NCBI GenBank assembly: GCA_030700155.1
Contig: JAUYJU010000027.1
Coordinates: 147,066-211,065, forward strand
DNA: 64,000 nucleotides
Direction of reading: 5' to 3'
Source of the DNA: Candidatus Nanoarchaeia archaeon
GTDB taxonomy: Archaea; Nanobdellota; Nanobdellia; SCGC-AAA011-G17; JAUYJU01
Below, piece by piece: positions 1-64,000 of this stretch. How positions within the stretch are numbered: position 1 is the stretch's first letter; each line of letters opens with the position of its first letter. The position numbers and the translations under genes were made by a program. A model generated the notes under the pieces. It was not told where the DNA came from. It was given only the letters and a program-made list of their open reading frames with translations, and did not search any database.

Positions 1-706
1 ACATTTTCATAGCAATTGCTCTTTCAACAGCATCAATATTTCCTGCAGGAGGCTCACTCAAACCCATTAACATATGATGAGAAACAATTATTGGTTTTGC
101 ATAGCCCAGTTTATCAGCAACTTCTCTTGCAAGAACATTAACTTTTCTCTGATCCATTCCAAGTTGACATGCATCAGCTTTTAAGTAGAATATATCCGCA
201 GCCTGCATACATGGATATAATATCTGAGAAGCGTGTAAAACATCTTTTTCACTTCTGCCCATTATTTGGGAGGTTCTTATTATTCTTTGTAAGGTATTAT
301 GTCTTGCAACTTCCATAACTATCTTCCAATAATTATCATCTTTAACTAAATCAGAAGCCCAGATAAATTCAACATTTTTTAAATCCATTCCAGAAGCTTT
401 CCAAACTTCAATAAAATATTCTCCAACGGTTTGAATCTTCTTCAAATCACCATCCAGCTTATTATTGGCCCAGGCATGCCAATCTGCAACAAGCATTTTA
501 AATTTAAAGCCAGCTTTAGTCATCTTATTTATATTTATAGCCCTTAAGATTGCTTGAGCTATATGTATTTGCCCGCTGGGTTCAAATCCATCATAAGCTA
601 TTGGGGTCTTCTTTTTCTTCAATAAATCTTTTAGTTCTTCTTTAGTAATTATTTCTTCTCCAACTTCTTCTACAAGTTTTATCCTTAAATCAATATCCAT
701 AGTCAT
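1..706 (-). CDS. tyrS: Tyrosyl-tRNA synthetase, N-terminal part. The gene runs off the left edge and the C-terminus is outside the window
   Basis: My reverse-strand translation from the ATG at 706 gives MTMDIDLRIKLVEEVGEEI...AYDGFEPSGQIHIAQAI...LVADWHAW. The archaeal TyrRS signature GFEPSG-IH (HIGH region) is present. This ORF is not in the supplied track because it is truncated. Confidence 0.55.
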   Translation of the reverse strand, partial: MTMDIDLRIKLVEEVGEEIITKEELKDLLKKKKTPIAYDGFEPSGQIHIAQAILRAININKMTKAGFKFKMLVADWHAWANNKLDGDLKKIQTVGEYFIEVWKASGMDLKNVEFIWASDLVKDDNYWKIVMEVARHNTLQRIIRTSQIMGRSEKDVLHASQILYPCMQAADIFYLKADACQLGMDQRKVNVLAREVADKLGYAKPIIVSHHMLMGLSEPPAGNIDAVERAIAMKM

Positions 707-796
707 ATCTTTTATAGCATTATTTATATAGCTTTCCGTAAACTTTACGGAAATTTCTCAGTTACGCTTATTAAGTAACTTAAGTAAATTTATATA

Positions 797-1135
797 ATGG
801 AAGAAAAAACTATATTCAAATTAAGCCTAATATCCTCAATTATAGGCATTATTTTGATAATAGGTATAACAAATAGCTTAGAACCCCAGACTATCAAAAT
901 TTTAGATATAAATAGGGATTTATTAGATCAGCAGGTGAAGGTTTCAGGAAAAATTGACTCAATTATTAAAAAAGACAGTCTAACTATACTAAATGTAAAA
1001 GATGTAAAAACAATTCCCATCGTCCTATTTGAAAATGCAGACTTTAAAAAAGGATCAAAAGTAGAGGTTACTGGAAGGGTTTCTGAATTTCAAAAAGAAC
1101 TACAAATAACTGCTTCTTATATAAAAACAGTTTAA
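797..1135 (+). CDS. Membrane-anchored small protein with a possible OB-fold; hypothetical
   Basis: N-terminal TM helix (LSLISSIIGIILIIGI) followed by a beta-rich ~80 aa domain. Confidence 0.3.
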   Translation: MEEKTIFKLSLISSIIGIILIIGITNSLEPQTIKILDINRDLLDQQVKVSGKIDSIIKKDSLTILNVKDVKTIPIVLFENADFKKGSKVEVTGRVSEFQKELQITASYIKTV

Positions 1136-2019
1136 TAAACTCCAAGATCCTTTTCTTTTAAAGTGTTCTTATCAATAGTTTCAAATTCAGCATAATCTTC
1201 AAGTGATGGTTGTCCAAAACAGATATCATAATATTCACACTTTCCACCGTTCCATTTACATTTTCTATTGGGTTCCTCAGTTTTTGGATAATCTTCTAAT
1301 TTGTTTGAAACAGTTTTCTCTTTTATGTTTTCAATCTCTCCTTTAGCGTAATCCAACAAGTCTTTGCTAACATCTAAAAGAATTTCACTAACTCCATCGT
1401 AACTTACAAAATATATTCCAACCTTATTTGGTAATTTTCCATGTTCTTCAAAATATAATAAGGAATAGATTGCCAATTGTAATTTATAAGCATCATTCAT
1501 AGACGAATTAGAAGTTGTCTTATAATCCATAATTCTTACTTCATCACCTAAACTTTCAATAACATCAATAAAACCCTGCACCCTATAATATTCAGAGAAA
1601 TATTTTTTCTCTCTTAGGGGTTTAATCCTTTCAAACGCATCCTCAAAACCTTTATCCGTATACAATTTCAACCTATGTTTAAACAACTCAAACCAATTCA
1701 AAGCCATCAAAACTGCTTGTTCGAAATATTTCGCTATTTCTTCGTCCGTCAAAGCAAATTCTTTGATTACTTCCTCTTTCTCTTTCCAAAATTGAACGGT
1801 TAATTCTTGTAATTTACTTTTGAATACAGTTTCGTAATTATCAAAATCTAAATCTTTAGTCTCAAGATTGTAAATATTTTCTAAAACAGAATGAACAACA
1901 TTTCCCCTAATCATATGAATATTTGGCGGAGTAGGAAGCTTCTTTACATACCTATAAAAATACTTTCTGGCACAATAATTATACAGATTTATAGATGATG
2001 GTGATTCAATTCTTGTCAT
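1132..2019 (-). CDS. PD-(D/E)XK nuclease with a 4-Cys cluster, Cas4/RecB-exonuclease-like
   Basis: Motifs GFIDVI (motif II Asp), MDYKT (D/ExK), QLAIY (QxxxY), N-terminal Cys (YNYCARKY) and C-terminal CKWNGGKCEYYDIC, typical of Cas4/DUF83. No cas genes or CRISPR nearby. Confidence 0.55.
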   Translation of the reverse strand: MTRIESPSSINLYNYCARKYFYRYVKKLPTPPNIHMIRGNVVHSVLENIYNLETKDLDFDNYETVFKSKLQELTVQFWKEKEEVIKEFALTDEEIAKYFEQAVLMALNWFELFKHRLKLYTDKGFEDAFERIKPLREKKYFSEYYRVQGFIDVIESLGDEVRIMDYKTTSNSSMNDAYKLQLAIYSLLYFEEHGKLPNKVGIYFVSYDGVSEILLDVSKDLLDYAKGEIENIKEKTVSNKLEDYPKTEEPNRKCKWNGGKCEYYDICFGQPSLEDYAEFETIDKNTLKEKDLGVY

Positions 2020-2085
2020 TTTCGGAAGATTTCCGGATTTTTTCCAGAAAGTAATATTAATGCGTTTCTTTATTTAAAGAATTAT

Positions 2086-3285
2086 ATGCTACTAGAGATA
2101 TTTTCCGCAACCTTATTGGGCCTTCTTGCAGGCATCGTAACCGGCTTAGTTCCAGGAATACACATAAATTTAGTTGCTGTATTTCTGCTAAGTTTAGCTC
2201 CACTGCTTTTAGAATTTTTTCAACCCATGACATTAGCCATTTTCATCGTTTCAATGTCAGTAAACCATACTTTCTTAGATACAATACCCTCAATTTTCTT
2301 GGGAGCCCCAGACCCAGATGCAGCATTATCTATTTTACCAGGGCACCAATTATTATTAGAAGGTAAAGGTTACGAAGCAGTGGCTTTAACGATCATAGGT
2401 TCTTTTTTTAGCCTTATTATTGCTTTAATCCTAACACCACTTATTATTTTAGTTTCAAGGTTTATCTATCCGCTAATACAAAGTAAAATAGGTTGGATCT
2501 TAATTGTAGCTTGTTTACTTTTAATCATTAAAGAAAGGGGTTCAAAACTACTTGCACTAGTTTTATTTTTTCTTTCTGGAACTTTGGGAATAGCTATATT
2601 AAACTCAACCATTAAAGATCCACTATTTCCACTTTTCTCCGGTTTATTTGGAATATCTTCATTAATATTAAGTTTAAATTCAAAAACTGAATTACCTCTA
2701 CAAGAGATAACCTTCCCAGTACTAGAAAAAATTCAAACGATAAAATCATTAACACTTTCAATAATAACTGGAATCTGTTCAGCATTTACTCCTGGATTAG
2801 GACCAAGTCAAGCAGCCGCATTATCTACAACATTTTTTAAAAATTTAAAATCAAAATATTTTTTAATTATCATTGGAGGATTATCAACTATAAATATGGT
2901 AGTTGGTTTCATAGCACTCTATACTATCAATAAAGCAAGAAATGGTTCAGTAATTGCTATTTCAAAACTAATCCAAACGTTCACTTTTAATGATTTAATC
3001 TTACTATTATCTGTAACACTCTTTGTTGGAGGCATAGCAACGATATTAGCTTTGAGTATAACTAAAATATTCTCAAAATTTGTAGAAAGAGTAAATTACA
3101 AAAAATTGTGCATCAGCATTATTCTGCTTATCACTGCACTAACCTTAATTTTAAGTGGTCCATTAGGTCTGCTTGTACTTACCACCTCAACCCTGCTTGG
3201 AATGATTCCTCAAACAAGCACAGTACAAAGGCATCACTTAATGGGCTGCTTATTATTACCTGTTATTTTATTTTTTATACTCTAG
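2086..3285 (+). CDS. Polytopic membrane protein, TctA/DUF112-like
   Basis: About 10 predicted TM segments and a duplicated G-x-x-PG-x-G motif (GLVPGIH, FTPGLGP). Confidence 0.4.
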   Translation: MLLEIFSATLLGLLAGIVTGLVPGIHINLVAVFLLSLAPLLLEFFQPMTLAIFIVSMSVNHTFLDTIPSIFLGAPDPDAALSILPGHQLLLEGKGYEAVALTIIGSFFSLIIALILTPLIILVSRFIYPLIQSKIGWILIVACLLLIIKERGSKLLALVLFFLSGTLGIAILNSTIKDPLFPLFSGLFGISSLILSLNSKTELPLQEITFPVLEKIQTIKSLTLSIITGICSAFTPGLGPSQAAALSTTFFKNLKSKYFLIIIGGLSTINMVVGFIALYTINKARNGSVIAISKLIQTFTFNDLILLLSVTLFVGGIATILALSITKIFSKFVERVNYKKLCISIILLITALTLILSGPLGLLVLTTSTLLGMIPQTSTVQRHHLMGCLLLPVILFFIL

Positions 3286-6200
3286 CCAAACCACTTAACT
3301 AATCCTTCTTGTTTTTCTGGATCTTTTCCAAATACACTCTCAACCATTTCCTTAACCAATTCTAAACTTTGTTTTAAGTAAGCCGGTAAGTCATATTTTT
3401 TAGCAAGTTCTAAGCTGGGTTCTAAATATTTTACAACAGAGCCTTCAGCAACAGTAAATAATATCTTCCCACCACAATCACAAACTCCAGCAAGTGGCGG
3501 TCTCCTAAACTTCTCATTGCATTTCACACACCTAAACTCTTGTGTTGAGAACTTTCTTAAATTACCACGTATATCTCTTATGAAATGCCTCTCAATAACT
3601 AATCGTGCAACATCAGATTCATCAACAGCCCTTAATTTTTCAGCTATCGCCATTTGTCCTAAAACCTTTTCCTGCATAGTAGGTATTGATTTATATGCAG
3701 AACATAAAACTCCAGCATTTATGTCTGTGGTATCGTGAGTAAATCCAAAATCTGTGAATTGTTTATCAGACCCTAATAAATCTTTAACAATTGGGATTTT
3801 AACCTCCCAAGGACCTTTATATGCTAAAGCGGCTTCATATAGTTCTAAAGGATATTTAAAAGCTACATCCATATTGAAAACCATGTCATCAGCTTCTTTT
3901 GGAGTTAAAACAGAAGTCAAAACTAAGGGTTCATCTTGTTTGGCTCCACGATGCGCAGGCAAATATTTCTTTGAAAAATTCAAAAATGCATCCATCACCA
4001 ACATTATTCCAGCTTCATCGCCGTCACATCGAGTATTGATTATCTGATCTCCCCAAAGGATATTCCTATCTTCTTTACTCTTCCAATCTATCTCAACACA
4101 ATAAGAATTTTTATCATCTTCGACAATTTCAACTTTCTTAACATAATCTGCAAAGTAATCTGAAGCAGAAATCAAAGGAACTTGCTTATTGTTAAATTTG
4201 GTAAATCTCCCAACAGAATCCCTAATCATCAATAAAGAATCTTTCTTTGCAGTTCCACATTTCAGTAGATGATCTCGTAGTAAGCTGGCATCTTGTCCAG
4301 AAATAATTAAGTGGTGCAAAACGTGTTTCTTTGGTTCTTTATTTAGTCTTTTGTAAATATCTAAAACTGTTTTTCCGGGTAGTCTTGGTTTTGTTTTTAA
4401 ATATCTGCTAACTATGTTCAATTTAAGTAAGAGTAGCGCAATATCTTCAAGTAATGAATGACTGACCGAATAGAAGGCAATTAAATTTCTTGCGGTATTG
4501 ACTGTTCCATCTCCTTCAAAATAAGAGGCTAAAAAACTAAGGAGGTTCTGTTCATTTAAAGAAAACATAAAACTGGGGACTCTTTTATCATAAGCATTCT
4601 TCCCGGCACCAGTGGCCTTTAAAAGCAAATATAATAATTTATTAGTTATAGTAATCCTGCCATCAACTGCTTTTAAATTCTTATAATCAAAAAGAACATT
4701 CAATGAATTGATTAGCTTATCCTGCATTTTTTTATCGAACATTCTAAAGCTTACTTGACTCACCCATTTATTCGTCCTAGAGTACCCTTCAGAAAGATAA
4801 TAACCTAACATCTCACAAAATTCCTTAGTTATCTTAAGGTGCCTATCCAATTCAAATTCGCTAAATTTACATCTCAACTTTAAATCTCCAACATTTAGCT
4901 GTAGTTTTTCATAATCTTGTAAAGTTACATATTTGCTCCATCTTTGTAGCTCAGTAATCTCCCTTCCAAGAATCTGACAAAGTTTCTTTTTCCCAACGGA
5001 TTTTGCAAAATTATAAAAATCATAACTTTCAGAAGCAACTAAAATTTGTCTTTTCTCTGCATCTGACAACTTTTCAATAAATAGTTTAACCAAATCTATA
5101 CTTCCTTTCTGTTTAATTGGAATATTCAACTTATCAGAAACCGCAACTTTATCTCCAACTTTTGCATCAATCGCCTCTTTAAATTTAAAAGTTTTTGAAT
5201 CTTCACTCAAGTACATAAATTTATGAGTTGGCGTCATTACATATTCTCTATTTGTAGCAGTAGTAACTTTTACCCATTTTTTAGTTAAAGGTCCTTTGAC
5301 AAAATACTTAATTTTTTTATAGACTAATTCTCTTGTATCTGGATCAATTCCTAATGCAAACAAACATTTTTTACATTCCACTTTTAAAGTGCCAACGCCA
5401 TCAATCACTGAAGTTTTAGCCCCCTCTTTAAGTAAGTTTTCAACATAAGCACCAATATCTTCGTTCAATAACTCTTCTTTATCACAATCATAATAGACAA
5501 ATTTAGTTTTCGGATGTACACAATCTCTTCTCATCATAGAGTGTAAATAAGGGTGCGCATAAAATCCCTGTGTTTTTGAAAAACCAATAATTCTGCATAC
5601 AATTGCCGCGGTGGTGTGTGGACTTAATCCTAAAGCCAAATGTCCAACCAAGTCTAATTTATTCTTTAGTTTATAATAAGGTGGTAAATTATATACTTTA
5701 ATAAGAAGTTCATCAATGAAGTTACAAACTCTAAACAAAACTTCAGCTGCGTTCTCTTCTAAACTGTCTGGACAAGCAGGTAATACAATATCCTGGGGCT
5801 TGATAACTAAAATTTGTTCATCATTTTCTAAAGGCTTTCCATATACATCCTTAATGTAACCTAATTCCTTCAATCTCTGCACAGAAGTTCCAATTTCTTT
5901 TGGTTTGAAGTGGGTTATAGTTGTTTCAGTCATGTCATATCTTATTGTTCCATCTTTATTGACGTACAAATTATGTTTAGCCCTTAAAATTCCTTTAACT
6001 AATTGCTCTGGTACATGGCCCTCATTACTAGTTCCCCTTACCCCCTTTATTAATTCTGGATAAGTGTTTGTCTCTAGTTTCAAAAGTGCCCTATTAAAAT
6101 AATGATTAATGTCTAATTTCTTTTTTGAATAAGAAAAAGTTTTTTCATGGCAATTTTTATTTTCTGTTTTTTTATTACATATGGCACAGAAAAATAATTG

Positions 6201-8216
6201 TTTACATTTTACCTCGCACACTTCACAAGAACGATAAACCGTCTCTTCATTACAAGAAGGACAAAGATACATAGGGAATTGAGAAGTTACAGCTCCTTTT
6301 TCAAGAGCCTCCTGAAAACACCTTAACCTTCCGCCTTCATTTCCAACCGGAAATAAAACTTGTGGGCTGCCAGTTAGTTTTCTCATTTTTGCTTTTTCTG
6401 GTCTTCCCATTCTTGCACCAATATAAGTGCCACACTTATCCCTTATTTTTAAACCGGGGTTTAATGCCTCAAGAACTTTCTCCTTGTCTAATCTTAAATT
6501 AGTCAGGCTGGCCTTAAGAGCAATCGCCCAATCACCATCTACAACAATATACTCATTTGTAGCAAGAATATGTGGAACCCCTAATAACTCAAGTGTTCTT
6601 TTTGGATCGGCATCAATATCACTCTGCATGTCAAAAGTAAAGGGCATAACAATTTTATCTTCATTTATTGCACTTTTCTCAACAAGTTCAACTAAAGTTT
6701 TTAATTGTCTGATATTAATTGCATCCCAATGGAAAGTATACCTTGGGTGTAATGGGACCCCATATTTTTCAGAAATTTCTATTGACTCCTTGGCAGTTAA
6801 TTTGGTTTTATGAACCTCAGAAATTAAAGATTTAACTTTATTATTAGTCTCTTTGCCCCGTGTGGCTTTCTCCAATTCGGCAGAATACCACTCTTCATTA
6901 TAACCGGCTGGAACAAGAACATGACCCCTATCTAAAAAATCACCATAGTTAATTAATAGGTCTCCTAAATAAATTATTTCTTCAACATCTTTTACAACTT
7001 GTTTTGCTGCATCTTCTGTTTCTAAAAAAGCAACATTTCCATTTTTTAATTTCACAATTGGACCTTCAATGGTATCACAAACAGCAAGCACAGTAGCTTT
7101 TCCAGGTCTTTCTGTTTTAAGTTGGCTGCCAATCGCCAAAAAATTGTCTAGAACGACCATTGTGGCGGGATGTATTGCTTGAGAAGAGAAACCAGAAGTT
7201 CTTGCTCTCCCATATCTCAATCTAAAACCCCCTTTAGCCATAGGGTGTGTAAATACTGGTCTTCCAGCAACAAGGTCTTTAATAAAAGTAAAATCTGGTT
7301 TTATTTTAACATCGCTTTTTTCTTGAGTTTTACCTTTAGATTTCAGTTGTTTCTGTTTTTCTACAAAATCCCCCATAAATTGCCAATCTTCCATATCAAA
7401 ATCTTTGTTCCACTTCGAAAATCTTGACCAGAATTTTGCAGCTTTTTGTGTCAGCCCTTCAGCAATGACTAAACACACCCCATTTCTTAATCTATCAGTC
7501 TCTACCCTGGGTAATCTTTTATAATTAGTAACTTCAAGTTTTTCAGATGGATCTCCATTAATTTGTACTGGTAATTTGCTAACCATTAGTCTGATTTCTT
7601 CTTCACTTGGCAAATATTGTAAATTCGTAATTCTCTCATGGAAATCTGATAGTTCTGTAACAAATCTTTCAATTTCATCGTGTGTGGGGTCATAAGGAGC
7701 ATAGCCCATCTTTCTCCTAACATAATCACACAAGGCTACAAATGCGCACGTGGCTGTCGTACCTGCACTTCTTATTGGTCCAGAAAAATATAATGAAAAA
7801 AAATCTTTGCCCTCTTTTGTTTTTTTAAATTCTAACCTTGAAAAACCTTCTAATGGTGAAGCTACAACCCCATTTGTGAGATAAGCCATGGCAATTCTTA
7901 AACCAACTTCTATTGCCTCTTTTTCACTTTCAAATTTACAAAATTTTTGTTGTGCAACTTCATGAGCAATTACAAAACCAACTCTCCAATCTTGAGTACC
8001 ATACTCTTTCTCTAATTCTATAAGCCTTTCAGAAATACCACAGCCTTTAACTTGGGGGGCAACTGTAGAAATCAAACCCTCTACCCTCTCAAAAACATTT
8101 TTAGCAAGAGTTATGTCTACAAAATCTTCAGGATCAAAACCCTTTAACTTGGCTTTATTAGCCAGGTCATAAGCTTCAGTTACTTGCTTTTCTATTTCCT
8201 CAAAGTATTCTTTCAT
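3282..8216 (-). CDS. polD2: DNA polymerase II (PolD) large subunit DP2, containing an intein
   Basis: 1644 aa with a C4 zinc finger (CPSCNEETVYRSCEVCEVKC). The catalytic-region motif RRD...CDGDEAGIMLVMDAFLNFS is split by an intein. The ATG overlaps the DP1 stop (ATGA). Confidence 0.85.
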   Translation of the reverse strand: MKEYFEEIEKQVTEAYDLANKAKLKGFDPEDFVDITLAKNVFERVEGLISTVAPQVKGCGISERLIELEKEYGTQDWRVGFVIAHEVAQQKFCKFESEKEAIEVGLRIAMAYLTNGVVASPLEGFSRLEFKKTKEGKDFFSLYFSGPIRSAGTTATCAFVALCDYVRRKMGYAPYDPTHDEIERFVTELSDFHERITNLQYLPSEEEIRLMVSKLPVQINGDPSEKLEVTNYKRLPRVETDRLRNGVCLVIAEGLTQKAAKFWSRFSKWNKDFDMEDWQFMGDFVEKQKQLKSKGKTQEKSDVKIKPDFTFIKDLVAGRPVFTHPMAKGGFRLRYGRARTSGFSSQAIHPATMVVLDNFLAIGSQLKTERPGKATVLAVCDTIEGPIVKLKNGNVAFLETEDAAKQVVKDVEEIIYLGDLLINYGDFLDRGHVLVPAGYNEEWYSAELEKATRGKETNNKVKSLISEVHKTKLTAKESIEISEKYGVPLHPRYTFHWDAINIRQLKTLVELVEKSAINEDKIVMPFTFDMQSDIDADPKRTLELLGVPHILATNEYIVVDGDWAIALKASLTNLRLDKEKVLEALNPGLKIRDKCGTYIGARMGRPEKAKMRKLTGSPQVLFPVGNEGGRLRCFQEALEKGAVTSQFPMYLCPSCNEETVYRSCEVCEVKCKQLFFCAICNKKTENKNCHEKTFSYSKKKLDINHYFNRALLKLETNTYPELIKGVRGTSNEGHVPEQLVKGILRAKHNLYVNKDGTIRYDMTETTITHFKPKEIGTSVQRLKELGYIKDVYGKPLENDEQILVIKPQDIVLPACPDSLEENAAEVLFRVCNFIDELLIKVYNLPPYYKLKNKLDLVGHLALGLSPHTTAAIVCRIIGFSKTQGFYAHPYLHSMMRRDCVHPKTKFVYYDCDKEELLNEDIGAYVENLLKEGAKTSVIDGVGTLKVECKKCLFALGIDPDTRELVYKKIKYFVKGPLTKKWVKVTTATNREYVMTPTHKFMYLSEDSKTFKFKEAIDAKVGDKVAVSDKLNIPIKQKGSIDLVKLFIEKLSDAEKRQILVASESYDFYNFAKSVGKKKLCQILGREITELQRWSKYVTLQDYEKLQLNVGDLKLRCKFSEFELDRHLKITKEFCEMLGYYLSEGYSRTNKWVSQVSFRMFDKKMQDKLINSLNVLFDYKNLKAVDGRITITNKLLYLLLKATGAGKNAYDKRVPSFMFSLNEQNLLSFLASYFEGDGTVNTARNLIAFYSVSHSLLEDIALLLLKLNIVSRYLKTKPRLPGKTVLDIYKRLNKEPKKHVLHHLIISGQDASLLRDHLLKCGTAKKDSLLMIRDSVGRFTKFNNKQVPLISASDYFADYVKKVEIVEDDKNSYCVEIDWKSKEDRNILWGDQIINTRCDGDEAGIMLVMDAFLNFSKKYLPAHRGAKQDEPLVLTSVLTPKEADDMVFNMDVAFKYPLELYEAALAYKGPWEVKIPIVKDLLGSDKQFTDFGFTHDTTDINAGVLCSAYKSIPTMQEKVLGQMAIAEKLRAVDESDVARLVIERHFIRDIRGNLRKFSTQEFRCVKCNEKFRRPPLAGVCDCGGKILFTVAEGSVVKYLEPSLELAKKYDLPAYLKQSLELVKEMVESVFGKDPEKQEGLVKWFG
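4035..5522 (-). mobile_element. Intein with a LAGLIDADG homing-endonuclease domain inside DP2, about residues 899-1394
   Basis: N-terminal Cys (codon 5522..5520) follows extein ...HSMMRRD. Block B TPTHKF. LAGLIDADG motifs YYLSEGYSRT and FLASYFEGDGTV. Block F SYCVEID. The terminal Asn (codon 4037..4035, ...ILWGDQIIN) is followed by T-R-CDGDE. The exact C-terminal junction is uncertain. Confidence 0.7.
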
Positions 8217-9859
8217 TTTTCCTCTTCATTAAAACTAAGCATCTTAACTTGTCTTGATTTTAAATTAAATAAAACAACTTTACTCTTGTCAGGTTGAATC
8301 CCATATTTTTCCTGCATAGATGTTTGATCTTGCCAGCAACCACAACAAATATTGATAACCCCATTATAACTGCCAACACTGGCCTTATGCATATGCCCCG
8401 AAACAAAAATATCTGGAATTTTATCAATTACTAAAGCGTCCTCTTCTGGATCAGGAATTATCTGTGCAGAACCGTGGGTTGGAGCCAAATGTCTTTTCTT
8501 TAATAAAAATTTCATTATTGCGTCTACATTTTGTCCGTTAAATGAATTCCTCACACTCTCAACGTTCTCCATATAATGATGAAAACTATATCCGTGGTAG
8601 AGTAAGATATCAAACCCCTTGAAGTTCTCAGAAGCATGTATGTTAACAACACCAGGATTACTTACTACAGTTAAATTAGGTAAACTTGTGAACGATTTCG
8701 CATAATTATTAAATGCTGGTTGTGGTTCAGCAAGCCTTAACGAATCGTGATTTCCAGGACAAACAATCATTTGTATATCTTTCCTTACCTTGCTGAAAAT
8801 TTCCGCGCAAAGTTCATATTGCTGTACGACATCTTTAACTGCGAGATCTTGATCTTGTTTGGGATAAATGCCGACGCCATCAATTATGTCTCCCGCCATT
8901 ATCAAATACTTAACTTTAGTGGCTATTTTTCTTTGGCTTGAGTCTCCAACTTCTCCATTAAGCCAACTAACGAATTTTTTAAGATCATTTATTAAACACA
9001 ACTCACTTCCAATTTGTAAATCAGAAATGAAAGCAGCATAGACCTCGTCTTCAGATTTTTTGATCTCTTGATTCATTATGTCTGGAAAAATTATTTGGTT
9101 TGCAAAAATTATCTCATTACCATAAAATCCCTTTATACCTATAACCTCGTCCTCGCAAATATCTTCTCCAAGTTGCATTAGCTCTGGATAGTTTTGGCTT
9201 ATTAGTACGCTTATTTTACCTGTTGGATCTTCCAAACTTAAAAGAAGGTTCCCATTTTTAGTTTTTGATTTTGAATATACCAAGCCAATTATGCTTGTTT
9301 CTTCTCTTGTAGTTTTAGATAGCACCCTATTAATGGAAGTTACCTCTTGCATTTCTTGTCTAGATTGTAATATTTTTCTTATTGCCTCATATCTATTCTT
9401 AAAATACTGCACAAAATCATTAAGTTCACGTTTTTTTGTTTTATCTTTGTAAGATTTAACAACTATAACGCTTGTAGAAGAAGCTTCTGGTGTTTCAACT
9501 TCCAGTTTTGTTTCTGGCGTTTCAACTTCCTTTAATATAGCATTCAATTTCTTGGTTTTTTTGTTGTCAACATTATAGTTCAACAAGTCTAAGAAAGTCC
9601 CATATATCTTTTCATCCTTTCCTTTCTCATGGTATACTCTTGATTTTTCAAATTCATACCAATTAATATCTACAACATTACTTCCTTGATTAAAAGCATT
9701 ATACAAATCTTTATTCAAAACTAAAGGCCTCTCTTTTGTAGAAACTCTTGCAGAGAAATCCTCTATAAATCCAGATTCATCAAAGTTAGCGGTCTCAAAA
9801 ATATCAGGACTAATTAAATATCCCCTATCCAATAATCTGGCTACATCCTCTTTTTTCAT
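8213..9859 (-). CDS. polD1: DNA polymerase II (PolD) small subunit DP1
   Basis: Calcineurin/Mre11-type phosphoesterase motifs IMAGDIIDGVG, VCPGNHD and SGHMHK. It sits directly upstream of DP2 and is coupled to cdc6 by an ATGA overlap. Confidence 0.85.
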   Translation of the reverse strand: MKKEDVARLLDRGYLISPDIFETANFDESGFIEDFSARVSTKERPLVLNKDLYNAFNQGSNVVDINWYEFEKSRVYHEKGKDEKIYGTFLDLLNYNVDNKKTKKLNAILKEVETPETKLEVETPEASSTSVIVVKSYKDKTKKRELNDFVQYFKNRYEAIRKILQSRQEMQEVTSINRVLSKTTREETSIIGLVYSKSKTKNGNLLLSLEDPTGKISVLISQNYPELMQLGEDICEDEVIGIKGFYGNEIIFANQIIFPDIMNQEIKKSEDEVYAAFISDLQIGSELCLINDLKKFVSWLNGEVGDSSQRKIATKVKYLIMAGDIIDGVGIYPKQDQDLAVKDVVQQYELCAEIFSKVRKDIQMIVCPGNHDSLRLAEPQPAFNNYAKSFTSLPNLTVVSNPGVVNIHASENFKGFDILLYHGYSFHHYMENVESVRNSFNGQNVDAIMKFLLKKRHLAPTHGSAQIIPDPEEDALVIDKIPDIFVSGHMHKASVGSYNGVINICCGCWQDQTSMQEKYGIQPDKSKVVLFNLKSRQVKMLSFNEEEK

Positions 9860-11061
9860 AATCCCAAACTATCTTTCAATAAATTGTTAATTTTTGGCAC
9901 CGTTGAATCTGGAATAGCTAATCCAATTTGTCTTGTCCTACCATATCTTCCTTTAGAAATTACTTTAGCATTAATTATTCCAAGCATTTCTAACTCGGCA
10001 ACAATGTCAGAAACCCTCCTCTGTGTTAATGGTCTAACCCCTGATTTAAAACAAGCGGTTTTATAGAGCTCATATATGTCTCCAGTAAAAATCGGAGACT
10101 TTGCTCCAATACAGATATTAAAAATAGAATGTAAAACTAATTTGAATTGTTTTGGTTGGGTGTTCACAATATCTAATACCCTATCCCTTTCAATCTTTTC
10201 TTCGGCTTGGTCTATGAAATCCACTACAATTTCAGTGCTACCCTTTCTCTCGGCTAATTCTCCTGCAACCCTTAATAATTCTAAGGCCCTTCTTGCATCA
10301 CCGTGTTCTCTTGCCGCAAAGGCAGCACACTTCTCAATTACCCCTTCTTTTAGTGCACCTTTTCTGAAAGCAACGTCTGCTCTTTGTTTTAATATTTTTT
10401 GTAGTTGAATTGCATTATAAGGAGAAAAAACCATTTCCTCTTCACTTAAACTTGATTTTACTCTTGGATCCAGTTGATCAGTAAACATTAAATCATTAGA
10501 AATTCCTATAATAGATACGTCTGCGTTCTTTAGCTCTGTATTTAATCTAGTTAAGTTATAGAGTATTTCATCACCTGCTTTTGAAACAAGTTGATCAATC
10601 TCATCTAAAACAATTATCAACAGTTTTTCATTATCGTCTAATGCTCTCAAAAATAGTTTATATATCTCATCCGTTGGTAAACCTGTAGCTGGAACTTCTT
10701 GTCCAAACTCCCTAGCTAATTGTGCAATTAACCTATATTCAGTATCTGCAACCCTTTTTAGTTTACAATTTAAATAGAAAACTTTTAAATTAATATTATT
10801 TTTCTTAGCAATCTCTTCAATTTGGTCTGTTGTATGTTTAACACTTAATGTTTTTCCACTGCCAGTTTTACCATAAATAAAAACATTTGAAGGTTTTTCT
10901 AGTCTCAACGCTGGAGCAAGTATTCCTGCAAGTTGTTCAATTTGTGTTGTCCTATAAGGTACGCTCTTTGGTGTATAATTGCCCTGTAGTGCTTTTTTAT
11001 TGATAAAGATAGGCTCTTTCTTCAAGAAACCCTCTAAAAAACCAGCTAATTTTTGCGACAT
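9856..11061 (-). CDS. cdc6: Orc1/Cdc6 replication initiator
   Basis: Walker A GKTGSGKT, Walker B LIIVLDEID, AAA+ sensor regions and a C-terminal winged helix. It lies adjacent to an AT-rich intergenic region. Confidence 0.9.
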   Translation of the reverse strand: MSQKLAGFLEGFLKKEPIFINKKALQGNYTPKSVPYRTTQIEQLAGILAPALRLEKPSNVFIYGKTGSGKTLSVKHTTDQIEEIAKKNNINLKVFYLNCKLKRVADTEYRLIAQLAREFGQEVPATGLPTDEIYKLFLRALDDNEKLLIIVLDEIDQLVSKAGDEILYNLTRLNTELKNADVSIIGISNDLMFTDQLDPRVKSSLSEEEMVFSPYNAIQLQKILKQRADVAFRKGALKEGVIEKCAAFAAREHGDARRALELLRVAGELAERKGSTEIVVDFIDQAEEKIERDRVLDIVNTQPKQFKLVLHSIFNICIGAKSPIFTGDIYELYKTACFKSGVRPLTQRRVSDIVAELEMLGIINAKVISKGRYGRTRQIGLAIPDSTVPKINNLLKDSLGL

Positions 11062-11586
11062 GATTATTTATATTACTATGAGAAGTATTTAAACAAATTT
11101 GTAAACTAACATATACACCGACACCTCTATTTCCTGTAGAAGAAATGATATATAAATGATCAAATAATTTTCTGTTATCATTAAGTGTGAGTAACCTTTA
11201 CTTCTTTTGGAATTTTAAAGGGATAAATTTAAATTAAATTATATTATATTCTACAACACAGAAAAACATATAAACTAAATTATATAATATAAAATAAATA
11301 ATATTAATATAATATAATCTTAAGCCTTCTAATATCATTTTAACCATTTTTTTCAATTTAATTCCATTCAATTAAAAATAGCTTAAAAAGTAGTTATATA
11401 GATACAAGAATAACCAAACAACAAAACAAATACTAAACTTTTTATGAGTAAAACTCCACATGAAATGGTGGTGGGGGTGTAATATCATAAAAACACTTCC
11501 ACTCCAAAAAAGGTTAGAATATTATATTACTACCTAGCTATAAAAGACTAGAAAACTTTATATATCTACATACCCAAAACAAACCT
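11062..11586. promoter_or_regulatory. Candidate chromosomal replication origin (oriC) with ORB-like elements flanking an AT-rich DUE
   Basis: A 525-bp non-coding AT-rich region sits next to cdc6. At 11454..11479 the sequence CTCCACATGAAATGGTGGTGGGGGTG has a dyad core plus a G-string, like Pyrococcus-type ORBs. The reverse orientation at ~11120..11145 gives TCTACAGGAAATAGAGGTG. A weaker copy TTCCACTCCAAAAAAGG lies at 11497. The interval 11200..11420 is almost pure A/T. Confidence 0.45.
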
Positions 11587-11868
11587 ATGCAACCATATAA
11601 TTCTGAAGTAAAAGAAGAAAAAAGACATGCCAAACAATTAATTGGTAAAACAGTTGTTACTAAATCAGGTAAGAGGTTTGGAGAAGTAGGAAATTTAGTT
11701 TTTGAACAAAGAACAGGAGAGTTAATCCACTTATTATTAAGAAATTTAACTTCCTACGCAGATGGTCTAGAATTAGATCGAGATCCTAACGGAAGCATCA
11801 TTATCCCATTTTCTTCTGTAATTGCAGTTGGAGATTTTGTAGTGGTAGAAGAAGACGATATAATTTAA
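11587..11868 (+). CDS. PRC-barrel domain protein
   Basis: 93 aa with a GK-x-V-x-x-x-G-x-x-x-G-x-V pattern ([21 protein letters not shown]) and an acidic tail, typical of archaeal PRC barrels. Confidence 0.45.
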
Positions 11869-11884
11869 TTATTTCTTAATTCCC

Positions 11885-13729
11885 ATGAAATATAAGACTA
11901 CTAAAGAAATAAAAGTACCTAAATCTATTATTGATCAAATTATTGGTCAGGACGAAGCTGTTAATGTAATTAAAAAAGCAGCCAAACAAAAACGCCATGT
12001 TCTATTAATAGGAGATCCGGGAACAGGAAAGTCGATGCTTGGACAGGCAATGGCAGAATTGCTTCCCAAAGAAAAACTTCAAGATATTGTTTCCTTTCAC
12101 AACCTTTCAGATGAAAACTACCCACTAATCAGAACCTTTCCAAAAGGAGAAGCAAAATCCTTAATAGAGAAGGCAAAAATACAAAGTTCAGGAACATTTA
12201 GACATCAAAATATTTTCTTTTTTGCATTAGTTATCTTATCTTTGATTGCGCCTTGGTGGATCAGAAAAGATTATGGGGATATAATGGCTGCAGCTTCTTT
12301 AATCGGAAGCATGATTTTTTTAGGAGCCTTTGTTTTATTTATGAACGTAAGTAGAAGGATGAAAACTTCTTCAAAAATTCCAAAATTAATTGTAGATAAT
12401 TCAGATAAAGGTAATGCTCCATTTATTGATGCAACAGGTGCGCATGCAGGCGCTTTATTGGGAGATGTTTTACATGACCCTTTTCAAAGTGGAGGATTAG
12501 GAACACCAGCCTATGAAAGGGTAATTGGTGGAATGATCCATAAGGCAGATAAAGGCGTTTTATTCCTTGATGAGATCGGCTTACTTTCACCAAGAACTCA
12601 ACAAGAATTACTTACAGCCGTACAAGAAAAAAAATATCCAATAACTGGGCAATCTGAAAGGTCTGCAGGGGCAATGGTTAGAACAGAACCAGTTCCTTGT
12701 GATTTTGTTATGGTCTCAGCAGGCAATTTAGAAACACTAAAGAAAATGCACCCTGCACTAAGGTCACGTGTTCGTGGTTATGGTTATGAAGTTCACATGA
12801 ACAACACCATGGAAGATACAGAACTCAACAGAGACAAGATTGTTCTATTCATAGCACAAGAAGTTATCAAAGACAGAAAAATTCCACATTTCTCAAAAGA
12901 AGCAGTTGATTTAATTATCGAAGAGGCAAAAAGACGTGCTGGAAGAGCAGGTAGACTAACACTAAGATTAAGAGAACTTGGTGGTTTAGTAAGGGCAGCA
13001 GGAGACCTAGCTCTAGATGAAAAATCAAAATTTGTTCAACCTTCTCACCTTATAAAAGCAAAAATACTAGCAAGGACTTTAGAACAACAAATTGTAGACA
13101 AATACATTGAAAATAAAAAATTATATGAAGTTATCAAGACCTCAGGAACGATGGTAGGCAGAGTTAATGGTTTGGCTGTGATGGGAACAGAAGACGGCCA
13201 TTATTCTGGTTTGGTTTTACCTATAGAATCAGAAGTAGTCCCCGGTGGTAAAAAACAATTTATTGCAACAGGTAAACTTGGAGAGATTGCACAAGAAGCA
13301 GTCAAAAATGTTTCAGCAATAGTTCTAAAAAACTTTGGTGAAGATTTAAAATCTAAATACGATGTTTTCGTTCAATTCTTACAGACAGCAGATTCTGGTG
13401 TTGAGGGAGATTCAGCTTCAATCGCAGTTGCAACTGCAATACTTTCAGCATTAAAGAAAATCCCGATAAGACAAGATACTGCCATGACAGGTTCACTTTC
13501 AGTTAGAGGAGATGTAATGGCCATTGGCGGAGTAACACAAAAAATAGAAGCTGCAATTCAAGCAGGAATTAAACGCGTCATAATACCAAAGGCAAATGAA
13601 AAAGACGTTATGCTTTCAAAAGAACACCAACAACAAGTTAAAGTTATTCCAGTTACAAACATCAAAGAAGTTTTAAAAGAAGCAATGGATTCTAAACTAA
13701 AAGATAAATTCTTAAAAGATATTAATTAA
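11885..13729 (+). CDS. lonB: Archaeal membrane-bound Lon protease (LonB)
   Basis: AAA+ Walker A GDPGTGKS, a membrane insertion (two TM helices near residues 110-150), and a protease domain with Ser-Lys dyad context [10 protein letters not shown]... Confidence 0.85.
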
Positions 13730-13732
13730 AAA

Positions 13733-14269
13733 CTACAACGCCCGAAGTTCTGCAGACTTGTGTAAATAATGGTCGGAATGGAATTCAGCAAGTTCCCTAA
13801 AACTTACAAGTTGACTTTTATTTACTTCATTTAAATCCCTTCTGCTAATTTTAGCCAATTCTCTTAAAACATCATTTGGTGGCGCATATTTTTTAAAGAA
13901 AGCTTCGTCTCTCTCACCATAATCTTTTCTTGTATTGTGGTAGTCTAAAGCCCGCGCATATCTCATAAATTCTGATCCATTTTTAGGTTTCAATAATTTC
14001 TCATAAGGGTGCAATAATCGCAAATGTTTAATTACAGTAGCATAAATCATCCTTCTTGAATTTTCATTTAACCTAGGACCAACACCATCAATCAAACAAA
14101 TTAAGTCTCTTTCTAACTTGTTAAATACCCCTGCAAGATGAATATACCTTCCACCCTCAACCATAGTTCCATCAACACAACCACCAGGACCAACCATATC
14201 CCCCCAAGAGTTTCTCAAGAATAAATACTTTATGCTTCTAGGTGATTTATTTGTTCCATTTACACCCAA
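13733..14269 (-). CDS. Hypothetical protein with a helical C-terminus and a possible HEPN-like R-x5-H motif
   Basis: 178 aa. The motif RELAEFH sits near the C-terminus. The gene overlaps the SNase gene by 23 bp. Confidence 0.25.
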   Translation of the reverse strand: MGVNGTNKSPRSIKYLFLRNSWGDMVGPGGCVDGTMVEGGRYIHLAGVFNKLERDLICLIDGVGPRLNENSRRMIYATVIKHLRLLHPYEKLLKPKNGSEFMRYARALDYHNTRKDYGERDEAFFKKYAPPNDVLRELAKISRRDLNEVNKSQLVSFRELAEFHSDHYLHKSAELRAL

Positions 14270-14705
14270 TCTTATTTAAAATTGCATTTTTCTCAGCAAT
14301 TACAATCTCTTCCTTATACTTTTCATTTCCAGGGAAAAATCTCGCAACAGCATAACCCTCAGAAATCATTCTCAAGTTAATATTATCTCCATCAAGAAGG
14401 ATATACGCAAGCAACCTACCATATTGATCCGTTCTTTCAGGTCCAAATTCAACGTTAACTTCTTTACCCAAAACAAGTTCACTTAATCTCTCTTTAGCGA
14501 CATCATAACAAGTATGCCCCCGTTCATCAGTGTCAATACCCAAAAGTCGAACATGATCTCCACCTTCTATCACCAAAGTATCACCATCTACTATCTTAGT
14601 TACAAAAGCCATCTTAGAATCATTAACAACTTCACCAGTAAAACTAAAATTCATAAAAAATCCAACCAAAAACCCGATAATCAAACCAACGAAAATCCAC
14701 TTCAT
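14247..14705 (-). CDS. Membrane-anchored thermonuclease (staphylococcal nuclease, SNase-like)
   Basis: N-terminal TM anchor, then VDGDT...VRLLGIDTDE...R...Y, the micrococcal nuclease catalytic signature. Confidence 0.7.
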   Translation of the reverse strand: MKWIFVGLIIGFLVGFFMNFSFTGEVVNDSKMAFVTKIVDGDTLVIEGGDHVRLLGIDTDERGHTCYDVAKERLSELVLGKEVNVEFGPERTDQYGRLLAYILLDGDNINLRMISEGYAVARFFPGNEKYKEEIVIAEKNAILNKIGCKWNK

Positions 14706-14770
14706 AAGATTAAAGGTTTAGAAAGTCTTTTTAATGATTACTCAAGAATTTCCGTAAGATTTACGGCCAA

Positions 14771-16141
14771 TCAAATTAAAGTATTCTTAATCTGACTCAA
14801 AGAATTCTTGAATGAGCGATAGTCACTTGGGGTTTTTGGGACGGTACATTTCCTACCTTCATGTCCAGGAACGTAAATATGAATGTGTTTGCTGCCATGT
14901 TCAACAACAAACCCCAATTTTTGTAGTTCACTTATCATAGAACCAGTTACTTTCCTATCAGCAGTTTTGAATATTTTATTCAGCGCACCTACCAAAGTTT
15001 CACGTTCTCCAGTTTCAGTGTTAAGTTTTAATACCTCTGAAAGTAAGTCACATCTTCTTGAGTCTTTTTGTACAGTATCACGCGCTTGTTCAATGGCCTT
15101 TATAACCATATCACTAAGTTCTCCCTGATATAACTCACTTATCTGTGGACTAACAAGCAATTCTCCATCAGTAGTATACTTACTCTTTTTTGCAAGCCTT
15201 GCTTCAAGAGTATTTATATGTTTTTCAAGTTTTTTTACTTCTAATTCTTTACTGTCAATTTGGTCTATTGCTAAATTCAAGGCTTCTTCTGGACTTATCT
15301 TTTTTGAAGAACGAAGTTCCTCAAGTTTTTCAGCCACCTTTAGATTTATTATTCCATCAAAAGTAAGTTCTTTAGGTAAAAGTGTGAAAAGAGCCTCTTC
15401 TTCAACCATCCTATAAATCTTATCTGCTACCTGGCTAACATTTGGTAATAGGTATTCTCTTCTACCATTAGGCCAATAAATACCAACCGCACCACCAAAA
15501 ATATTTCTGCCATTTGTTGCTTTACGAAGTTGATAAGAGAAGTTAATTGAGGGTTCCACCAAAACGTGTGCCATCCCACTAAGGTTTTTTGCCAATTCTT
15601 CTGACCTTACAATATAACCAGAACGCTCTCTGCTTATGTAGAGTATGGGTAAATTATTATCTGCCCTATTATTTATTAGTTCAACAATAAACTCAAGATC
15701 TTCTTCGTTGATGGAATAAGGTTCTGCCTTTACACGCAATATTTTCCCATCATAAGCCCCACCAAAAGACCTAACTAGGTCATTAACAATACGCGGCTTC
15801 AGTAAACCACGAGTCCCATTACCTATTTTTTTTGTTTCAAAATCGTGAACTACGGCTACATTGAAAGAACCATCTTGTTTTTGTCCAACAACATCAGTTG
15901 TACGTAGAGAATCCTTATCCCGTTCCATCAATCTAACACCAAAAGAGGTATTGTAAGTGGCGTTAAGTACTCCTATGGCTTGAGAGTTATAGTTGAAATC
16001 TTCTTTTGCAAGGCCCTCAAGAGACTCTGCAGATAAATTTCTATGCGGACTTCCAGTTATCCAGGTTCCTACAATATTTGCAAGGTCTTCAAAAGTCCTA
16101 TTTGGATTCACCGGAAAGACAGCCTGGTATATTGTTGCCAT
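14771..16141 (-). CDS. Large hypothetical protein (456 aa) with a C-terminal HicA/YcfA-like domain
   Basis: The C-terminal 55 aa LQKLGFVVEHGSKHIHIYVPGHEGRKCTVPKTPSDYRSFKNSL match the HicA mRNA-interferase fold signature (GSH.....h.....vP.H...). I do not recognise the N-terminal ~390 aa (central coiled coil). Confidence 0.5.
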   Translation of the reverse strand: MATIYQAVFPVNPNRTFEDLANIVGTWITGSPHRNLSAESLEGLAKEDFNYNSQAIGVLNATYNTSFGVRLMERDKDSLRTTDVVGQKQDGSFNVAVVHDFETKKIGNGTRGLLKPRIVNDLVRSFGGAYDGKILRVKAEPYSINEEDLEFIVELINNRADNNLPILYISRERSGYIVRSEELAKNLSGMAHVLVEPSINFSYQLRKATNGRNIFGGAVGIYWPNGRREYLLPNVSQVADKIYRMVEEEALFTLLPKELTFDGIINLKVAEKLEELRSSKKISPEEALNLAIDQIDSKELEVKKLEKHINTLEARLAKKSKYTTDGELLVSPQISELYQGELSDMVIKAIEQARDTVQKDSRRCDLLSEVLKLNTETGERETLVGALNKIFKTADRKVTGSMISELQKLGFVVEHGSKHIHIYVPGHEGRKCTVPKTPSDYRSFKNSLSQIKNTLI

Positions 16142-16227
16142 AATCTCTAGTTTATAGTATATACTTTATAAACTTTCCTAATAGTATCACAAAGCTTAAA
16201 TAACTAAATTGAATCACCAATTCTACA

Positions 16228-16674
16228 ATGGCAGTAATAGGTTTTAAATTTGACACAATACATATTGAAAAGAAAGCAGTACCTTCTGGAGAAATAAGTA
16301 TCTCAAACAACGTTAAGCTAACAGAGATATCAGAAGCTAAAATTAACGTTGGCGGAGAGCACAAGGCCCTAAAGGTAGATTTTGAATATATGGTGAATTA
16401 TAAGCCAGACATAGGGGATTTAAAATTAACAGGAAATTTAGTATATATGGATGAAAAACAAAAACAAGATGCAGTACTAAAAGCATGGAAAGAAAAAAAA
16501 GTTTTGGATAATAAATTCTCTTTATCAGTAACTAATAAAATCCTTTCTAAATGCAATATAAAGGCAATAGAGCTTTGTTCAGAAGTTAATCTACCTTCTC
16601 ATATCAGTTTACCTGTAGCAAAGTCTACAAAGCCAGTTTCTTCAAAGCCAAACCCTAATAATTACATAGGTTAA
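16228..16674 (+). CDS. Hypothetical protein
   Basis: 148-aa ORF divergent from the HicA-fusion gene. No recognisable motif. Confidence 0.3.
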   Translation: MAVIGFKFDTIHIEKKAVPSGEISISNNVKLTEISEAKINVGGEHKALKVDFEYMVNYKPDIGDLKLTGNLVYMDEKQKQDAVLKAWKEKKVLDNKFSLSVTNKILSKCNIKAIELCSEVNLPSHISLPVAKSTKPVSSKPNPNNYIG

Positions 16675-16768
16675 TATTTTTAATAAATATTATAATATTT
16701 CTAGATATATTATAATCTACTTTTGGTTATACCGAATACCTTTTATACTACTAGCATTTCAGCAGTTT

Positions 16769-17038
16769 ATGTCAATGTTATCAGAAGACAAAGTAAAGAA
16801 AATCAAAGAGCAGATCTTGGTAGAATTATATCACCAAGGCCTAAAACCCATTTTTACAAGCGAATTAGCATCTTTAATAATTAGAGATGAAGAGTTCACT
16901 AAGCGTCTTTTACAAGCCCTAATGAAAGACAACCTTGTTGTCGAAGTTAATAAGTCTGCAAAAGGCAACACTTATTCCAAATGGAAAAGATGGAAATTAT
17001 CAGATAGCGCATATAAGGCAATGCAACAAGTATACTGA
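16769..17038 (+). CDS. Small winged-helix DNA-binding protein
   Basis: 89 aa with a helix-turn-helix-like core (FTSELASLIIRDEEFTKRLLQALMKDNLV) and a basic wing. Confidence 0.35.
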   Translation: MSMLSEDKVKKIKEQILVELYHQGLKPIFTSELASLIIRDEEFTKRLLQALMKDNLVVEVNKSAKGNTYSKWKRWKLSDSAYKAMQQVY

Positions 17039-17091
17039 ATATACCAAAATTTTATTAACTTACCCTTCTTTCGACAACATCAAGGGGAGTT

Positions 17092-17715
17092 ATGGTAGAT
17101 TTCGACAGCATCAAAGATGCATTTTTAAAAGTTAAGGAAGATATTCAACGTTTAGAAAAAGAGCTAGCAGAAGCTAAAAAGGCTAATTTAGAACAAAAAG
17201 AAGCCATTTTAGCCTTAAATAAGAAAATCGGTAACCTTTTAAGTTCTGATAAAAGTTTAGAGTTAAATAACAACTTTTTAGAAGAAAGTTCCATAGGAAA
17301 TGATGGGGTTCTTTCGACATCGACGGTTTCGACAGTAACGCCTTCGACAACATTTCGACAGTCTTTCGACAGCAACATCGACGACAACCCCATAGTTGCA
17401 GATATTAAAAAGAAATTCCAAAGTCTCACAGAAAGGGAATTTGCAGTTTTTGCTGCAACCTACCAATTAGAAGAGGAATTTGGCTCACAAGTGACCTATG
17501 CAGATTTAGCTGTAAAACTCTCACTTTCTAGATCTTCAATCAGGGACCACGTAGGAGAGCTTTTATTGAAGAAAGTTCCACTAATTAAACACCAGGCAGG
17601 AGATCGTAAGGTCTCACTTTCTATAAAAAAAGACTTTAGGGACCTGAATGTTATGTCTCAAATCCTCACTTTTAGAGGTTCCCTAGCAAATCAACGTCAA
17701 CTCTCTTCTTTCTAG
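17092..17715 (+). CDS. Coiled-coil protein with a C-terminal sigma-70-region-4-like HTH, putative regulator
   Basis: N-terminal coiled coil (QRLEKELAEAKKANLEQKEAIL). The C-terminus LTEREFAVFAATYQLEEEFGSQVTYADLAVKLSLSRSSIRDHV resembles sigma-70 region 4 / LuxR. The 5' region carries TTCGACA heptamer repeats. Confidence 0.4.
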   Translation: MVDFDSIKDAFLKVKEDIQRLEKELAEAKKANLEQKEAILALNKKIGNLLSSDKSLELNNNFLEESSIGNDGVLSTSTVSTVTPSTTFRQSFDSNIDDNPIVADIKKKFQSLTEREFAVFAATYQLEEEFGSQVTYADLAVKLSLSRSSIRDHVGELLLKKVPLIKHQAGDRKVSLSIKKDFRDLNVMSQILTFRGSLANQRQLSSF

Positions 17716-17858
17716 GATTATTTGAAACCTCACTTTTTGATTTTTGATACTTTTGGCCTATAGAATGAGTCAATATACCCACTAATTTTGATCTAAATCA
17801 CCTAAATATTAAACTCTAAACCCTCACTTTCTAACTTTATTTTAATTTATACTTATTT

Positions 17859-17929
17859 ATTAGGTATTTACTTACATAGTAGTATTAATACTTAACATAT
17901 AAGTATAATATACCTACATAATAAGTAAA
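17859..17929. repeat. 71-bp direct repeat, copy 1, containing the 12-bp palindrome AGTATTAATACT
   Basis: Read identical by eye to 18034..18104. The palindrome is at 17881..17892. Confidence 0.8.
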
Positions 17930-18033
17930 AACCATTAAAAACGCCCAATTACATCCAAATTACCGTAGATCTTATGTTATTTTTTGATATATTTACTCTC
18001 ACTTTTGATTACATTTAGATTATAATCTTACAA

Positions 18034-18104
18034 ATTAGGTATTTACTTACATAGTAGTATTAATACTTAACATATAAGTATAATATACCTACATAATAAG
18101 TAAA
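18034..18104. repeat. 71-bp direct repeat, copy 2, containing AGTATTAATACT
   Basis: Read identical by eye to 17859..17929. The palindrome is at 18056..18067. A third palindrome copy, TAAGTATTAATACTTA, is at 19347..19362. Confidence 0.8.
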
Positions 18105-18164
18105 TTACCCTCACTTTCACCACTTCTTTTTTAGCTACAAACCAAACAAACCCTACAATTTAAT

Positions 18165-18537
18165 GCGTCGATCACGTCTATAGACGCGTCGTAGACGCGT
18201 CCATTCACTCACTTTTAGTAAAATTCGCAACCGGAAATCTTCCGAACGGCATTTCTCATGCCTGCTCAGAAACCAATAAACTAACTCCCCGCTTCTTCTG
18301 GGGCTCACTTTCTTAATCCGGAAATCTTCCGAACGACTTTTTTAGGTGTTGGTGCCGCCTAATTTTATTTAACCCACAGACTGTCTAGACTCCCCTTTTC
18401 AAATCCGGAAATCCTTCAGAACACCAGAAATTCTCAGGAAACTGTAACCAAGTAGCAAGTACAAAATTAGAACGCGTCTACGACATGTCGTCGACGCGTC
18501 TATAGACGTCTTAGACGCGTCGTAGACGCGTCCAAAA
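18165..18537. repeat. GC-rich structured non-coding region: paired ACGCGT/GACGCGTC palindrome clusters flanking three CCGGAAATCTTCCG inverted-repeat units spaced about 87 bp apart
   Basis: The left cluster at 18165..18202 and the right cluster at 18471..18533 share CGTCTATAGACG plus AGACGCGTCGTAGACGCGTCC. IR units lie at 18231, 18318 and 18405. The third is degenerate. Confidence 0.75.
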
Positions 18538-18570
18538 AGTTTATATTCTAGCAAATACTACTATTTTAGC

Positions 18571-19245
18571 ATGGCTATACTATCAATATTTGCTAAGAAG
18601 AGCCCATCTGAAGGCTTAGAACAAAAATTAGCAGTTATAGACCGAAATATTTTCAATTCTTTTAGTGCAGTCAAAGAAGATTTTAGATCAATCAAAAGAT
18701 GGATAGAACATTTTGATGAAATCGACAAAAAACATGACATAGAAATATATGAATTAAAAGGCGAACTTAGATATCTTCGAACAACCTTAAGGGAAGTTCG
18801 CGATCAACAAGAAGAATTACGATCAAGCAGGCTTCATGAATCTCCCCCAAGGTATTATGAAGCACATCAGCAAAAAAGACAACCAATAGTAGAGGATATA
18901 GTCGAAGCAGAAGAGTTTGAGATTGTACCTCAAGTACAAACTCCAGTCAAAGTTGATATGGATCAATTTACTGATACTCAAAAAGCCATTTTTTCTAGGT
19001 TGGGAATCATACAAAAAGAAAGTTCTCAACCCTGGATCCCGCTTAAACATTTGGCTCATGAAGTTTATCCGGAAAAAGAGTACAATGATGTTCGTTCTAC
19101 ATTATCGGAATATATGGGGTTGTTATCAGACGCAGGCTTAATTAAAAGAACAAGAAAAGGAAAACAAACTTTCGTTTCTGTTTCTGAAAAAGGAAAACAA
19201 TTATTTGCTGATAACAGAAAGAAATTAAAACCTAAAGTAAAGTAA
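18571..19245 (+). CDS. Coiled-coil protein with a C-terminal winged helix, putative DNA-binding (regulator or Rep-like) protein
   Basis: N-terminal heptad-repeat region (IEIYELKGELRYLRTTLREVRDQQEEL). The C-terminus has wH-like LSEYMGLLSDAGLIKRTRKGKQTFVSVSEKG. The gene sits immediately downstream of the iteron-like region. Confidence 0.4.
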   Translation: MAILSIFAKKSPSEGLEQKLAVIDRNIFNSFSAVKEDFRSIKRWIEHFDEIDKKHDIEIYELKGELRYLRTTLREVRDQQEELRSSRLHESPPRYYEAHQQKRQPIVEDIVEAEEFEIVPQVQTPVKVDMDQFTDTQKAIFSRLGIIQKESSQPWIPLKHLAHEVYPEKEYNDVRSTLSEYMGLLSDAGLIKRTRKGKQTFVSVSEKGKQLFADNRKKLKPKVK

Positions 19246-19297
19246 TTTTATTTTAAACTTTAAAAAGATTATTTAAAGAGTTGATACAACTAATAAG

Positions 19298-19317
19298 AAG
19301 AATAAAACTTTTAAGCA
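19298..19317. repeat. 3'-end motif AGAATAAAACTTTTAAGCAA, copy 1 of 3
   Basis: The same motif recurs at 19931..19956 and 20582..20603, each at the stop of a consecutive + strand gene. Confidence 0.7.
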
Positions 19318-19434
19318 AAAACTAAAAGATTTAGTATACTACATATTAAGTATTAATACTTATTATGTAAGGATAACTATTAAAATAAGAGTAGTAAAGT
19401 TAAATTTATAACAAACCTATGCACTATATATCCT

Positions 19435-19929
19435 ATGGGAATTGAACTTAACATTCGAGAAATGAAAGAAGAAAAACCCAAAGATGATTCATTATTTCAA
19501 TGGGGCCTATTAATAGGTCTGATTGCTGGGGGAGTAGTGGGTGGTGTTTTAGGTTACAATCTTGGAAAATGGGTGCCAAAGCCAGCATCTACAAGCTCCA
19601 TAAAACAAATAAAAGGCTATCAGGGAACTGTTAAAGAGGTTTATACTGTTAGTTATAATCGTGCAGATAATTATTTACCGTTCAGAGTAAGCATTGCTCC
19701 AGAGGAAAAAACACCAAATGCAGAATATCTTATCAAATGTATAGATCGCCCAAATAGGGGTAGTTCTAAAATAAATTTATCCAAGCTAGAGGAGTTAATT
19801 AAGCCAGAAATGGGCATTGTGTTAAATCTAGATCAAGCATTACACCGTAAAGAATTATTAATAGACCCTACAAAGATCCTGAGTGTCGGAGGAATAAATA
19901 AAGATTTACTATTAATTAAAATAAAATAA
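19435..19929 (+). CDS. Membrane-anchored hypothetical protein
   Basis: A single TM helix (WGLLIGLIAGGVVGGVLGY), then a soluble domain. Confidence 0.3.
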   Translation: MGIELNIREMKEEKPKDDSLFQWGLLIGLIAGGVVGGVLGYNLGKWVPKPASTSSIKQIKGYQGTVKEVYTVSYNRADNYLPFRVSIAPEEKTPNAEYLIKCIDRPNRGSSKINLSKLEELIKPEMGIVLNLDQALHRKELLIDPTKILSVGGINKDLLLIKIK

Positions 19930-20064
19930 TCAAGAATAAAACTTTTAAGCAATTCTAATAACTTACTGCATAAGCGTAAACGTATCGTATAATAACCATT
20001 ATCAGGCATTGTCTAGTACCATATATACGAACCTTTTTATACTAATTTTGCGTATAATACTATT

Positions 20065-20586
20065 ATGACTGGGGATTATATTCTTTTACCAAAACAAACT
20101 CCAAATGGAAGACCGATGGTAAAATGCGTAAAGTGTGGCAAAATCAAAGAACATCATGCAAGGGGGCATTGTAACTGGTGTTTTAGAAAGTACTTATGGA
20201 CACCCAAAAAGATAACCTGCAAGGAGTGCGGTAGAGAAAGAAACCATAAAGCTTATGGATTATGTGGCGGATGTCATGTTAGGCTAAAACATTATGATAA
20301 CGTCCTTCGTTATAATGCAAAAAAATATCACAACATTGAGTTAGAATATTATCGAGAGATTACCAAGAAGTGCGACAATTGTAATTTTTCTAAGATTGTT
20401 AATATTCATCATTTAGATGGCAATACAAGAAATAATGATAGAAAAAATGTGGTCGGGTTATGTCCAAATTGTCATAAAATGATTCATATGTATAAATATT
20501 TTGAAGAAATTAAAGAAAGTCTAGCAGAGAAGGGCTTTGATGTTTCAATGGTTCATCCTTCAAACTATGTGAATCACAGAAAATAA
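20065..20586 (+). CDS. HNH endonuclease with N-terminal zinc-ribbon repeats
   Basis: Two C-x2-C...H/C modules (CVKCGKIKEHHARGHCNWC and CKECGRERNHKAYGLCGGCH). The C-terminal HNH motif is NIHHLDGNTRNNDRKNVVGLCPNCHKMIH. Confidence 0.65.
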   Translation: MTGDYILLPKQTPNGRPMVKCVKCGKIKEHHARGHCNWCFRKYLWTPKKITCKECGRERNHKAYGLCGGCHVRLKHYDNVLRYNAKKYHNIELEYYREITKKCDNCNFSKIVNIHHLDGNTRNNDRKNVVGLCPNCHKMIHMYKYFEEIKESLAEKGFDVSMVHPSNYVNHRK

Positions 20587-20611
20587 AACTTTTAAGCAAT
20601 TCTCAAAGATT

Positions 20612-20633
20612 AAATCTTCACTTATACGAACTA
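20612..20633. repeat. 22-bp direct repeat ATCTTCACTTATACGAACTAAA, copy 1
   Basis: Identical to 21222..21243. The 12-mer core TTATACGAACTA recurs at 30454..30465, immediately 5' of the integrase ATG. Confidence 0.7.
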
Positions 20634-20636
20634 AAT

Positions 20637-20975
20637 TCACTCAAGTTCAATAATTAACTTACGATCTTGAGGATGGATATATGCCTCTTTACCCTCTTTC
20701 AGTTTTAAGTATTCAGCAAGCTTTTTTGGAATCCTTACAGCAAGAGAATTGCCGCTCTTGGATATTTTAGTTTTTTGTCCAATACCCCAAATCCCTTTTT
20801 CTTTAGCAATCTTTTCAATTTTTTCCACATATTTAGAATCTGTAAATAATTCTCCGCACTCAGAACACTTTTCTCCAGGATAAGTTCCCAAATCTACACC
20901 AAACAATACATGTTTTTCTTTCACAGGTTTCAATTTTCCTTTTTCACAGATAGGACATATTTCCATATTTACCAC
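20637..20975 (-). CDS. Zn-ribbon plus AbrB/MazE-like (swapped-hairpin) domain protein, putative antitoxin
   Basis: N-terminal CPICEKG...CSECGE zinc ribbon. C-terminal GNSLAVRIPKKLAEYLKL matches the SpoVT/AbrB fold. It overlaps the downstream small ORF by 7 bp. Confidence 0.45.
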   Translation of the reverse strand: MVNMEICPICEKGKLKPVKEKHVLFGVDLGTYPGEKCSECGELFTDSKYVEKIEKIAKEKGIWGIGQKTKISKSGNSLAVRIPKKLAEYLKLKEGKEAYIHPQDRKLIIELE

Positions 20976-21172
20976 CTTGGTTTTACAGTTATAATGTAAT
21001 GCACATCTTTTATTTTCTTGTATACTACACTAAAATAACCGTATTCACTAACAAGCTTATCTGGCGCTTGTCTAAATTTGCTTCCACCTTTAATTGCCAA
21101 TTCAACTTCTTTCATTGAAATGCCCCTATCGATCATTTTTTCTTCAGCATGCTTACTTAGTTTTATGATCAA
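20969..21172 (-). CDS. Small DUF4258-like protein, putative toxin partner
   Basis: The 67-aa sequence MIIKLSKHAEEKMIDRGISMKEVELAIKGG resembles the conserved N-terminus of the DUF4258 RelE-fold family. Confidence 0.3.
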   Translation of the reverse strand: MIIKLSKHAEEKMIDRGISMKEVELAIKGGSKFRQAPDKLVSEYGYFSVVYKKIKDVHYIITVKPRW

Positions 21173-21221
21173 AGTAACACCGGTAATACCAGTAAGTACT
21201 AGTTATATTTAAACTTTTCCA

Positions 21222-21243
21222 TCTTCACTTATACGAACTAAAA
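21222..21243. repeat. 22-bp direct repeat ATCTTCACTTATACGAACTAAA, copy 2
   Basis: Identical to 20612..20633. The two copies bracket the 610-bp TA cassette. Confidence 0.7.
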
Positions 21244-21250
21244 ACAATAT

Positions 21251-21526
21251 TTATACTCTCTTAAATAAATTTCCAACATTATCATAAGCTTCTTTTCTAT
21301 GCTTTAACGCAATGCATACTAAAGTACCAGCTTCAATAAAGAAGAAAAGTCTATAGTCTCCCAGTCTTAATTTTCTTAATGGCTTAAATCCATGCAGTTC
21401 TTGGCTAATCTTAGTTATTCTATCACTATTGGCTATTAATTTTTCCTCTATCTTTTTTAGATAAGTTGCATGTAAATTATACTTTTTAAGATCGGTTTTT
21501 ATGTACTCTACAAACCTTACTAACAT
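21251..21526 (-). CDS. RelE/ParE-family toxin
   Basis: 91 aa with LRKLRLGDYRLFFFIE...CIALKHRKEAY, the typical RelE core. It abuts the upstream small ORF (stop and start adjacent). Confidence 0.55.
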   Translation of the reverse strand: MLVRFVEYIKTDLKKYNLHATYLKKIEEKLIANSDRITKISQELHGFKPLRKLRLGDYRLFFFIEAGTLVCIALKHRKEAYDNVGNLFKRV

Positions 21527-21757
21527 TTATTTCATCTCTGCAATTATCTGTTCAGAAGTTAAGAGTTTGGTTTTACCTTTCTTTAAGGCATTAATTCTTT
21601 CATTTAGAAGGTCTTTAGTTTCTTGGTTTAATTCTAGTTTATCCTCAATAAGTCGACTTACTACCTCGTTATAGGTCTCACTCTCAATTATTTTGAAATT
21701 ATCTAATTGCTCTACGACCTCCGATTTCAGTTTGATTTGTCTACTTGAGTTTACCAT
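21527..21757 (-). CDS. Putative antitoxin of the RelE-type pair
   Basis: 76-aa helical protein immediately upstream of and contiguous with the RelE-like gene. Confidence 0.4.
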   Translation of the reverse strand: MVNSSRQIKLKSEVVEQLDNFKIIESETYNEVVSRLIEDKLELNQETKDLLNERINALKKGKTKLLTSEQIIAEMK

Positions 21758-21837
21758 GGTAGATTACAGTGTTCCAGTCTATTTAAAGCTGTCTATACCC
21801 CAAATTATTATAAAGTCAAATCATTTCAATAAAGTTA

Positions 21838-22130
21838 TGACACAAGATAAACCAAAACAAGATTTAGCAGATATTTGTCTACAAGAAGCAGCACTTGCAA
21901 CAATCAAACTCCCAAAAAGCCAACCGATCAATGCAGAGATTCACATTTCAAGTCTCACTGAACTTTCTCCAGAAGCAAGAAAAAATTTAACAAAAACACC
22001 ATATCAAATTCAACCAGAAAAAGAAAAAAGTGAGACTTTAAAAGATCAACAAAAAGACTGCCCCCACTATATGTCAAGTGCAGCAGCATTATACAGAAAA
22101 CCAGGCGAAGAACTACCAGAAGATCTTTAA
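21838..22130 (+). CDS. Hypothetical protein. The start is trimmed from the track ORF 21693..22130
   Basis: MTQDKPKQDLADICLQEAALA... The longer track ORF would overlap the antitoxin gene antisense. Confidence 0.25.
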
Positions 22131-22438
22131 GCTGCCTTAGAGTTAGGATTTATTGATAGTATCTCTTCTTCTCCAACATCTTCCCCAGATTCTTTCAATA
22201 ACTTCCAAGTCTTTTTTAAAGAAATCTCAGCAGCTTTTGTAAGTTTTTCATTCTGCATCAGATAAGATATAACCTTTTTATTCTTAGAACTGATAAAACC
22301 ATTGTACATCTCTCTTAACTGTATAAATAAGGTAATTACCTGAAATTTAGCCACTAAATTTTTATTTGCGAATTCAAACAGTTCAGCACATTCCACTAGA
22401 ATAGTTTCAATACCTACTGGAGCAATTGGTGGAACCAT
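22127..22438 (-). CDS. Hypothetical protein
   Basis: 103-aa ORF with no recognisable motif. Confidence 0.25.
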   Translation of the reverse strand: MVPPIAPVGIETILVECAELFEFANKNLVAKFQVITLFIQLREMYNGFISSKNKKVISYLMQNEKLTKAAEISLKKTWKLLKESGEDVGEEEILSINPNSKAA

Positions 22439-22485
22439 ATTAAACTAAACACAAAAGTGAGCTTTAAACCTTTCTATTTTAGATA

Positions 22486-23028
22486 TCATGGGCACACAAA
22501 AAAGTACAAATCTCCAGTATCAATAGACAAGTGATAATTTATCTGCAATAATTGTTTTATTAACATAAATGTCAAAGTAATTGAAATTAAATTTAAAACT
22601 ATTGAAGTACAAGTTGCCCATTTATATTTCTCATTATAACCACTTATCCAAAGTATTAACAAAGAAAAATTAACAATTAAACTTAAAACAACCAACCACA
22701 TTACAACTTTAAAATCATTACGAATTCCTGCCAGTCTAATCTCTTGTCTTTCGGTTTTTGTCAAACTGCAAAATTCAGTTATGTTAGGTCTCACTTCAAC
22801 CCCATAGTCATAAGGAATTGAAGTAAATATTTTCCATAAATTTAAATTGCTTATTTTAGATGAGGATAAAGAGAAACTCACTTCCTCACAAGAAATATTT
22901 TTTTCTTCACATGCAGTTAAATGTCCCCCTTCATGATAATTAATTACAAACTTATCAAAAAGCAGGTTTATTGGAACAACTAAGATAGTCACTAAGATAA
23001 ATATTCCGAGGAGATAGTATTTATCCAT
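22486..23028 (-). CDS. Small integral membrane protein with an HExxH motif, possible membrane metalloprotease-like
   Basis: HEGGH at residues ~33-37 lies between TM helices. There are 4-5 TM segments. An 11-nt G tract sits 6 bp upstream of the ATG. Confidence 0.3.
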   Translation of the reverse strand: MDKYYLLGIFILVTILVVPINLLFDKFVINYHEGGHLTACEEKNISCEEVSFSLSSSKISNLNLWKIFTSIPYDYGVEVRPNITEFCSLTKTERQEIRLAGIRNDFKVVMWLVVLSLIVNFSLLILWISGYNEKYKWATCTSIVLNLISITLTFMLIKQLLQINYHLSIDTGDLYFFVCP

Positions 23029-23034
23029 ACTTTG

Positions 23035-23045
23035 CCCCCCCCCCC
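23035..23045. repeat. Homopolymeric C11 tract (G11 on the coding strand of the downstream gene)
   Basis: Eleven consecutive C in a ~30% GC genome, 6 bp upstream of the start codon at 23028. Confidence 0.8.
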
Positions 23046-23056
23046 GATTATAACTC

Positions 23057-24205
23057 TCATTTTTTAACTCTCCTTTTTTTAAACCATAATCTTACAAATA
23101 TCAAAAACAAGATTACAGTTAATATAAATGGTAAAATTACAAGTTCACTCCAGAAACTTTCCAAAGAGATTCTAAGCCCCTTTGGTTTTTGTATTTCAGC
23201 AGCTTTTGTCGGAATCTGTTCTTTGGGTTTTACTGCTGGAGTTTCTCCCCCAATTGCCTCTCCACCAGGAGCTACTCCTTCAGGTTGACTAGTCTTAACT
23301 ATTGTTGCTGTTGGCCAATTGCTTTTTCCACCCTGTCGAGCCTGACCCGCTATTGCACCTTCTTCAAGACTGTATTCAGTAAAGTGGGTAACGTTGAAAA
23401 TGGCTGTTCCACCAGAATAACTAATTATTGTACAAATTGTATCTGGACATTCCACATCGTCTTTCAAAATTATTGGATCTGAAAAAGTTAAATTATATAA
23501 TTCAATAGTTGCAGACTTATTTAATTGTATTAAATCTTCACTACTAATCAAAATTCTGTTGTTGCTTATTATAGTGTAAGCACTTAAATTAATTAATAAC
23601 CGCGCCTCATCACCATACCCATAAGTATTATCACTTAAATTTATAACTTCACCAAATGTAATTTTACCAAAATTAGGAGAATGTAAGATCATATTTTCTA
23701 AATTTTGTTGCTCACTTTTATTTAAAGCAGAAAAGTTAGTGGTATCAGCAATAGGATCTTCGTATTCAGTAGGTAATTCAACATCTTCACCAAGAGTTTC
23801 ACTAACAAAGAAAATAACAGTTACGCTGCTTAATTGATTAAAGCTATCATTTGCATAAACTCTAAGTGTATTTGAACCTTCACTTGCATTAAATGTAAAA
23901 TTTGCAGTTAGTGTAGTATTTGCACCACCATTTAAACTATAAAATCTACTATCCAGATTAGAATCATTAATTGTAAAATTAAATAATAGATTTAACCCAT
24001 GATTATAAGTCAAATTCCTTGGGGAACTTATATTTATTGAAGGAAAATCATCAGTAACTGTAATATTTACCGCGGCATCAGAAGTAACAGCGTAAGTATC
24101 TATCAAAGACCCGCCAATTATTTCTATAAGATTAAAATTAGAAAGTAAAGCCAAACTAACTAAAATAAATAATGCTGCAACTATTATTCTTTTGTCTCTT
24201 TCCAC
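23057..24205 (-). CDS. Cell-surface protein (N-terminal signal/TM, C-terminal TM anchor, many N-x-S/T sequons)
   Basis: N-terminal hydrophobic segment. C-terminal LVILPFILTVILFLIFVRLWFKKRRVKK. Numerous NxT/NxS sites. Confidence 0.4.
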   Translation of the reverse strand: MERDKRIIVAALFILVSLALLSNFNLIEIIGGSLIDTYAVTSDAAVNITVTDDFPSINISSPRNLTYNHGLNLLFNFTINDSNLDSRFYSLNGGANTTLTANFTFNASEGSNTLRVYANDSFNQLSSVTVIFFVSETLGEDVELPTEYEDPIADTTNFSALNKSEQQNLENMILHSPNFGKITFGEVINLSDNTYGYGDEARLLINLSAYTIISNNRILISSEDLIQLNKSATIELYNLTFSDPIILKDDVECPDTICTIISYSGGTAIFNVTHFTEYSLEEGAIAGQARQGGKSNWPTATIVKTSQPEGVAPGGEAIGGETPAVKPKEQIPTKAAEIQKPKGLRISLESFWSELVILPFILTVILFLIFVRLWFKKRRVKK

Positions 24206-24215
24206 GTTTCATTTT

Positions 24216-24800
24216 TTATTTTTTCTTCCTTACAAATAATAGGATTAGTACCAATATAGCTACTATTAAAAATACTAAGAAGGTTTTTGTTCCAAATTCA
24301 GTAAATGCTTTACTACTAACAACTTCAGCAGTTACAGGATTAGTTTCTCCAGCTGGACTTACCACAATAGGTATTCTAGTTCCTACAGCAGTTGTAAACT
24401 GAACCATATTACCTGCTTCTTCCTCTCCTAATTGACTGAATAAAACAGCAACTTCATATGTCTTACCAAAAGGAGCATTATTAGGGATAGTTATCTTAAT
24501 TTTTACATCAACATCTTTTTTACCAAAAGGAACTTTGTAGATTTCATTACCCACTAAACTAGCAATATCAGAACCGTCTCCTATCTTAGCACCCAATCTA
24601 ATGTCTTCTTCTCCAACCATATTTTGTAAGATTAAAGATATTACTTTTGTTTCCCCTGGTTTCATACTTAATACATGGCCTTCCCAATAAGGGCTAGTTA
24701 CACCAAAAGCACTAACTAATGGAAGTATAATTAACAAAATTGAGATACTCATAATTGCAAATCTAATTTTATTTTTCATCATTGTATACTTACCGTCCAT
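24216..24800 (-). CDS. Cell-surface protein with N-terminal signal and C-terminal TM anchor
   Basis: C-terminal FLVFLIVAILVLILLFVRKKK. A beta-rich ectodomain. Confidence 0.4.
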   Translation of the reverse strand: MDGKYTMMKNKIRFAIMSISILLIILPLVSAFGVTSPYWEGHVLSMKPGETKVISLILQNMVGEEDIRLGAKIGDGSDIASLVGNEIYKVPFGKKDVDVKIKITIPNNAPFGKTYEVAVLFSQLGEEEAGNMVQFTTAVGTRIPIVVSPAGETNPVTAEVVSSKAFTEFGTKTFLVFLIVAILVLILLFVRKKK

Positions 24801-25795
24801 AACCCAACATTTCCTGTGGAATATGCTTGTGGTGTTGCACCTGCAGTTACTTCTGTAATACAGAAGAATATCTGTTCTTGTCCAATTGTATTATCATTGA
24901 TACTATTGTTACCTCTTGTCAAGTTTCCATCTGGACCGGTAACAACAGCAGTATTATTTATAAGTTGTGTGCTTACTGAATCAACTTTATTACATTCAAC
25001 CGGTGGTGATCCACCAGCATTAGTGTCAACACTAAAGTTACTTACATTCAAGTACCTTGACTCCACAGTTTCACCTTGTAAGTTGACTGCAGTAATATTC
25101 AGATTACCTATTGTTATGTTCTTATTTCCAGTATTATTTATAGTTATTGGATCATTACTTGAAGTTTGATTTGTAGCTCCAACTGCAACTGATGACCATG
25201 TTAATGAACTAGGTGCCATTACCATTGCAGCAGTTTGTTGTAATGTGAAATTACTTGAAGTATTAGTTCCAACTGATCCACCGATGTCTCTGACTGTTGC
25301 ATTTACGGTAATATTTCCTGGAGCATCAAAAAACCAAATATTAATTGCGCAAGTATAATTAGCAGTACTACTGTTAAGGTCTGCAACAAATTCACAACTT
25401 GAATTAAATCTTATTGCCCCGCCCTCAGTTTGAGTTACATCAAATTGCGCTTGAGCAGAAGTATCATTTAAATCAGTAACCCCATCTGAGTCAGTAGCTA
25501 GGAAAGAAAATTCTACTGCTGTTGTGCTTGCTTCAGTAATACTCTGCGCACCTATTATTGAAACCGCATTTACACCAGGTGCAACACTACTTACAGTTAT
25601 ATTAACAGAAGTATTAGCATTTTGTGCCATACCAGTTATTAAATTACCCTGAGAATTTTCTAAAATATTAACCATACTTGACCAGAATAAAGGTAAAGAT
25701 AAAAATAAAATTGCTAATAAGACGTATAATGAATCATGATTGCCCTTAGGCATCTCACCACTTCCTTTAACCATCAAATTTACATAATTATTCAT
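24779..25795 (-). CDS. Surface protein paralog sharing the C-terminal ~250-aa domain of the giant protein
   Basis: The C-terminus ...ITINNTGNKNITIGNLNITAVNLQGE...AGATPQAYSTGNVGLWTVSIQ is near-identical to the C-terminus of the 1329-aa protein. Confidence 0.5.
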   Translation of the reverse strand: MNNYVNLMVKGSGEMPKGNHDSLYVLLAILFLSLPLFWSSMVNILENSQGNLITGMAQNANTSVNITVSSVAPGVNAVSIIGAQSITEASTTAVEFSFLATDSDGVTDLNDTSAQAQFDVTQTEGGAIRFNSSCEFVADLNSSTANYTCAINIWFFDAPGNITVNATVRDIGGSVGTNTSSNFTLQQTAAMVMAPSSLTWSSVAVGATNQTSSNDPITINNTGNKNITIGNLNITAVNLQGETVESRYLNVSNFSVDTNAGGSPPVECNKVDSVSTQLINNTAVVTGPDGNLTRGNNSINDNTIGQEQIFFCITEVTAGATPQAYSTGNVGLWTVSIQ

Positions 25796-25819
25796 ATTTA
25801 TAAACCTTTTTAAATTGTT

Positions 25820-28800
25820 TTATTGTATACTTACCGTCCATAAACCAACATTTCCTGTGGAATAAGCTTGTGGTGTTGCACCTGCAGTTATGTTTACTAA
25901 GCAGAAGTATACTTCTTCTTGTCCAAGACTAGCAGAGTTGTTACCTCTTGTCAAGTTTCCATCAGCTCCAGTTATTACACTTGTAGCATTTACTAATTGG
26001 ATTCCACCACATTCTACAGGAGGACTTCCTCCAGTGGCAGTATGCACAGTAAAGTTACTTACATTCAAGTATCTACTTCTGATTATTTCACCTTGCAAGT
26101 TAATTGCAGTAATATTCAAATTACCGATTGTAATATTTTTATTTCCAGTATTATTTATTGTCAAAGGATCATTCGTAGATGTTTGATTACCAACACCAAT
26201 GCTTAATGCATCCCAAGTCAATGCACTTGGTGCCATTACCATTGCAGCAGTTTCTTGTAAAGTGAAATTACTTGAAGTATTTGCACCAGTTTCAGCACTT
26301 AAATCTTTAATGGTGGCATTTACAGTCCAATTTCCAGCAGCATCAAAGTACCATAAATCTACTGTGCAAGTATAGTTAGCAGTTGAAGCATTAAGATCTC
26401 CGACAAGTAAACAACTTGTATTGGATCTTGTTGTTTCTCCAATAGCTTGGAATTCTGCAGTAGCTGAGCTATCATTCAAGTCATCCACTCCATCTGAATC
26501 TGAAGCTAGGAATGAGAACTGCACAGCAGTTGTACTTGCTTCAGTAATACTCTGCGCAGCAATTACTGAAACGTTGTGTGCAGTAGGAGCAACATTTGTT
26601 ATTTCAGTTACAGTAAATATTGAGTTACTTATAGCGAAACTACAATTGCTATCTCCATCACACCATTGGAAGTTCCAAGTATATCCACCAGCGACAACAT
26701 TTGAAACATTTATACTAGTTACAGCAGTAGTTCCTGTAACACTTACAGTTTGATTAGCAACCCAACTTCCAGAGATGTTGTGATATAATGTAGCATTAGC
26801 TAATCCTCTTGCATCACTTGCATTTGAATCAAATCTCCAAGTAGTTGAAGTATTTGAAGTCGCATTTGGCGGACTAGTTAAATTAATTCCACTAGGAGGA
26901 TTATTTATAGTGAAAGTAAAGTTAGCATCTGATTGGTTGCAGTTTCCAGCAGCATCGCACCACTGCACATTCCAAGTGTAACCACCATCAACAATATCTG
27001 TAACATTCATAGTTGTTACAACTCCACTAGTTCCACTTACAGTTACAGTTTGATTCGCAGTCCATGATCCAGAGATATTGTGGTATAATGTAGCGTTTAC
27101 CAATCCCAACGCGTCGCTTGCGTTGGATTCAAATCTCCAAGTTCTTGAAGTGTTTATTACCTCATTTGCGGGACTAGATAGGTTTACATCGCTTGGTCTT
27201 GCTGAGTCTACAGTGAAAGTAAAGTTAGCATTTGATTGGTTGCAATTTCCAGCAGCATCGCACCACTGCACATTCCAAATATATCTTCCATCTATTACAT
27301 TTGAAACATTTATTATTGTTCTAACTTGACTTGTTCCACTTACAGTTACAGTTTGATTCGCAGTCCATGATCCAGAGATATTGTGGTATAATGTAGCATT
27401 CACAACTCCAACACTATCGCTAGCATTAGATTCAAATGACCAGGTAGTAGACCTATTCAATTCATTGTTAGGTGGCATTGTTAAGTTAACTGCACTTGGT
27501 CTTGTATTATCAGCAGCTTGAACATAGGTTACATTAAAGAATAATGCATCAATAACCATACCATCTCTACCACCATTTGAAGTTCTTGTAACTCCAATTC
27601 TTGCTACAGCCTTAGTACCACTACCGAAGAAACTATCACAAGTCCAAGTTTCACCAATGTTAGTTACATTTTGACAGATTAATACTGGTGATGTGGTTCC
27701 ACCATTGAAACAAGTTGTATTCACATTAGTAAATGAAGCATTTGCATCTGCATCTACCTTTACAATACATTGCGTAGGGTCAGTAGCATCAACATTCCAA
27801 TCATAACATAACCAAACATCTCCAACAGAGTCACAATCCGTAACTGAAGAATTGCCAGTTTGCATATGGACGTTTCCCCAAACATTCTTATTGTAAGTGG
27901 TAGTTTCAGTGCTACCGCCATCACAAAGCCTATCTGCAGTACCGCAGGTTCCAGGATAAGTACCGGCACACGCATCATCAAAGGTATCTGCATTTGCAAC
28001 CGAGCTACCTAAACTACAAGCTGTAGCCCCAAGATCCGTAGTTCCATCAGGGAAAGCTTGAGGGTCAATTATATGGTCAAATTCCAAGTAAGCATAATCT
28101 AAGCCTTCTTTGTTAACTATCTTTAAATCAAAGGCATCTGAACTTCCTACCAAATTGGTTAAATAAATTGTATAGTAAGTTGTATTAGTAATTATTGGGA
28201 ATTCAGCAATCTTTGTAGACGAATTGTAATAATAAACTTCTAAAGTGGTGTTTAATCCCTGAGTATTTCTAGCATAAACTGTAATATCATTAGTTGAATT
28301 AAGTTTTTGTTCAAATGTAACTCTGACATATTCACTATGGTTGATTGGTCCAGACCAGATATTATCTAAAGATTTAGTCTCGTTGTAAATCTCTGAAATT
28401 AACACATAATTACTATCCAAGTGACTAGCTTTAGTTATTTCAATTACAATATCAAAGGTCTGATTACTTAAGTGAGGAGTTACCCAATAGATTTCATCTA
28501 CCAATCCATTGTTGTTATTATCTTTATACTCAGTTATTGCATGGGTTTGTCTTGAACCGTTTACAATCCAGTATAATTTGATTGAAGATTGTTTGGCATC
28601 AGCTATATTTGTGAAAGTAGAAACATTTTCATAATTCATTGCAGAATAAATTATAATTCTCTTTCCATCAGAAGTTTCTTCTTCAAATATCTGAGGAGCT
28701 TCAGTTTCGTATTCAATTTCTACTTCTTCAATTTCTTGTTCTACAACTAAGGAAGTTGCATTAGGTTCTTCAAAGATTGCAAAGCCAGTTATGAATGCAA

Positions 28801-29809
28801 AGAATCCAGTTATTGGATTAGGCGAACTAATTACATCAGAAGTTATATCTACAGTTTCATTGTTCTCTACTTTCTTTATAGATAATATTGAAACTTCTTT
28901 AGGCAACTCTATTTCTAAGTTAGTTGTCTTTTCTTTTAGTTTTATAATCTTCTTCCATTTAACTGGCTGACCAATAACCGCTCCATATTGTATTGTTTGC
29001 TCAGTTTCAACATCAGCATTAATTATAGTCAGGTTAATAGGAACTTCTTCAGTTACATTTTCAACAATAGTTTCATCTACTTCAGTTGTAACATTAGTTA
29101 TATTTGTAACTTCGCATCTTACCTTAGCATCTATCTTACTAATGATTACTTGATCATTAGAGTCATACACATACGCATGCAGCGCCTTACTTCCTTCTTT
29201 ATCCGTTGTCTGACAGTAAGTGAATGGACTGTTCAATTCTTGATCTACCTGAGGCAATGCCTTAGTTCCGGAGATATATCCTTTGGCATAACTTCCATTA
29301 CTCCACGAAATAGTCTCACATACAGTAAAGTTAGTTCCATCATAATCACAATAGTATTCTGTTATGTTCACAGTAGCACTGATACCAGTTTCATTAATTT
29401 CACTCAAGTTTCCATCTGTAACATTGAATACTGCAAATCCAGTAATATCAGAATCTAAGTAGAATAAACTTAATCCTAACATTCCGAATACAGCAAAGAT
29501 TAATAGTGCAGTTAACAATACCTTATTGTTTTCTGTTTGTTTTATCTTATCTTCACATATCTTTAAGTGTTCTCTATAAACCCTTATGCAGTTGTCATAA
29601 TAATTATTCCATTGTTCTAAAGTTCTGTTCTTTAATACATTCTTTAATGTAGATTCATATTCTTCATACTTGACACTACCCCTTGCAAATTGAGCGTTTA
29701 ATTTATCCACAAATCTATTTAGCTTAATCTTTGCATTTTCGCAAACTTCAATATTCCTGATTAGTCTAATCTTTCTCTTTTCCAGACTAGCTAGTTTATT
29801 GTTTTGCAT
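25820..29809 (-). CDS. Giant (1329 aa) N-glycosylation-rich surface protein or adhesin with a type II membrane topology
   Basis: A ~95-aa cytoplasmic coiled-coil N-terminus, a single TM helix (LLTALLIFAVFGMLGLSLFYL), a Cys-rich region, 3x ~100-aa tandem repeats (NATLYHNISGSW...ANFTFTV), and a C-terminal domain shared with the adjacent paralog. Confidence 0.6.
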   Translation of the reverse strand: MQNNKLASLEKRKIRLIRNIEVCENAKIKLNRFVDKLNAQFARGSVKYEEYESTLKNVLKNRTLEQWNNYYDNCIRVYREHLKICEDKIKQTENNKVLLTALLIFAVFGMLGLSLFYLDSDITGFAVFNVTDGNLSEINETGISATVNITEYYCDYDGTNFTVCETISWSNGSYAKGYISGTKALPQVDQELNSPFTYCQTTDKEGSKALHAYVYDSNDQVIISKIDAKVRCEVTNITNVTTEVDETIVENVTEEVPINLTIINADVETEQTIQYGAVIGQPVKWKKIIKLKEKTTNLEIELPKEVSILSIKKVENNETVDITSDVISSPNPITGFFAFITGFAIFEEPNATSLVVEQEIEEVEIEYETEAPQIFEEETSDGKRIIIYSAMNYENVSTFTNIADAKQSSIKLYWIVNGSRQTHAITEYKDNNNNGLVDEIYWVTPHLSNQTFDIVIEITKASHLDSNYVLISEIYNETKSLDNIWSGPINHSEYVRVTFEQKLNSTNDITVYARNTQGLNTTLEVYYYNSSTKIAEFPIITNTTYYTIYLTNLVGSSDAFDLKIVNKEGLDYAYLEFDHIIDPQAFPDGTTDLGATACSLGSSVANADTFDDACAGTYPGTCGTADRLCDGGSTETTTYNKNVWGNVHMQTGNSSVTDCDSVGDVWLCYDWNVDATDPTQCIVKVDADANASFTNVNTTCFNGGTTSPVLICQNVTNIGETWTCDSFFGSGTKAVARIGVTRTSNGGRDGMVIDALFFNVTYVQAADNTRPSAVNLTMPPNNELNRSTTWSFESNASDSVGVVNATLYHNISGSWTANQTVTVSGTSQVRTIINVSNVIDGRYIWNVQWCDAAGNCNQSNANFTFTVDSARPSDVNLSSPANEVINTSRTWRFESNASDALGLVNATLYHNISGSWTANQTVTVSGTSGVVTTMNVTDIVDGGYTWNVQWCDAAGNCNQSDANFTFTINNPPSGINLTSPPNATSNTSTTWRFDSNASDARGLANATLYHNISGSWVANQTVSVTGTTAVTSINVSNVVAGGYTWNFQWCDGDSNCSFAISNSIFTVTEITNVAPTAHNVSVIAAQSITEASTTAVQFSFLASDSDGVDDLNDSSATAEFQAIGETTRSNTSCLLVGDLNASTANYTCTVDLWYFDAAGNWTVNATIKDLSAETGANTSSNFTLQETAAMVMAPSALTWDALSIGVGNQTSTNDPLTINNTGNKNITIGNLNITAINLQGEIIRSRYLNVSNFTVHTATGGSPPVECGGIQLVNATSVITGADGNLTRGNNSASLGQEEVYFCLVNITAGATPQAYSTGNVGLWTVSIQ
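26609..27505. repeat. Three tandem ~300-bp DNA repeats encoding the ~100-aa Ig-like repeats of the giant surface protein
   Basis: Protein repeats at residues ~769-868, 869-968 and 969-1067. The spurious + strand ORFs 26421..26753 and 27078..27329 are mutually similar, confirming DNA-level repetition. Confidence 0.7.
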
Positions 29810-30341
29810 CCTTCTCCATAGAATTTTTATAAGTTGTCCAGATTGTACGTTCGTCTCTCTTCAGCAACAATGCAATTTCATGATAGGATAATTGATAAGA
29901 ATCTTTCAGATAAGCGACAATATTTTCTAAAACTCCAAGCTTTTTATTTTTCAAAATTGAAGCTGGAATTAAATAATTGGATTCTAAATTTTCAAATTTA
30001 ATCGGAAGTTTGTTTTTGCTTGAATTATAAGCCTGCCAAACAGATTTAGAATCACGATCAATCAAAGAAGCTATTTTTTTATTTTTAAAGCCAAGGTTTT
30101 CTTTTAGATATTTACAGATGCTTTCTAAAGCCCCCAATTCTTTGGAAAATATAGAAACCGGAATTAAAACATCAGATTCTAATTCATTAATTAATTCAAC
30201 AGCAGACTTTTTTTCTTTTAATTTATCATATAGTGCTTGGAATCTTAGAAACTCAACAAAATCTTTCTTTTCTTCTTGCTTAATCGGACTAGTAAAATCT
30301 ACATCTTTCCTGTTTTTTGTACTCTTTTTTCTATTTAACAA
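29796..30341 (-). CDS. Tandem-duplicated sigma-70-region-4-like HTH protein, putative regulator of the surface-protein operon
   Basis: Two ~55-aa repeats (LIPVSIFSKELGALESICKYLKENLGF...IASLIDRDSKSVWQAY and LIPASILKNKKLGVLENIVAYLKDSYQLSYHEIALLLKRDERTIWTTY). It overlaps the giant gene start by 14 bp. Confidence 0.4.
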   Translation of the reverse strand: MLNRKKSTKNRKDVDFTSPIKQEEKKDFVEFLRFQALYDKLKEKKSAVELINELESDVLIPVSIFSKELGALESICKYLKENLGFKNKKIASLIDRDSKSVWQAYNSSKNKLPIKFENLESNYLIPASILKNKKLGVLENIVAYLKDSYQLSYHEIALLLKRDERTIWTTYKNSMEKDAKQ

Positions 30342-30465
30342 AGTAAATATTACTATTTAGATAGGTACAATATATAAATGTGCCTATTAATAGTCTATTC
30401 AAATAAGTATAATATCTATTTAACTAAGTAGAAGACCTTTTATATCTAATCGCATTATACGAACT

Positions 30466-31290
30466 ATGGATAAAAAAGAGGTTATTCAGAAAGTCCAGAC
30501 AGAGCTCAAAATTCAGGGAAAAAGTCCAAGAACCCAAAGGATGTATACTTTTTTCAATGAAAATTTCTTAGATTTTATTAAAAAGTCTCCAGACTCAGTA
30601 ATCCAGGATGACATTAAATCCTTCTTCGCTTATCTTTTATCAGACAAAAAATATAATGCTTCTTCAGTTGCATTAGCAAGATGCGCATTACGTTTTTGTT
30701 ATGATGAAATATTGGGAAAAAATATTGTAACTAATATAAAAACTCCAAAATTTCAAAGAAAAATCCCAGAAATTCCATCTAAAACAGAGATTAGATTAAT
30801 GTTAGACCATTCCAAGAACTTAAAAAATAAAATAATGATAGAATTTCTTTACTCTTCAGGCTTAAGAGTTTCAGAATTAGCAAATCTAAAAATAAAAGAT
30901 TTAAATCTAGAGGAAAAAACCGGTTTATTAAAATCCGGAAAGGGTGGAAAAGATAGATTTTTCATAATGTCGGAGTTATTAGTTAAAGATTTAAAAGAAT
31001 ATTTAAAAAATCATAAAGAAGAATATTTATTAATTGGTTTTGACGGCCCAATTTCAACTAGGTCCATACAAAAATCAATTCAAAGAACTGCAAAAAGAGC
31101 AAACATACAAAAGAAAATTTATCCGCATCTACTAAGGCACGCTTTTGCAACGCATTTATTAGAGGATGGTGTAGATATAAGGCATATTCAGGTTTTGCTT
31201 GCGCATTCAAATCTTCAAACTACTGCTTGGTATACTCAAGTTTCAACAAAAGAATTAAAAAAGATTAAAAGTCCTTTAGATACAATTTAA
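30466..31290 (+). CDS. Tyrosine recombinase/integrase (XerC/D-like)
   Basis: N-terminal SAM-like domain. Catalytic R...HxxR...Y signature: HLLRHAFATHLL and LLAHSNLQTTAWYTQV. Confidence 0.8.
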   Translation: MDKKEVIQKVQTELKIQGKSPRTQRMYTFFNENFLDFIKKSPDSVIQDDIKSFFAYLLSDKKYNASSVALARCALRFCYDEILGKNIVTNIKTPKFQRKIPEIPSKTEIRLMLDHSKNLKNKIMIEFLYSSGLRVSELANLKIKDLNLEEKTGLLKSGKGGKDRFFIMSELLVKDLKEYLKNHKEEYLLIGFDGPISTRSIQKSIQRTAKRANIQKKIYPHLLRHAFATHLLEDGVDIRHIQVLLAHSNLQTTAWYTQVSTKELKKIKSPLDTI

Positions 31291-32003
31291 CCCAAATAAC
31301 TTAAATTTTTCTTAGTCGCAATTTGTTCTTTAGACTGTTGAGTTTTTTCCATCAATTCCCTCAATTGCCTTTCAAAGTCTTCAGCTTTTTTGATTAAAGG
31401 TTTAGGATCAATCTTTAATCCTAAATATTTATCAAGAACATCAATTATCTTAGCAGAAGCTCTCGCATCAGGAAAATTATTTACAGTCTCTGCAAAAATA
31501 AATGTAGTTTTTAAATTTCTTTTAACTAATAAAGCACCACTTACCCCCATAATAATCCCTTCTCTTAATTCTTTAGCACCAGTCTTAGCTAATTTTTTAT
31601 GATCTCCATCCCCGACAAAAAAAGCATTGCCACCACTACTAGGTCTTTCACTGCTTGATCCAATACCTTCAATGCTGATAACTTCTTTAGCATTCAAATC
31701 TTTAGCCAATTTACAAATAGCATCTGCTAATGCCCACTCAATACCCTTTACATCAGTTAAAGCGTGTAGAATCACTATATTGGTTTTTGGATCATAAAAG
31801 ATTCCTAAAGGTTCAACTGCTTCACCTTCATGAACAGCAATTACAGGAGGAACTTCTTTTATTCTAATCCTACCTATTTCTTTAGCTTTTAAATGTCTTA
31901 TTAAGAATTCAGTAGTTATTGTTCCAACAAGTCCAAAACCTGGAAAACCCTCTATTATTATGGGGTTCTTTGGCTTCTTATCTAAAATCACCTTCATTTT
32001 CAT
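31287..32003 (-). CDS. PAC2-family proteasome assembly chaperone
   Basis: The N-terminal motif IIIEGFPGFGLVGTI is characteristic of archaeal PAC2/COG1938 proteins. Confidence 0.5.
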   Translation of the reverse strand: MKMKVILDKKPKNPIIIEGFPGFGLVGTITTEFLIRHLKAKEIGRIRIKEVPPVIAVHEGEAVEPLGIFYDPKTNIVILHALTDVKGIEWALADAICKLAKDLNAKEVISIEGIGSSSERPSSGGNAFFVGDGDHKKLAKTGAKELREGIIMGVSGALLVKRNLKTTFIFAETVNNFPDARASAKIIDVLDKYLGLKIDPKPLIKKAEDFERQLRELMEKTQQSKEQIATKKNLSYLG

Positions 32004-32156
32004 TTATTCAATTGCTAATATTCTTTAAATACCTTTCCATAAAACTCAGTTTTGCATAAAACATTAAATCCTTAAAGGTTCTTTAATATATAGTTTCTAA
32101 CCGTTGCCACCTTGCCAACTACACCACAAAAGTACTTATAAATAAAATTACCTCCT

Positions 32157-32846
32157 ATGAGAATGAATGTAAGATTAGCGGAACTTTTTGGAGCAATGAT
32201 GGGAGATGGTTGTTTATCTTTAATTAACAACAAATCAGAAAATAGAAAAAGAAAAATAGCTCTTCTAACGGGACATTTAAAACACGATTACAATTATTAT
32301 ACTAGAGTAATTCAACCAATAGTCAAGGAAAATTTTAAGATAAATGGTTATATCAAAAAACGCGAAAAAAGAAATTGTATTTATTATGAAATAGGTGGAG
32401 TCGTATTTGACTTTCTAAATAATGAAGGATTTCCCATAGGGTTAAAAACCAAACTTTTTATACCTCAAAAAATTTTAAGAAAACGTCAATTAGCTAGGGC
32501 ATGTGTAAGGGGCATTTTTAATACCGCTGGAACTATTTATCGAAGATATAGAAAAAAATATAACAAACATCCAAAAATCTACAACTATCAAGTTATTCAA
32601 TTTAAATTAAACAGTAAAAGAACAATAAAACAAATTAAAGGTGTACTTGACAGGATCAATATTAATTCAAATAGAATTATTAGGGATAAGAAAAGTTATG
32701 TACTTAGAATAACGGACCAAACAGGCATTAAAAAATTCATGGAAAAAATCCGTCCAAGTAATAATTACCACGTAGAAAGATATATAAATCATATTTCAGA
32801 CATTTCTGACAAAGGGCTCGTAGCTCAGCCTGGTCAGAGCACTTGA
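32157..32846 (+). CDS. Free-standing LAGLIDADG homing endonuclease
   Basis: The N-terminal LAELFGAMMGDGCLS is a canonical LAGLIDADG motif. A second degenerate copy is LARACVRGIFNTAGTI. The annotated 3' end overlaps the 5' part of the downstream tRNA. Confidence 0.6.
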   Translation: MRMNVRLAELFGAMMGDGCLSLINNKSENRKRKIALLTGHLKHDYNYYTRVIQPIVKENFKINGYIKKREKRNCIYYEIGGVVFDFLNNEGFPIGLKTKLFIPQKILRKRQLARACVRGIFNTAGTIYRRYRKKYNKHPKIYNYQVIQFKLNSKRTIKQIKGVLDRININSNRIIRDKKSYVLRITDQTGIKKFMEKIRPSNNYHVERYINHISDISDKGLVAQPGQST

Positions 32847-32927
32847 AAGTCTTAAAGGCTTGGTGAAGCTCTTATGCCATCAGACGGAGCGACCAAGGGG
32901 TCGAGGGTTCGAATCCCTCCGAGCCCG
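32814..32927 (+). tRNA. tRNA gene about 40 nt longer than canonical (intron or introns likely, possibly at non-canonical positions). Anticodon not assigned
   Basis: Acceptor GGGCTCG pairs with CGAGCCC. D-arm GCTC-AGCCTGGTCA-GAGC. T-arm GAGGG-TTCGAAT-CCCTC. There is extra sequence between the D-arm and the variable region. I could not fold a canonical 7-nt anticodon loop with U33 by hand. Confidence 0.55.
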
Positions 32928-32985
32928 TTCTATTATTACTATCGAATATAAAAACTTATAAAAATATGAACAACTTCTGAGAGTT

Positions 32986-33822
32986 ATGGACAAAGAAACT
33001 TACTTAATTTTTCATAATGTAGATGGAAGCGTATCCCACTTAAAGAACCTACTGAATATGGAAGCAAATAAATATTATTGCTTAGGAAATTTAGTTAAAA
33101 AAGAAATTAAATTTGGATCAGATTTAGAAGAAAGTTTTGAATGTTTAGATATTTTTAGAAGAAAAAATAATGGAATATTATTTACAGGAGAAGCTGAAAG
33201 AAACTTGGTAAATATGATTTATGATAAAGAAAGCCAACACAAAAGTTTAATCAACACTTTAATTGAAAAACCAGATATTGAACATTTACAAAAAGGAAGA
33301 ACAGTTTCCTGCATTAAAGCTATTGGAACTTATTTTATGCCAAAAGCACCGAATAATTCATTTAAGGCTGAAGATTGGGATGAAAACTGGAGCAACCACG
33401 ACGAAATTTTAAAAGAATCAAGAAAAAACCAAAAAATAGAAGCTTGCGATTTAGAGAGAGCAGAGCTTTATGATTCTTATGAGGAGATTATACTCTCATT
33501 AATGGATTACCTAGTATGGCCGCAAGAAAGAGATTATCCAAGGTATTCATTTTTCTTTATGGGAAATAGATACGAAAATGCAATGTGGAAAAAAGTTAGT
33601 GGGGATTTAAAATTATTCTCAACTTCAACAAATCAACCCGAGATAATGAAAATTATGCTAAACCAAAAGGAAGGGCCACACATAATTACTCCAGGGTCTG
33701 CAAAACATGGACTTTTCTGCAGATTTACTATTCCAGATATGAAACTAGAACTATTCAGCGAGCCAGATTTTAGAGAAACAAGGGAAATTAAAAAGATAGG
33801 ATTTAAAAAGAAATTACCTTAA
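32986..33822 (+). CDS. Hypothetical protein
   Basis: 278-aa ORF with no recognisable motif. Confidence 0.3.
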   Translation: MDKETYLIFHNVDGSVSHLKNLLNMEANKYYCLGNLVKKEIKFGSDLEESFECLDIFRRKNNGILFTGEAERNLVNMIYDKESQHKSLINTLIEKPDIEHLQKGRTVSCIKAIGTYFMPKAPNNSFKAEDWDENWSNHDEILKESRKNQKIEACDLERAELYDSYEEIILSLMDYLVWPQERDYPRYSFFFMGNRYENAMWKKVSGDLKLFSTSTNQPEIMKIMLNQKEGPHIITPGSAKHGLFCRFTIPDMKLELFSEPDFRETREIKKIGFKKKLP

Positions 33823-34662
33823 TATATCATAGAAAACATCAAAGATTGGTTTTTCTGTAGATACAGCATAGAATTTTGCACCAGTTTCAGCACATGCTTC
33901 TTTTATATTATGTTGATGTTCTTCTAATTTTGTAAAATATCTCTTTCTTAAAAAAGGCCCTATAAAAGTTCTTAATATAGAACTTGTTTCTAAATCCTTT
34001 AATTTATAATCCCCTTCAATATTTAATTTAGATTCAGTTTTATCCAAAACTTGAATTAATTTTACATCATTCCTTTTAAATCTATAAAGAACATTTTTAA
34101 TTTCTTCAATATCATACAAGAAATCAGACACAATTACAATCAAAGATTTTGAATCAACAAATTTTTTATATTTGGATAAAGATACACCCAATTTCGAAGT
34201 ACCAATTGGTCTTTTTTTATTTAAGTAATCAAAAACTTTCATCAACTGACCTTTACCCTTTTGAGCTTTAAACACCTCAAGTTTATCTGAAAAAGTAGAT
34301 ATGACAAACTTTTCATTATTTTTCAGAGCCATATACGCAAAACCCATAGCAAGCATACCAGAATAACTTGATTTTTTGAAAGGCTTTCCAAAATCCATGC
34401 TTGCGCTCATGTCAAGGACAACATGAACAGTTAAATTTCTTTCAGCTTCAAATTTTCTTACAAAGAGATCGTCAGTTCTAGCATAAACTCTCCAATCTAT
34501 ATTTTTTATATCATCTCCTGGAGCATAAATTCTATGGTCTTTAAAAAGCAAACCTTCACCAGCAAATTCAGATTGTCTCTCCCCAACATAATTAGAGGTA
34601 ACTCTTTTATTGATTATTAAGCTAAGTTTATCCAAATGTCTAAGAAACTCTAAATCAATCAT
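33814..34662 (-). CDS. DUF58-family protein (vWA-like) of the MoxR operon
   Basis: The motif FKDHRIYAPGDDIKNIDWRVYART and a DxSxS-like VVLDMSASMDF. It overlaps the moxR gene. Confidence 0.6.
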   Translation of the reverse strand: MIDLEFLRHLDKLSLIINKRVTSNYVGERQSEFAGEGLLFKDHRIYAPGDDIKNIDWRVYARTDDLFVRKFEAERNLTVHVVLDMSASMDFGKPFKKSSYSGMLAMGFAYMALKNNEKFVISTFSDKLEVFKAQKGKGQLMKVFDYLNKKRPIGTSKLGVSLSKYKKFVDSKSLIVIVSDFLYDIEEIKNVLYRFKRNDVKLIQVLDKTESKLNIEGDYKLKDLETSSILRTFIGPFLRKRYFTKLEEHQHNIKEACAETGAKFYAVSTEKPIFDVFYDILR

Positions 34663-35594
34663 TTTAACAGTTTTTGAATAACATCATCCTCATTCATATT
34701 ATTCCTTTCAGCCTCAAAACTCAAGATTATCCTATGTCTTAATACAGCTGGCGCAATATAATTTATATCCTCTTTACTAACATAATTTCTTCCTTCAATA
34801 AGCGCATTTGCTTTAGCAGCTAAGATTACTCCTATTGAGGCCCTTGGAGAAGCACCGTACTGTATCAGATCTTTCTTTTGTCTAGTTCTTGCAATTAGAT
34901 CAACAGCATATTTTTTTAAATCATTTGAAACAGGAACCTGTCTTGTCAATTTTTGTAAATAATTTATATGTTCCTTGCTCAGTACAGGTTTTAATATAAC
35001 ACTTTCACCTTCTTCAGTATATTGATTGACAATTTCAATTTCCTCTCCAAAAGTTGGATAATCGGCTTTAATTTTTAACAAGAAACGATCAGATTGAGCT
35101 TCAGGTAATTGGAACGTTCCCTCTTGTTCAATTGGGTTTTGTGTTGCCAAAACAAAAAATGGTTTGTCTAACTTAAAAGTTTTATTTCCAACAGTAACTT
35201 GTTTTTCCTGCATAGCTTCTAATAATGCAGACTGAGATTTTGGTGTTGCCCTATTTATTTCATCAGCAAGTACAATATTTGCAAAAACTGGTCCTTCCTG
35301 AAATTTAAATTCCCTATGTCCATGACCTTTTTCTTCTAAAATATAAGTTCCTGTAATATCTGATGGCATTAAGTCGGGAGTATTTTGTATTCTAGAAAAT
35401 TTCAAACCCATTAAACTTGAAAGAGTCCTAACAGCCAAAGTTTTAGCAAGTCCAGGATAACCTTCAACTAAAGCGTGAGAATCAGCAAGCATGGCTATTA
35501 ACATTTGTTTGATCATTTCTTTTTGACCAATAACAACTTTACCCGCTTCTCTAAAAACCTGATCAAGATGAACTTTAACCTCTTGTGCTTTCAT
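34659..35594 (-). CDS. MoxR-family AAA+ ATPase
   Basis: Walker A GYPGLAKT, Walker B VLADEINR, and the sensor ATQNP. Confidence 0.85.
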   Translation of the reverse strand: MKAQEVKVHLDQVFREAGKVVIGQKEMIKQMLIAMLADSHALVEGYPGLAKTLAVRTLSSLMGLKFSRIQNTPDLMPSDITGTYILEEKGHGHREFKFQEGPVFANIVLADEINRATPKSQSALLEAMQEKQVTVGNKTFKLDKPFFVLATQNPIEQEGTFQLPEAQSDRFLLKIKADYPTFGEEIEIVNQYTEEGESVILKPVLSKEHINYLQKLTRQVPVSNDLKKYAVDLIARTRQKKDLIQYGASPRASIGVILAAKANALIEGRNYVSKEDINYIAPAVLRHRIILSFEAERNNMNEDDVIQKLLK

Positions 35595-35595
35595 T

Positions 35596-36378
35596 TTAAT
35601 TTGCTCCAGTTATGCTCTCATAATAATTTTTCACTATTTCTTGATTTTCTTTTGAGATTCTCTCATTATAAGATGAATCTGTGGTAGCATATATATCTTG
35701 CGGAAATTGTTCATTAAATTCCTTATTTTCTACATCACTTACTTTATTTATATTTATACCGCTTGCAGCCGTATCTAAAGTAAGGTCAATCTCTTCCAAA
35801 CCAAGCTCCGCAACAGACTCTTCCCCATATATGTTTTCATCGCCTTCTTCAAAGCCTATTTCAGTTATGTTGCCAAAAATACTTCTCTGCTCTTCCCCTA
35901 TAAGGTTGCTTACGCCTTCCACAGCCTCTTTCCAGCCGATTATTGCAAAATTAGAAGCAGAAGAGAGTATAACCAAAAAAGACATTATTGATATAAAGAA
36001 TATTTTAGTGAATAACTTTTTATCCCCAAGAAAAGCTCCGGTGTTTACATATTTAACGTCACGCAACACATCATCATTCAAACTCCTAATCAATTCATTA
36101 TCCCTTCCAAGATTATCCGCTACTGTTCTCAATCTTTCTTTTAATTTAGGTACTCTTTTCTCAACATACCTATAGTTTATACTACGTATCTTTCTTCTTC
36201 CAAATACTACAAAATAAACAAAGAAAGGAATTAAGGCATAATAACCCGGAATTTTAAAAAGTATAAATAGTAAACAAAAAACTAAAAAAACTAAAACAGA
36301 ATCTATAAAATTTGTAAACAAAGTAACAAATAATACAAGTTTCTTTATTTCAGCTAACGCCCTTACTAATGCTTTCAT
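35596..36378 (-). CDS. Membrane protein of the MoxR/vWA operon
   Basis: Several TM helices. Adjacent to moxR. Confidence 0.3.
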   Translation of the reverse strand: MKALVRALAEIKKLVLFVTLFTNFIDSVLVFLVFCLLFILFKIPGYYALIPFFVYFVVFGRRKIRSINYRYVEKRVPKLKERLRTVADNLGRDNELIRSLNDDVLRDVKYVNTGAFLGDKKLFTKIFFISIMSFLVILSSASNFAIIGWKEAVEGVSNLIGEEQRSIFGNITEIGFEEGDENIYGEESVAELGLEEIDLTLDTAASGININKVSDVENKEFNEQFPQDIYATTDSSYNERISKENQEIVKNYYESITGAN

Positions 36379-36383
36379 TAAGT

Positions 36384-36968
36384 TTAAGACCCCGCAAGTT
36401 GTTGTTTTAGATCATCATTATCATCTTCTAATTTGCGGATGGTAGCTTCAAGTTTGTCTATCTCTGATTGTAAATCTGCATTCTCACTTTGTAAAAGTTT
36501 TATTTTATCTTTCAGCTCATCCTTTTCACTTTTAACATCTTCAAAAACATCTTCCAATTCATTTTCACGCTTTTCTTTTACCTGAAGATCTGTTTGCAAT
36601 TTATTCAGATTATTTTCTCTTTCTAATAAGTCAGCTTTGACTTTATCAAGTTCAACAACTTTAGCTGTAAAGTCTTCATTGATATTATTTAATTTACTTT
36701 GATAAAAAGTCGTTGTTCCAAGCAAACCAGCAGTAACGACAACCACAATCATCAATAAGAAAAAACTTGAATCGGTTTTGATGTATTTATTATTCAAACT
36801 AAATTTAACTTTATGTGTTTCTGGATCTACTAAAGAATCTTTAAGACTAGGTTCTGATTTTTTAATATGTTTATCAGCACTAGCTTCTCTTAATCTTTCT
36901 ATTTCTCTTTGTATTTTCTTTATTTTCCTTTCCTGTAGTTTAACTGTTAATTTATTTAGGAAGCCCAT
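36384..36968 (-). CDS. Coiled-coil membrane protein
   Basis: One TM helix followed by a long heptad-repeat coiled coil. Confidence 0.3.
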   Translation of the reverse strand: MGFLNKLTVKLQERKIKKIQREIERLREASADKHIKKSEPSLKDSLVDPETHKVKFSLNNKYIKTDSSFFLLMIVVVVTAGLLGTTTFYQSKLNNINEDFTAKVVELDKVKADLLERENNLNKLQTDLQVKEKRENELEDVFEDVKSEKDELKDKIKLLQSENADLQSEIDKLEATIRKLEDDNDDLKQQLAGS

Positions 36969-36969
36969 G

Positions 36970-39414
36970 TTAATATTGTCTTTGTCTGCTCCATCTCTTA
37001 TTTTCAGCTATTCTTCTTACACATATCTCAAATAATAAGATTACTATGGCAGCCAATATAAATGGCCATCTGAAGTATTTCCTATCATCTAAAGTCCTTC
37101 TGGATTGAGACCTAATGGCATTTACCATGCCCTCAAGGTCATTTTCTTCAAACATTAAGCCACCAGTGCTTTGTACTATACTTGTAAGTTGTTCATTTAA
37201 GCTTACACCCTCATATTCTTTCGGATAATTAACTGCAAAAGTAGCTCCAATTAATGAATGGAATCCCGTAGCATCAATTTCAATAGTTCCTTTATACAAA
37301 TCTTCTCCAAACTTATAAAATGCCACACCATCAGCAGCAGGTTGTTTATCTTCCTTCACAGTTATTTCAACACCTTCACCAACTCGCGTATCTTGTATAT
37401 CCACAAATCTATCTAAATTTCTTTCAGGATCTCCTATTACCCAGTTCATTGTTCTAGTTATTAATTTCGAATTCTTTTTATTTAATAATTCTCCTGCCCA
37501 CTTAGATCCATCATCTGTTGATAACAAAGCAACTCTTCCAAGCCCATATCTCCAAACAGTCAATAAAGGCTCACCAGTATCAGTTGTAATCAATAATTGG
37601 GCAGTTGATTTAGGTATAACTTGATTAAATCCAGTTACACTTGCGCTTAATTCCAAATCAGATGTAATGAAATGATTATCATTTAAAACTACAACCAAAA
37701 AATCACTTCCTGCTGGTTTCTTTCCAGAAGAATCGCCAAACAACACATTAATTTTCTGTGGAGATTCTAAACCTTTGAAAAATAATGCACTTTCAACACA
37801 AGAATCTGCAATTGCATTATACAATAATTGTGCACCATAACCTACAGCATGTTCTGATCCACATTCATGTTTACTAATCGGGGTTTCTTCAACACTTATG
37901 AAGATTACTTTAATCCCTTTCTCATCAGCAAGTTTAACATAATTTGTAGTTGCTTGTGAACCACCAGATTTACCATCAGATATTAATATCAAATTTTTAT
38001 TTCCAGGAACATTTTCTAGCATTTCAATTGCCTTAGCTACACCAACAGGAACATAAGTATTACCCAAATCTTGAATTGCTTTTATTTTACTCTCAAGTTC
38101 AGCACGTTTTTGCCCCAAGGGAGAAAGATCTGAAACAGTATAAACTTTAGTATTAAAACCAATAACTCCAACATTGCTGTTATCTCCAATGTTACTTAAG
38201 GCGCTCAAAGCTAATGCTTTTTCAACATCAGATGCACTGTCTTGACCAAATGCTTCAGACGTACTTGTGGAGATGTCTATTGCAATAACCACATTCATTT
38301 TTTCTCCTTCATCTTCTTTAGCGCCAGAAACAAAAGAAGGCAATAATGATTCAATTAAAGATCCCTTGTAAAATCCTTTATCCAAAGAAGTTTGTCCACC
38401 TACAACTAGTAAACCATTGCCTTCAGAGATATAATCTCCTAGACTACTTACAGAAGAAGCTAGATTATCTGCATGAATATCATTTATTACAACAGCATGC
38501 ATGCTTTGATAATTTGATAAGAAATCAAGTTTATTTGTAACATAAAGTTCATCCAATATAACTTTCATTGGACTATCCTTATCACTATAAAATCCAATTT
38601 TTGGTTTTTCAACTACTTTTATTGTTTTATAATAAACATTATTTTGTGAAAAATGATCTTTATCTAATATTCTTGCAGTAATTTTATGATAACCAGAACT
38701 AAAACTCTTGCTTATAGTTACACTGTCTCTAACTTGTCCTTCGTATGCTTTTTCTCCATCAACTTCAACTAAAATATTCCTTGTGGTAGTTCCATCAAGA
38801 ATAATAGTATAAGTACTTTCAACATCAGCACTTATTTTGGTAGGCCCAACTACTTTTATGCTTGAATCATCTTTCTTTGGTTTCAAGTTGACTACATTTA
38901 AGGTTGCATTAATTCTTTTGGCATAAAGACCTATATCGCCTAAAGCTGAACCATAATTGTTATTCCCATCAGTAATTAATAAAATACTTTCATCTCTTTC
39001 CATATTCCTTAATAAAGCATCGCCCAAAGCAGTCCTATTTTCTTCACCAAATTGCTTGTATTCAACTTCGACATAATTTTCTAATTGTTCTTTCAAATTA
39101 GGCCCCACATTTTGATCAAATAGACTAAATGAAGTAGAATTATCCACCAAAATTTTTACAAAAGGATCTCCCTGTATGGTTGTAGATTCTAAAGAAAAAG
39201 GAGAGGCCATAGCAATTAAGATTAAAAAGAAAATTAGCGTTCTTGTTAGTAATATAAATCTTCTTTCTTTTCTTCTTGGTCTAGTATCACTAAAAATTAT
39301 AAAATCTTTCTTTATCAATGCCATTAATACAAAGAAGATAGGGATAATCAATAACAACAGCAAAGGTCTCTCTAATAAGCTAAATTCTTTCAGTAAGTTT
39401 GCAAAGTCTTGCAA
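36970..39414 (-). CDS. Membrane-anchored von Willebrand factor A domain protein (BatA/BatB-like)
   Basis: N-terminal TM helices, the MIDAS motif VVIAIDISTSTS, and a C-terminal TM. Confidence 0.6.
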   Translation of the reverse strand: MQDFANLLKEFSLLERPLLLLLIIPIFFVLMALIKKDFIIFSDTRPRRKERRFILLTRTLIFFLILIAMASPFSLESTTIQGDPFVKILVDNSTSFSLFDQNVGPNLKEQLENYVEVEYKQFGEENRTALGDALLRNMERDESILLITDGNNNYGSALGDIGLYAKRINATLNVVNLKPKKDDSSIKVVGPTKISADVESTYTIILDGTTTRNILVEVDGEKAYEGQVRDSVTISKSFSSGYHKITARILDKDHFSQNNVYYKTIKVVEKPKIGFYSDKDSPMKVILDELYVTNKLDFLSNYQSMHAVVINDIHADNLASSVSSLGDYISEGNGLLVVGGQTSLDKGFYKGSLIESLLPSFVSGAKEDEGEKMNVVIAIDISTSTSEAFGQDSASDVEKALALSALSNIGDNSNVGVIGFNTKVYTVSDLSPLGQKRAELESKIKAIQDLGNTYVPVGVAKAIEMLENVPGNKNLILISDGKSGGSQATTNYVKLADEKGIKVIFISVEETPISKHECGSEHAVGYGAQLLYNAIADSCVESALFFKGLESPQKINVLFGDSSGKKPAGSDFLVVVLNDNHFITSDLELSASVTGFNQVIPKSTAQLLITTDTGEPLLTVWRYGLGRVALLSTDDGSKWAGELLNKKNSKLITRTMNWVIGDPERNLDRFVDIQDTRVGEGVEITVKEDKQPAADGVAFYKFGEDLYKGTIEIDATGFHSLIGATFAVNYPKEYEGVSLNEQLTSIVQSTGGLMFEENDLEGMVNAIRSQSRRTLDDRKYFRWPFILAAIVILLFEICVRRIAENKRWSRQRQY

Positions 39415-39434
39415 GGAATTTAATTGTATAGCGA

Positions 39435-41240
39435 TTATAAATCACCCCTAGTTTTTATATATAAAATTTCTAAAAATAATAATACTGCTATTATAGTAAG
39501 TAATTCCATTTCTAAATTTTTAGGAACGTTTTCTTTACCCTTTTCTATCTTAATCTCTTGTACATTTTTCTTCTCTTCACCACCAAGATTAATATTAGAT
39601 TCCTTTTCACTTATTAAATTGGCAGCAATTTTTCTATTGCCTATTGTATAAACTCCTATTTGATCAAACACAAAAGCGCCACTATCTATAATTCCCTCAG
39701 GAGTTCTAATGTTTTGATTTTCTTCTAAAATTAAACTATCGCCAGTTCTTACATTAAGTAAAGAAATATCATCTTGATTAGTTAAAAACTTTAAGGAGTT
39801 TATCCAATAAATTGGATAGTAAGGGCTTAATTTGAAATCCCCGCCTTCATCCATAATACCATAATACAATACATTACCGCTTCCTAATCTACTAAAAGAA
39901 ATTACTGGCGCACCTTCAGCAGATATAACTGTTATTGCTTCATCTTTTGATTCAGCACCAAAATATTTATCAACCCTTCCAAATTCAACATCCCTTGTAA
40001 ACATTGTGGCTTGCTCAACATTTAATACAGCTTTCCCTCTCTCACTCAATATTTTAACAGGTAATAAATTTTGATAAGATATTCTTCCCATATTTGGTTG
40101 CGCATTAATGATTAAATTAGCTCCTGCACTAACTTTTTGTTCTATTTCAGAGAAAGTACCCGTAATTATGCTATTGGGATCAACATTATCTACCACATAG
40201 ACATCATAATCCCCGCTTGGAATTATTGGTGGTTCTGCAATTTCTAATGTAACGTAACTTGCAGACGTCAGAGCAGATTTTAAGAATACAGATTCCGAAT
40301 TAGTAATCAGCAAAACTTTTATTGTTCTGTCTTCTGGAGCGCTAACATAAGCAACATTATCTACCAAAAAATCATCCTTTTCTAAAATCTCTAGTTTTGT
40401 TATGCCATTAGGTGTTTTAAAGGAAAAAGGTTCAACGCTTTCAGATTGTATATAAATTTGTTTTGTAGTTCCTTCAATTTTCAAGTTAATCGTCTTATCT
40501 TTTTGATCAAAATTCTTTACAAAGACAGTAGTTGACTCATCTTCCACATCTAAATCAATTATACCCACATTATTTTTTTTAGAAGTTCCAGAAAGATCTA
40601 TGAACTCAACACTCAAACCCCGAGATCTTAAAGCATTCGCAGCAATTACAGGATCTGCACCTTCAGTATTTTTAAAATCACTTAAAACAAAAACTTTTCC
40701 TTTGTTCCCTAAAACTTCTCCAGCAAGTAATATTGATTCACCTATTTTTGATCTTTCATCACTAACTTTCAACATTCTTAATCTATCTTGTGCCTCTCCT
40801 TTATTTCCATCCTTCAATAAAATTTCAGGAGCACTTCTTGCAAGAACAATTGTATTTTTAGAACCTAATAATCTTTCAGCTTCAGACATTGCTAAATCAA
40901 ACCTTGTATTACCTAATTCTTTTACTTGAGAACTTGCGCTAACATCGATTACAATTGCAACGTTATCTGAGATTACATCAGCACTAACCCAAGTATAAGG
41001 ACCAAGTAAAAATAAAGATAGTAAACTTAATAATAATAATTGAAGTAAAAATAAAGGATCCTTTATAAAATTTCTTAAGAATGATTTTCTTTTATCTGCT
41101 CCAGTAGTTTGCATGAAAAACATCAAAGAAGGAATTGACATTTCTTTGGGTCTTGGTCTTATCAGGTAAAGGATAACAAGTGGAATCAAACTTAAAAAAG
41201 CATACCATCCCAAAGGGTTAGTTATCCCAAATGAAGCCAT
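39435..41240 (-). CDS. Membrane-anchored vWA-domain protein (Bat-like)
   Basis: N-terminal TM helices, the MIDAS motif VAIVIDVSASS, and a C-terminal TM. Confidence 0.5.
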   Translation of the reverse strand: MASFGITNPLGWYAFLSLIPLVILYLIRPRPKEMSIPSLMFFMQTTGADKRKSFLRNFIKDPLFLLQLLLLSLLSLFLLGPYTWVSADVISDNVAIVIDVSASSQVKELGNTRFDLAMSEAERLLGSKNTIVLARSAPEILLKDGNKGEAQDRLRMLKVSDERSKIGESILLAGEVLGNKGKVFVLSDFKNTEGADPVIAANALRSRGLSVEFIDLSGTSKKNNVGIIDLDVEDESTTVFVKNFDQKDKTINLKIEGTTKQIYIQSESVEPFSFKTPNGITKLEILEKDDFLVDNVAYVSAPEDRTIKVLLITNSESVFLKSALTSASYVTLEIAEPPIIPSGDYDVYVVDNVDPNSIITGTFSEIEQKVSAGANLIINAQPNMGRISYQNLLPVKILSERGKAVLNVEQATMFTRDVEFGRVDKYFGAESKDEAITVISAEGAPVISFSRLGSGNVLYYGIMDEGGDFKLSPYYPIYWINSLKFLTNQDDISLLNVRTGDSLILEENQNIRTPEGIIDSGAFVFDQIGVYTIGNRKIAANLISEKESNINLGGEEKKNVQEIKIEKGKENVPKNLEMELLTIIAVLLFLEILYIKTRGDL

Positions 41241-41318
41241 GTTCTATAAAACAATGCTTTCCCTTAAATATATTGCTGTTACATAAACCTTTTAAATGAA
41301 TGGTTACTATCCATAACT

Positions 41319-41996
41319 ATGCGTAAATTAACGTTAATCACATCTCTTATTTTATTACTTTTAATAGCTGGTTGTGTCAAACCAATAATAGATGATCAAA
41401 CAGGAAATGGCTTAGGAGATAGTATAGAAGAAGATAAAAAAATTGACCCACAACTTCTTGAATTATTAGATAAAAAAGACAATGTTGCTAATATAAAATA
41501 TGAATACAGCAGACCTCCAGATGACGCAAAAGTTTACATCTATTCAGTTCGTGGAGATAAAGCAAGAGTAGACTTACCAAGATTCAATGTTTATCCTAAA
41601 GATCAACCTAAGATAGATACAGTTTATTTAGAATTCGATGAGAGAATAGCTACAGGTTATTGTGAATATAGAGATATTTGTAAGGGTATAGATGCAGATC
41701 AGCCATTTGAAGTAGCAATAGGTAATTATTTCCAGAAGACTCCATATGATTGGCTTAAAGAGATTCCAGTTGATAAAGCCAGCATAGTTGGTTCAGAACA
41801 GATTGGACCAAGAACAGCTTCAGTAGTTGAATACACAGAAGGTGGAACATTAATTAGAGTATTCATAGAAGAATTTTATCATTTACCTTTGAGAGTAGAA
41901 GTTAAATCTCCTTTAGGAGATGATTACGCTCATACTTATAAAATCCTTGATATGGAAAGAGTTAAGCCAGAAGAAGTTCTTCATCAACAAAGATAA
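41319..41996 (+). CDS. Secreted protein or lipoprotein, hypothetical
   Basis: The signal peptide ends in a lipobox-like LLIAGC. Confidence 0.3.
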   Translation: MRKLTLITSLILLLLIAGCVKPIIDDQTGNGLGDSIEEDKKIDPQLLELLDKKDNVANIKYEYSRPPDDAKVYIYSVRGDKARVDLPRFNVYPKDQPKIDTVYLEFDERIATGYCEYRDICKGIDADQPFEVAIGNYFQKTPYDWLKEIPVDKASIVGSEQIGPRTASVVEYTEGGTLIRVFIEEFYHLPLRVEVKSPLGDDYAHTYKILDMERVKPEEVLHQQR

Positions 41997-42015
41997 AAAT
42001 TAATAAAAAATAAAA

Positions 42016-42291
42016 TTAAAGTAGCTCTTGAATTCTTTCAATATGTTCAGCTACTCTTTCTCCAGATTCAGTTAATTTGATGGTCTTAATTCTACCTTGT
42101 TTATCAAAGTCAACTAAGTTAGCCTTCTCCATTTCTTGGAGAATCTTAACAGCATGTGAATATGTACAATCAACTTCTTTAGCTAATACAGAACCATATC
42201 TGCTTTTAGTGTTTTTTCTTAAAGCAACTAGAATCATAGCTGGTTTACGTCTAAAGAACACCTCAAAAATTTCTTTGCTCTTCTTAGTCAT
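42016..42291 (-). CDS. Small winged-helix transcriptional regulator
   Basis: 91 aa. HTH core YGSVLAKEVDCTYSHAVKILQEMEKANLV. Confidence 0.4.
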   Translation of the reverse strand: MTKKSKEIFEVFFRRKPAMILVALRKNTKSRYGSVLAKEVDCTYSHAVKILQEMEKANLVDFDKQGRIKTIKLTESGERVAEHIERIQELL

Positions 42292-42463
42292 TAATTTTCC
42301 CCCCGTAAGTATCTAACTTTATGAGAATAACCCTCGCTTGTATTTAAACCTTTGCTTTTGATTATATAGGTCATAGTATATATGTGCTAAAATTAAATTC
42401 TCATTGCTTAAAAAGTTTTAGAATAAGATAAACTTTAAATACAAATTAGATGTAGTTACTATT

Positions 42464-43756
42464 ATGCTAGATATAAGGTTTGTAAAAGAAAATTCAGATG
42501 TTGTAAAAGAATCAATAAAGAAAAGATTCAAACAAGCTAAGCTAAGTTTGGTTGATGATTCTATTGGTTTATATGATCAATGGTTAAAACTTAAAAAAGA
42601 GTCAGACGACCTTAGGGCCCAAAGAAATAAGGTTTCAGAAGAAATCAACAAATTACAAAAATCAGGCAAGGATATCAAGGAAAAAGTAAAAGAGATAAAA
42701 CAGATTCCAGAAAAAATAAAACAGATTGAAGAAAAACAAAATGAGTTACACACAAACTTAAATAAAACTTTAAAACAAATTCCAAATCTATTACACTCTT
42801 CAGTTCCTATAGGAGAAGATGAATCAAAAAATAAAATTCTTAGAACTTTTGGTACAAAAACTAAATTTTCTTTCCTTCCAAAATCTCACACAGACATAAT
42901 TGAAAATTTAGAGTTAGTAGAATTAGAAAGAGCAGCAAAAGTTTCAGGCGCAAGATTTTATTATATTAAAGACGAATTAGTAGAATTAGAATGGGCTTTG
43001 ATAAAATTTGCAATGGATTACTTAAAGAAAAAAGGTTTTACATTAATTAGAACTCCAAACATGGCACGTTCAGAAGCAATTGAAGGCGCAGCAGAACTTG
43101 GAGACTTCAACGAAACTCTGTATGGGATTAAAGATGAAGATTTATTCTTAGTTGCAACAGCTGAACATACTTTGGCTTCGTTACACATGAATGAAATGCT
43201 TACTTGCGAATTACCTTACAAATATGCCGGAATAAGTGAATGTTTCAGAAAAGAAGCAGGGGCTCACGGAAAAGATCAAAAAGGAATTTTCAGAGTTCAC
43301 GAATTCAGGAAAGTGGAACAATTTATTTATTCAAATCCAAAAGATTCATATAAACACATGGAGGAAATAGTAAAAAACGCAGAAGAACTTTTCAAAAAAT
43401 TAAAACTTCCATATCGCGTAGTTAATATTGCTTCAGGAGCATTAAATGATACTGCTGCAAAGAAATGTGATATAGAAATCTGGATGCCTGCACAAAAAGA
43501 ATATCGTGAATTAGTTTCAGTTTCAAATTGTTTAGATTATCAATCAAGAAAGCTTGGAATAAGATTCAAAGGTAAAGATGGAACATTCCACCCGCACTTA
43601 ATTAATGGAACCGCAATAGCAACACCAAGAATTTTAGTGGCAATTATAGAAAATTTCCAGCAAAAAGACGGTTCAATAAAGATACCTGCAGTTTTGCACA
43701 AATATTTAGGTTTCAAGAAGATTTCACCTAAGAAAAAGCCACATTCTAAAAGATAA
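42464..43756 (+). CDS. serS: Seryl-tRNA synthetase
   Basis: N-terminal coiled-coil arm. Class II motifs (FRKEAG, RVHEFRKVEQFIY, GTAIATPR). Confidence 0.85.
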   Translation: MLDIRFVKENSDVVKESIKKRFKQAKLSLVDDSIGLYDQWLKLKKESDDLRAQRNKVSEEINKLQKSGKDIKEKVKEIKQIPEKIKQIEEKQNELHTNLNKTLKQIPNLLHSSVPIGEDESKNKILRTFGTKTKFSFLPKSHTDIIENLELVELERAAKVSGARFYYIKDELVELEWALIKFAMDYLKKKGFTLIRTPNMARSEAIEGAAELGDFNETLYGIKDEDLFLVATAEHTLASLHMNEMLTCELPYKYAGISECFRKEAGAHGKDQKGIFRVHEFRKVEQFIYSNPKDSYKHMEEIVKNAEELFKKLKLPYRVVNIASGALNDTAAKKCDIEIWMPAQKEYRELVSVSNCLDYQSRKLGIRFKGKDGTFHPHLINGTAIATPRILVAIIENFQQKDGSIKIPAVLHKYLGFKKISPKKKPHSKR

Positions 43757-43788
43757 GCTTTAAAAACCGCATTCTCCCTATATATAGT

Positions 43789-44388
43789 ATGAAAATCTTA
43801 GCTACAGGGTGCATGCATAGCGATTCAAGATTAGCAAATGAACTTGCTATTCGTGCAAAACAAGAGAATGTAGATATGGTCTTAGTCTGTGGAGACTTGA
43901 CTATGTCAAACACTTCTACTGAAGGATTAATGGGCCCATTCAAAAAATTAGGATTAAATGTAGCTATCATACCTGGAAATCACGAACCAGTTGCAGTAGC
44001 AGACTTTTTAGCAGAAACTTATGGTGTTAAAAATTTACATGGAGATTCTCTAATTAAGAATAACATAGGATTTTTCGGATGCGGAGCAGCAAATATAGGA
44101 ATTCATAGGCTAGAAGACCAAGACGCTTATTATTTATTCTACAAAGGCTTCAAAAATTTAAGAGAAGTTCATAAAAAAATTATGGTTTCACATGTTCCTC
44201 CTTCAGGAACTTTGATGGAAAAACTTGTTCCAGGTTCAGGATCAGATGCAGTTAGAAAAGCCGTTGAAAGTTTCAAACCTGATTTTTTATTCTGTTCACA
44301 TTTACACGAAGCAGAAGGCATCGAAGAGATGATTGGAACTACAAAAGTGATTAATGTAGGCAGAAAAGGAACAATTCTAGATATCTAA
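43789..44388 (+). CDS. Calcineurin-like metallophosphoesterase
   Basis: The motifs GCMH, VLVCGDLT and IPGNHE. Confidence 0.6.
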   Translation: MKILATGCMHSDSRLANELAIRAKQENVDMVLVCGDLTMSNTSTEGLMGPFKKLGLNVAIIPGNHEPVAVADFLAETYGVKNLHGDSLIKNNIGFFGCGAANIGIHRLEDQDAYYLFYKGFKNLREVHKKIMVSHVPPSGTLMEKLVPGSGSDAVRKAVESFKPDFLFCSHLHEAEGIEEMIGTTKVINVGRKGTILDI

Positions 44389-44430
44389 ATCAAAAGGTTT
44401 AAATAAGATATTTCTAAAACTAGTTATTTT

Positions 44431-46593
44431 ATGGTAGAACTCCTAATAGCTGAAAAACCATCAGCAATGCAAAAAATTGCTGAAGCATTAGCAGATACTA
44501 AACCAAAAAAGAAATTTATTAACAAAATTGCTTATTATGAATTAGAACATAAAGGTAAAAAAATCCTAGTTGGATGTGCAGTTGGTCATTTATTTGGATT
44601 AGAACAAAAAAAGAAAAAAGGTTGGACATATCCAATTTTTGATGTTGAATGGAAACCAGCTTACAAATCCAAAAAATCTGCATTCTCAAAACCTTATTTT
44701 GAAGCTTTAGAAGAATTATCAAAACAAGCAGATGAATTCACGGTCTGCACAGATTATGATGAAGAAGGTTCTGTAATTGGTTTCAATGTTATTCGATATA
44801 TCTGTAATAAAAAAGATGGAAAAAGAATGAAGTTCTCCACTTTAACAAAAAAAGAATTAATAGAATCTTACGAAAATGCAACAAAACATTTAGATTTTCC
44901 ACAAATAGAAGCTGGAGAAGCTCGTCATATCTTAGACTGGATGTACGGAATCAACTTATCAAGGGCGCTTACTTTAGCAATAAAACAAACAGGCACTTTC
45001 AAGATAATGTCTGCAGGTAGAGTGCAAGGACCAGCTTTAAAGGTCATAGTAGACAGAGAAAAAGAAATTCAAGCTTTCAAACCAGAACCTTTTTGGGAGA
45101 TAGAGTTAGAATGTGTAGCAAATAAAAAAAGATTATTAGCTCAGCATAAAGAAGGTAAGTTCCAAGATAAAAAACAAGCAGACCAAGTTTTAAAAAATAC
45201 AAAAGGAAAAAAAGCTTCAGTAGAAGATGTTAAAGTTACAGAACAGATAAAAGAAGCCCCATATCCCCTTGACTTAACAAGTTTGCAGATGGAATCTTAC
45301 AAAGTTTTTGGAATCTCACCAAAAGAAACATTATCCTTAGCACAAGACCTTTACACCGCAGGATTAATTTCTTATCCAAGAACCTCCTCACAAAAGTTGC
45401 CGATAGCAATTCAATACAAAGAAATAATAAAACAATTACAAAAATTCCCAGAATATGAACATTTATGCTCAGAAGTTCTAAAAGGAAAATTAAAACCAAA
45501 TGAAGGTAAAAAATCAGACGCAGCACACCCTGCAATTTACCCGACAGCAGAACAACCTAAAAAACTTACAGAAAGACAACATAAATTATACGATCTAATT
45601 GTAAAAAGATTTTTAGCAACATTTGGAACACCAGCAACAAGAGAAACAGTTACTGTAAGTTTAGATGTAAATAAAGAAATTTTTGTAGCAAGAGGAACAA
45701 GAACAACAGTTCCTGGCTGGCATAATCTTTACGAACCTTATGTTAAATTAAAAGACGAAGAGATGCCTAAACTTGAAAAAGGAGAAGAAATTAAAGTTGA
45801 AAAAATAGATATTTTAGAAAAAGAAACTCAACCACCAAAAAGATACACACCAGCTTCTATAATAAAAGAACTAGAGAAAAAATCTTTAGGTACAAAAGCA
45901 ACTCGCGCTTCAATAGTTGATGCTTTATATGAAAGACACTATGTCAATGAAAAATCAATAGAAGCTACAAAATTAGGTATGGCTGCAGTAGAAACACTAG
46001 AAAAATACTGTCCAGAAATATTAGACGAAGCCTTAACAAGGCGTTTTGAGCAGGAAACAGACGAAATTAGGGAAAGGACCAAAAAAGAAGCAGAAGTTAT
46101 CAAAGAAGCAGAAGTATTTTTAGAAAAAGTCCTAAATAAATTCAAAGAACACGAAAAAGAAATTGGAGAAGGACTAATAAAATCAGTAATAGAAACAAGA
46201 GCAGAATTAAACACAGTCGCCCCTTGTAAAATTTGCAATAAAGGTAACTTAGAATTAAGACGTGGAAGATTTGGATTATTCGTAGCTTGTAATCAATACC
46301 CGGATTGTAAAACTACATTTTCAGTGCCTTCAAATGCTTTAGTAAAACCAACAGAAGGAGAATGTCCTCACTGCAATTCCCCAATGGTTTTAGTTATCAG
46401 AAAAGGTAAAAGACCTTTCAAATATTGTATCTCAAAAACTTGTCCGCCAAAAGTAGCCTGGATTGAAGAACAAAAGAAAAAGAAAGAAGAAGCAGATAAA
46501 ATACAAAAAGAATTACAAGAGCTTCCCAAAGAAAAAAAGAAAACTACAAAAAAAGTAATTAAGAAAAAAGTTTCAAAGAAAACTAAAGAATAA
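44431..46593 (+). CDS. topA: DNA topoisomerase IA (topoisomerase I/III family)
   Basis: The Toprim motif IAEKPS, active-site Tyr context GLISYPRTSSQ, and C-terminal zinc ribbons. Confidence 0.85.
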   Translation: MVELLIAEKPSAMQKIAEALADTKPKKKFINKIAYYELEHKGKKILVGCAVGHLFGLEQKKKKGWTYPIFDVEWKPAYKSKKSAFSKPYFEALEELSKQADEFTVCTDYDEEGSVIGFNVIRYICNKKDGKRMKFSTLTKKELIESYENATKHLDFPQIEAGEARHILDWMYGINLSRALTLAIKQTGTFKIMSAGRVQGPALKVIVDREKEIQAFKPEPFWEIELECVANKKRLLAQHKEGKFQDKKQADQVLKNTKGKKASVEDVKVTEQIKEAPYPLDLTSLQMESYKVFGISPKETLSLAQDLYTAGLISYPRTSSQKLPIAIQYKEIIKQLQKFPEYEHLCSEVLKGKLKPNEGKKSDAAHPAIYPTAEQPKKLTERQHKLYDLIVKRFLATFGTPATRETVTVSLDVNKEIFVARGTRTTVPGWHNLYEPYVKLKDEEMPKLEKGEEIKVEKIDILEKETQPPKRYTPASIIKELEKKSLGTKATRASIVDALYERHYVNEKSIEATKLGMAAVETLEKYCPEILDEALTRRFEQETDEIRERTKKEAEVIKEAEVFLEKVLNKFKEHEKEIGEGLIKSVIETRAELNTVAPCKICNKGNLELRRGRFGLFVACNQYPDCKTTFSVPSNALVKPTEGECPHCNSPMVLVIRKGKRPFKYCISKTCPPKVAWIEEQKKKKEEADKIQKELQELPKEKKKTTKKVIKKKVSKKTKE

Positions 46594-47212
46594 TTCCACT
46601 TTCAACTATTTTGAATATAATTTCTTTCTCTTCAGGTTTAATTACTTTTAATTTCCTAGGTTTAATATCCAAAGATATTAATTTTTTAGCAAATTTCTTA
46701 ATCATGTTTCCACCAACCATCATTTTTTCTACAGTTCCAGGTTTTGCATAAACCTGATTAGTTAAAATCACAGGAATCTTATTGTCCTTAACAATATGGG
46801 AGAATATCCTTAACTGCTCAATCATTTCATTATTAGTTTTCTTCAAATCAAGATGTAATTCTTTTCTATAGAATACACTCAAAGAATCAATTACAACCAA
46901 ACTAAATTTATTAATAACTTTAAAAATCTCTTTCAATTTAGTTACCTGTTCATCAAAATTTTTTACCCTCAACACAAATATATTCTGTAAAATTTCTTCA
47001 TGACTATTACCCACTAATTGCTTAAGTCTGTCAACAGAAAAGCCACCTTCAGTATCTATAAATAAAACTCTTTTACCCTGTTTGGCAGTTTCTATAGCTG
47101 CTAATAAAGCAAAAGTAGTCTTCCCAGAAGTTGCAGGACCATAGATGCAAGTAATTTCCTGACCAAAACCGCCTATAATATCATCAACCTCTTTGCAACC
47201 TATAGTGACCAT
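46583..47212 (-). CDS. radB: RadB (RecA/RadA paralog)
   Basis: 209 aa. Walker A GPATSGKTTFAL, then VLFIDTEGGFS. It lacks the N-terminal HhH domain of RadA. Confidence 0.7.
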   Translation of the reverse strand: MVTIGCKEVDDIIGGFGQEITCIYGPATSGKTTFALLAAIETAKQGKRVLFIDTEGGFSVDRLKQLVGNSHEEILQNIFVLRVKNFDEQVTKLKEIFKVINKFSLVVIDSLSVFYRKELHLDLKKTNNEMIEQLRIFSHIVKDNKIPVILTNQVYAKPGTVEKMMVGGNMIKKFAKKLISLDIKPRKLKVIKPEEKEIIFKIVESGIIL

Positions 47213-47302
47213 ACAACTAAATAATGCTTAAGCCTATAAATCATTTTCTATGATAGTAATAATACAAGAAAATTTATAAACTGTATACTAGAGTATACAA
47301 TT

Positions 47303-48391
47303 ATGATTTCAATCATCGGCGGGGGACCTTCTGGAAATTATACAGCTTACCTTCTAGCTAAAGCTGGAAAGCAAGTTGAAGTCTTTGAAGAACATAGAAA
47401 AACAGGAACTCCGGTTCAATGTACTGGGTTGACAACAAGTATGTTATCAGGTTTAGTTCCAATTTCTAAAGAATATTTAGTAAATAAAATAACAAGGACT
47501 AAAGTTTATTCTCCCAATGGAGATTTTGTTGAAATTCCATTAAAAGATAATTATGTTGTAAACAGAGAATACTTTGATACTCACTTAGCAAACAAAGCTA
47601 TGGACAAAGGAGCAGAATATAATTTTGGAAAAAGATTTATTTCATGCAAAGAAGGAAAACAGATTACAATGCAGTTTAATGATAATTCTGAAAAACAAAC
47701 TGATACACTAATTGGTGCTGATGGTCCTTCAAGTTTAGTTGCACGTTCAGCTAATTTATTTGGAAAAAGAGATTTTTATGTTGGAATGCAAGCTCGTGTA
47801 AAATTAGAATCAGAAAAAGATTTGATTGATTTTTATTTAGATGAAGATTGGTTTGGCTGGATTGTTCCAGAAGATGGAAAATTTGTAAGATTAGGAATTT
47901 GTGCAAGAACAGATGCAAACAAACACTTTACAAATTTTATAAATAAAGTTTCTTCAAAAAAAGACATTGTTGAATGGCAGTCAGGAATAATTCCCATTTA
48001 CAATTCAAGATTAAGAACACAAAAAGATAATATTTACTTAATTGGAGATGCTGCCACAATGGTTAAAGCAACAACTCACGGAGGAATAGTCCCTCATTTG
48101 CAAGCTGCAGAAGAATTAGCTAAAGCCATTATTGAAAACAAGAACTATGAGAAGCTTTGGAAAAAAAGTGTCGGACGTGAATTATGGTTAAGCCTGTTGA
48201 TGAGAAAGACTTTGGATAGGTTCTCAAAAAAGGATTACAACGACTTAATACAAATGGTAAAAAGAGAAAAAATCAAGCAGATTATAGGTAATATAGACCG
48301 CGATAAACCTTCTAAAATGGTTCCTAAATTACTGCTTGCAGAGCCAAGGTTCTTGAAATACAGCTTTAAAGGCCTATTAAGCCTGTTCTAA
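47303..48391 (+). CDS. Geranylgeranyl reductase-family FAD-dependent oxidoreductase
   Basis: The FAD-binding motif IIGGGPSGN, then conserved PVQCTGL, typical of archaeal GGR. Confidence 0.6.
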   Translation: MISIIGGGPSGNYTAYLLAKAGKQVEVFEEHRKTGTPVQCTGLTTSMLSGLVPISKEYLVNKITRTKVYSPNGDFVEIPLKDNYVVNREYFDTHLANKAMDKGAEYNFGKRFISCKEGKQITMQFNDNSEKQTDTLIGADGPSSLVARSANLFGKRDFYVGMQARVKLESEKDLIDFYLDEDWFGWIVPEDGKFVRLGICARTDANKHFTNFINKVSSKKDIVEWQSGIIPIYNSRLRTQKDNIYLIGDAATMVKATTHGGIVPHLQAAEELAKAIIENKNYEKLWKKSVGRELWLSLLMRKTLDRFSKKDYNDLIQMVKREKIKQIIGNIDRDKPSKMVPKLLLAEPRFLKYSFKGLLSLF

Positions 48392-48492
48392 TATACTACT
48401 CTCAAGTAACAACAAATAGAAAGCTTTAAATATAACCTCAAACTCCCTATTACTATGATTATGAGTAAAAACTCATAAAAAGGAAAAACAAA

Positions 48493-49080
48493 ATGACAAA
48501 TTCACAAAAAATAACAAGAGTAATAGACCCAATTCCAGCAGACGATGGAAGGTATAGAACACAGGATGAGTGGATAGAATTTTTTAACGAAGAAAGAAAA
48601 GCGATGATGTCTGGTCATGATGTTTATAGAGCACCAGACTCAGTACTGCAAAGTTTTAGAGAAGATTTTAGGACTAACTATGGGTTAATTACGAATACAA
48701 GCATAAGTTATAATCCAAACGATTTAAAAGCAAGAATAATTCAGGATTTTGGAAGCACAATTGTAACACCAAAGGAAACTTCTTTAGTTGTTCCTGTTTA
48801 CAGAGATGAACAAGTTGAGAAAGTAGCTAAAGGAGAAGGATTAAAATATTTACAAACTTTATTCGATACAGAAGATGATGCTTCTAAATTAATAGGAAGA
48901 TTAGAAGAAATAAGCGAGAAAGAAGCCAAAGATATTTTAATTTGGACACCAGATGAAACTGGTAGAGGAGAGCAGTCTAAAAGGGCTGTTGACTTCGGTT
49001 TCTACCACGGGAGGTTCCGTGTTGGCGGCGGATGGTGTGACTATGGTCGAGCTCGCGGGGTGTCAGTAAAGTCTGCGTAA
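48493..49080 (+). CDS. Hypothetical protein (MTN-start cluster, gene 1)
   Basis: 195-aa ORF. The start context is AAAATGACAAA. Confidence 0.3.
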   Translation: MTNSQKITRVIDPIPADDGRYRTQDEWIEFFNEERKAMMSGHDVYRAPDSVLQSFREDFRTNYGLITNTSISYNPNDLKARIIQDFGSTIVTPKETSLVVPVYRDEQVEKVAKGEGLKYLQTLFDTEDDASKLIGRLEEISEKEAKDILIWTPDETGRGEQSKRAVDFGFYHGRFRVGGGWCDYGRARGVSVKSA

Positions 49081-49096
49081 AGACTAGGAAATCAAA

Positions 49097-49540
49097 ATGA
49101 CAAACACCTATAATGTATTCAAAGTAAAAATGAAAAGTCCCGAGCTTGATTTTTGCGATGGCGATACAGATTTAATAGCTTTTGGAGCTAATGGAAGAAT
49201 TGTAACAAGACAACCAGAAGAATGTATACAAACATTTGCACGTGATATTTTGGAGCATAGAAGAGAAACATTAATTGAGAAATTAAGAGAAGATGCAGAC
49301 AAAAGTCCCATAACAAAACAATCACCTATAGATTTAAAATTTGCATGGGATTTACCTTATTACTCATCTCAGCGTCTTGTTGAGACACCAGATGAGGGCA
49401 TATGCACAGTGTTTGAATTTTCAAGGAGATTGAATGAAAATGAAAGAAATGTATTTTTACAATATTTACACTCAATATATGACCTTCTACGTGAAAGTCC
49501 AGAATACGAGTTTTGGAAAGATATAAAATCCAATCCATAA
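49097..49540 (+). CDS. Hypothetical protein (MTN-start cluster, gene 2)
   Basis: 147-aa ORF. The start context is AAAATGACAAA. Confidence 0.3.
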   Translation: MTNTYNVFKVKMKSPELDFCDGDTDLIAFGANGRIVTRQPEECIQTFARDILEHRRETLIEKLREDADKSPITKQSPIDLKFAWDLPYYSSQRLVETPDEGICTVFEFSRRLNENERNVFLQYLHSIYDLLRESPEYEFWKDIKSNP

Positions 49541-49558
49541 AAAGAAGGAAACAATAAA

Positions 49559-49672
49559 ATGACAAACTGTTTAAAATGCACATACGAATGGGAATCCAGG
49601 GTTTCAAATCCCAAAGAATGTCCTAGATGTAAGAGCAGATTAGACAGAACAGAAATACTAGAGGTAACACAA
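49559..49672 (+). CDS. Small zinc-ribbon protein (37 aa)
   Basis: My translation is MTNCLKCTYEWESRVSNPKECPRCKSRLDRTEILEVTQ, with C-x2-C...C-x2-C. This ORF is not in the track because it is short. Confidence 0.3.
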
Positions 49673-49917
49673 TGAGTATAGAAAACAAAGTAACAGCAGA
49701 AACACAAGTAATGAGTAATGCAGAAATTTTACTAGCTTGTGGCATGAAACCTTCAGACTCACAATTACTAAAGGCAATTAATACACAATATATTCTTGCT
49801 CAGACAGAAGAAGTTGGCAATCCAGGAAAAGGATCTTTAGATAGGACTCAAGAGCTAAGAAATTACAGCTGTCTAATATTACCAGAAAAAAATTACAAAA
49901 GGAGTGAACAAAAATGA
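49672..49917 (+). CDS. Hypothetical protein
   Basis: 81-aa ORF overlapping its neighbours by 1 and 4 bp. Confidence 0.25.
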   Translation: MSIENKVTAETQVMSNAEILLACGMKPSDSQLLKAINTQYILAQTEEVGNPGKGSLDRTQELRNYSCLILPEKNYKRSEQK

Positions 49918-50681
49918 CAAGCATAGCAACAACAAACTCAAATGAAAGTGATTTCATAGAAAAGAATTTACCTTATTTAGGAAAATCTTTGCCAGCCTTA
50001 GCAGCTACACTTCCATTAGATATGATTGGAGCATTAGGTAATATGGGATATATTCCTGACGACCCGACATCTTCATTAATGGCAGTAGCTGGTACTATGG
50101 GTGGTTATTTTGGAAGAGTAAGAGGTGCAGCAATCTCAGCATTAATACTTTACCCAATTGGAAAGGTTACAGAAGGCGTAATAAAATATAATCAAGGATT
50201 AGAATTAGAAAAAAATCTAAATCCAGATTATTTAAAAACAGCAGCTGTCGGTGGACTAGCAGCTTTAGTTGGTTACGCAGTTAATAAATGGGAAGAAACA
50301 ACTGGAAAAAATGCATTCAAAACTTTAGGAAATTACCTATTAGAACAAGGTAAAAAAGGTTGGAAAAAGTTTTCAACTAGAAAACCAACACCTTACGAAG
50401 TTAAAGAAGCAGAACAAAAAGCTGAACAGGATGAAATTAAATTCTTCAAGGAAGACCTTAAGAACAGACATAAAGAAGCTAAGCTAAGAGCTTGGAAAGC
50501 TAAAAAAGAAGCTAGAGTCTTAAAACGTGAAGGAGCAGTTTTAACTAGAGAAAAAGAACTTGCTGAAAAAAGAAAAGCTTTAGGTTTATATGAAAAAGCA
50601 GATAATGTAGTTGGATATGCACCTCAAGGTCCTCAAGAACCTGAAGTAAACCTAGCTCAACTGCTAGATTTAGACCAATAA
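49914..50681 (+). CDS. Membrane protein with a C-terminal Lys/Glu-rich coiled coil
   Basis: Two or three TM helices, then a charged helical tail. Confidence 0.3.
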   Translation: MTSIATTNSNESDFIEKNLPYLGKSLPALAATLPLDMIGALGNMGYIPDDPTSSLMAVAGTMGGYFGRVRGAAISALILYPIGKVTEGVIKYNQGLELEKNLNPDYLKTAAVGGLAALVGYAVNKWEETTGKNAFKTLGNYLLEQGKKGWKKFSTRKPTPYEVKEAEQKAEQDEIKFFKEDLKNRHKEAKLRAWKAKKEARVLKREGAVLTREKELAEKRKALGLYEKADNVVGYAPQGPQEPEVNLAQLLDLDQ

Positions 50682-50753
50682 TTATTACTATCTTATTCTT
50701 TATTTTAGGGAATAGAAAGCTTTATTAATTGTCTATGGCTTAATCCCAATAAA

Positions 50754-51317
50754 ATGGCAACTATTGCATCCAAGAAACTTAAGAAGAGATGGGTTAGTAT
50801 ATACTCCCAAAGACAATTCTTCAAAGGACAAGAAATTGGAGAGACTTTCACTAGTGATCCAACAGCTACAGTAGGAAAAGTTCTTAATATTAATTTAATG
50901 AATTTAACTGGAGATCCAAAAAAACAAAGTTTCAATGCAAGATTTAAAGTTACAGGTTCAGAAGAAGGAAAAGCAGTAGCTGATTTTATTGGATACCAGA
51001 TGGGAACTTCTCAAATTAAAAGATTAGTCAGGAAAGCAACAAATAAAATAGAAGACTCATTTGACGTAGAAACAAAAGATAAGGTAAAATTAAAAATCAA
51101 ACCATTGTTATTGACAAGAAATTTGGCACATAATAGCGTTTTGACATCACTAAGAAAACAAACAAGAGAATTTGTAGCAAACAGGTTCAAGGAAACAGAT
51201 TACAGTTCAATAGTTTCAGAGATAATTTCTGGTAAGTTGCAAAAAGATATCAAACTTACACTAAAAAAGACATACCCTATTAATATTGTAGAGATTAAGA
51301 CACTAAAAAAACTTTGA
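50754..51317 (+). CDS. rps3ae: Ribosomal protein S3Ae (eS1)
   Basis: KKLKKRWVSIYSQ...ETFTSDPTATVGKVLNINLMNLTGD matches the conserved S3Ae N-terminal region. Confidence 0.65.
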   Translation: MATIASKKLKKRWVSIYSQRQFFKGQEIGETFTSDPTATVGKVLNINLMNLTGDPKKQSFNARFKVTGSEEGKAVADFIGYQMGTSQIKRLVRKATNKIEDSFDVETKDKVKLKIKPLLLTRNLAHNSVLTSLRKQTREFVANRFKETDYSSIVSEIISGKLQKDIKLTLKKTYPINIVEIKTLKKL

Positions 51318-51323
51318 AAAAAG

Positions 51324-52382
51324 ATGGGGTTTTTAGATTTATTTAAAAGAGTACTCCCTCTCTCAGATAACGACCAATATTGTTTGCAATTATTGGAAGG
51401 AGAGGAAGAATACGAAGAGGTAAAACGCGTTATCAAAGAAGGCAAAGCTAAATTCTTATTGCAAAAATTCAATATCTCAATGTATCAAGATGGAGATTAT
51501 TTTCAGCTAGTTTCAGAATTTCCAGAACTTAATGAGTTATTGATGCAAGTAAATGCAAAACTTAAATTAATAGGTCAAAAAGATATTTATTCAAGATTTT
51601 CTAAAGATGCATTAAACTTAGTAAAGAAAATAATTTCTTCCAATATTGCAGGAATGAATTCAGCAAAAGATGTATTATCTTTGCAATTATTTAGCAAAGA
51701 ATATTTACATGTCTTATTATTCGGAGACAATCCCGCAATGAAAGCTTTAGCAAATAATGCTGCATATTTATCACCAAATGCAGTTGCAGTAAAAGCTGCA
51801 AGCGCAATGGCAAATAATTCTTTATCTCACGCAAATAACGGACTTGCAGTTATTCATGATTTAATGATGATGCATAGATTAGACCGGGCAGATTTTTACA
51901 CAGCACTTAATACAGGTTTTATAATGAAAGAAGGATTAAGAATGGAAACAAATGCAAAAATTTTAGCTACAATTACACCATCAGGTGGTTTAGAGCCCAC
52001 TGTGGAAAGAGTAAGATCTCAATTACCAGAAGATAAAATGATTAGTAAATTTCATTTAACCTTACTGGGAAGAAAAAGCATTGACAATCCACAAAAAATT
52101 GCAATCAAAAAGGAAGACCGTGAATTTATACAAGATTATATTAAACTAGCAAATACAATCAATGTCTCAATATCTAAGGAGTTTGAAGCAGATATTAAAC
52201 AATTCACTGAAAATTTAAAGAAAAAAGAGTATTATTTTTTTACAGATATTAGAGAAAACCTAACTGAGGCCATAGTTAATATGTCAAAATCTATGGCAAG
52301 ATCAAGGTTAACAGTTAATGTAGAGCCACAAGATGTACATAGGGCAAAAGAGATAGTTCTTGAATCCTTGAAAGGCAATTAA
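51324..52382 (+). CDS. MCM-like AAA+ core protein with degenerate Walker A and B (probably catalytically inactive)
   Basis: LHVLLFGDNPAMKALANNAAYLSPNAVAVKAASAMANNSLS aligns with MCM ILLVGDPGTAKSQ...APRAVYTTGKGSSAAGLT. ILATITPSGG aligns with the sensor-1 region VIAAANP. The Walker A K-S/T and Walker B DE are missing. Confidence 0.4.
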   Translation: MGFLDLFKRVLPLSDNDQYCLQLLEGEEEYEEVKRVIKEGKAKFLLQKFNISMYQDGDYFQLVSEFPELNELLMQVNAKLKLIGQKDIYSRFSKDALNLVKKIISSNIAGMNSAKDVLSLQLFSKEYLHVLLFGDNPAMKALANNAAYLSPNAVAVKAASAMANNSLSHANNGLAVIHDLMMMHRLDRADFYTALNTGFIMKEGLRMETNAKILATITPSGGLEPTVERVRSQLPEDKMISKFHLTLLGRKSIDNPQKIAIKKEDREFIQDYIKLANTINVSISKEFEADIKQFTENLKKKEYYFFTDIRENLTEAIVNMSKSMARSRLTVNVEPQDVHRAKEIVLESLKGN

Positions 52383-52421
52383 CGAAAGCTTTTTAAGTTC
52401 TTTAGATTGATTTTTATTCAC

Positions 52422-52498
52422 GCCTCCGTGGCTCAGTTCGGTAGAGCAGCGCACTTGTAATGCGCAGGCCGTGGGTTCAAATCCCTCCGGAGGCTCCA
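52422..52498 (+). tRNA. tRNA-Thr (anticodon TGT), CCA encoded
   Basis: GCCTCCG-TG-GCTC-AGTTCGGTA-GAGC-A-GCGCA-CTTGTAA-TGCGC-AGGCC-GTGGG-TTCAAAT-CCCTC-CGGAGGC-T-CCA. There is one U-U mismatch in the T-stem. Confidence 0.8.
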
Positions 52499-52548
52499 TT
52501 TTATTTTTAGTAACTTTTTTATATGCCCAAGATTATATTCAATTTTAC

Positions 52549-52620
52549 GGACTGGTAGTCTATCGGCATGACGCTTCTTTGACGTGGAAGAGGTAGCAGG
52601 TTCAATTCCTGCCCAGTCCA
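52549..52620 (+). tRNA. tRNA-Val (anticodon GAC)
   Basis: GGACTGG-TA-GTC(T)-ATCGGCA-(T)GAC-G-CTTCT-TTGACGT-GGAAG-AGGTA-GCAGG-TTCAATT-CCTGC-CCAGTCC-A. Confidence 0.75.
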
Positions 52621-52659
52621 TAGAAATCTTTAAAAACTCATTTTTTCAAAAGATTAAGC

Positions 52660-53580
52660 ATGACAGATACATTCACACTGGATGAAGTTTTGAACGGTGA
52701 AAATTTCATAATCACAGATGGAGTTAATGTTCAAGGAAGATGGTATGAAAGGGCAGTTTATCCTGCAGGTTCTTTTGCTAAATTAAACCAGGAAGTTCTG
52801 ACTATGTTAGTAGAACAAGAATTACCCGCAGCTTTAAATTGGGTTTCTAGCCCAAAGATTCATTTTGTCCAAAGGGGTGTTGATGAGTTACAAAGATTTG
52901 CAGGTATTATTAGTCATAAATTGAGTTCATTAAATGATTACGAAAAAGGTTCAAACAAATCAAGAACAAAATCAAAAAGAATAAAGATTAATGGTCCCGA
53001 AAGAGTAAACGGAAAAATTCTAATGGAAAATCTAAATTTAATGTATAATAATCTACTAAAGGTAGCCAAAAGGTCTATTTATGTTCCTGAAAATGAAGAA
53101 TTATTCAGAACGATTAGCAATTTAGTGGATGTTGTAGCAGACAATTCAAATGCGATTAAAGATTATAGTATGCGTCATCGTTATCAGGATGTCAGTTCAA
53201 GAAAAGCAGAAAATCTACATGCAGATGAACAAATTGTTGCAACAGCTATCTATAGGTCTGTTATTGGAGAACCTACAGCAATAGTAAGCGGGGATTCAGA
53301 CATAGGAAGGTTATTGTACCACACAGTGCGGCTTGTTACAAATTTAGAAATGCCAAATAATGCGCAATTTTATGACTTGTTCAATCAAAATCCAGTCTTT
53401 ACTTATTTCATAATTCATTCAGGAATGCTAGAACCTCATTTCAACACAGATAGTTTGAAGAAATTCAAGAGATTTGCAATAGAAGACATTAACGAACCAA
53501 GACTTGTAAGGACAAAACAAAGGTTAGAAGAGCTTTCTCGAGAAATATTAAGTCTAGCCACAGTAACAGCTACGCAGTAA
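52660..53580 (+). CDS. Hypothetical protein with a possible PIN/NYN-like nuclease core
   Basis: AENLHADEQIVATAIY...AIVSGDSDIGRLL resembles the D...SGDSD acidic motifs of PIN/NYN domains. Confidence 0.3.
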   Translation: MTDTFTLDEVLNGENFIITDGVNVQGRWYERAVYPAGSFAKLNQEVLTMLVEQELPAALNWVSSPKIHFVQRGVDELQRFAGIISHKLSSLNDYEKGSNKSRTKSKRIKINGPERVNGKILMENLNLMYNNLLKVAKRSIYVPENEELFRTISNLVDVVADNSNAIKDYSMRHRYQDVSSRKAENLHADEQIVATAIYRSVIGEPTAIVSGDSDIGRLLYHTVRLVTNLEMPNNAQFYDLFNQNPVFTYFIIHSGMLEPHFNTDSLKKFKRFAIEDINEPRLVRTKQRLEELSREILSLATVTATQ

Positions 53581-53613
53581 AATTTATATAGCCAGAGCCT
53601 CTTTTCTTTATAA

Positions 53614-54792
53614 ATGAAAAGAGGTAAAAGAGGAGAAGGTTCTCCAGTAGCGAATTTTATTTTGATGTTTGCCTTATTTGTAGTAGTCTACATTATTCTT
53701 TTACCGCCAGCTTCTAAAGAATCAGTCTTAACTCCAGGACCAGGATACCCAACAACAGGACCAGATTCTGCAGAAGGAAGAGTTTTACTTTCAGAATCCC
53801 CAGGATTAGTAAGACCATATCTTAAGGAAGTTCTTTCACAAAAATTAGCGCCTTTAAATCTATTTTCATATACAGAAACAGAACCAAGAATTTTAGTAAG
53901 AAGTTTGACAACTTACACTAGTTTTTTCTCAACTAAAAAAGAAGAATTGAAATTTGATTTGCCAGAACTTTATCAACTAACTCAATTAAGCACTTTATTT
54001 TTAGTCCAAGAAGGTAAAGGTAGATTAATTTTAAAGATAAACGGACAAGAATTTTACAATGATATTGTTTCAACTGCAGATTTACCTATAGAAATTCCAT
54101 TAAACTACCTTAAGACTAAAGACAATGTCTTAGAACTTTCAGTAAGTTCTCCAGGAGCAAATATTTTTGGAACAAATACTTATTACTTAAAAGACATTCA
54201 ATTAATTAAAAGATTTTCAGTTCAAAATGCAAGAGAAGCAAGAAACTTTATAGTTACAGAAGGAGAATATAAAAGTTTAGCTAGGTCAATACTTTCTTAC
54301 TTTGTAAATTGTTTAAGAGTCCGTGAATTAGGAAGTTTGAATATTTACTTGAATGGAAAAGAAGTTTCAAGTAGATTCTTGGTTTGCGATGCAGGTCATG
54401 TTGAATTAGAATTAAATCCTGATGATATGGTTGTTGGAGAAAATAAATTGGAATTTGAAGTTGATTCAGGACAATATGTATTGGAACAACTTGTTTTAGA
54501 TCATGAATTAGAATCAGAAGATTATCCTAAGTACTTCTTCTCATTACAAACATGGGAATATTTAGATGTTCAGGACGTATACACTAATGTAGATTTAGAA
54601 CTTGAATTTGATGACTTTGGTTATAGAAAAGCAGCTACAATGATAGTTAACGGAGAAAGAATTTATTTAGATACACAAGACAGAAGGGCCTTAATTGATA
54701 TCTCTGATTTTGTAATAGAAGGAGAAAACTTCGTTAAGATAATCCCAAATGAACATTTTGATATAGTTAATCTGCAAGTGGTTCTGAGGTAG
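53614..54792 (+). CDS. Membrane-anchored secreted protein with three internal ~100-aa repeats
   Basis: N-terminal TM helix. Repeated x-L-x-I-N-G-x-E modules (LILKINGQEFY, LNIYLNGKEVS, ATMIVNGERIY). Confidence 0.35.
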   Translation: MKRGKRGEGSPVANFILMFALFVVVYIILLPPASKESVLTPGPGYPTTGPDSAEGRVLLSESPGLVRPYLKEVLSQKLAPLNLFSYTETEPRILVRSLTTYTSFFSTKKEELKFDLPELYQLTQLSTLFLVQEGKGRLILKINGQEFYNDIVSTADLPIEIPLNYLKTKDNVLELSVSSPGANIFGTNTYYLKDIQLIKRFSVQNAREARNFIVTEGEYKSLARSILSYFVNCLRVRELGSLNIYLNGKEVSSRFLVCDAGHVELELNPDDMVVGENKLEFEVDSGQYVLEQLVLDHELESEDYPKYFFSLQTWEYLDVQDVYTNVDLELEFDDFGYRKAATMIVNGERIYLDTQDRRALIDISDFVIEGENFVKIIPNEHFDIVNLQVVLR

Positions 54793-54797
54793 TCATC

Positions 54798-55994
54798 ATG
54801 GCTACTGATAATAGTTATAAAGAAAAGAAAAAGATTCCTTGGTTAAAAGTAATTATCTTCATGTCTTTTTTAATAATCTTATTTTGGTTCATCATATTTT
54901 TCTGGAATAGATTAGGCACTATAGGCACTCAAGCAGAAATAGGTGTCGGAGAAGTTACAAAAACAGGAATTTTTGAACCAATAGTTGCTCCATTTAGAAA
55001 TTTAAATGCCTGGATTAGAGGAACCTATGGTTTTACAAAACCACAAGTTGCAGAAAAACAACCTTCTGGAATAAAAATTAAAAATTTTAAATCAGGCAGA
55101 ACTTATTTTGAAGCAGGACAACCAGTAACTTTAAGGGCAGATGTTCAAATTGATGCTTTGCCCAAAGACGACGCTTCAATTAGGTTTACTTGCCATTCTC
55201 CAGGTACAGCTTTCCAAGAAGATATTTTTGGAAAAATCAAGATGTCAAGAGCAGAAGGGGACACAATATACTTAGAAAAAGGAAAACCAACAACAACTTC
55301 AATTATCTGTGAATTTGAAGAAGGTATGCCGACAGTTGGAGGAAAACCAACAACAAGAAAAGTAACCTTATCCGGAGAATATATTAATTTTGCAACAAAA
55401 TCAGCTTTAAAGATTTACACCCTTGAAGACGAAGCTTTAATTGAATTCGGAACAAAAGATCCGTTTGAAGCTTCAGGTGTAGACGATCCGCTGCTCTCTT
55501 CAGATAGGACAATTAAACCAGAATGTAAAAGCGGTTGCGGTTTAACTAAATTATCTTTGATTACAAGTTCACAACCTTTGACAAGGTTAGGAACCTATAA
55601 TTTAGGTATATATCTGCAGAAAGATCAGGATTGGTATGGGTCAGTTAGCAGCATACAAGGAATAAAGTTAGTTGAATATCCAGATACATTAACTATTAAC
55701 AAATGTGACCCAGAAGTTACTTGGGAAGGCCAAATTGGCAATGGAGCTTTACTAAACCAAAGATTGCTTGCAAAAGAAGATATAATCTTGAATTGCGAAT
55801 TCCAAGTGACTAATCCAGACCAAAAACTTGGAGATAACGTTGGACAATTTGGAGTAGAAGCAGTTTATTATTATGAAGTTGAATCTTCAACAACAGTAGA
55901 AATAAAACCAGCTACAAATATTTCAAACAGCAGTTTAAATCCAGCAACAGGAAGTTTCATAATCGAAGGAGAATTAGCTAAAACTTTACAATGA
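54798..55994 (+). CDS. Membrane-anchored secreted beta-rich protein
   Basis: N-terminal TM helix. Translationally coupled to its neighbours. Confidence 0.35.
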   Translation: MATDNSYKEKKKIPWLKVIIFMSFLIILFWFIIFFWNRLGTIGTQAEIGVGEVTKTGIFEPIVAPFRNLNAWIRGTYGFTKPQVAEKQPSGIKIKNFKSGRTYFEAGQPVTLRADVQIDALPKDDASIRFTCHSPGTAFQEDIFGKIKMSRAEGDTIYLEKGKPTTTSIICEFEEGMPTVGGKPTTRKVTLSGEYINFATKSALKIYTLEDEALIEFGTKDPFEASGVDDPLLSSDRTIKPECKSGCGLTKLSLITSSQPLTRLGTYNLGIYLQKDQDWYGSVSSIQGIKLVEYPDTLTINKCDPEVTWEGQIGNGALLNQRLLAKEDIILNCEFQVTNPDQKLGDNVGQFGVEAVYYYEVESSTTVEIKPATNISNSSLNPATGSFIIEGELAKTLQ

Positions 55995-56920
55995 AAAAAT
56001 TAATCCTAATCTTATTATTAATGATTTTGTTAGTTGGCTGTGTAAAAATACCTACTTTCTCAAAATCAAAGACTCAATTATCAGTTGGTAGGGGAATATC
56101 AATGTCATTTCTTCCAAATTCTCCACCAAGGGAAATCCGTGGACCATTTATAGTTGCATTAGAATTTATTAATCACAATCCCAAAGAGATAACAGGTACT
56201 TTAAATTTAAGAGACGTGACTCCTTATGAAGGTTTTGACCCAATAAATATCCCGATTTTTTTAGAACCAGCAATAATTGAATACTCAGATATTCAAGATC
56301 CGCAAACAAGAGAGTTTCAAATAAAATCGTATAGTCCAAATGGCAAGATTGAAAACTTAGGAAGAATTGATTATAGGGGAGCAGAAACAGGAGCAACAAC
56401 ACAGTTTATTGCTGAATTTGATTTTCCATACTCATCAAACTTTAATACTCAGTTATGTGTTGCAAGTTTTGGAGCAAGACAAGTTAGCTGCCCACAACAA
56501 GAAGTAATTTCAGGACAAAGACTAGGATTTGAAAATGAATTTGCTCCAATCACAGCTTCAGTTAAAAAAACTGCAACATCAACTACACCCGGGCAAGCAT
56601 TAATCAATTTAGAGGTTGAACTAAGAAATGTTGGTGGCGGAGAAATAAAAGGAAGTGAATTTTTAATGGCAGAATTAGACATGATTGGAGAAGGTATAAA
56701 TTTTGAATGCTCATCAATAAATGCAGTTCAGCAATCTGGAAATTCTTTTGATATTCAGTTAGATGCTAACAAGGCAATAATAGATTGTTTTGCAGACGTA
56801 TCTTTTGCCGGAGACCTAGGAATATACAATCTTTACATTACTTTAAGCTACCCCTACAGGCTTGTAACCAATACTGGAGTTATCAAAGTCCAACCTACAA
56901 GAATATCAGACATTTTATAA
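55991..56920 (+). CDS. Putative lipoprotein, paralog of 56976..57920
   Basis: Lipobox LLVGC. GISMSFLPNSPPREI aligns with GLKFSFLENAPPEAV of the next gene. Confidence 0.35.
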   Translation: MKKLILILLLMILLVGCVKIPTFSKSKTQLSVGRGISMSFLPNSPPREIRGPFIVALEFINHNPKEITGTLNLRDVTPYEGFDPINIPIFLEPAIIEYSDIQDPQTREFQIKSYSPNGKIENLGRIDYRGAETGATTQFIAEFDFPYSSNFNTQLCVASFGARQVSCPQQEVISGQRLGFENEFAPITASVKKTATSTTPGQALINLEVELRNVGGGEIKGSEFLMAELDMIGEGINFECSSINAVQQSGNSFDIQLDANKAIIDCFADVSFAGDLGIYNLYITLSYPYRLVTNTGVIKVQPTRISDIL

Positions 56921-56975
56921 TGAGTTAAGTTTATAAACAAAATAATATTTAGAATATTAAGAAAGGGGCGATACT

Positions 56976-57920
56976 GTGAGAAAAATATTACTAATTTCAC
57001 TATTAATCTTAATCATTTCTCTAGCCGGATGTCAATTTAAAAGAGATGTTAGTGTGGAATCTTTAGGGGCTTATATAGGTGGAAGCACAGGTTTAAAATT
57101 CTCATTTCTAGAAAATGCCCCACCAGAAGCAGTTTATGATGAAAATCAAGACGAATTTGATATTGCTATTATGTTAGAAAATGAAGGAGAATATGATATC
57201 CCTTCTAATAAAATAATCTCTTCATTAAGTGGTATAAGGGCAGAAGATTTCAATGTTAATAATTTGAACCGGGTTCTTTCAACAAGTTTAGACGGTAAAA
57301 CAATTAGTGGTGGAGTTGCAGTTAGAGGTTCTCAAGATGAGTTGATATACGAAGGTGCAAAATACAAGCACGATTTGAAAGCAGATTTTTCAGCAAAGAT
57401 AATAGCCCACGTTTGTTATGAATACAAAACAGATGCAATCACAAGTCTTTGTTTAAAGAGAGACGTATTAAGACGCGGAGATGCAGCAGACACATGTTCA
57501 TTAGAGAATGACGCATTAAAATTAGATGTTTCAAGTGGACCAATCCAAGTTTCAAATACTCAACAAGTTCCTCGTAGCAAGAATGAAATAAAATTGACTT
57601 TTGAAGTTTCAAATTCAGGTTCAGGAGAAGTTTATGATCCTTCAGCTTTCAAAAATACTTGTTTCGGACAAGAAGATCAGATTGATAAAGTAAAAGTAAA
57701 AGTTACAAGTCCAGCAGATGGATTAAATATTAAATGTAAAACTCTTGGAGATTCACGTGAAGGCGTTGTTAAATTATTAGACGGAAAAAGATCTATTGAC
57801 TGTTCAATAAACACACAATCTGTTCAAGAAATAACTTTTGAAACCCCTGTACAAATAGAAGTAACTTACTTTTATAGGAATTCTATTTCAAAAGACATTA
57901 CAGTGTTTGCAGGAGAATAA
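56976..57920 (+). CDS. Putative lipoprotein, paralog of 55991..56920
   Basis: Lipobox ISLAGC. It shares the SFL-N-PP-E motif region with the preceding gene. Confidence 0.35.
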   Translation: MRKILLISLLILIISLAGCQFKRDVSVESLGAYIGGSTGLKFSFLENAPPEAVYDENQDEFDIAIMLENEGEYDIPSNKIISSLSGIRAEDFNVNNLNRVLSTSLDGKTISGGVAVRGSQDELIYEGAKYKHDLKADFSAKIIAHVCYEYKTDAITSLCLKRDVLRRGDAADTCSLENDALKLDVSSGPIQVSNTQQVPRSKNEIKLTFEVSNSGSGEVYDPSAFKNTCFGQEDQIDKVKVKVTSPADGLNIKCKTLGDSREGVVKLLDGKRSIDCSINTQSVQEITFETPVQIEVTYFYRNSISKDITVFAGE

Positions 57921-57953
57921 TCTTTAAATAAACTCCTTTATTAATTTTCAACT

Positions 57954-59177
57954 ATGATTGCAGATTTCCATATCCATTCTAGGTTTGCAGCAGCATGCTC
58001 TAAGCAAATTACTTTAGCAAATAATGAGAAGTATGCACGCATAAAAGGGATAGATATTCTTGGAACAGGCGACTTCCAACACCCAAAATGGAATGAAATT
58101 ATAAAGAAAGAATTAACCGAAGATGAAAATGGAATTCTTTGGAGTAAAACAAAATTCCCATTTATATGGCAAAGTGAAATATCTTTAATGTATTCTCAAG
58201 GTGGCAAAGGAAGAAGAATACATCTAGTTGTGTTGGCTCCTGGAAAAGAAGTCGCAGATCAGATAATTGAAGCTTACAAAAAAAGATGGAGAATTGATTA
58301 TGACGGAAGACCAATATTTGGAACTAGTTGCATTGAATTTACAGAAATGTTAATGGGTATTTCTAAAGATATTGAAATAATACCTGCTCATGCCTTTACG
58401 AGTTGGATGAGTGTATTCGGATCAAAATCAGGATTCAATTCATTACAAGAATGTTTTGGAGATCAAGTAAAACATATTCATGCAATTGAGACAGGGATTT
58501 CGTCTGATCCAATAATGAATAGAAGAATCAGCTCTTTAGATAATTTTCAATTAGTTTCATTTTCCGACATGCATAGTTTTTGGCCATGGCGCATAGGTAG
58601 AGAAGCAACTTTATTTGATTGCGAATTAAAATATAAAGATATCATTAAAGCGATTAGAACAGGTAATGGTTTAGCAGGCACTATTGAAACAGATCCAAGA
58701 TACGGGAAGTATCATGAAGACGGACATAGAAATTGTGATGTTCATATGAACTATAAAGATTCCAAAAAAGTTAATGGCGTCTGTCCGAAATGTAAAAGCC
58801 AAATGACCTTAGGGGTTGAATATAGAATAGAGGAATTGGCAGATAGAGCAGAACCGAAAAATGTCCCAAAATTTCATTCATTAATCCCATTATCAGAATT
58901 AATAGCTTCAGTTTATGGAATGAGTATGGTTTCTTCTAAAAAAGTTTGGGAAATCTTCAATAAACTAATTGCAAAATTCAAATCAGAGTTCAATATTTTA
59001 TTAAAGATTACAGAACAAGAACTAAATGAGGTTATAGATCCAAAATTAACTAAAGTAATACTTCTAAATAGAGAAGGAAAACTAGATCTCCTCCCAGGTT
59101 ATGATGGAGTATATGGAAAAATAGTTCTAAATGATAACCAATTAATCCAAAAACAAAAGAAATTGGCAGAATTCTAA
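57954..59177 (+). CDS. PHP-domain protein with a C-terminal zinc finger, endonuclease Q (EndoQ)-like
   Basis: N-terminal MIADFHIHSRF (PHP His cluster). Zinc-finger context CPKCKSQMTLGVEYRIEE. Similar in size (~400 aa) to EndoQ. Confidence 0.45.
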   Translation: MIADFHIHSRFAAACSKQITLANNEKYARIKGIDILGTGDFQHPKWNEIIKKELTEDENGILWSKTKFPFIWQSEISLMYSQGGKGRRIHLVVLAPGKEVADQIIEAYKKRWRIDYDGRPIFGTSCIEFTEMLMGISKDIEIIPAHAFTSWMSVFGSKSGFNSLQECFGDQVKHIHAIETGISSDPIMNRRISSLDNFQLVSFSDMHSFWPWRIGREATLFDCELKYKDIIKAIRTGNGLAGTIETDPRYGKYHEDGHRNCDVHMNYKDSKKVNGVCPKCKSQMTLGVEYRIEELADRAEPKNVPKFHSLIPLSELIASVYGMSMVSSKKVWEIFNKLIAKFKSEFNILLKITEQELNEVIDPKLTKVILLNREGKLDLLPGYDGVYGKIVLNDNQLIQKQKKLAEF

Positions 59178-59187
59178 GTTTAACCGA

Positions 59188-59394
59188 TTACTTTCCAGCC
59201 AATTTAATATCAGAAGCCTTTACAGTTTTTCTACCAGAATGATTAGCCAGTTCAACAGCTTTTTTACCTACTTTATCAGCATGTTCTTCTAATAAATCTC
59301 TAAGTGCTACTTTAGCTTCTTCAGATACCCTAGAAGCCCCACACTTCTTCAAAAGTTTCTCCATTGCAGCTGCAGGCAGTATAGTTCTTGTCAT
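59188..59394 (-). CDS. Archaeal histone (HMf family)
   Basis: The 68-aa sequence LPAAAMEKLLKKCGASRVSEEAKVALRDLLEEHADKVGKKAVELANHSGRKTVKASDIKLA aligns with HMfB. Confidence 0.85.
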   Translation of the reverse strand: MTRTILPAAAMEKLLKKCGASRVSEEAKVALRDLLEEHADKVGKKAVELANHSGRKTVKASDIKLAGK

Positions 59395-59682
59395 TTAAAT
59401 AACCTCAAATTAGGCTTATTTTATTAAATAGAGACTAAATCTATTTATAAATCTTTCTATAAACCGATTTTAGCCTTTTAAGTACTATTTTATTGGTTAA
59501 GAACAGCACCAAAATGTTTATAAACGTCCTAAAACAAAAAATTCATACCATTACAGACTGATCTTCGGATCAGAAAAAATAAACTGCCTAATTAAAGTAC
59601 AGCCGCTCGATTCTAAAGGCGACGGCGATCAGAAGTCTTAAGATCGCACTTAGACATGGGAGTATAACGACAAACTTAAACT

Positions 59683-60639
59683 ATGGGTGGAACAAGCAGA
59701 GTACACTGGCCTCGTAAAGGCAGTCAGCAATTTTGGCCTAGAGTTAGAGCTAAAAAACAAATAGCCAACGTTAATAGTTGGGCTAATTTAGATACAACTA
59801 AACTTCTTGGTTTCTTAGGTTATAAAGTCGGTATGACTCACGTTAAGATGCGTGATAACAAACCAACATCAATGACTAAAGGAGAGAATATCGCTGTTCC
59901 TTGCACAGTTATTGAATGCCCGCCTATAAAACCTCTTTCTATCCGTTTCTACCAAAAAACTCCATATGGTAAAAAATTAATTTCTGAGATTTTCTCAACA
60001 AAAGTTGACAAAAATATTAAAGCTTCTAAAAAACAAACAAAAGAACCTGAAAATTTTGATGATGTAAAACTTGTTGTTTATTCACAACCTAAACTTGCTG
60101 GTTTCCCAAAGAAATCTCAAGATTTAATTGAACTTGGTATCTCTGGAAAGAAAGAAGAAAAACTAAAACTAGCAAAAGACCTTTTAGAAAAAGAAATTAA
60201 AATTTCAGAAGTTTTCAAAGAAGGACAATTCTTAGATGTACATGGAGTATCCAAAGGTAAGGGTTACCAAGGTACTGTTAAGAGATACGGAGTTAAAATC
60301 AGACGTCATAAATCAGAAAAAACAAAACGTGGAGTTGGAAATTTAGGTTCATGGACTCCAAAAAGAGTTGCAATTACAGTTGCTCAGGCAGGTAAGATGG
60401 GTTACCATAAGAGAACAGAATACAACAAATGGCTTATGAAAATCTCTTCAGATCCAAAAGAAGTAAATCCTAAAGGTGGATTTGTAAATTATGGAAATGT
60501 AAAAACAGATTTTATACTGATTAAGGGTTCAGTTCCTGGAGCTTCTAAACGTGCAATAACTTTAACTGAGCCAATAAGATTTTTAGGTAAACCACTGACT
60601 GCAGAGATTACAGCAGTAGATTTGGAGAGTAAACAATGA
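59683..60639 (+). CDS. rpl3: Ribosomal protein L3 (uL3)
   Basis: GYKVGMTHV, the conserved uL3 signature. First gene of the ribosomal protein cluster. Confidence 0.9.
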   Translation: MGGTSRVHWPRKGSQQFWPRVRAKKQIANVNSWANLDTTKLLGFLGYKVGMTHVKMRDNKPTSMTKGENIAVPCTVIECPPIKPLSIRFYQKTPYGKKLISEIFSTKVDKNIKASKKQTKEPENFDDVKLVVYSQPKLAGFPKKSQDLIELGISGKKEEKLKLAKDLLEKEIKISEVFKEGQFLDVHGVSKGKGYQGTVKRYGVKIRRHKSEKTKRGVGNLGSWTPKRVAITVAQAGKMGYHKRTEYNKWLMKISSDPKEVNPKGGFVNYGNVKTDFILIKGSVPGASKRAITLTEPIRFLGKPLTAEITAVDLESKQ

Positions 60640-61538
60640 AAGCAAATTATTTTGATTCAACAGGAAAGAAAATAAAACAATTTGATTTGCCATCTCAATT
60701 CTCAGAAGAATTTAGACCAGATTTAATAAAACGTGCAGTTCTTGCTGTTCAGTCTAATACAAGACAAGCTTATGGTGTAGCACCTAGAGCTGGTAAAAGA
60801 CAGCACGGAAAACTTTCAAGAAGAAGACGTGACTACAAATCAAGCTATGGTATCGGTATATCAAGAGTTCCTAGAAAGATATTATGGCATCGTGGAACCC
60901 AATTTGGTTGGGTAGGAGCTTACGCACCTCATACTGTTAAAGGAAGAGTAGCACATCCACCCAAAGCTGGAAAAGTTTGGAGCGAAAAAATAAATATCAA
61001 AGAAAGAAAGAAAGCAATAAGATCAGCACTTTCAGCAACAATTGATGCAGATATTGTAAAGACAAGAGGACATTTATTTAATGAATTACCAACTGTTATT
61101 GATTCAAAAATAGAATCTTTAGAAAAAACCCACAAGGTTATAGAACTTTTCAATAACTTAGGTTTACAAGATGAAGTTCAAAGATTACAATACAGAAAAA
61201 TTAGAGCTGGTAAAGGTAAATCAAGAGGAAGAAAATACAAAACAAAAACAGGACCTTTATTGGTAGTTTCAGGAACTTGCGCATTAACAAATGCCGCAGA
61301 AAATATACCCGGAGTTAAGGTTTGCAATGTTCGCAAATTAAATGCAGAGCTTTTAGCACCTGGAACAAGTGCAGGTCGTTTGACAATTTACACTGATAAA
61401 GCATTAGAAATTATGGAAAAAGAAAAACTTTTCCTTACAAATGAGAAAATTGCTAAAGAAGTAAAAGAAGAAAAGAAAGAAACAAAGAAAACTGAAGTTA
61501 AACCAAAGAAAGAAACAACAAAGAAGGTAAAAAAGTAA
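60636..61538 (+). CDS. rpl4: Ribosomal protein L4 (uL4) with a Lys-rich C-terminal extension
   Basis: Position and the motifs HRGTQFGWVGAYAPH...GKGKSRGRKY. Confidence 0.85.
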   Translation: MKANYFDSTGKKIKQFDLPSQFSEEFRPDLIKRAVLAVQSNTRQAYGVAPRAGKRQHGKLSRRRRDYKSSYGIGISRVPRKILWHRGTQFGWVGAYAPHTVKGRVAHPPKAGKVWSEKINIKERKKAIRSALSATIDADIVKTRGHLFNELPTVIDSKIESLEKTHKVIELFNNLGLQDEVQRLQYRKIRAGKGKSRGRKYKTKTGPLLVVSGTCALTNAAENIPGVKVCNVRKLNAELLAPGTSAGRLTIYTDKALEIMEKEKLFLTNEKIAKEVKEEKKETKKTEVKPKKETTKKVKK

Positions 61539-61539
61539 A

Positions 61540-61797
61540 ATGGATGCATATCAAATAATAAAACACCCAATATCAACAGAAAAAGCTGTTAGATTAATGG
61601 AATCAGAAAATAAATTAATTTTTATAGTTGATAGAAGGTCTTCAAAAATAGAAATAAAACAAGCCTTAGAAGAAATTTTTAAAATAAAAGCAGAAAAAAT
61701 TAACACTTTAATTAACAAAGGTGAGAAAAAAGCATACGTAAAGTTGCCAAAAGAAACACCTGCTTTAGATATTGCAACTAAGATGGGACTGATATAA
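61540..61797 (+). CDS. rpl23: Ribosomal protein L23 (uL23)
   Basis: 85 aa with HPISTEKAV...LIFIVD, in conserved operon position. Confidence 0.8.
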   Translation: MDAYQIIKHPISTEKAVRLMESENKLIFIVDRRSSKIEIKQALEEIFKIKAEKINTLINKGEKKAYVKLPKETPALDIATKMGLI

Positions 61798-61798
61798 T

Positions 61799-62533
61799 AT
61801 GGGTAAACCACTAACACAACAGAAACGTGGAAAAGGTTCAATGACCTACACTGCTAATACTCATAAGGCCATTGGTGAGTTAAGATATGCAAGTTATACT
61901 GAACAAGAAAAGAACGGAGTAATAAAAGCTACAATAAAAGATTTGCATCACTCAACTATTCATTCAGCACCCGTAGCAGAAATAATTTATGAAAATGGAG
62001 AAAAAGCATTTTTAGCAGCACCAGAAAAAATGAAAGTTTCAGATGAAATACAAGTAGGGTTAAAAGCAACAGTTTCAAATGGCAATATATTACCTTTAAA
62101 GAGTATACCTGAGGGTACAACAATTTTCAATATTGAATCACAACCTGGAGATGGTGGAGCATTCTGTAGAACTGCAGGGGCTTCAGCAAGAATAGTCATT
62201 AACACTCCAGAAAAAGTTACAGTAGAACTTCCTTCAAAGAAAAAGAAAGATTTCAATCCAGAATGTAGAGCAACAATAGGAACTATCGCTGGATCAGGAA
62301 GACTTGATAAACCCTGGTTGAAAGCTGGAAAAGTACACCATGCAATGAGGGCTAAAGGACAGCTTTACCCAGTTACATCTGGAGTAGCTATGAATGCCGT
62401 AGATCACCCATTCGGTTCAGGTAGAGGAAGACATGTTGGTAAGTCAATGACACCTCCAAGATGGGCTCCACCAGGTAGAAATGTAGGAAGAATACATGCA
62501 AGAAAGACCGGAAGAGGAGGAAAGAAGTCATAA
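61799..62533 (+). CDS. rpl2: Ribosomal protein L2 (uL2)
   Basis: GSGRGRHVGKSMTPPRWAPPG..., the highly conserved uL2 C-terminus. Confidence 0.9.
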   Translation: MGKPLTQQKRGKGSMTYTANTHKAIGELRYASYTEQEKNGVIKATIKDLHHSTIHSAPVAEIIYENGEKAFLAAPEKMKVSDEIQVGLKATVSNGNILPLKSIPEGTTIFNIESQPGDGGAFCRTAGASARIVINTPEKVTVELPSKKKKDFNPECRATIGTIAGSGRLDKPWLKAGKVHHAMRAKGQLYPVTSGVAMNAVDHPFGSGRGRHVGKSMTPPRWAPPGRNVGRIHARKTGRGGKKS

Positions 62534-62535
62534 AA

Positions 62536-62930
62536 TGGCATTAAAAGAATTTAGGTACAAAGGTAAAACTGAAGCAGAATTGAAACAATTAGACACAAAA
62601 CAATTGATGGCAATGCTCCCATCTAGAAAAAGACGTTCATTGAAACGCGGATTTACAGATGCACAAAAAGCACTTTTAGATAAAATAAAGAAATTCAGAG
62701 AAGGAAAAAGAAAAAAACCAGTTAAGACTCATTGTCGTGATATGATTATCCTTCCAGAAATGATAGGATTAACAATTCACATTCACAACGGTAAAGAATT
62801 CAAGCCAATTGCAATAACTGCTGAAATGATAGGGCTTTACCTTGGTGAGCTGTCACACACAAGACAAAAGATAGTGCACTCAGCACCCGGAATAGGAGCT
62901 ACTAAATCAAGTTCAGTAGCAACCAAGTAA
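62536..62930 (+). CDS. rps19: Ribosomal protein S19 (uS19)
   Basis: MALKEFRYKGKT...GKEFKPIAITAEMIGLYLGE. I used the start at 62536 rather than the track start at 62496, which overlaps rpl2. Confidence 0.85.
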
Positions 62931-62932
62931 AA

Positions 62933-63385
62933 ATGACAAACGCACACGAAGCAAAAGTAACTGCAAGATCCATGCCAGTTTCAACTAAGCATGTGATTGA
63001 GATTAGTAATTATATTAGGGGTAAAAATGTGCAGAAGTCAAAAGAATTCCTTGAGAATGTCCTAAAAATGAAATCAGCTGTTCCTATGAGGAGATATAGG
63101 AGTGCAGGACACAGAAAAGGTAAAGTTGGTCCAGGACGCTACCCTCAAAAAGCAACAAAAGAAGTTTTACGTTTATTAAAAAATTTAGAGTCTAACGCAC
63201 AAAATAAAGGTCTTGAAGTTGGAGCACTTTACATAAAAACAATAATACCTAATTTAGGAGAAACAATTCCACGTTACGGAAGAAATAGAGGACAAGCAAA
63301 AAGAACACATTTAGAAATTGTAGCAGAAGAAGCAGAAACTAAACCAAAGAAAGAAATAAAAAAGAAAACTGAGGAGAAGAAATAA
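62933..63385 (+). CDS. rpl22: Ribosomal protein L22 (uL22)
   Basis: Operon position. The basic protein has ARSMPVSTKHVIEISNYIRGK. Confidence 0.8.
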   Translation: MTNAHEAKVTARSMPVSTKHVIEISNYIRGKNVQKSKEFLENVLKMKSAVPMRRYRSAGHRKGKVGPGRYPQKATKEVLRLLKNLESNAQNKGLEVGALYIKTIIPNLGETIPRYGRNRGQAKRTHLEIVAEEAETKPKKEIKKKTEEKK

Positions 63386-64000
63386 TGATTGAAAGAAAGT
63401 TCATACAACAAAAAATGAAAGAATTCCATATACAAGAATATGTTTCTCAATTACTTAAAGGTACAGGATATTCACATACTGAAATACAGAGAACGCCTTT
63501 AGGCGAGAAAGTCATAATCTATACTACAAGGCCAGGTATAGTAGTTGGAAGAAAAGGAGAAAGTATTAACAAATTAACCTCAGTTTTAAAGACAAAATTT
63601 AATATGGAAAATCCACAAATAGAAATTGGAGAAGTCGCAAATCCAATGTTAGATGTCCATTACATTGCAGATAAGATTGCTTCAACTCTAGAAAGATTCG
63701 GTTCAAAGAGATTCAAATCAATAGGATACAAGACTTTACAGAACATACTTGATGCTGGAGCTTTAGGGGCAGAAATCGTTATTTCAGGAAAAGTTCCTAG
63801 TGCACGTGCAAAAAGATGGAGATTCAAAGCAGGTTATTTAAAAAAATCAGGAGACATATCAGAAAACCACGTACTAAAAGGATATACAACTGCGCAATTG
63901 AATTCAGGAATAGTAGGTATTAAAGTTTCAATAATGCCATCAACAATCAAACTTTTTGATAAGATTAATGTCAAATCTGCTGAAGAAGTTATAAAAAAGG
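63386..64000 (+). CDS. rps3: Ribosomal protein S3 (uS3), N-terminal part. The gene continues past the window end
   Basis: My translation MIERKFIQQKMKEFHIQEYVSQLLKGTGYSHTEIQRTPLGEKVIIYTTRPGIVVGRKGESI shows the KH domain. This ORF is not in the track because it is truncated. Confidence 0.8.

Follow-up and report, generated by a model that had tools for sequence, protein, structure and literature searches.

The locus analysed here probably consists of a two-intron tRNA-Lys(CUU) gene and, directly upstream of it, the gene of a free-standing homing endonuclease which is specialised on the tRNA-Lys(CUU) gene, is mobile and seems to be decaying. The tRNA gene contains two introns of the bulge-helix-bulge (BHB) type, the upstream ORF encodes a protein with the LAGLIDADG fold, the endonuclease gene is polymorphic for its presence among related genomes, and across the family each endonuclease clade is linked to a specific tRNA gene. 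Coordinates refer to the window, the whole 64,000-nt stretch of Candidatus Nanoarchaeia archaeon contig JAUYJU010000027.1 that was analysed; sequences of this contig were also seen in SRR13727534. The two genes and the features of the endonuclease are the following:

32047..32813, + strand: endonuclease-carrying stretch of approximately 770 nt, without counterpart in syntenic relatives (alignment)
32135..32148, + strand: TATA-like element CTTATAAATAAAAT just upstream of the ORF start (read from the sequence)
32157..32846, + strand: free-standing two-motif LAGLIDADG endonuclease gene, 229 aa (Pfam, model, homologues)
32205..32207, + strand: codon of Asp17, the catalytic acidic residue of motif 1 (GAMMGDGCL), present (alignment)
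32526..32528, + strand: codon GCT of Ala124, at the place of the second catalytic Asp of the family (alignment)
32814..32927, + strand: tRNA-Lys(CUU) gene, 114 nt, three exons and two BHB introns (Rfam, spliced cloverleaf, orthologue)

The stop codon TGA of the ORF is located at 32844-32846, so that the ORF and the tRNA gene overlap by 33 nt, exactly as the original prediction had placed the ORF end within the 5' part of the tRNA. The same TGA doubles as the 5' bulge of the first intron. The ORF lies outside any intron or intein, in line with the free-standing character proposed for the endonuclease.

The LAGLIDADG endonuclease and its family

The ORF product, whose N-terminus is MRMNVRLAELFGAMMGDGCLS, matched Pfam LAGLIDADG_3 with an E value of 3.9e-7, above the curated cut-off. 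Two LAGLIDADG motifs, residues 7-21 and about 113-127, are carried by one chain with a duplicated alpha-beta-beta-alpha-beta-beta-alpha fold, and the AlphaFold model reached a pLDDT of 92 and a pTM of 0.88. The best Foldseek matches of this model were I-DmoI, I-Tsp061I and PI-PfuI, all with a probability of 1.0, and profile comparison with the PDB also matched PI-PfuI and I-DmoI. The ORF encodes a two-domain I-DmoI-like LAGLIDADG enzyme. The CTTATAAATAAAAT element upstream of its start is a possible promoter for a near-leaderless mRNA. A protein identical to the window endonuclease is encoded by the Logan contig L001, and the homologues form 58 clusters with 40-62% identity.

In the family, an acidic residue ends each of the two motifs; in the window copy, this is the case for motif 1 only. 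In the alignment, at least 90% of the family members have D17, and the column of residue 124 is likewise an Asp in at least 90% of them, the TDG motif being found in nearly all ORFs of the Lys clade with a readable motif 2. The family consensus of motif 2, RGIFDTDGS, is replaced by RGIFNTAGT in the window; the L018/P0013 protein is an example of an intact member. With its second catalytic Asp lost (A124), the window copy is probably decaying, and the enzyme is probably a nickase or inactive; since this residue is missing, the window copy may do nothing.

The linkage of the family to tRNA genes was then quantified. A complete tRNA was found within ~160 nt of the ORF in 57 of the 61 evaluable DPANN loci after curation, and a partial tRNA in 3 more. 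With a simple finder, 40/60 endonuclease ORFs had a tRNA within 130 nt of their 3' end vs 18/423 other ORFs (Fisher p = 1.6e-29). In 51 curated loci, the distance from the ORF end to the tRNA was between -117 and +59 nt. A strict finder, Rfam and inspection were used, since a relaxed long-range finder designed for T-loop introns produced an excess of false pairs in AT-rich DNA. The endonuclease clades correspond one to one with the tRNA identity (Lys, Gly, Ala, Asp, CAU), and the linkage persists across differing gene neighbourhoods and three relative orientations. The tRNA-adjacent gene order is conserved in several DPANN phyla; the family is mostly found in DPANN, with occasional members elsewhere, e.g. 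in a Thaumarchaeota MAG. Adjacent tRNAs carried introns more often than non-adjacent ones (32/45 vs 8/21, p = 0.015). That the adjacency of the two genes is meaningful and the endonuclease mobile, as the original prediction had suggested, is strongly supported by its absence from four syntenic relatives and by the position of the homologues, which are tRNA-adjacent nearly everywhere. The correspondence between clade and tRNA could also be produced by an ancient vertical linkage followed by frequent loss. Our literature search, of incomplete coverage, retrieved no description of tRNA-linked free-standing LAGLIDADG genes.

Among the other readings of this linkage, the one that survives best, unlikely as we hold it to be, is that the protein is domesticated and no longer mobile: a DNA- or RNA-binding protein such as a WhiA-like regulator, a factor specific for tRNA genes, or a maturase-like helper in the folding or splicing of multi-intron pre-tRNAs, kept next to the tRNA for co-regulation. 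A weak Pfam match to the WhiA LAGLIDADG-like domain (E 5e-6) and a WhiA structure at rank 40 among the Foldseek matches are consistent with such a role, as are the tRNA-adjacent order shared by several DPANN phyla, the higher frequency of introns in the adjacent tRNAs and the intact ORF of the window despite its missing catalytic Asp. Against it, the four closest syntenic relatives lack the gene but have the tRNA, be it intronless or not, the gene occurs only patchily (58 clusters vs >2100 for the neighbouring PAC2), and it is also located beside intronless tRNAs (L013, L042 and many Ala and Gly loci). Moreover, at least 90% of the members keep both catalytic Asp residues, unlike WhiA, and the protein has only 229 aa, with no HTH domain detected by Pfam or in the model.

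The original prediction also considered that the endonuclease gene could be derived from an intron, i.e. that it was once inside a tRNA intron or another BHB intron and was later left outside by a rearrangement. The nearest solved structures, the archaeal intron-encoded I-DmoI and I-Tsp061I together with intein endonucleases, are in agreement with this origin, and partial tRNA copies flank the endonuclease in some loci (L072, L043, L028), those of L043 and L028 being partial tRNA-Lys copies. However, an ORF internal to an intron was found in none of about 60 homologous loci. L072, at first sight an intron-encoded endonuclease, was rejected on inspection: its sequence contains a complete tRNA(CAU) upstream and a duplicated 3' fragment downstream. 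In the window, the insert is located upstream of the tRNA promoter and not within the gene, no duplicated tRNA fragments are present, and the introns of 22 and 17 nt are too small for the ORF. This part of the original prediction is thus unsupported, and we consider it improbable.

Presence and absence of the endonuclease gene at the locus

The window was aligned with the loci L091, L089 and L090, and with L092 and L093. The syntenic relatives hold about 34 nt where the window has approximately 770 nt; the similarity stops after ...TTTCCATAAA and restarts at the TATA box or at the tRNA. The endonuclease gene is missing from the syntenic L091, L089, L090 and L092/L093 and is present in the window and in L013. 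The PAC2 proteins of the four endonuclease-less relatives are 91%, 72%, 70% and 69% identical to that of the window, while L013, with a PAC2 53% identical, has the endonuclease. The gene order Xer-PAC2, tRNA-Lys, ORF-DUF58-MoxR is complete in L089, and parts of it are found in the shorter contigs. Relatives possessing the tRNA but not the endonuclease gene, which the original prediction had proposed to look for, therefore exist, and there are four syntenic ones. Because the stretch is missing from these relatives, the endonuclease gene is a presence/absence insertion; in the reading preferred here, the window copy is a recent arrival at the locus. The polymorphism, together with the sporadic distribution of the gene (58 homologue clusters vs >2100 for PAC2), argues for a mobile insertion.

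The informative empty sites were obtained by exact-protein look-ups of PAC2 homologues. A PAC2-anchored scan of metagenome contigs yielded no more than 5 loci, in which the ORF at the site was non-homologous. No endonuclease relatives were found in the viral contigs scanned for possible vectors.

It is very improbable, and largely refuted, that the endonuclease arrived as cargo of an integrase-bearing element for which the tRNA gene was the attachment site. A Xer-type tyrosine recombinase is encoded at 30466-31290, 0.9 kb upstream, archaeal tRNA genes are well known as att sites, and tRNA introns have been proposed to stem from integrase elements (PMC3293823). However, Xer and PAC2 are kept at the same place in the endonuclease-less L089 and L090, and Xer, being conserved in these relatives, is therefore chromosomal. 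The insert has only about 770 nt and one gene, neither duplicated tRNA-Lys fragments nor att-like repeats were found when the window was searched for them, and the linkage of endonuclease and tRNA recurs in many unrelated neighbourhoods devoid of integrase.

The tRNA-Lys(CUU) gene and its two BHB introns

Rfam RF00005 matched 32814..32927 (+) over the full model (1-71) with 51.4 bits, compared to a gathering score of 29, and with an E value of 4e-8 across the whole window. The alignment contained a 48-nt unaligned block within the anticodon arm. The parts of the gene are the following:

32775..32789, + strand: BRE/TATA-like box GAAAGATATATAAAT, 25-39 nt upstream of the tRNA +1
32814..32845, + strand: exon 1, acceptor 5' strand, D arm and anticodon-stem positions 27-30 (exact BLAST match of the predicted mature tRNA)
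32846..32867, + strand: intron 1, 22 nt, AAAGTCTTAAAGGCTTGGTGAA, non-canonical position 30/31 (strict hBHBh' motif)
32868..32874, + strand: exon 2, GCTCTTA, position 31 and anticodon-loop positions 32-37, with the anticodon CTT at 32871-32873
32875..32891, + strand: intron 2, 17 nt, TGCCATCAGACGGAGCG, canonical position 37/38 (BHB motif)
32892..32927, + strand: exon 3, position 38, anticodon-stem 3' strand, variable loop, T arm and acceptor 3' strand (BLAST of the mature tRNA)

Removal of both introns led to a perfect 75-nt tRNA-Lys(CUU), called tRNA-Lys(ctt) by ARAGORN with all stems paired. This spliced tRNA folds as a canonical cloverleaf whose anticodon loop has 7 nt, with U33 and with a purine at position 37; exon 3 ends with the discriminator G, and the CCA is not encoded. 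The 114-nt gene thus exceeds its spliced product by 39 nt, all of them located between D arm and variable loop, close to the ~40 extra nucleotides noticed originally between the D arm and the variable region. All single 39-nt deletions were tried and none gave a canonical anticodon arm, in agreement with the earlier failure to place a single 37/38 intron. Of the two solutions then proposed, two introns or a non-canonical placement, both are true, with introns at 30/31 and 37/38 backed by the BHB motifs and by intronless orthologues. Of 22 possible two-intron solutions, Lys(CUU) was the only one with 4/4 central BHB helices at both introns.

Each intron has a complete 4-bp central helix between 3-nt bulges. 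In intron 1, the central pairing of CACT (32840-43) with GGTG (32862-65) separates the bulges TG|A (32844-46) and AA|G (32866-68); with an AGAG/CTCT outer helix and 6 bp in the inner one, the motif scores (4,4,6) for the central, outer and inner helices. A motif of this quality or better was obtained in only 13/2000 shuffles. The 30/31 position recurs in 14 homologous genes, across which the central helix covaries (CACT/GGTG, CGGC/GCCG, CGGA/TCCG, CAGC/GCTG). In intron 2, a CTCT/GGAG central helix lies between the bulges TA|T and CG|A; the score after removal of intron 1 is (4,5,1), which corresponds to a relaxed inner helix.

The splice junctions are confirmed by the intronless orthologues. 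Intron 1 is missing in the orthologues L091, L089 and L092, and the spliced window tRNA is identical at 73 of 75 positions to the intronless same-locus tRNA-Lys of L091, the closest relative found; the predicted mature sequence therefore matches a real tRNA gene of the relatives. Introns homologous to both window introns are carried by L090 and L011, and the L090 tRNA minus its two introns is exactly the L089 tRNA.

The BRE/TATA-like box falls within the endonuclease ORF, where it codes for E-R-Y-I-N. A like box at equal distance from the tRNA is present in endonuclease-linked, opposite-strand and endonuclease-less loci, and by analogy with the known archaeal promoter architecture the box at 32775-32789 would be the tRNA promoter. 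Taken on its sequence features, the tRNA-Lys(CUU) gene is predicted to be functional. The Pfam scan of 24 window ORFs revealed no EndA, and neither EndA nor RtcB was found among the 20 neighbouring ORFs.

ARAGORN, a check suggested with the original prediction, reported no gene in default mode, and in intron mode it returned a wrong His(ATG) with a spurious long extra arm, rejected on the BHB and orthologue evidence in the same way as its Ser, Asp or Leu mis-calls for homologues. That the tRNA gene has decayed to a pseudogene, or that it resembles a tRNA by chance and overlaps the ORF without meaning, for which the silent default run and the 33-nt ORF overlap might speak, is refuted by the comparative data and retains next to no probability in our view, given the perfect cloverleaf after removal of the two BHB-bounded segments, the 73/75 exon identity to an intronless orthologue, the same two introns in L090 and L011, the exon GC of 63% in a genome of 33% GC and the promoter box at the standard distance. 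The gene is thus neither a pseudogene nor a standard single-intron tRNA gene.

Endonuclease and introns, the proposed homing cycle and known systems

Endonuclease and introns do not strictly go together: each of the four possible combinations was observed. The endonuclease is found without introns in L013 and L042, the introns without the endonuclease in L090, and neither in L091, L089 and L092; between the window and L091, the endonuclease and both introns are all present vs all absent. Most endonuclease-linked tRNA-Ala genes and several tRNA-Gly genes are also intronless. Other tRNA-Lys(CUU) alleles are that of L027, with an intron in the D arm, and that of L013, in which the 30:40 pair is swapped. 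Since the four combinations exist, an immunity conferred by the introns fails as a strict rule. The acceptor and T stems of the window tRNA are identical to those of L091 and the exons look native, so that a replacement of the whole allele from a distant donor is not evident.

In the scheme that we propose, transcription of the pre-tRNA presumably starts from the BRE/TATA box of the tRNA gene (32775-32789), the archaeal splicing endonuclease would cut both BHB motifs and an RNA ligase would join the three exons. The endonuclease gene, immediately upstream, reads through the putative tRNA promoter into the tRNA. As a member of a DPANN-wide superfamily in which each clade is tied to one tRNA gene, the enzyme would recognise, in genomes without the endonuclease, a long site within their conserved tRNA-Lys(CUU) gene, and the break would be repaired from the endonuclease-bearing allele. 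This repair would copy the endonuclease gene into the recipient, often with the neighbouring tRNA allele and its introns, and the window copy would sit on the decay branch of this homing cycle. DNA cleavage, co-conversion and the use of the promoter are inferred steps of this scheme; it is the linkage alone that designates the tRNA-Lys(CUU) gene as the putative target, and the introns may act as an immunity against cleavage.

In a broader and more tentative reading, which we regard as possible but rather unlikely, DPANN would harbour a guild of undescribed free-standing LAGLIDADG homing endonucleases with one clade per tRNA gene (Lys-CUU, Gly-UCC, Ala, Asp-GUC, CAU). Their attacks, and the gene conversion that follows, would make non-canonical BHB introns and tRNA fragments rapidly appear, disappear and change position, with the introns as immunity, and the whole would be an archaeal counterpart of collaborative homing. 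If true, it would bring a concrete mechanism into the long debate on how archaeal tRNA genes came to be disrupted. The locus suggests more generally that selfish endonuclease genes may help to reshape archaeal tRNA genes. The intronless and two-intron alleles with identical exons form a natural substrate pair for biochemistry, and the family, if active, would be a set of tRNA-gene-specific meganucleases. A tRNA-Lys(CUU) silently missed or mis-typed by a standard finder also affects the estimates of MAG completeness and codon usage.

Multi-intron tRNA genes with non-canonical BHB introns are known in Thermoproteales, Micrarchaeota/ARMAN and other DPANN (PMC4090602, PMC4033280), along with a broad-specificity epsilon2 EndA (PMC3239211). 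The window gene is not unusual in kind: as in these genes, the introns are short and of the hBHBh' type, one at 37/38 and one non-canonical in the anticodon stem, and the gene is missed or mis-called by standard tRNA finders. What is new is that the predicted junctions are confirmed naturally by intronless orthologues, with a polymorphism of 0 vs 2 introns between identical exons in L089 and L090.

The published models for multiple or odd introns and for split tRNAs invoke integrating plasmids and viruses, with little direct evidence (PMC3293823). In these models of tRNA gene disruption by integrating elements (the Randau & Soll hypothesis; Sugahara et al. 2012, PMC3293823), as in our case, tRNA loci are hot spots of strain-level intron heterogeneity with a mobile element as the proposed driver or selective pressure. 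They require integrases and att sites, whereas the window exhibits a homing endonuclease and no att duplication. The locus points to another agent that can be put to the test, a family of homing endonucleases tied physically and phylogenetically to specific tRNA genes.

Concerning the enzyme, the two-domain fold with two LAGLIDADG helices and, in the family consensus, the catalytic Asp/Glu ending each motif are shared with the rRNA-intron-encoded I-DmoI and I-Tsp061I and with the intein PI-PfuI. Unlike them, the window gene is free-standing and located beside a tRNA, not in an rRNA or protein gene; the identity is only 15-20%, and the window copy has an Ala at the second catalytic residue. The bacterial LAGLIDADG-derived transcription factor WhiA resembles the family weakly, by the profile and structure of its LAGLIDADG-like domain; it has lost the catalytic residues and carries a C-terminal HTH, whereas the endonuclease family kept both Asp and has no HTH.

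Parallels in behaviour exist with T-even phages, which carry the free-standing endonuclease families Seg and Mob, SegB being located within the tRNA gene cluster of T4. As in these families, an intergenic endonuclease is found beside a conserved gene and close relatives are polymorphic for its presence. The window locus differs from them by its endonuclease, LAGLIDADG and not GIY-YIG or HNH, and by its setting, a cellular archaeal chromosome and not a phage. In collaborative homing, described for mobE/I-TevIII, an intron without ORF cooperates with a neighbouring free-standing endonuclease (PMC2790892). The likeness here lies in the nearby ORF-less introns that could interrupt the target site. 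Collaborative homing is reportedly also treated by Bonocora & Shub 2009 and Zeng et al. 2009. Unlike in the T-even systems, the introns of the tRNA-Lys(CUU) gene are BHB and not group I introns, the endonuclease and the introns are not strictly coupled, and the cleavage and immunity are putative.

Predicted introns of the tRNA-Lys(CUU) gene

The LAGLIDADG ORF was originally predicted to end within a tRNA gene, and the coordinates and the Pfam (LAGLIDADG_3, above threshold) and Rfam matches agree on a 33-nt overlap, with the TGA stop codon at 32844-32846.

32157..32846, + strand: LAGLIDADG ORF, 229 aa, N-terminus MRMNVRLAELFGAMMGDGCLS
32814..32927, + strand: tRNA gene, end-to-end match to the Rfam tRNA model (51.4 bits, gathering score 29)
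32846..32867, + strand: predicted intron 1, 22 nt, between tRNA positions 30 and 31
32875..32891, + strand: predicted intron 2, 17 nt, at the canonical position 37/38

In the Rfam alignment, 48 nt of the anticodon arm have no counterpart in the model. In ARAGORN, proposed as a check, the default mode did not call the gene, and the intron mode forced an implausible His(ATG) model and gave no standard single-intron tRNA. As described from the sequence, canonical acceptor, D and T arms are present; the intervening 56 nt must shrink to a 17-nt anticodon arm. All single 39-nt deletions were tried and none yields a 5-bp stem and a 7-nt loop with U33 and a purine at 37, in line with the initial failure to fit a single 37/38 intron. 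By exhaustive test, 22 two-segment solutions satisfy the minimal anticodon-arm rules; scored for two 3-nt bulges, a 4-bp helix between them and a cut after the second bulge base (bulge-helix-bulge, BHB), only one exhibits full central helices at both introns. Intron 1 is then a textbook hBHBh' (outer helix-BHB-inner helix), with a CACT/GGTG central helix, bulges TG-A and AA-G (hyphen at the cut), a 4-bp outer and a 6-bp inner helix; 13 of 2000 shuffles matched or bettered this motif. In intron 2 the central helix is full and the anticodon stem serves as a 5-bp outer helix, but the inner helix is weak. ARAGORN reads the 75-mer left after splicing as a tRNA-Lys(CTT) with all stems paired. The TGA stop codon falls exactly on the 5' bulge of intron 1, probably by chance.

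Relatives were found by tracing the nearest homologues of the adjacent PAC2 gene to their contigs. In the syntenic contig L091 (PAC2 91% identical), the corresponding site is occupied by a tRNA-Lys(CUU) without introns, identical to the predicted spliced product at 73 of 75 positions, with the differences confined to the D loop. The PAC2 of two other syntenic contigs, L089 and L090, are 70% and 72% identical to that of the window and 84% to each other, and their tRNA-Lys exons are identical; L089 has no intron, L090 has two, exactly at 30/31 and 37/38, and removing both gives the L089 gene, base for base. The introns of L090, and those of the homologous locus L011, can be recognised as homologues of the window introns. 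A 30/31 intron was also found in 14 endonuclease-linked tRNA-Lys(CUU) genes of other DPANN genomes, 14/14 with a 4-bp central helix and an AGAG/CTCT outer helix, and this central helix covaries (CACT/GGTG, CGGC/GCCG, CGGA/TCCG, CAGC/GCTG, CGGT/GCCG). Given the intronless orthologues, the L089/L090 pair, the homologous introns and the covariation, the tRNA is real and is interrupted by two BHB introns, one of the arrangements first suggested; it is not a pseudogene.

A tRNA-Ala(CGC) follows tRNA-Lys in L089 (~3725-3811, - strand) and L090 (1-76, - strand) and is absent from the window at this site. Its intron, 15 nt in L089 and none in L090, reverses the tRNA-Lys pattern, therefore at this site with two tRNAs intron content varies gene by gene between close relatives. 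Other homologous loci have tRNA-Lys(CUU) genes with at least three introns: L024 (the same as L014; 4648-4868), L030/L031 (2466-2674) and L016 (~4675-4925, - strand). These introns include long T-loop or D-loop insertions of 100-170 nt, and the genes score below the Rfam gathering score and would therefore be listed as missing from these MAGs.

Polymorphism of the endonuclease gene and features of its product

The window neighbourhood is common to L091, L089, L090 and L092/L093, with the complete gene order (Xer, PAC2, tRNA-Lys, ORF, DUF58, MoxR) in L089 and parts of it in the shorter contigs. The suggested comparison with related genomes showed that all of them have the tRNA-Lys and lack the endonuclease gene, the PAC2-tRNA distance being only ~80 nt. 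In the alignment, similarity of the window to these relatives ends after ...TTTCCATAAA (~32046) and restarts at the promoter box of the tRNA or at the tRNA itself, ~770 nt being unique to the window. In the more distant L013 (PAC2 53% identical), the neighbourhood is again shared, and it includes an endonuclease gene and an intronless tRNA. PAC2 homologues form more than 2100 clusters at E<=1e-40, versus 58 for the endonuclease. From its absence in syntenic relatives, its presence in L013 and these cluster numbers, the gene is sporadic and locally polymorphic, as would be expected of a mobile element. That the nearby Xer recombinase marks an integrase element carrying the endonuclease is argued against, since Xer is kept in relatives without endonuclease and no duplicated ends of the window tRNA were found.

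A Bat/MoxR-type operon (DUF58, MoxR AAA+, DUF7502, VWA, BatA-like; window 33814-41240, - strand) is conserved beside the tRNA locus in relatives, and beyond it lie SerRS, topoisomerase I and a RadB-like gene. No Pfam match was obtained for eight ORFs at 18.5-29.8 kb of the window, one of them 1329 aa long.

The profile of 48 homologues matched PI-PfuI, I-DmoI and I-Tsp061I in the PDB, and the AlphaFold model of the window protein (pLDDT 92.2, pTM 0.88) matched I-DmoI, I-Tsp061I, PI-PfuI and the TliVMA intein endonuclease with a Foldseek probability of 1.0. The intron-encoded and WhiA-like classes were excluded by the tested features. In the family consensus, motif 1 ends with GDG and motif 2 with TDG, both Asp being at least 90% conserved; the window protein, also encoded in identical form by a Logan contig, keeps D17 and has Ala at position 124 (codon GCT, 32526-32528). 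Double-strand cleavage is lost or much weakened when a monomeric LAGLIDADG enzyme lacks one of its catalytic acidic residues. Because its second catalytic Asp is replaced by Ala124, the window copy has probably become a nickase or lost activity. Searching 1.84 billion representatives with a profile gave 77 proteins at E<=1e-30 and 1903 at E<=1e-10, and a scan of viral contigs found no relatives. Many of the matches (e.g. proteins P0213, P0215, P0219, of 310-380 aa) have a ~120-aa N-terminal extension ahead of the two-motif LAGLIDADG core, which lies at residues ~120-330.

Linkage of the endonuclease family to tRNA genes

The unexpected result of the analysis is a family-wide linkage of the endonuclease to tRNA genes. 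In 7/7 metagenomic homologue loci, each in a different neighbourhood, it abuts a tRNA-Lys(CUU) with 0 to at least 3 introns. A GTDB scan (one genome per species) gave 66 loci in Woesearchaeota, Pacearchaeota, Micrarchaeota, Iainarchaeia and Aenigmatarchaeota, with single Thaumarchaeota and Asgard matches. Once three inteins, two loci truncated at contig ends and one of 22% identity without nearby tRNA were set aside, a complete tRNA gene was close by in 57 of the remaining 60, at the ORF 3' end in 55 (gap -117 to +59 nt, 51 loci measured) and ~70 nt ahead of the ORF start in two; three of the 60 (L028, L043, L072) have partial tRNA copies, L072 also with a complete tRNA 157 nt upstream. With a strict tRNA finder, a tRNA lies within 130 nt of the 3' end for 40/60 endonuclease ORFs versus 18/423 other ORFs (p = 1.6e-29). 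By clustering, the protein clades match the neighbouring tRNA 1:1: Lys(CUU, rarely UUU), Gly(UCC), Ala(GGC/CGC), Asp(GUC) and CAU. The tRNA lies upstream in some loci and downstream, on either strand, in others; the constant feature is proximity, rather than a shared transcript. Together with presence/absence at a conserved locus, this linkage strongly supports mobility, as first proposed for the adjacency; the intron derivation proposed with it is not supported, the ORF being inside an intron in none of about 60 loci.

In L072 (3618-4700), a complete tRNA(CAU) with three introns (3618-3778) precedes the endonuclease gene (3935-4621), and a partial duplicate of a tRNA 3' end (~4633-4693) follows it. 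The acceptor strand of this duplicate, CCTCCGGCA, is that of the complete copy, and the arrangement may be a footprint of a recombination or insertion event. After the endonuclease gene, L043 (~590-760) has only the 3' part of a tRNA-Lys(CUU), from a D-arm intron end, and the contig ends inside the ORF; L028 (~4682-4800) has only the 5' two-thirds, without T arm. Split tRNA genes, genes with a very long intron, or decayed genes could account for these pieces. L030 and L045, titled Candidatus Peregrinibacteria and Candidatus Falkowbacteria (CPR bacterial bins), have the endonuclease together with tRNA-Lys genes of archaeal type that contain BHB introns. L030 and L045 are probably mis-binned contigs; L031, which L030 matches almost exactly, comes from a Micrarchaeota bin. 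In the loci listed below, the tRNA(CAU) beside a CAU-clade endonuclease has a conserved intron of ~60 nt on the 3' side of the anticodon loop:

L083, c4618-4791
L079, c4603-4778
L081, c4630-4786
L074, c4615-4764
L077, 3668-3844
L072, 3618-3778

With its box C/D-like elements (..GAGCGATGAGGC..GCCGATGATTAA..CTGAGAG), this intron resembles a C/D guide RNA encoded in an intron, as archaeal tRNA-Trp is known to have.

A BRE/TATA-like box (AAAGRTATWTAAAT) was present 25-39 nt before the tRNA +1 in most of 26 compared loci, including endonuclease-less and opposite-strand cases. In the window it lies within the ORF (32775-32789) and codes for E-R-Y-I-N, the conserved C-terminal ERYLN motif of the family being this box translated. 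Many homologues have as C-terminus the translated tRNA 5' end (GPLAQ... = GGGCCCTTAGCTCAG), and others stop at the TAG formed by U8-A9-G10 of the tRNA. The last ~23 codons therefore run across the promoter and leader of the tRNA and its first 30 nt. The overlap would be a by-product of tight packing, a functional role being unlikely.

Proposed homing model and known systems

In the best-supported model, a free-standing homing endonuclease would target the conserved tRNA-Lys(CUU) gene and spread by break repair, its gene and adjacent DNA being copied along. The alleles at this locus can be arranged in a homing cycle, with a susceptible stage (L091, L089 and L092, without endonuclease or introns), an invaded stage (the window, with endonuclease and two introns), a decaying stage (Ala124 of the window) and a stage with endonuclease lost and introns kept (L090). 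The two window introns and the D-arm intron of other lineages are all within tRNA positions ~22-38, where they could split a 20-bp target, and in L013 the 30:40 base pair, beside the 30/31 site, is swapped. However, endonuclease and intron occur in all four combinations, introns are missing from most Ala-linked and several Gly-linked tRNA genes, enrichment in adjacent tRNAs is only moderate (32/45 versus 8/21 non-adjacent, p = 0.015), and the window exons appear native, not imported.

Multi-intron BHB tRNAs in DPANN and LAGLIDADG endonucleases are each already a known kind; no description of tRNA-linked free-standing LAGLIDADG genes was found in full-text literature searches. Published models of archaeal tRNA disruption invoke integrases (PMC3293823). 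The window feature by itself is modest, and the family-level pattern with its natural allele series makes the question of archaeal tRNA disruption directly testable. The closest functional analogy is with the free-standing phage endonucleases (Seg/Mob) and collaborative homing, from which the window system differs by its enzyme family, its intron type and its host.
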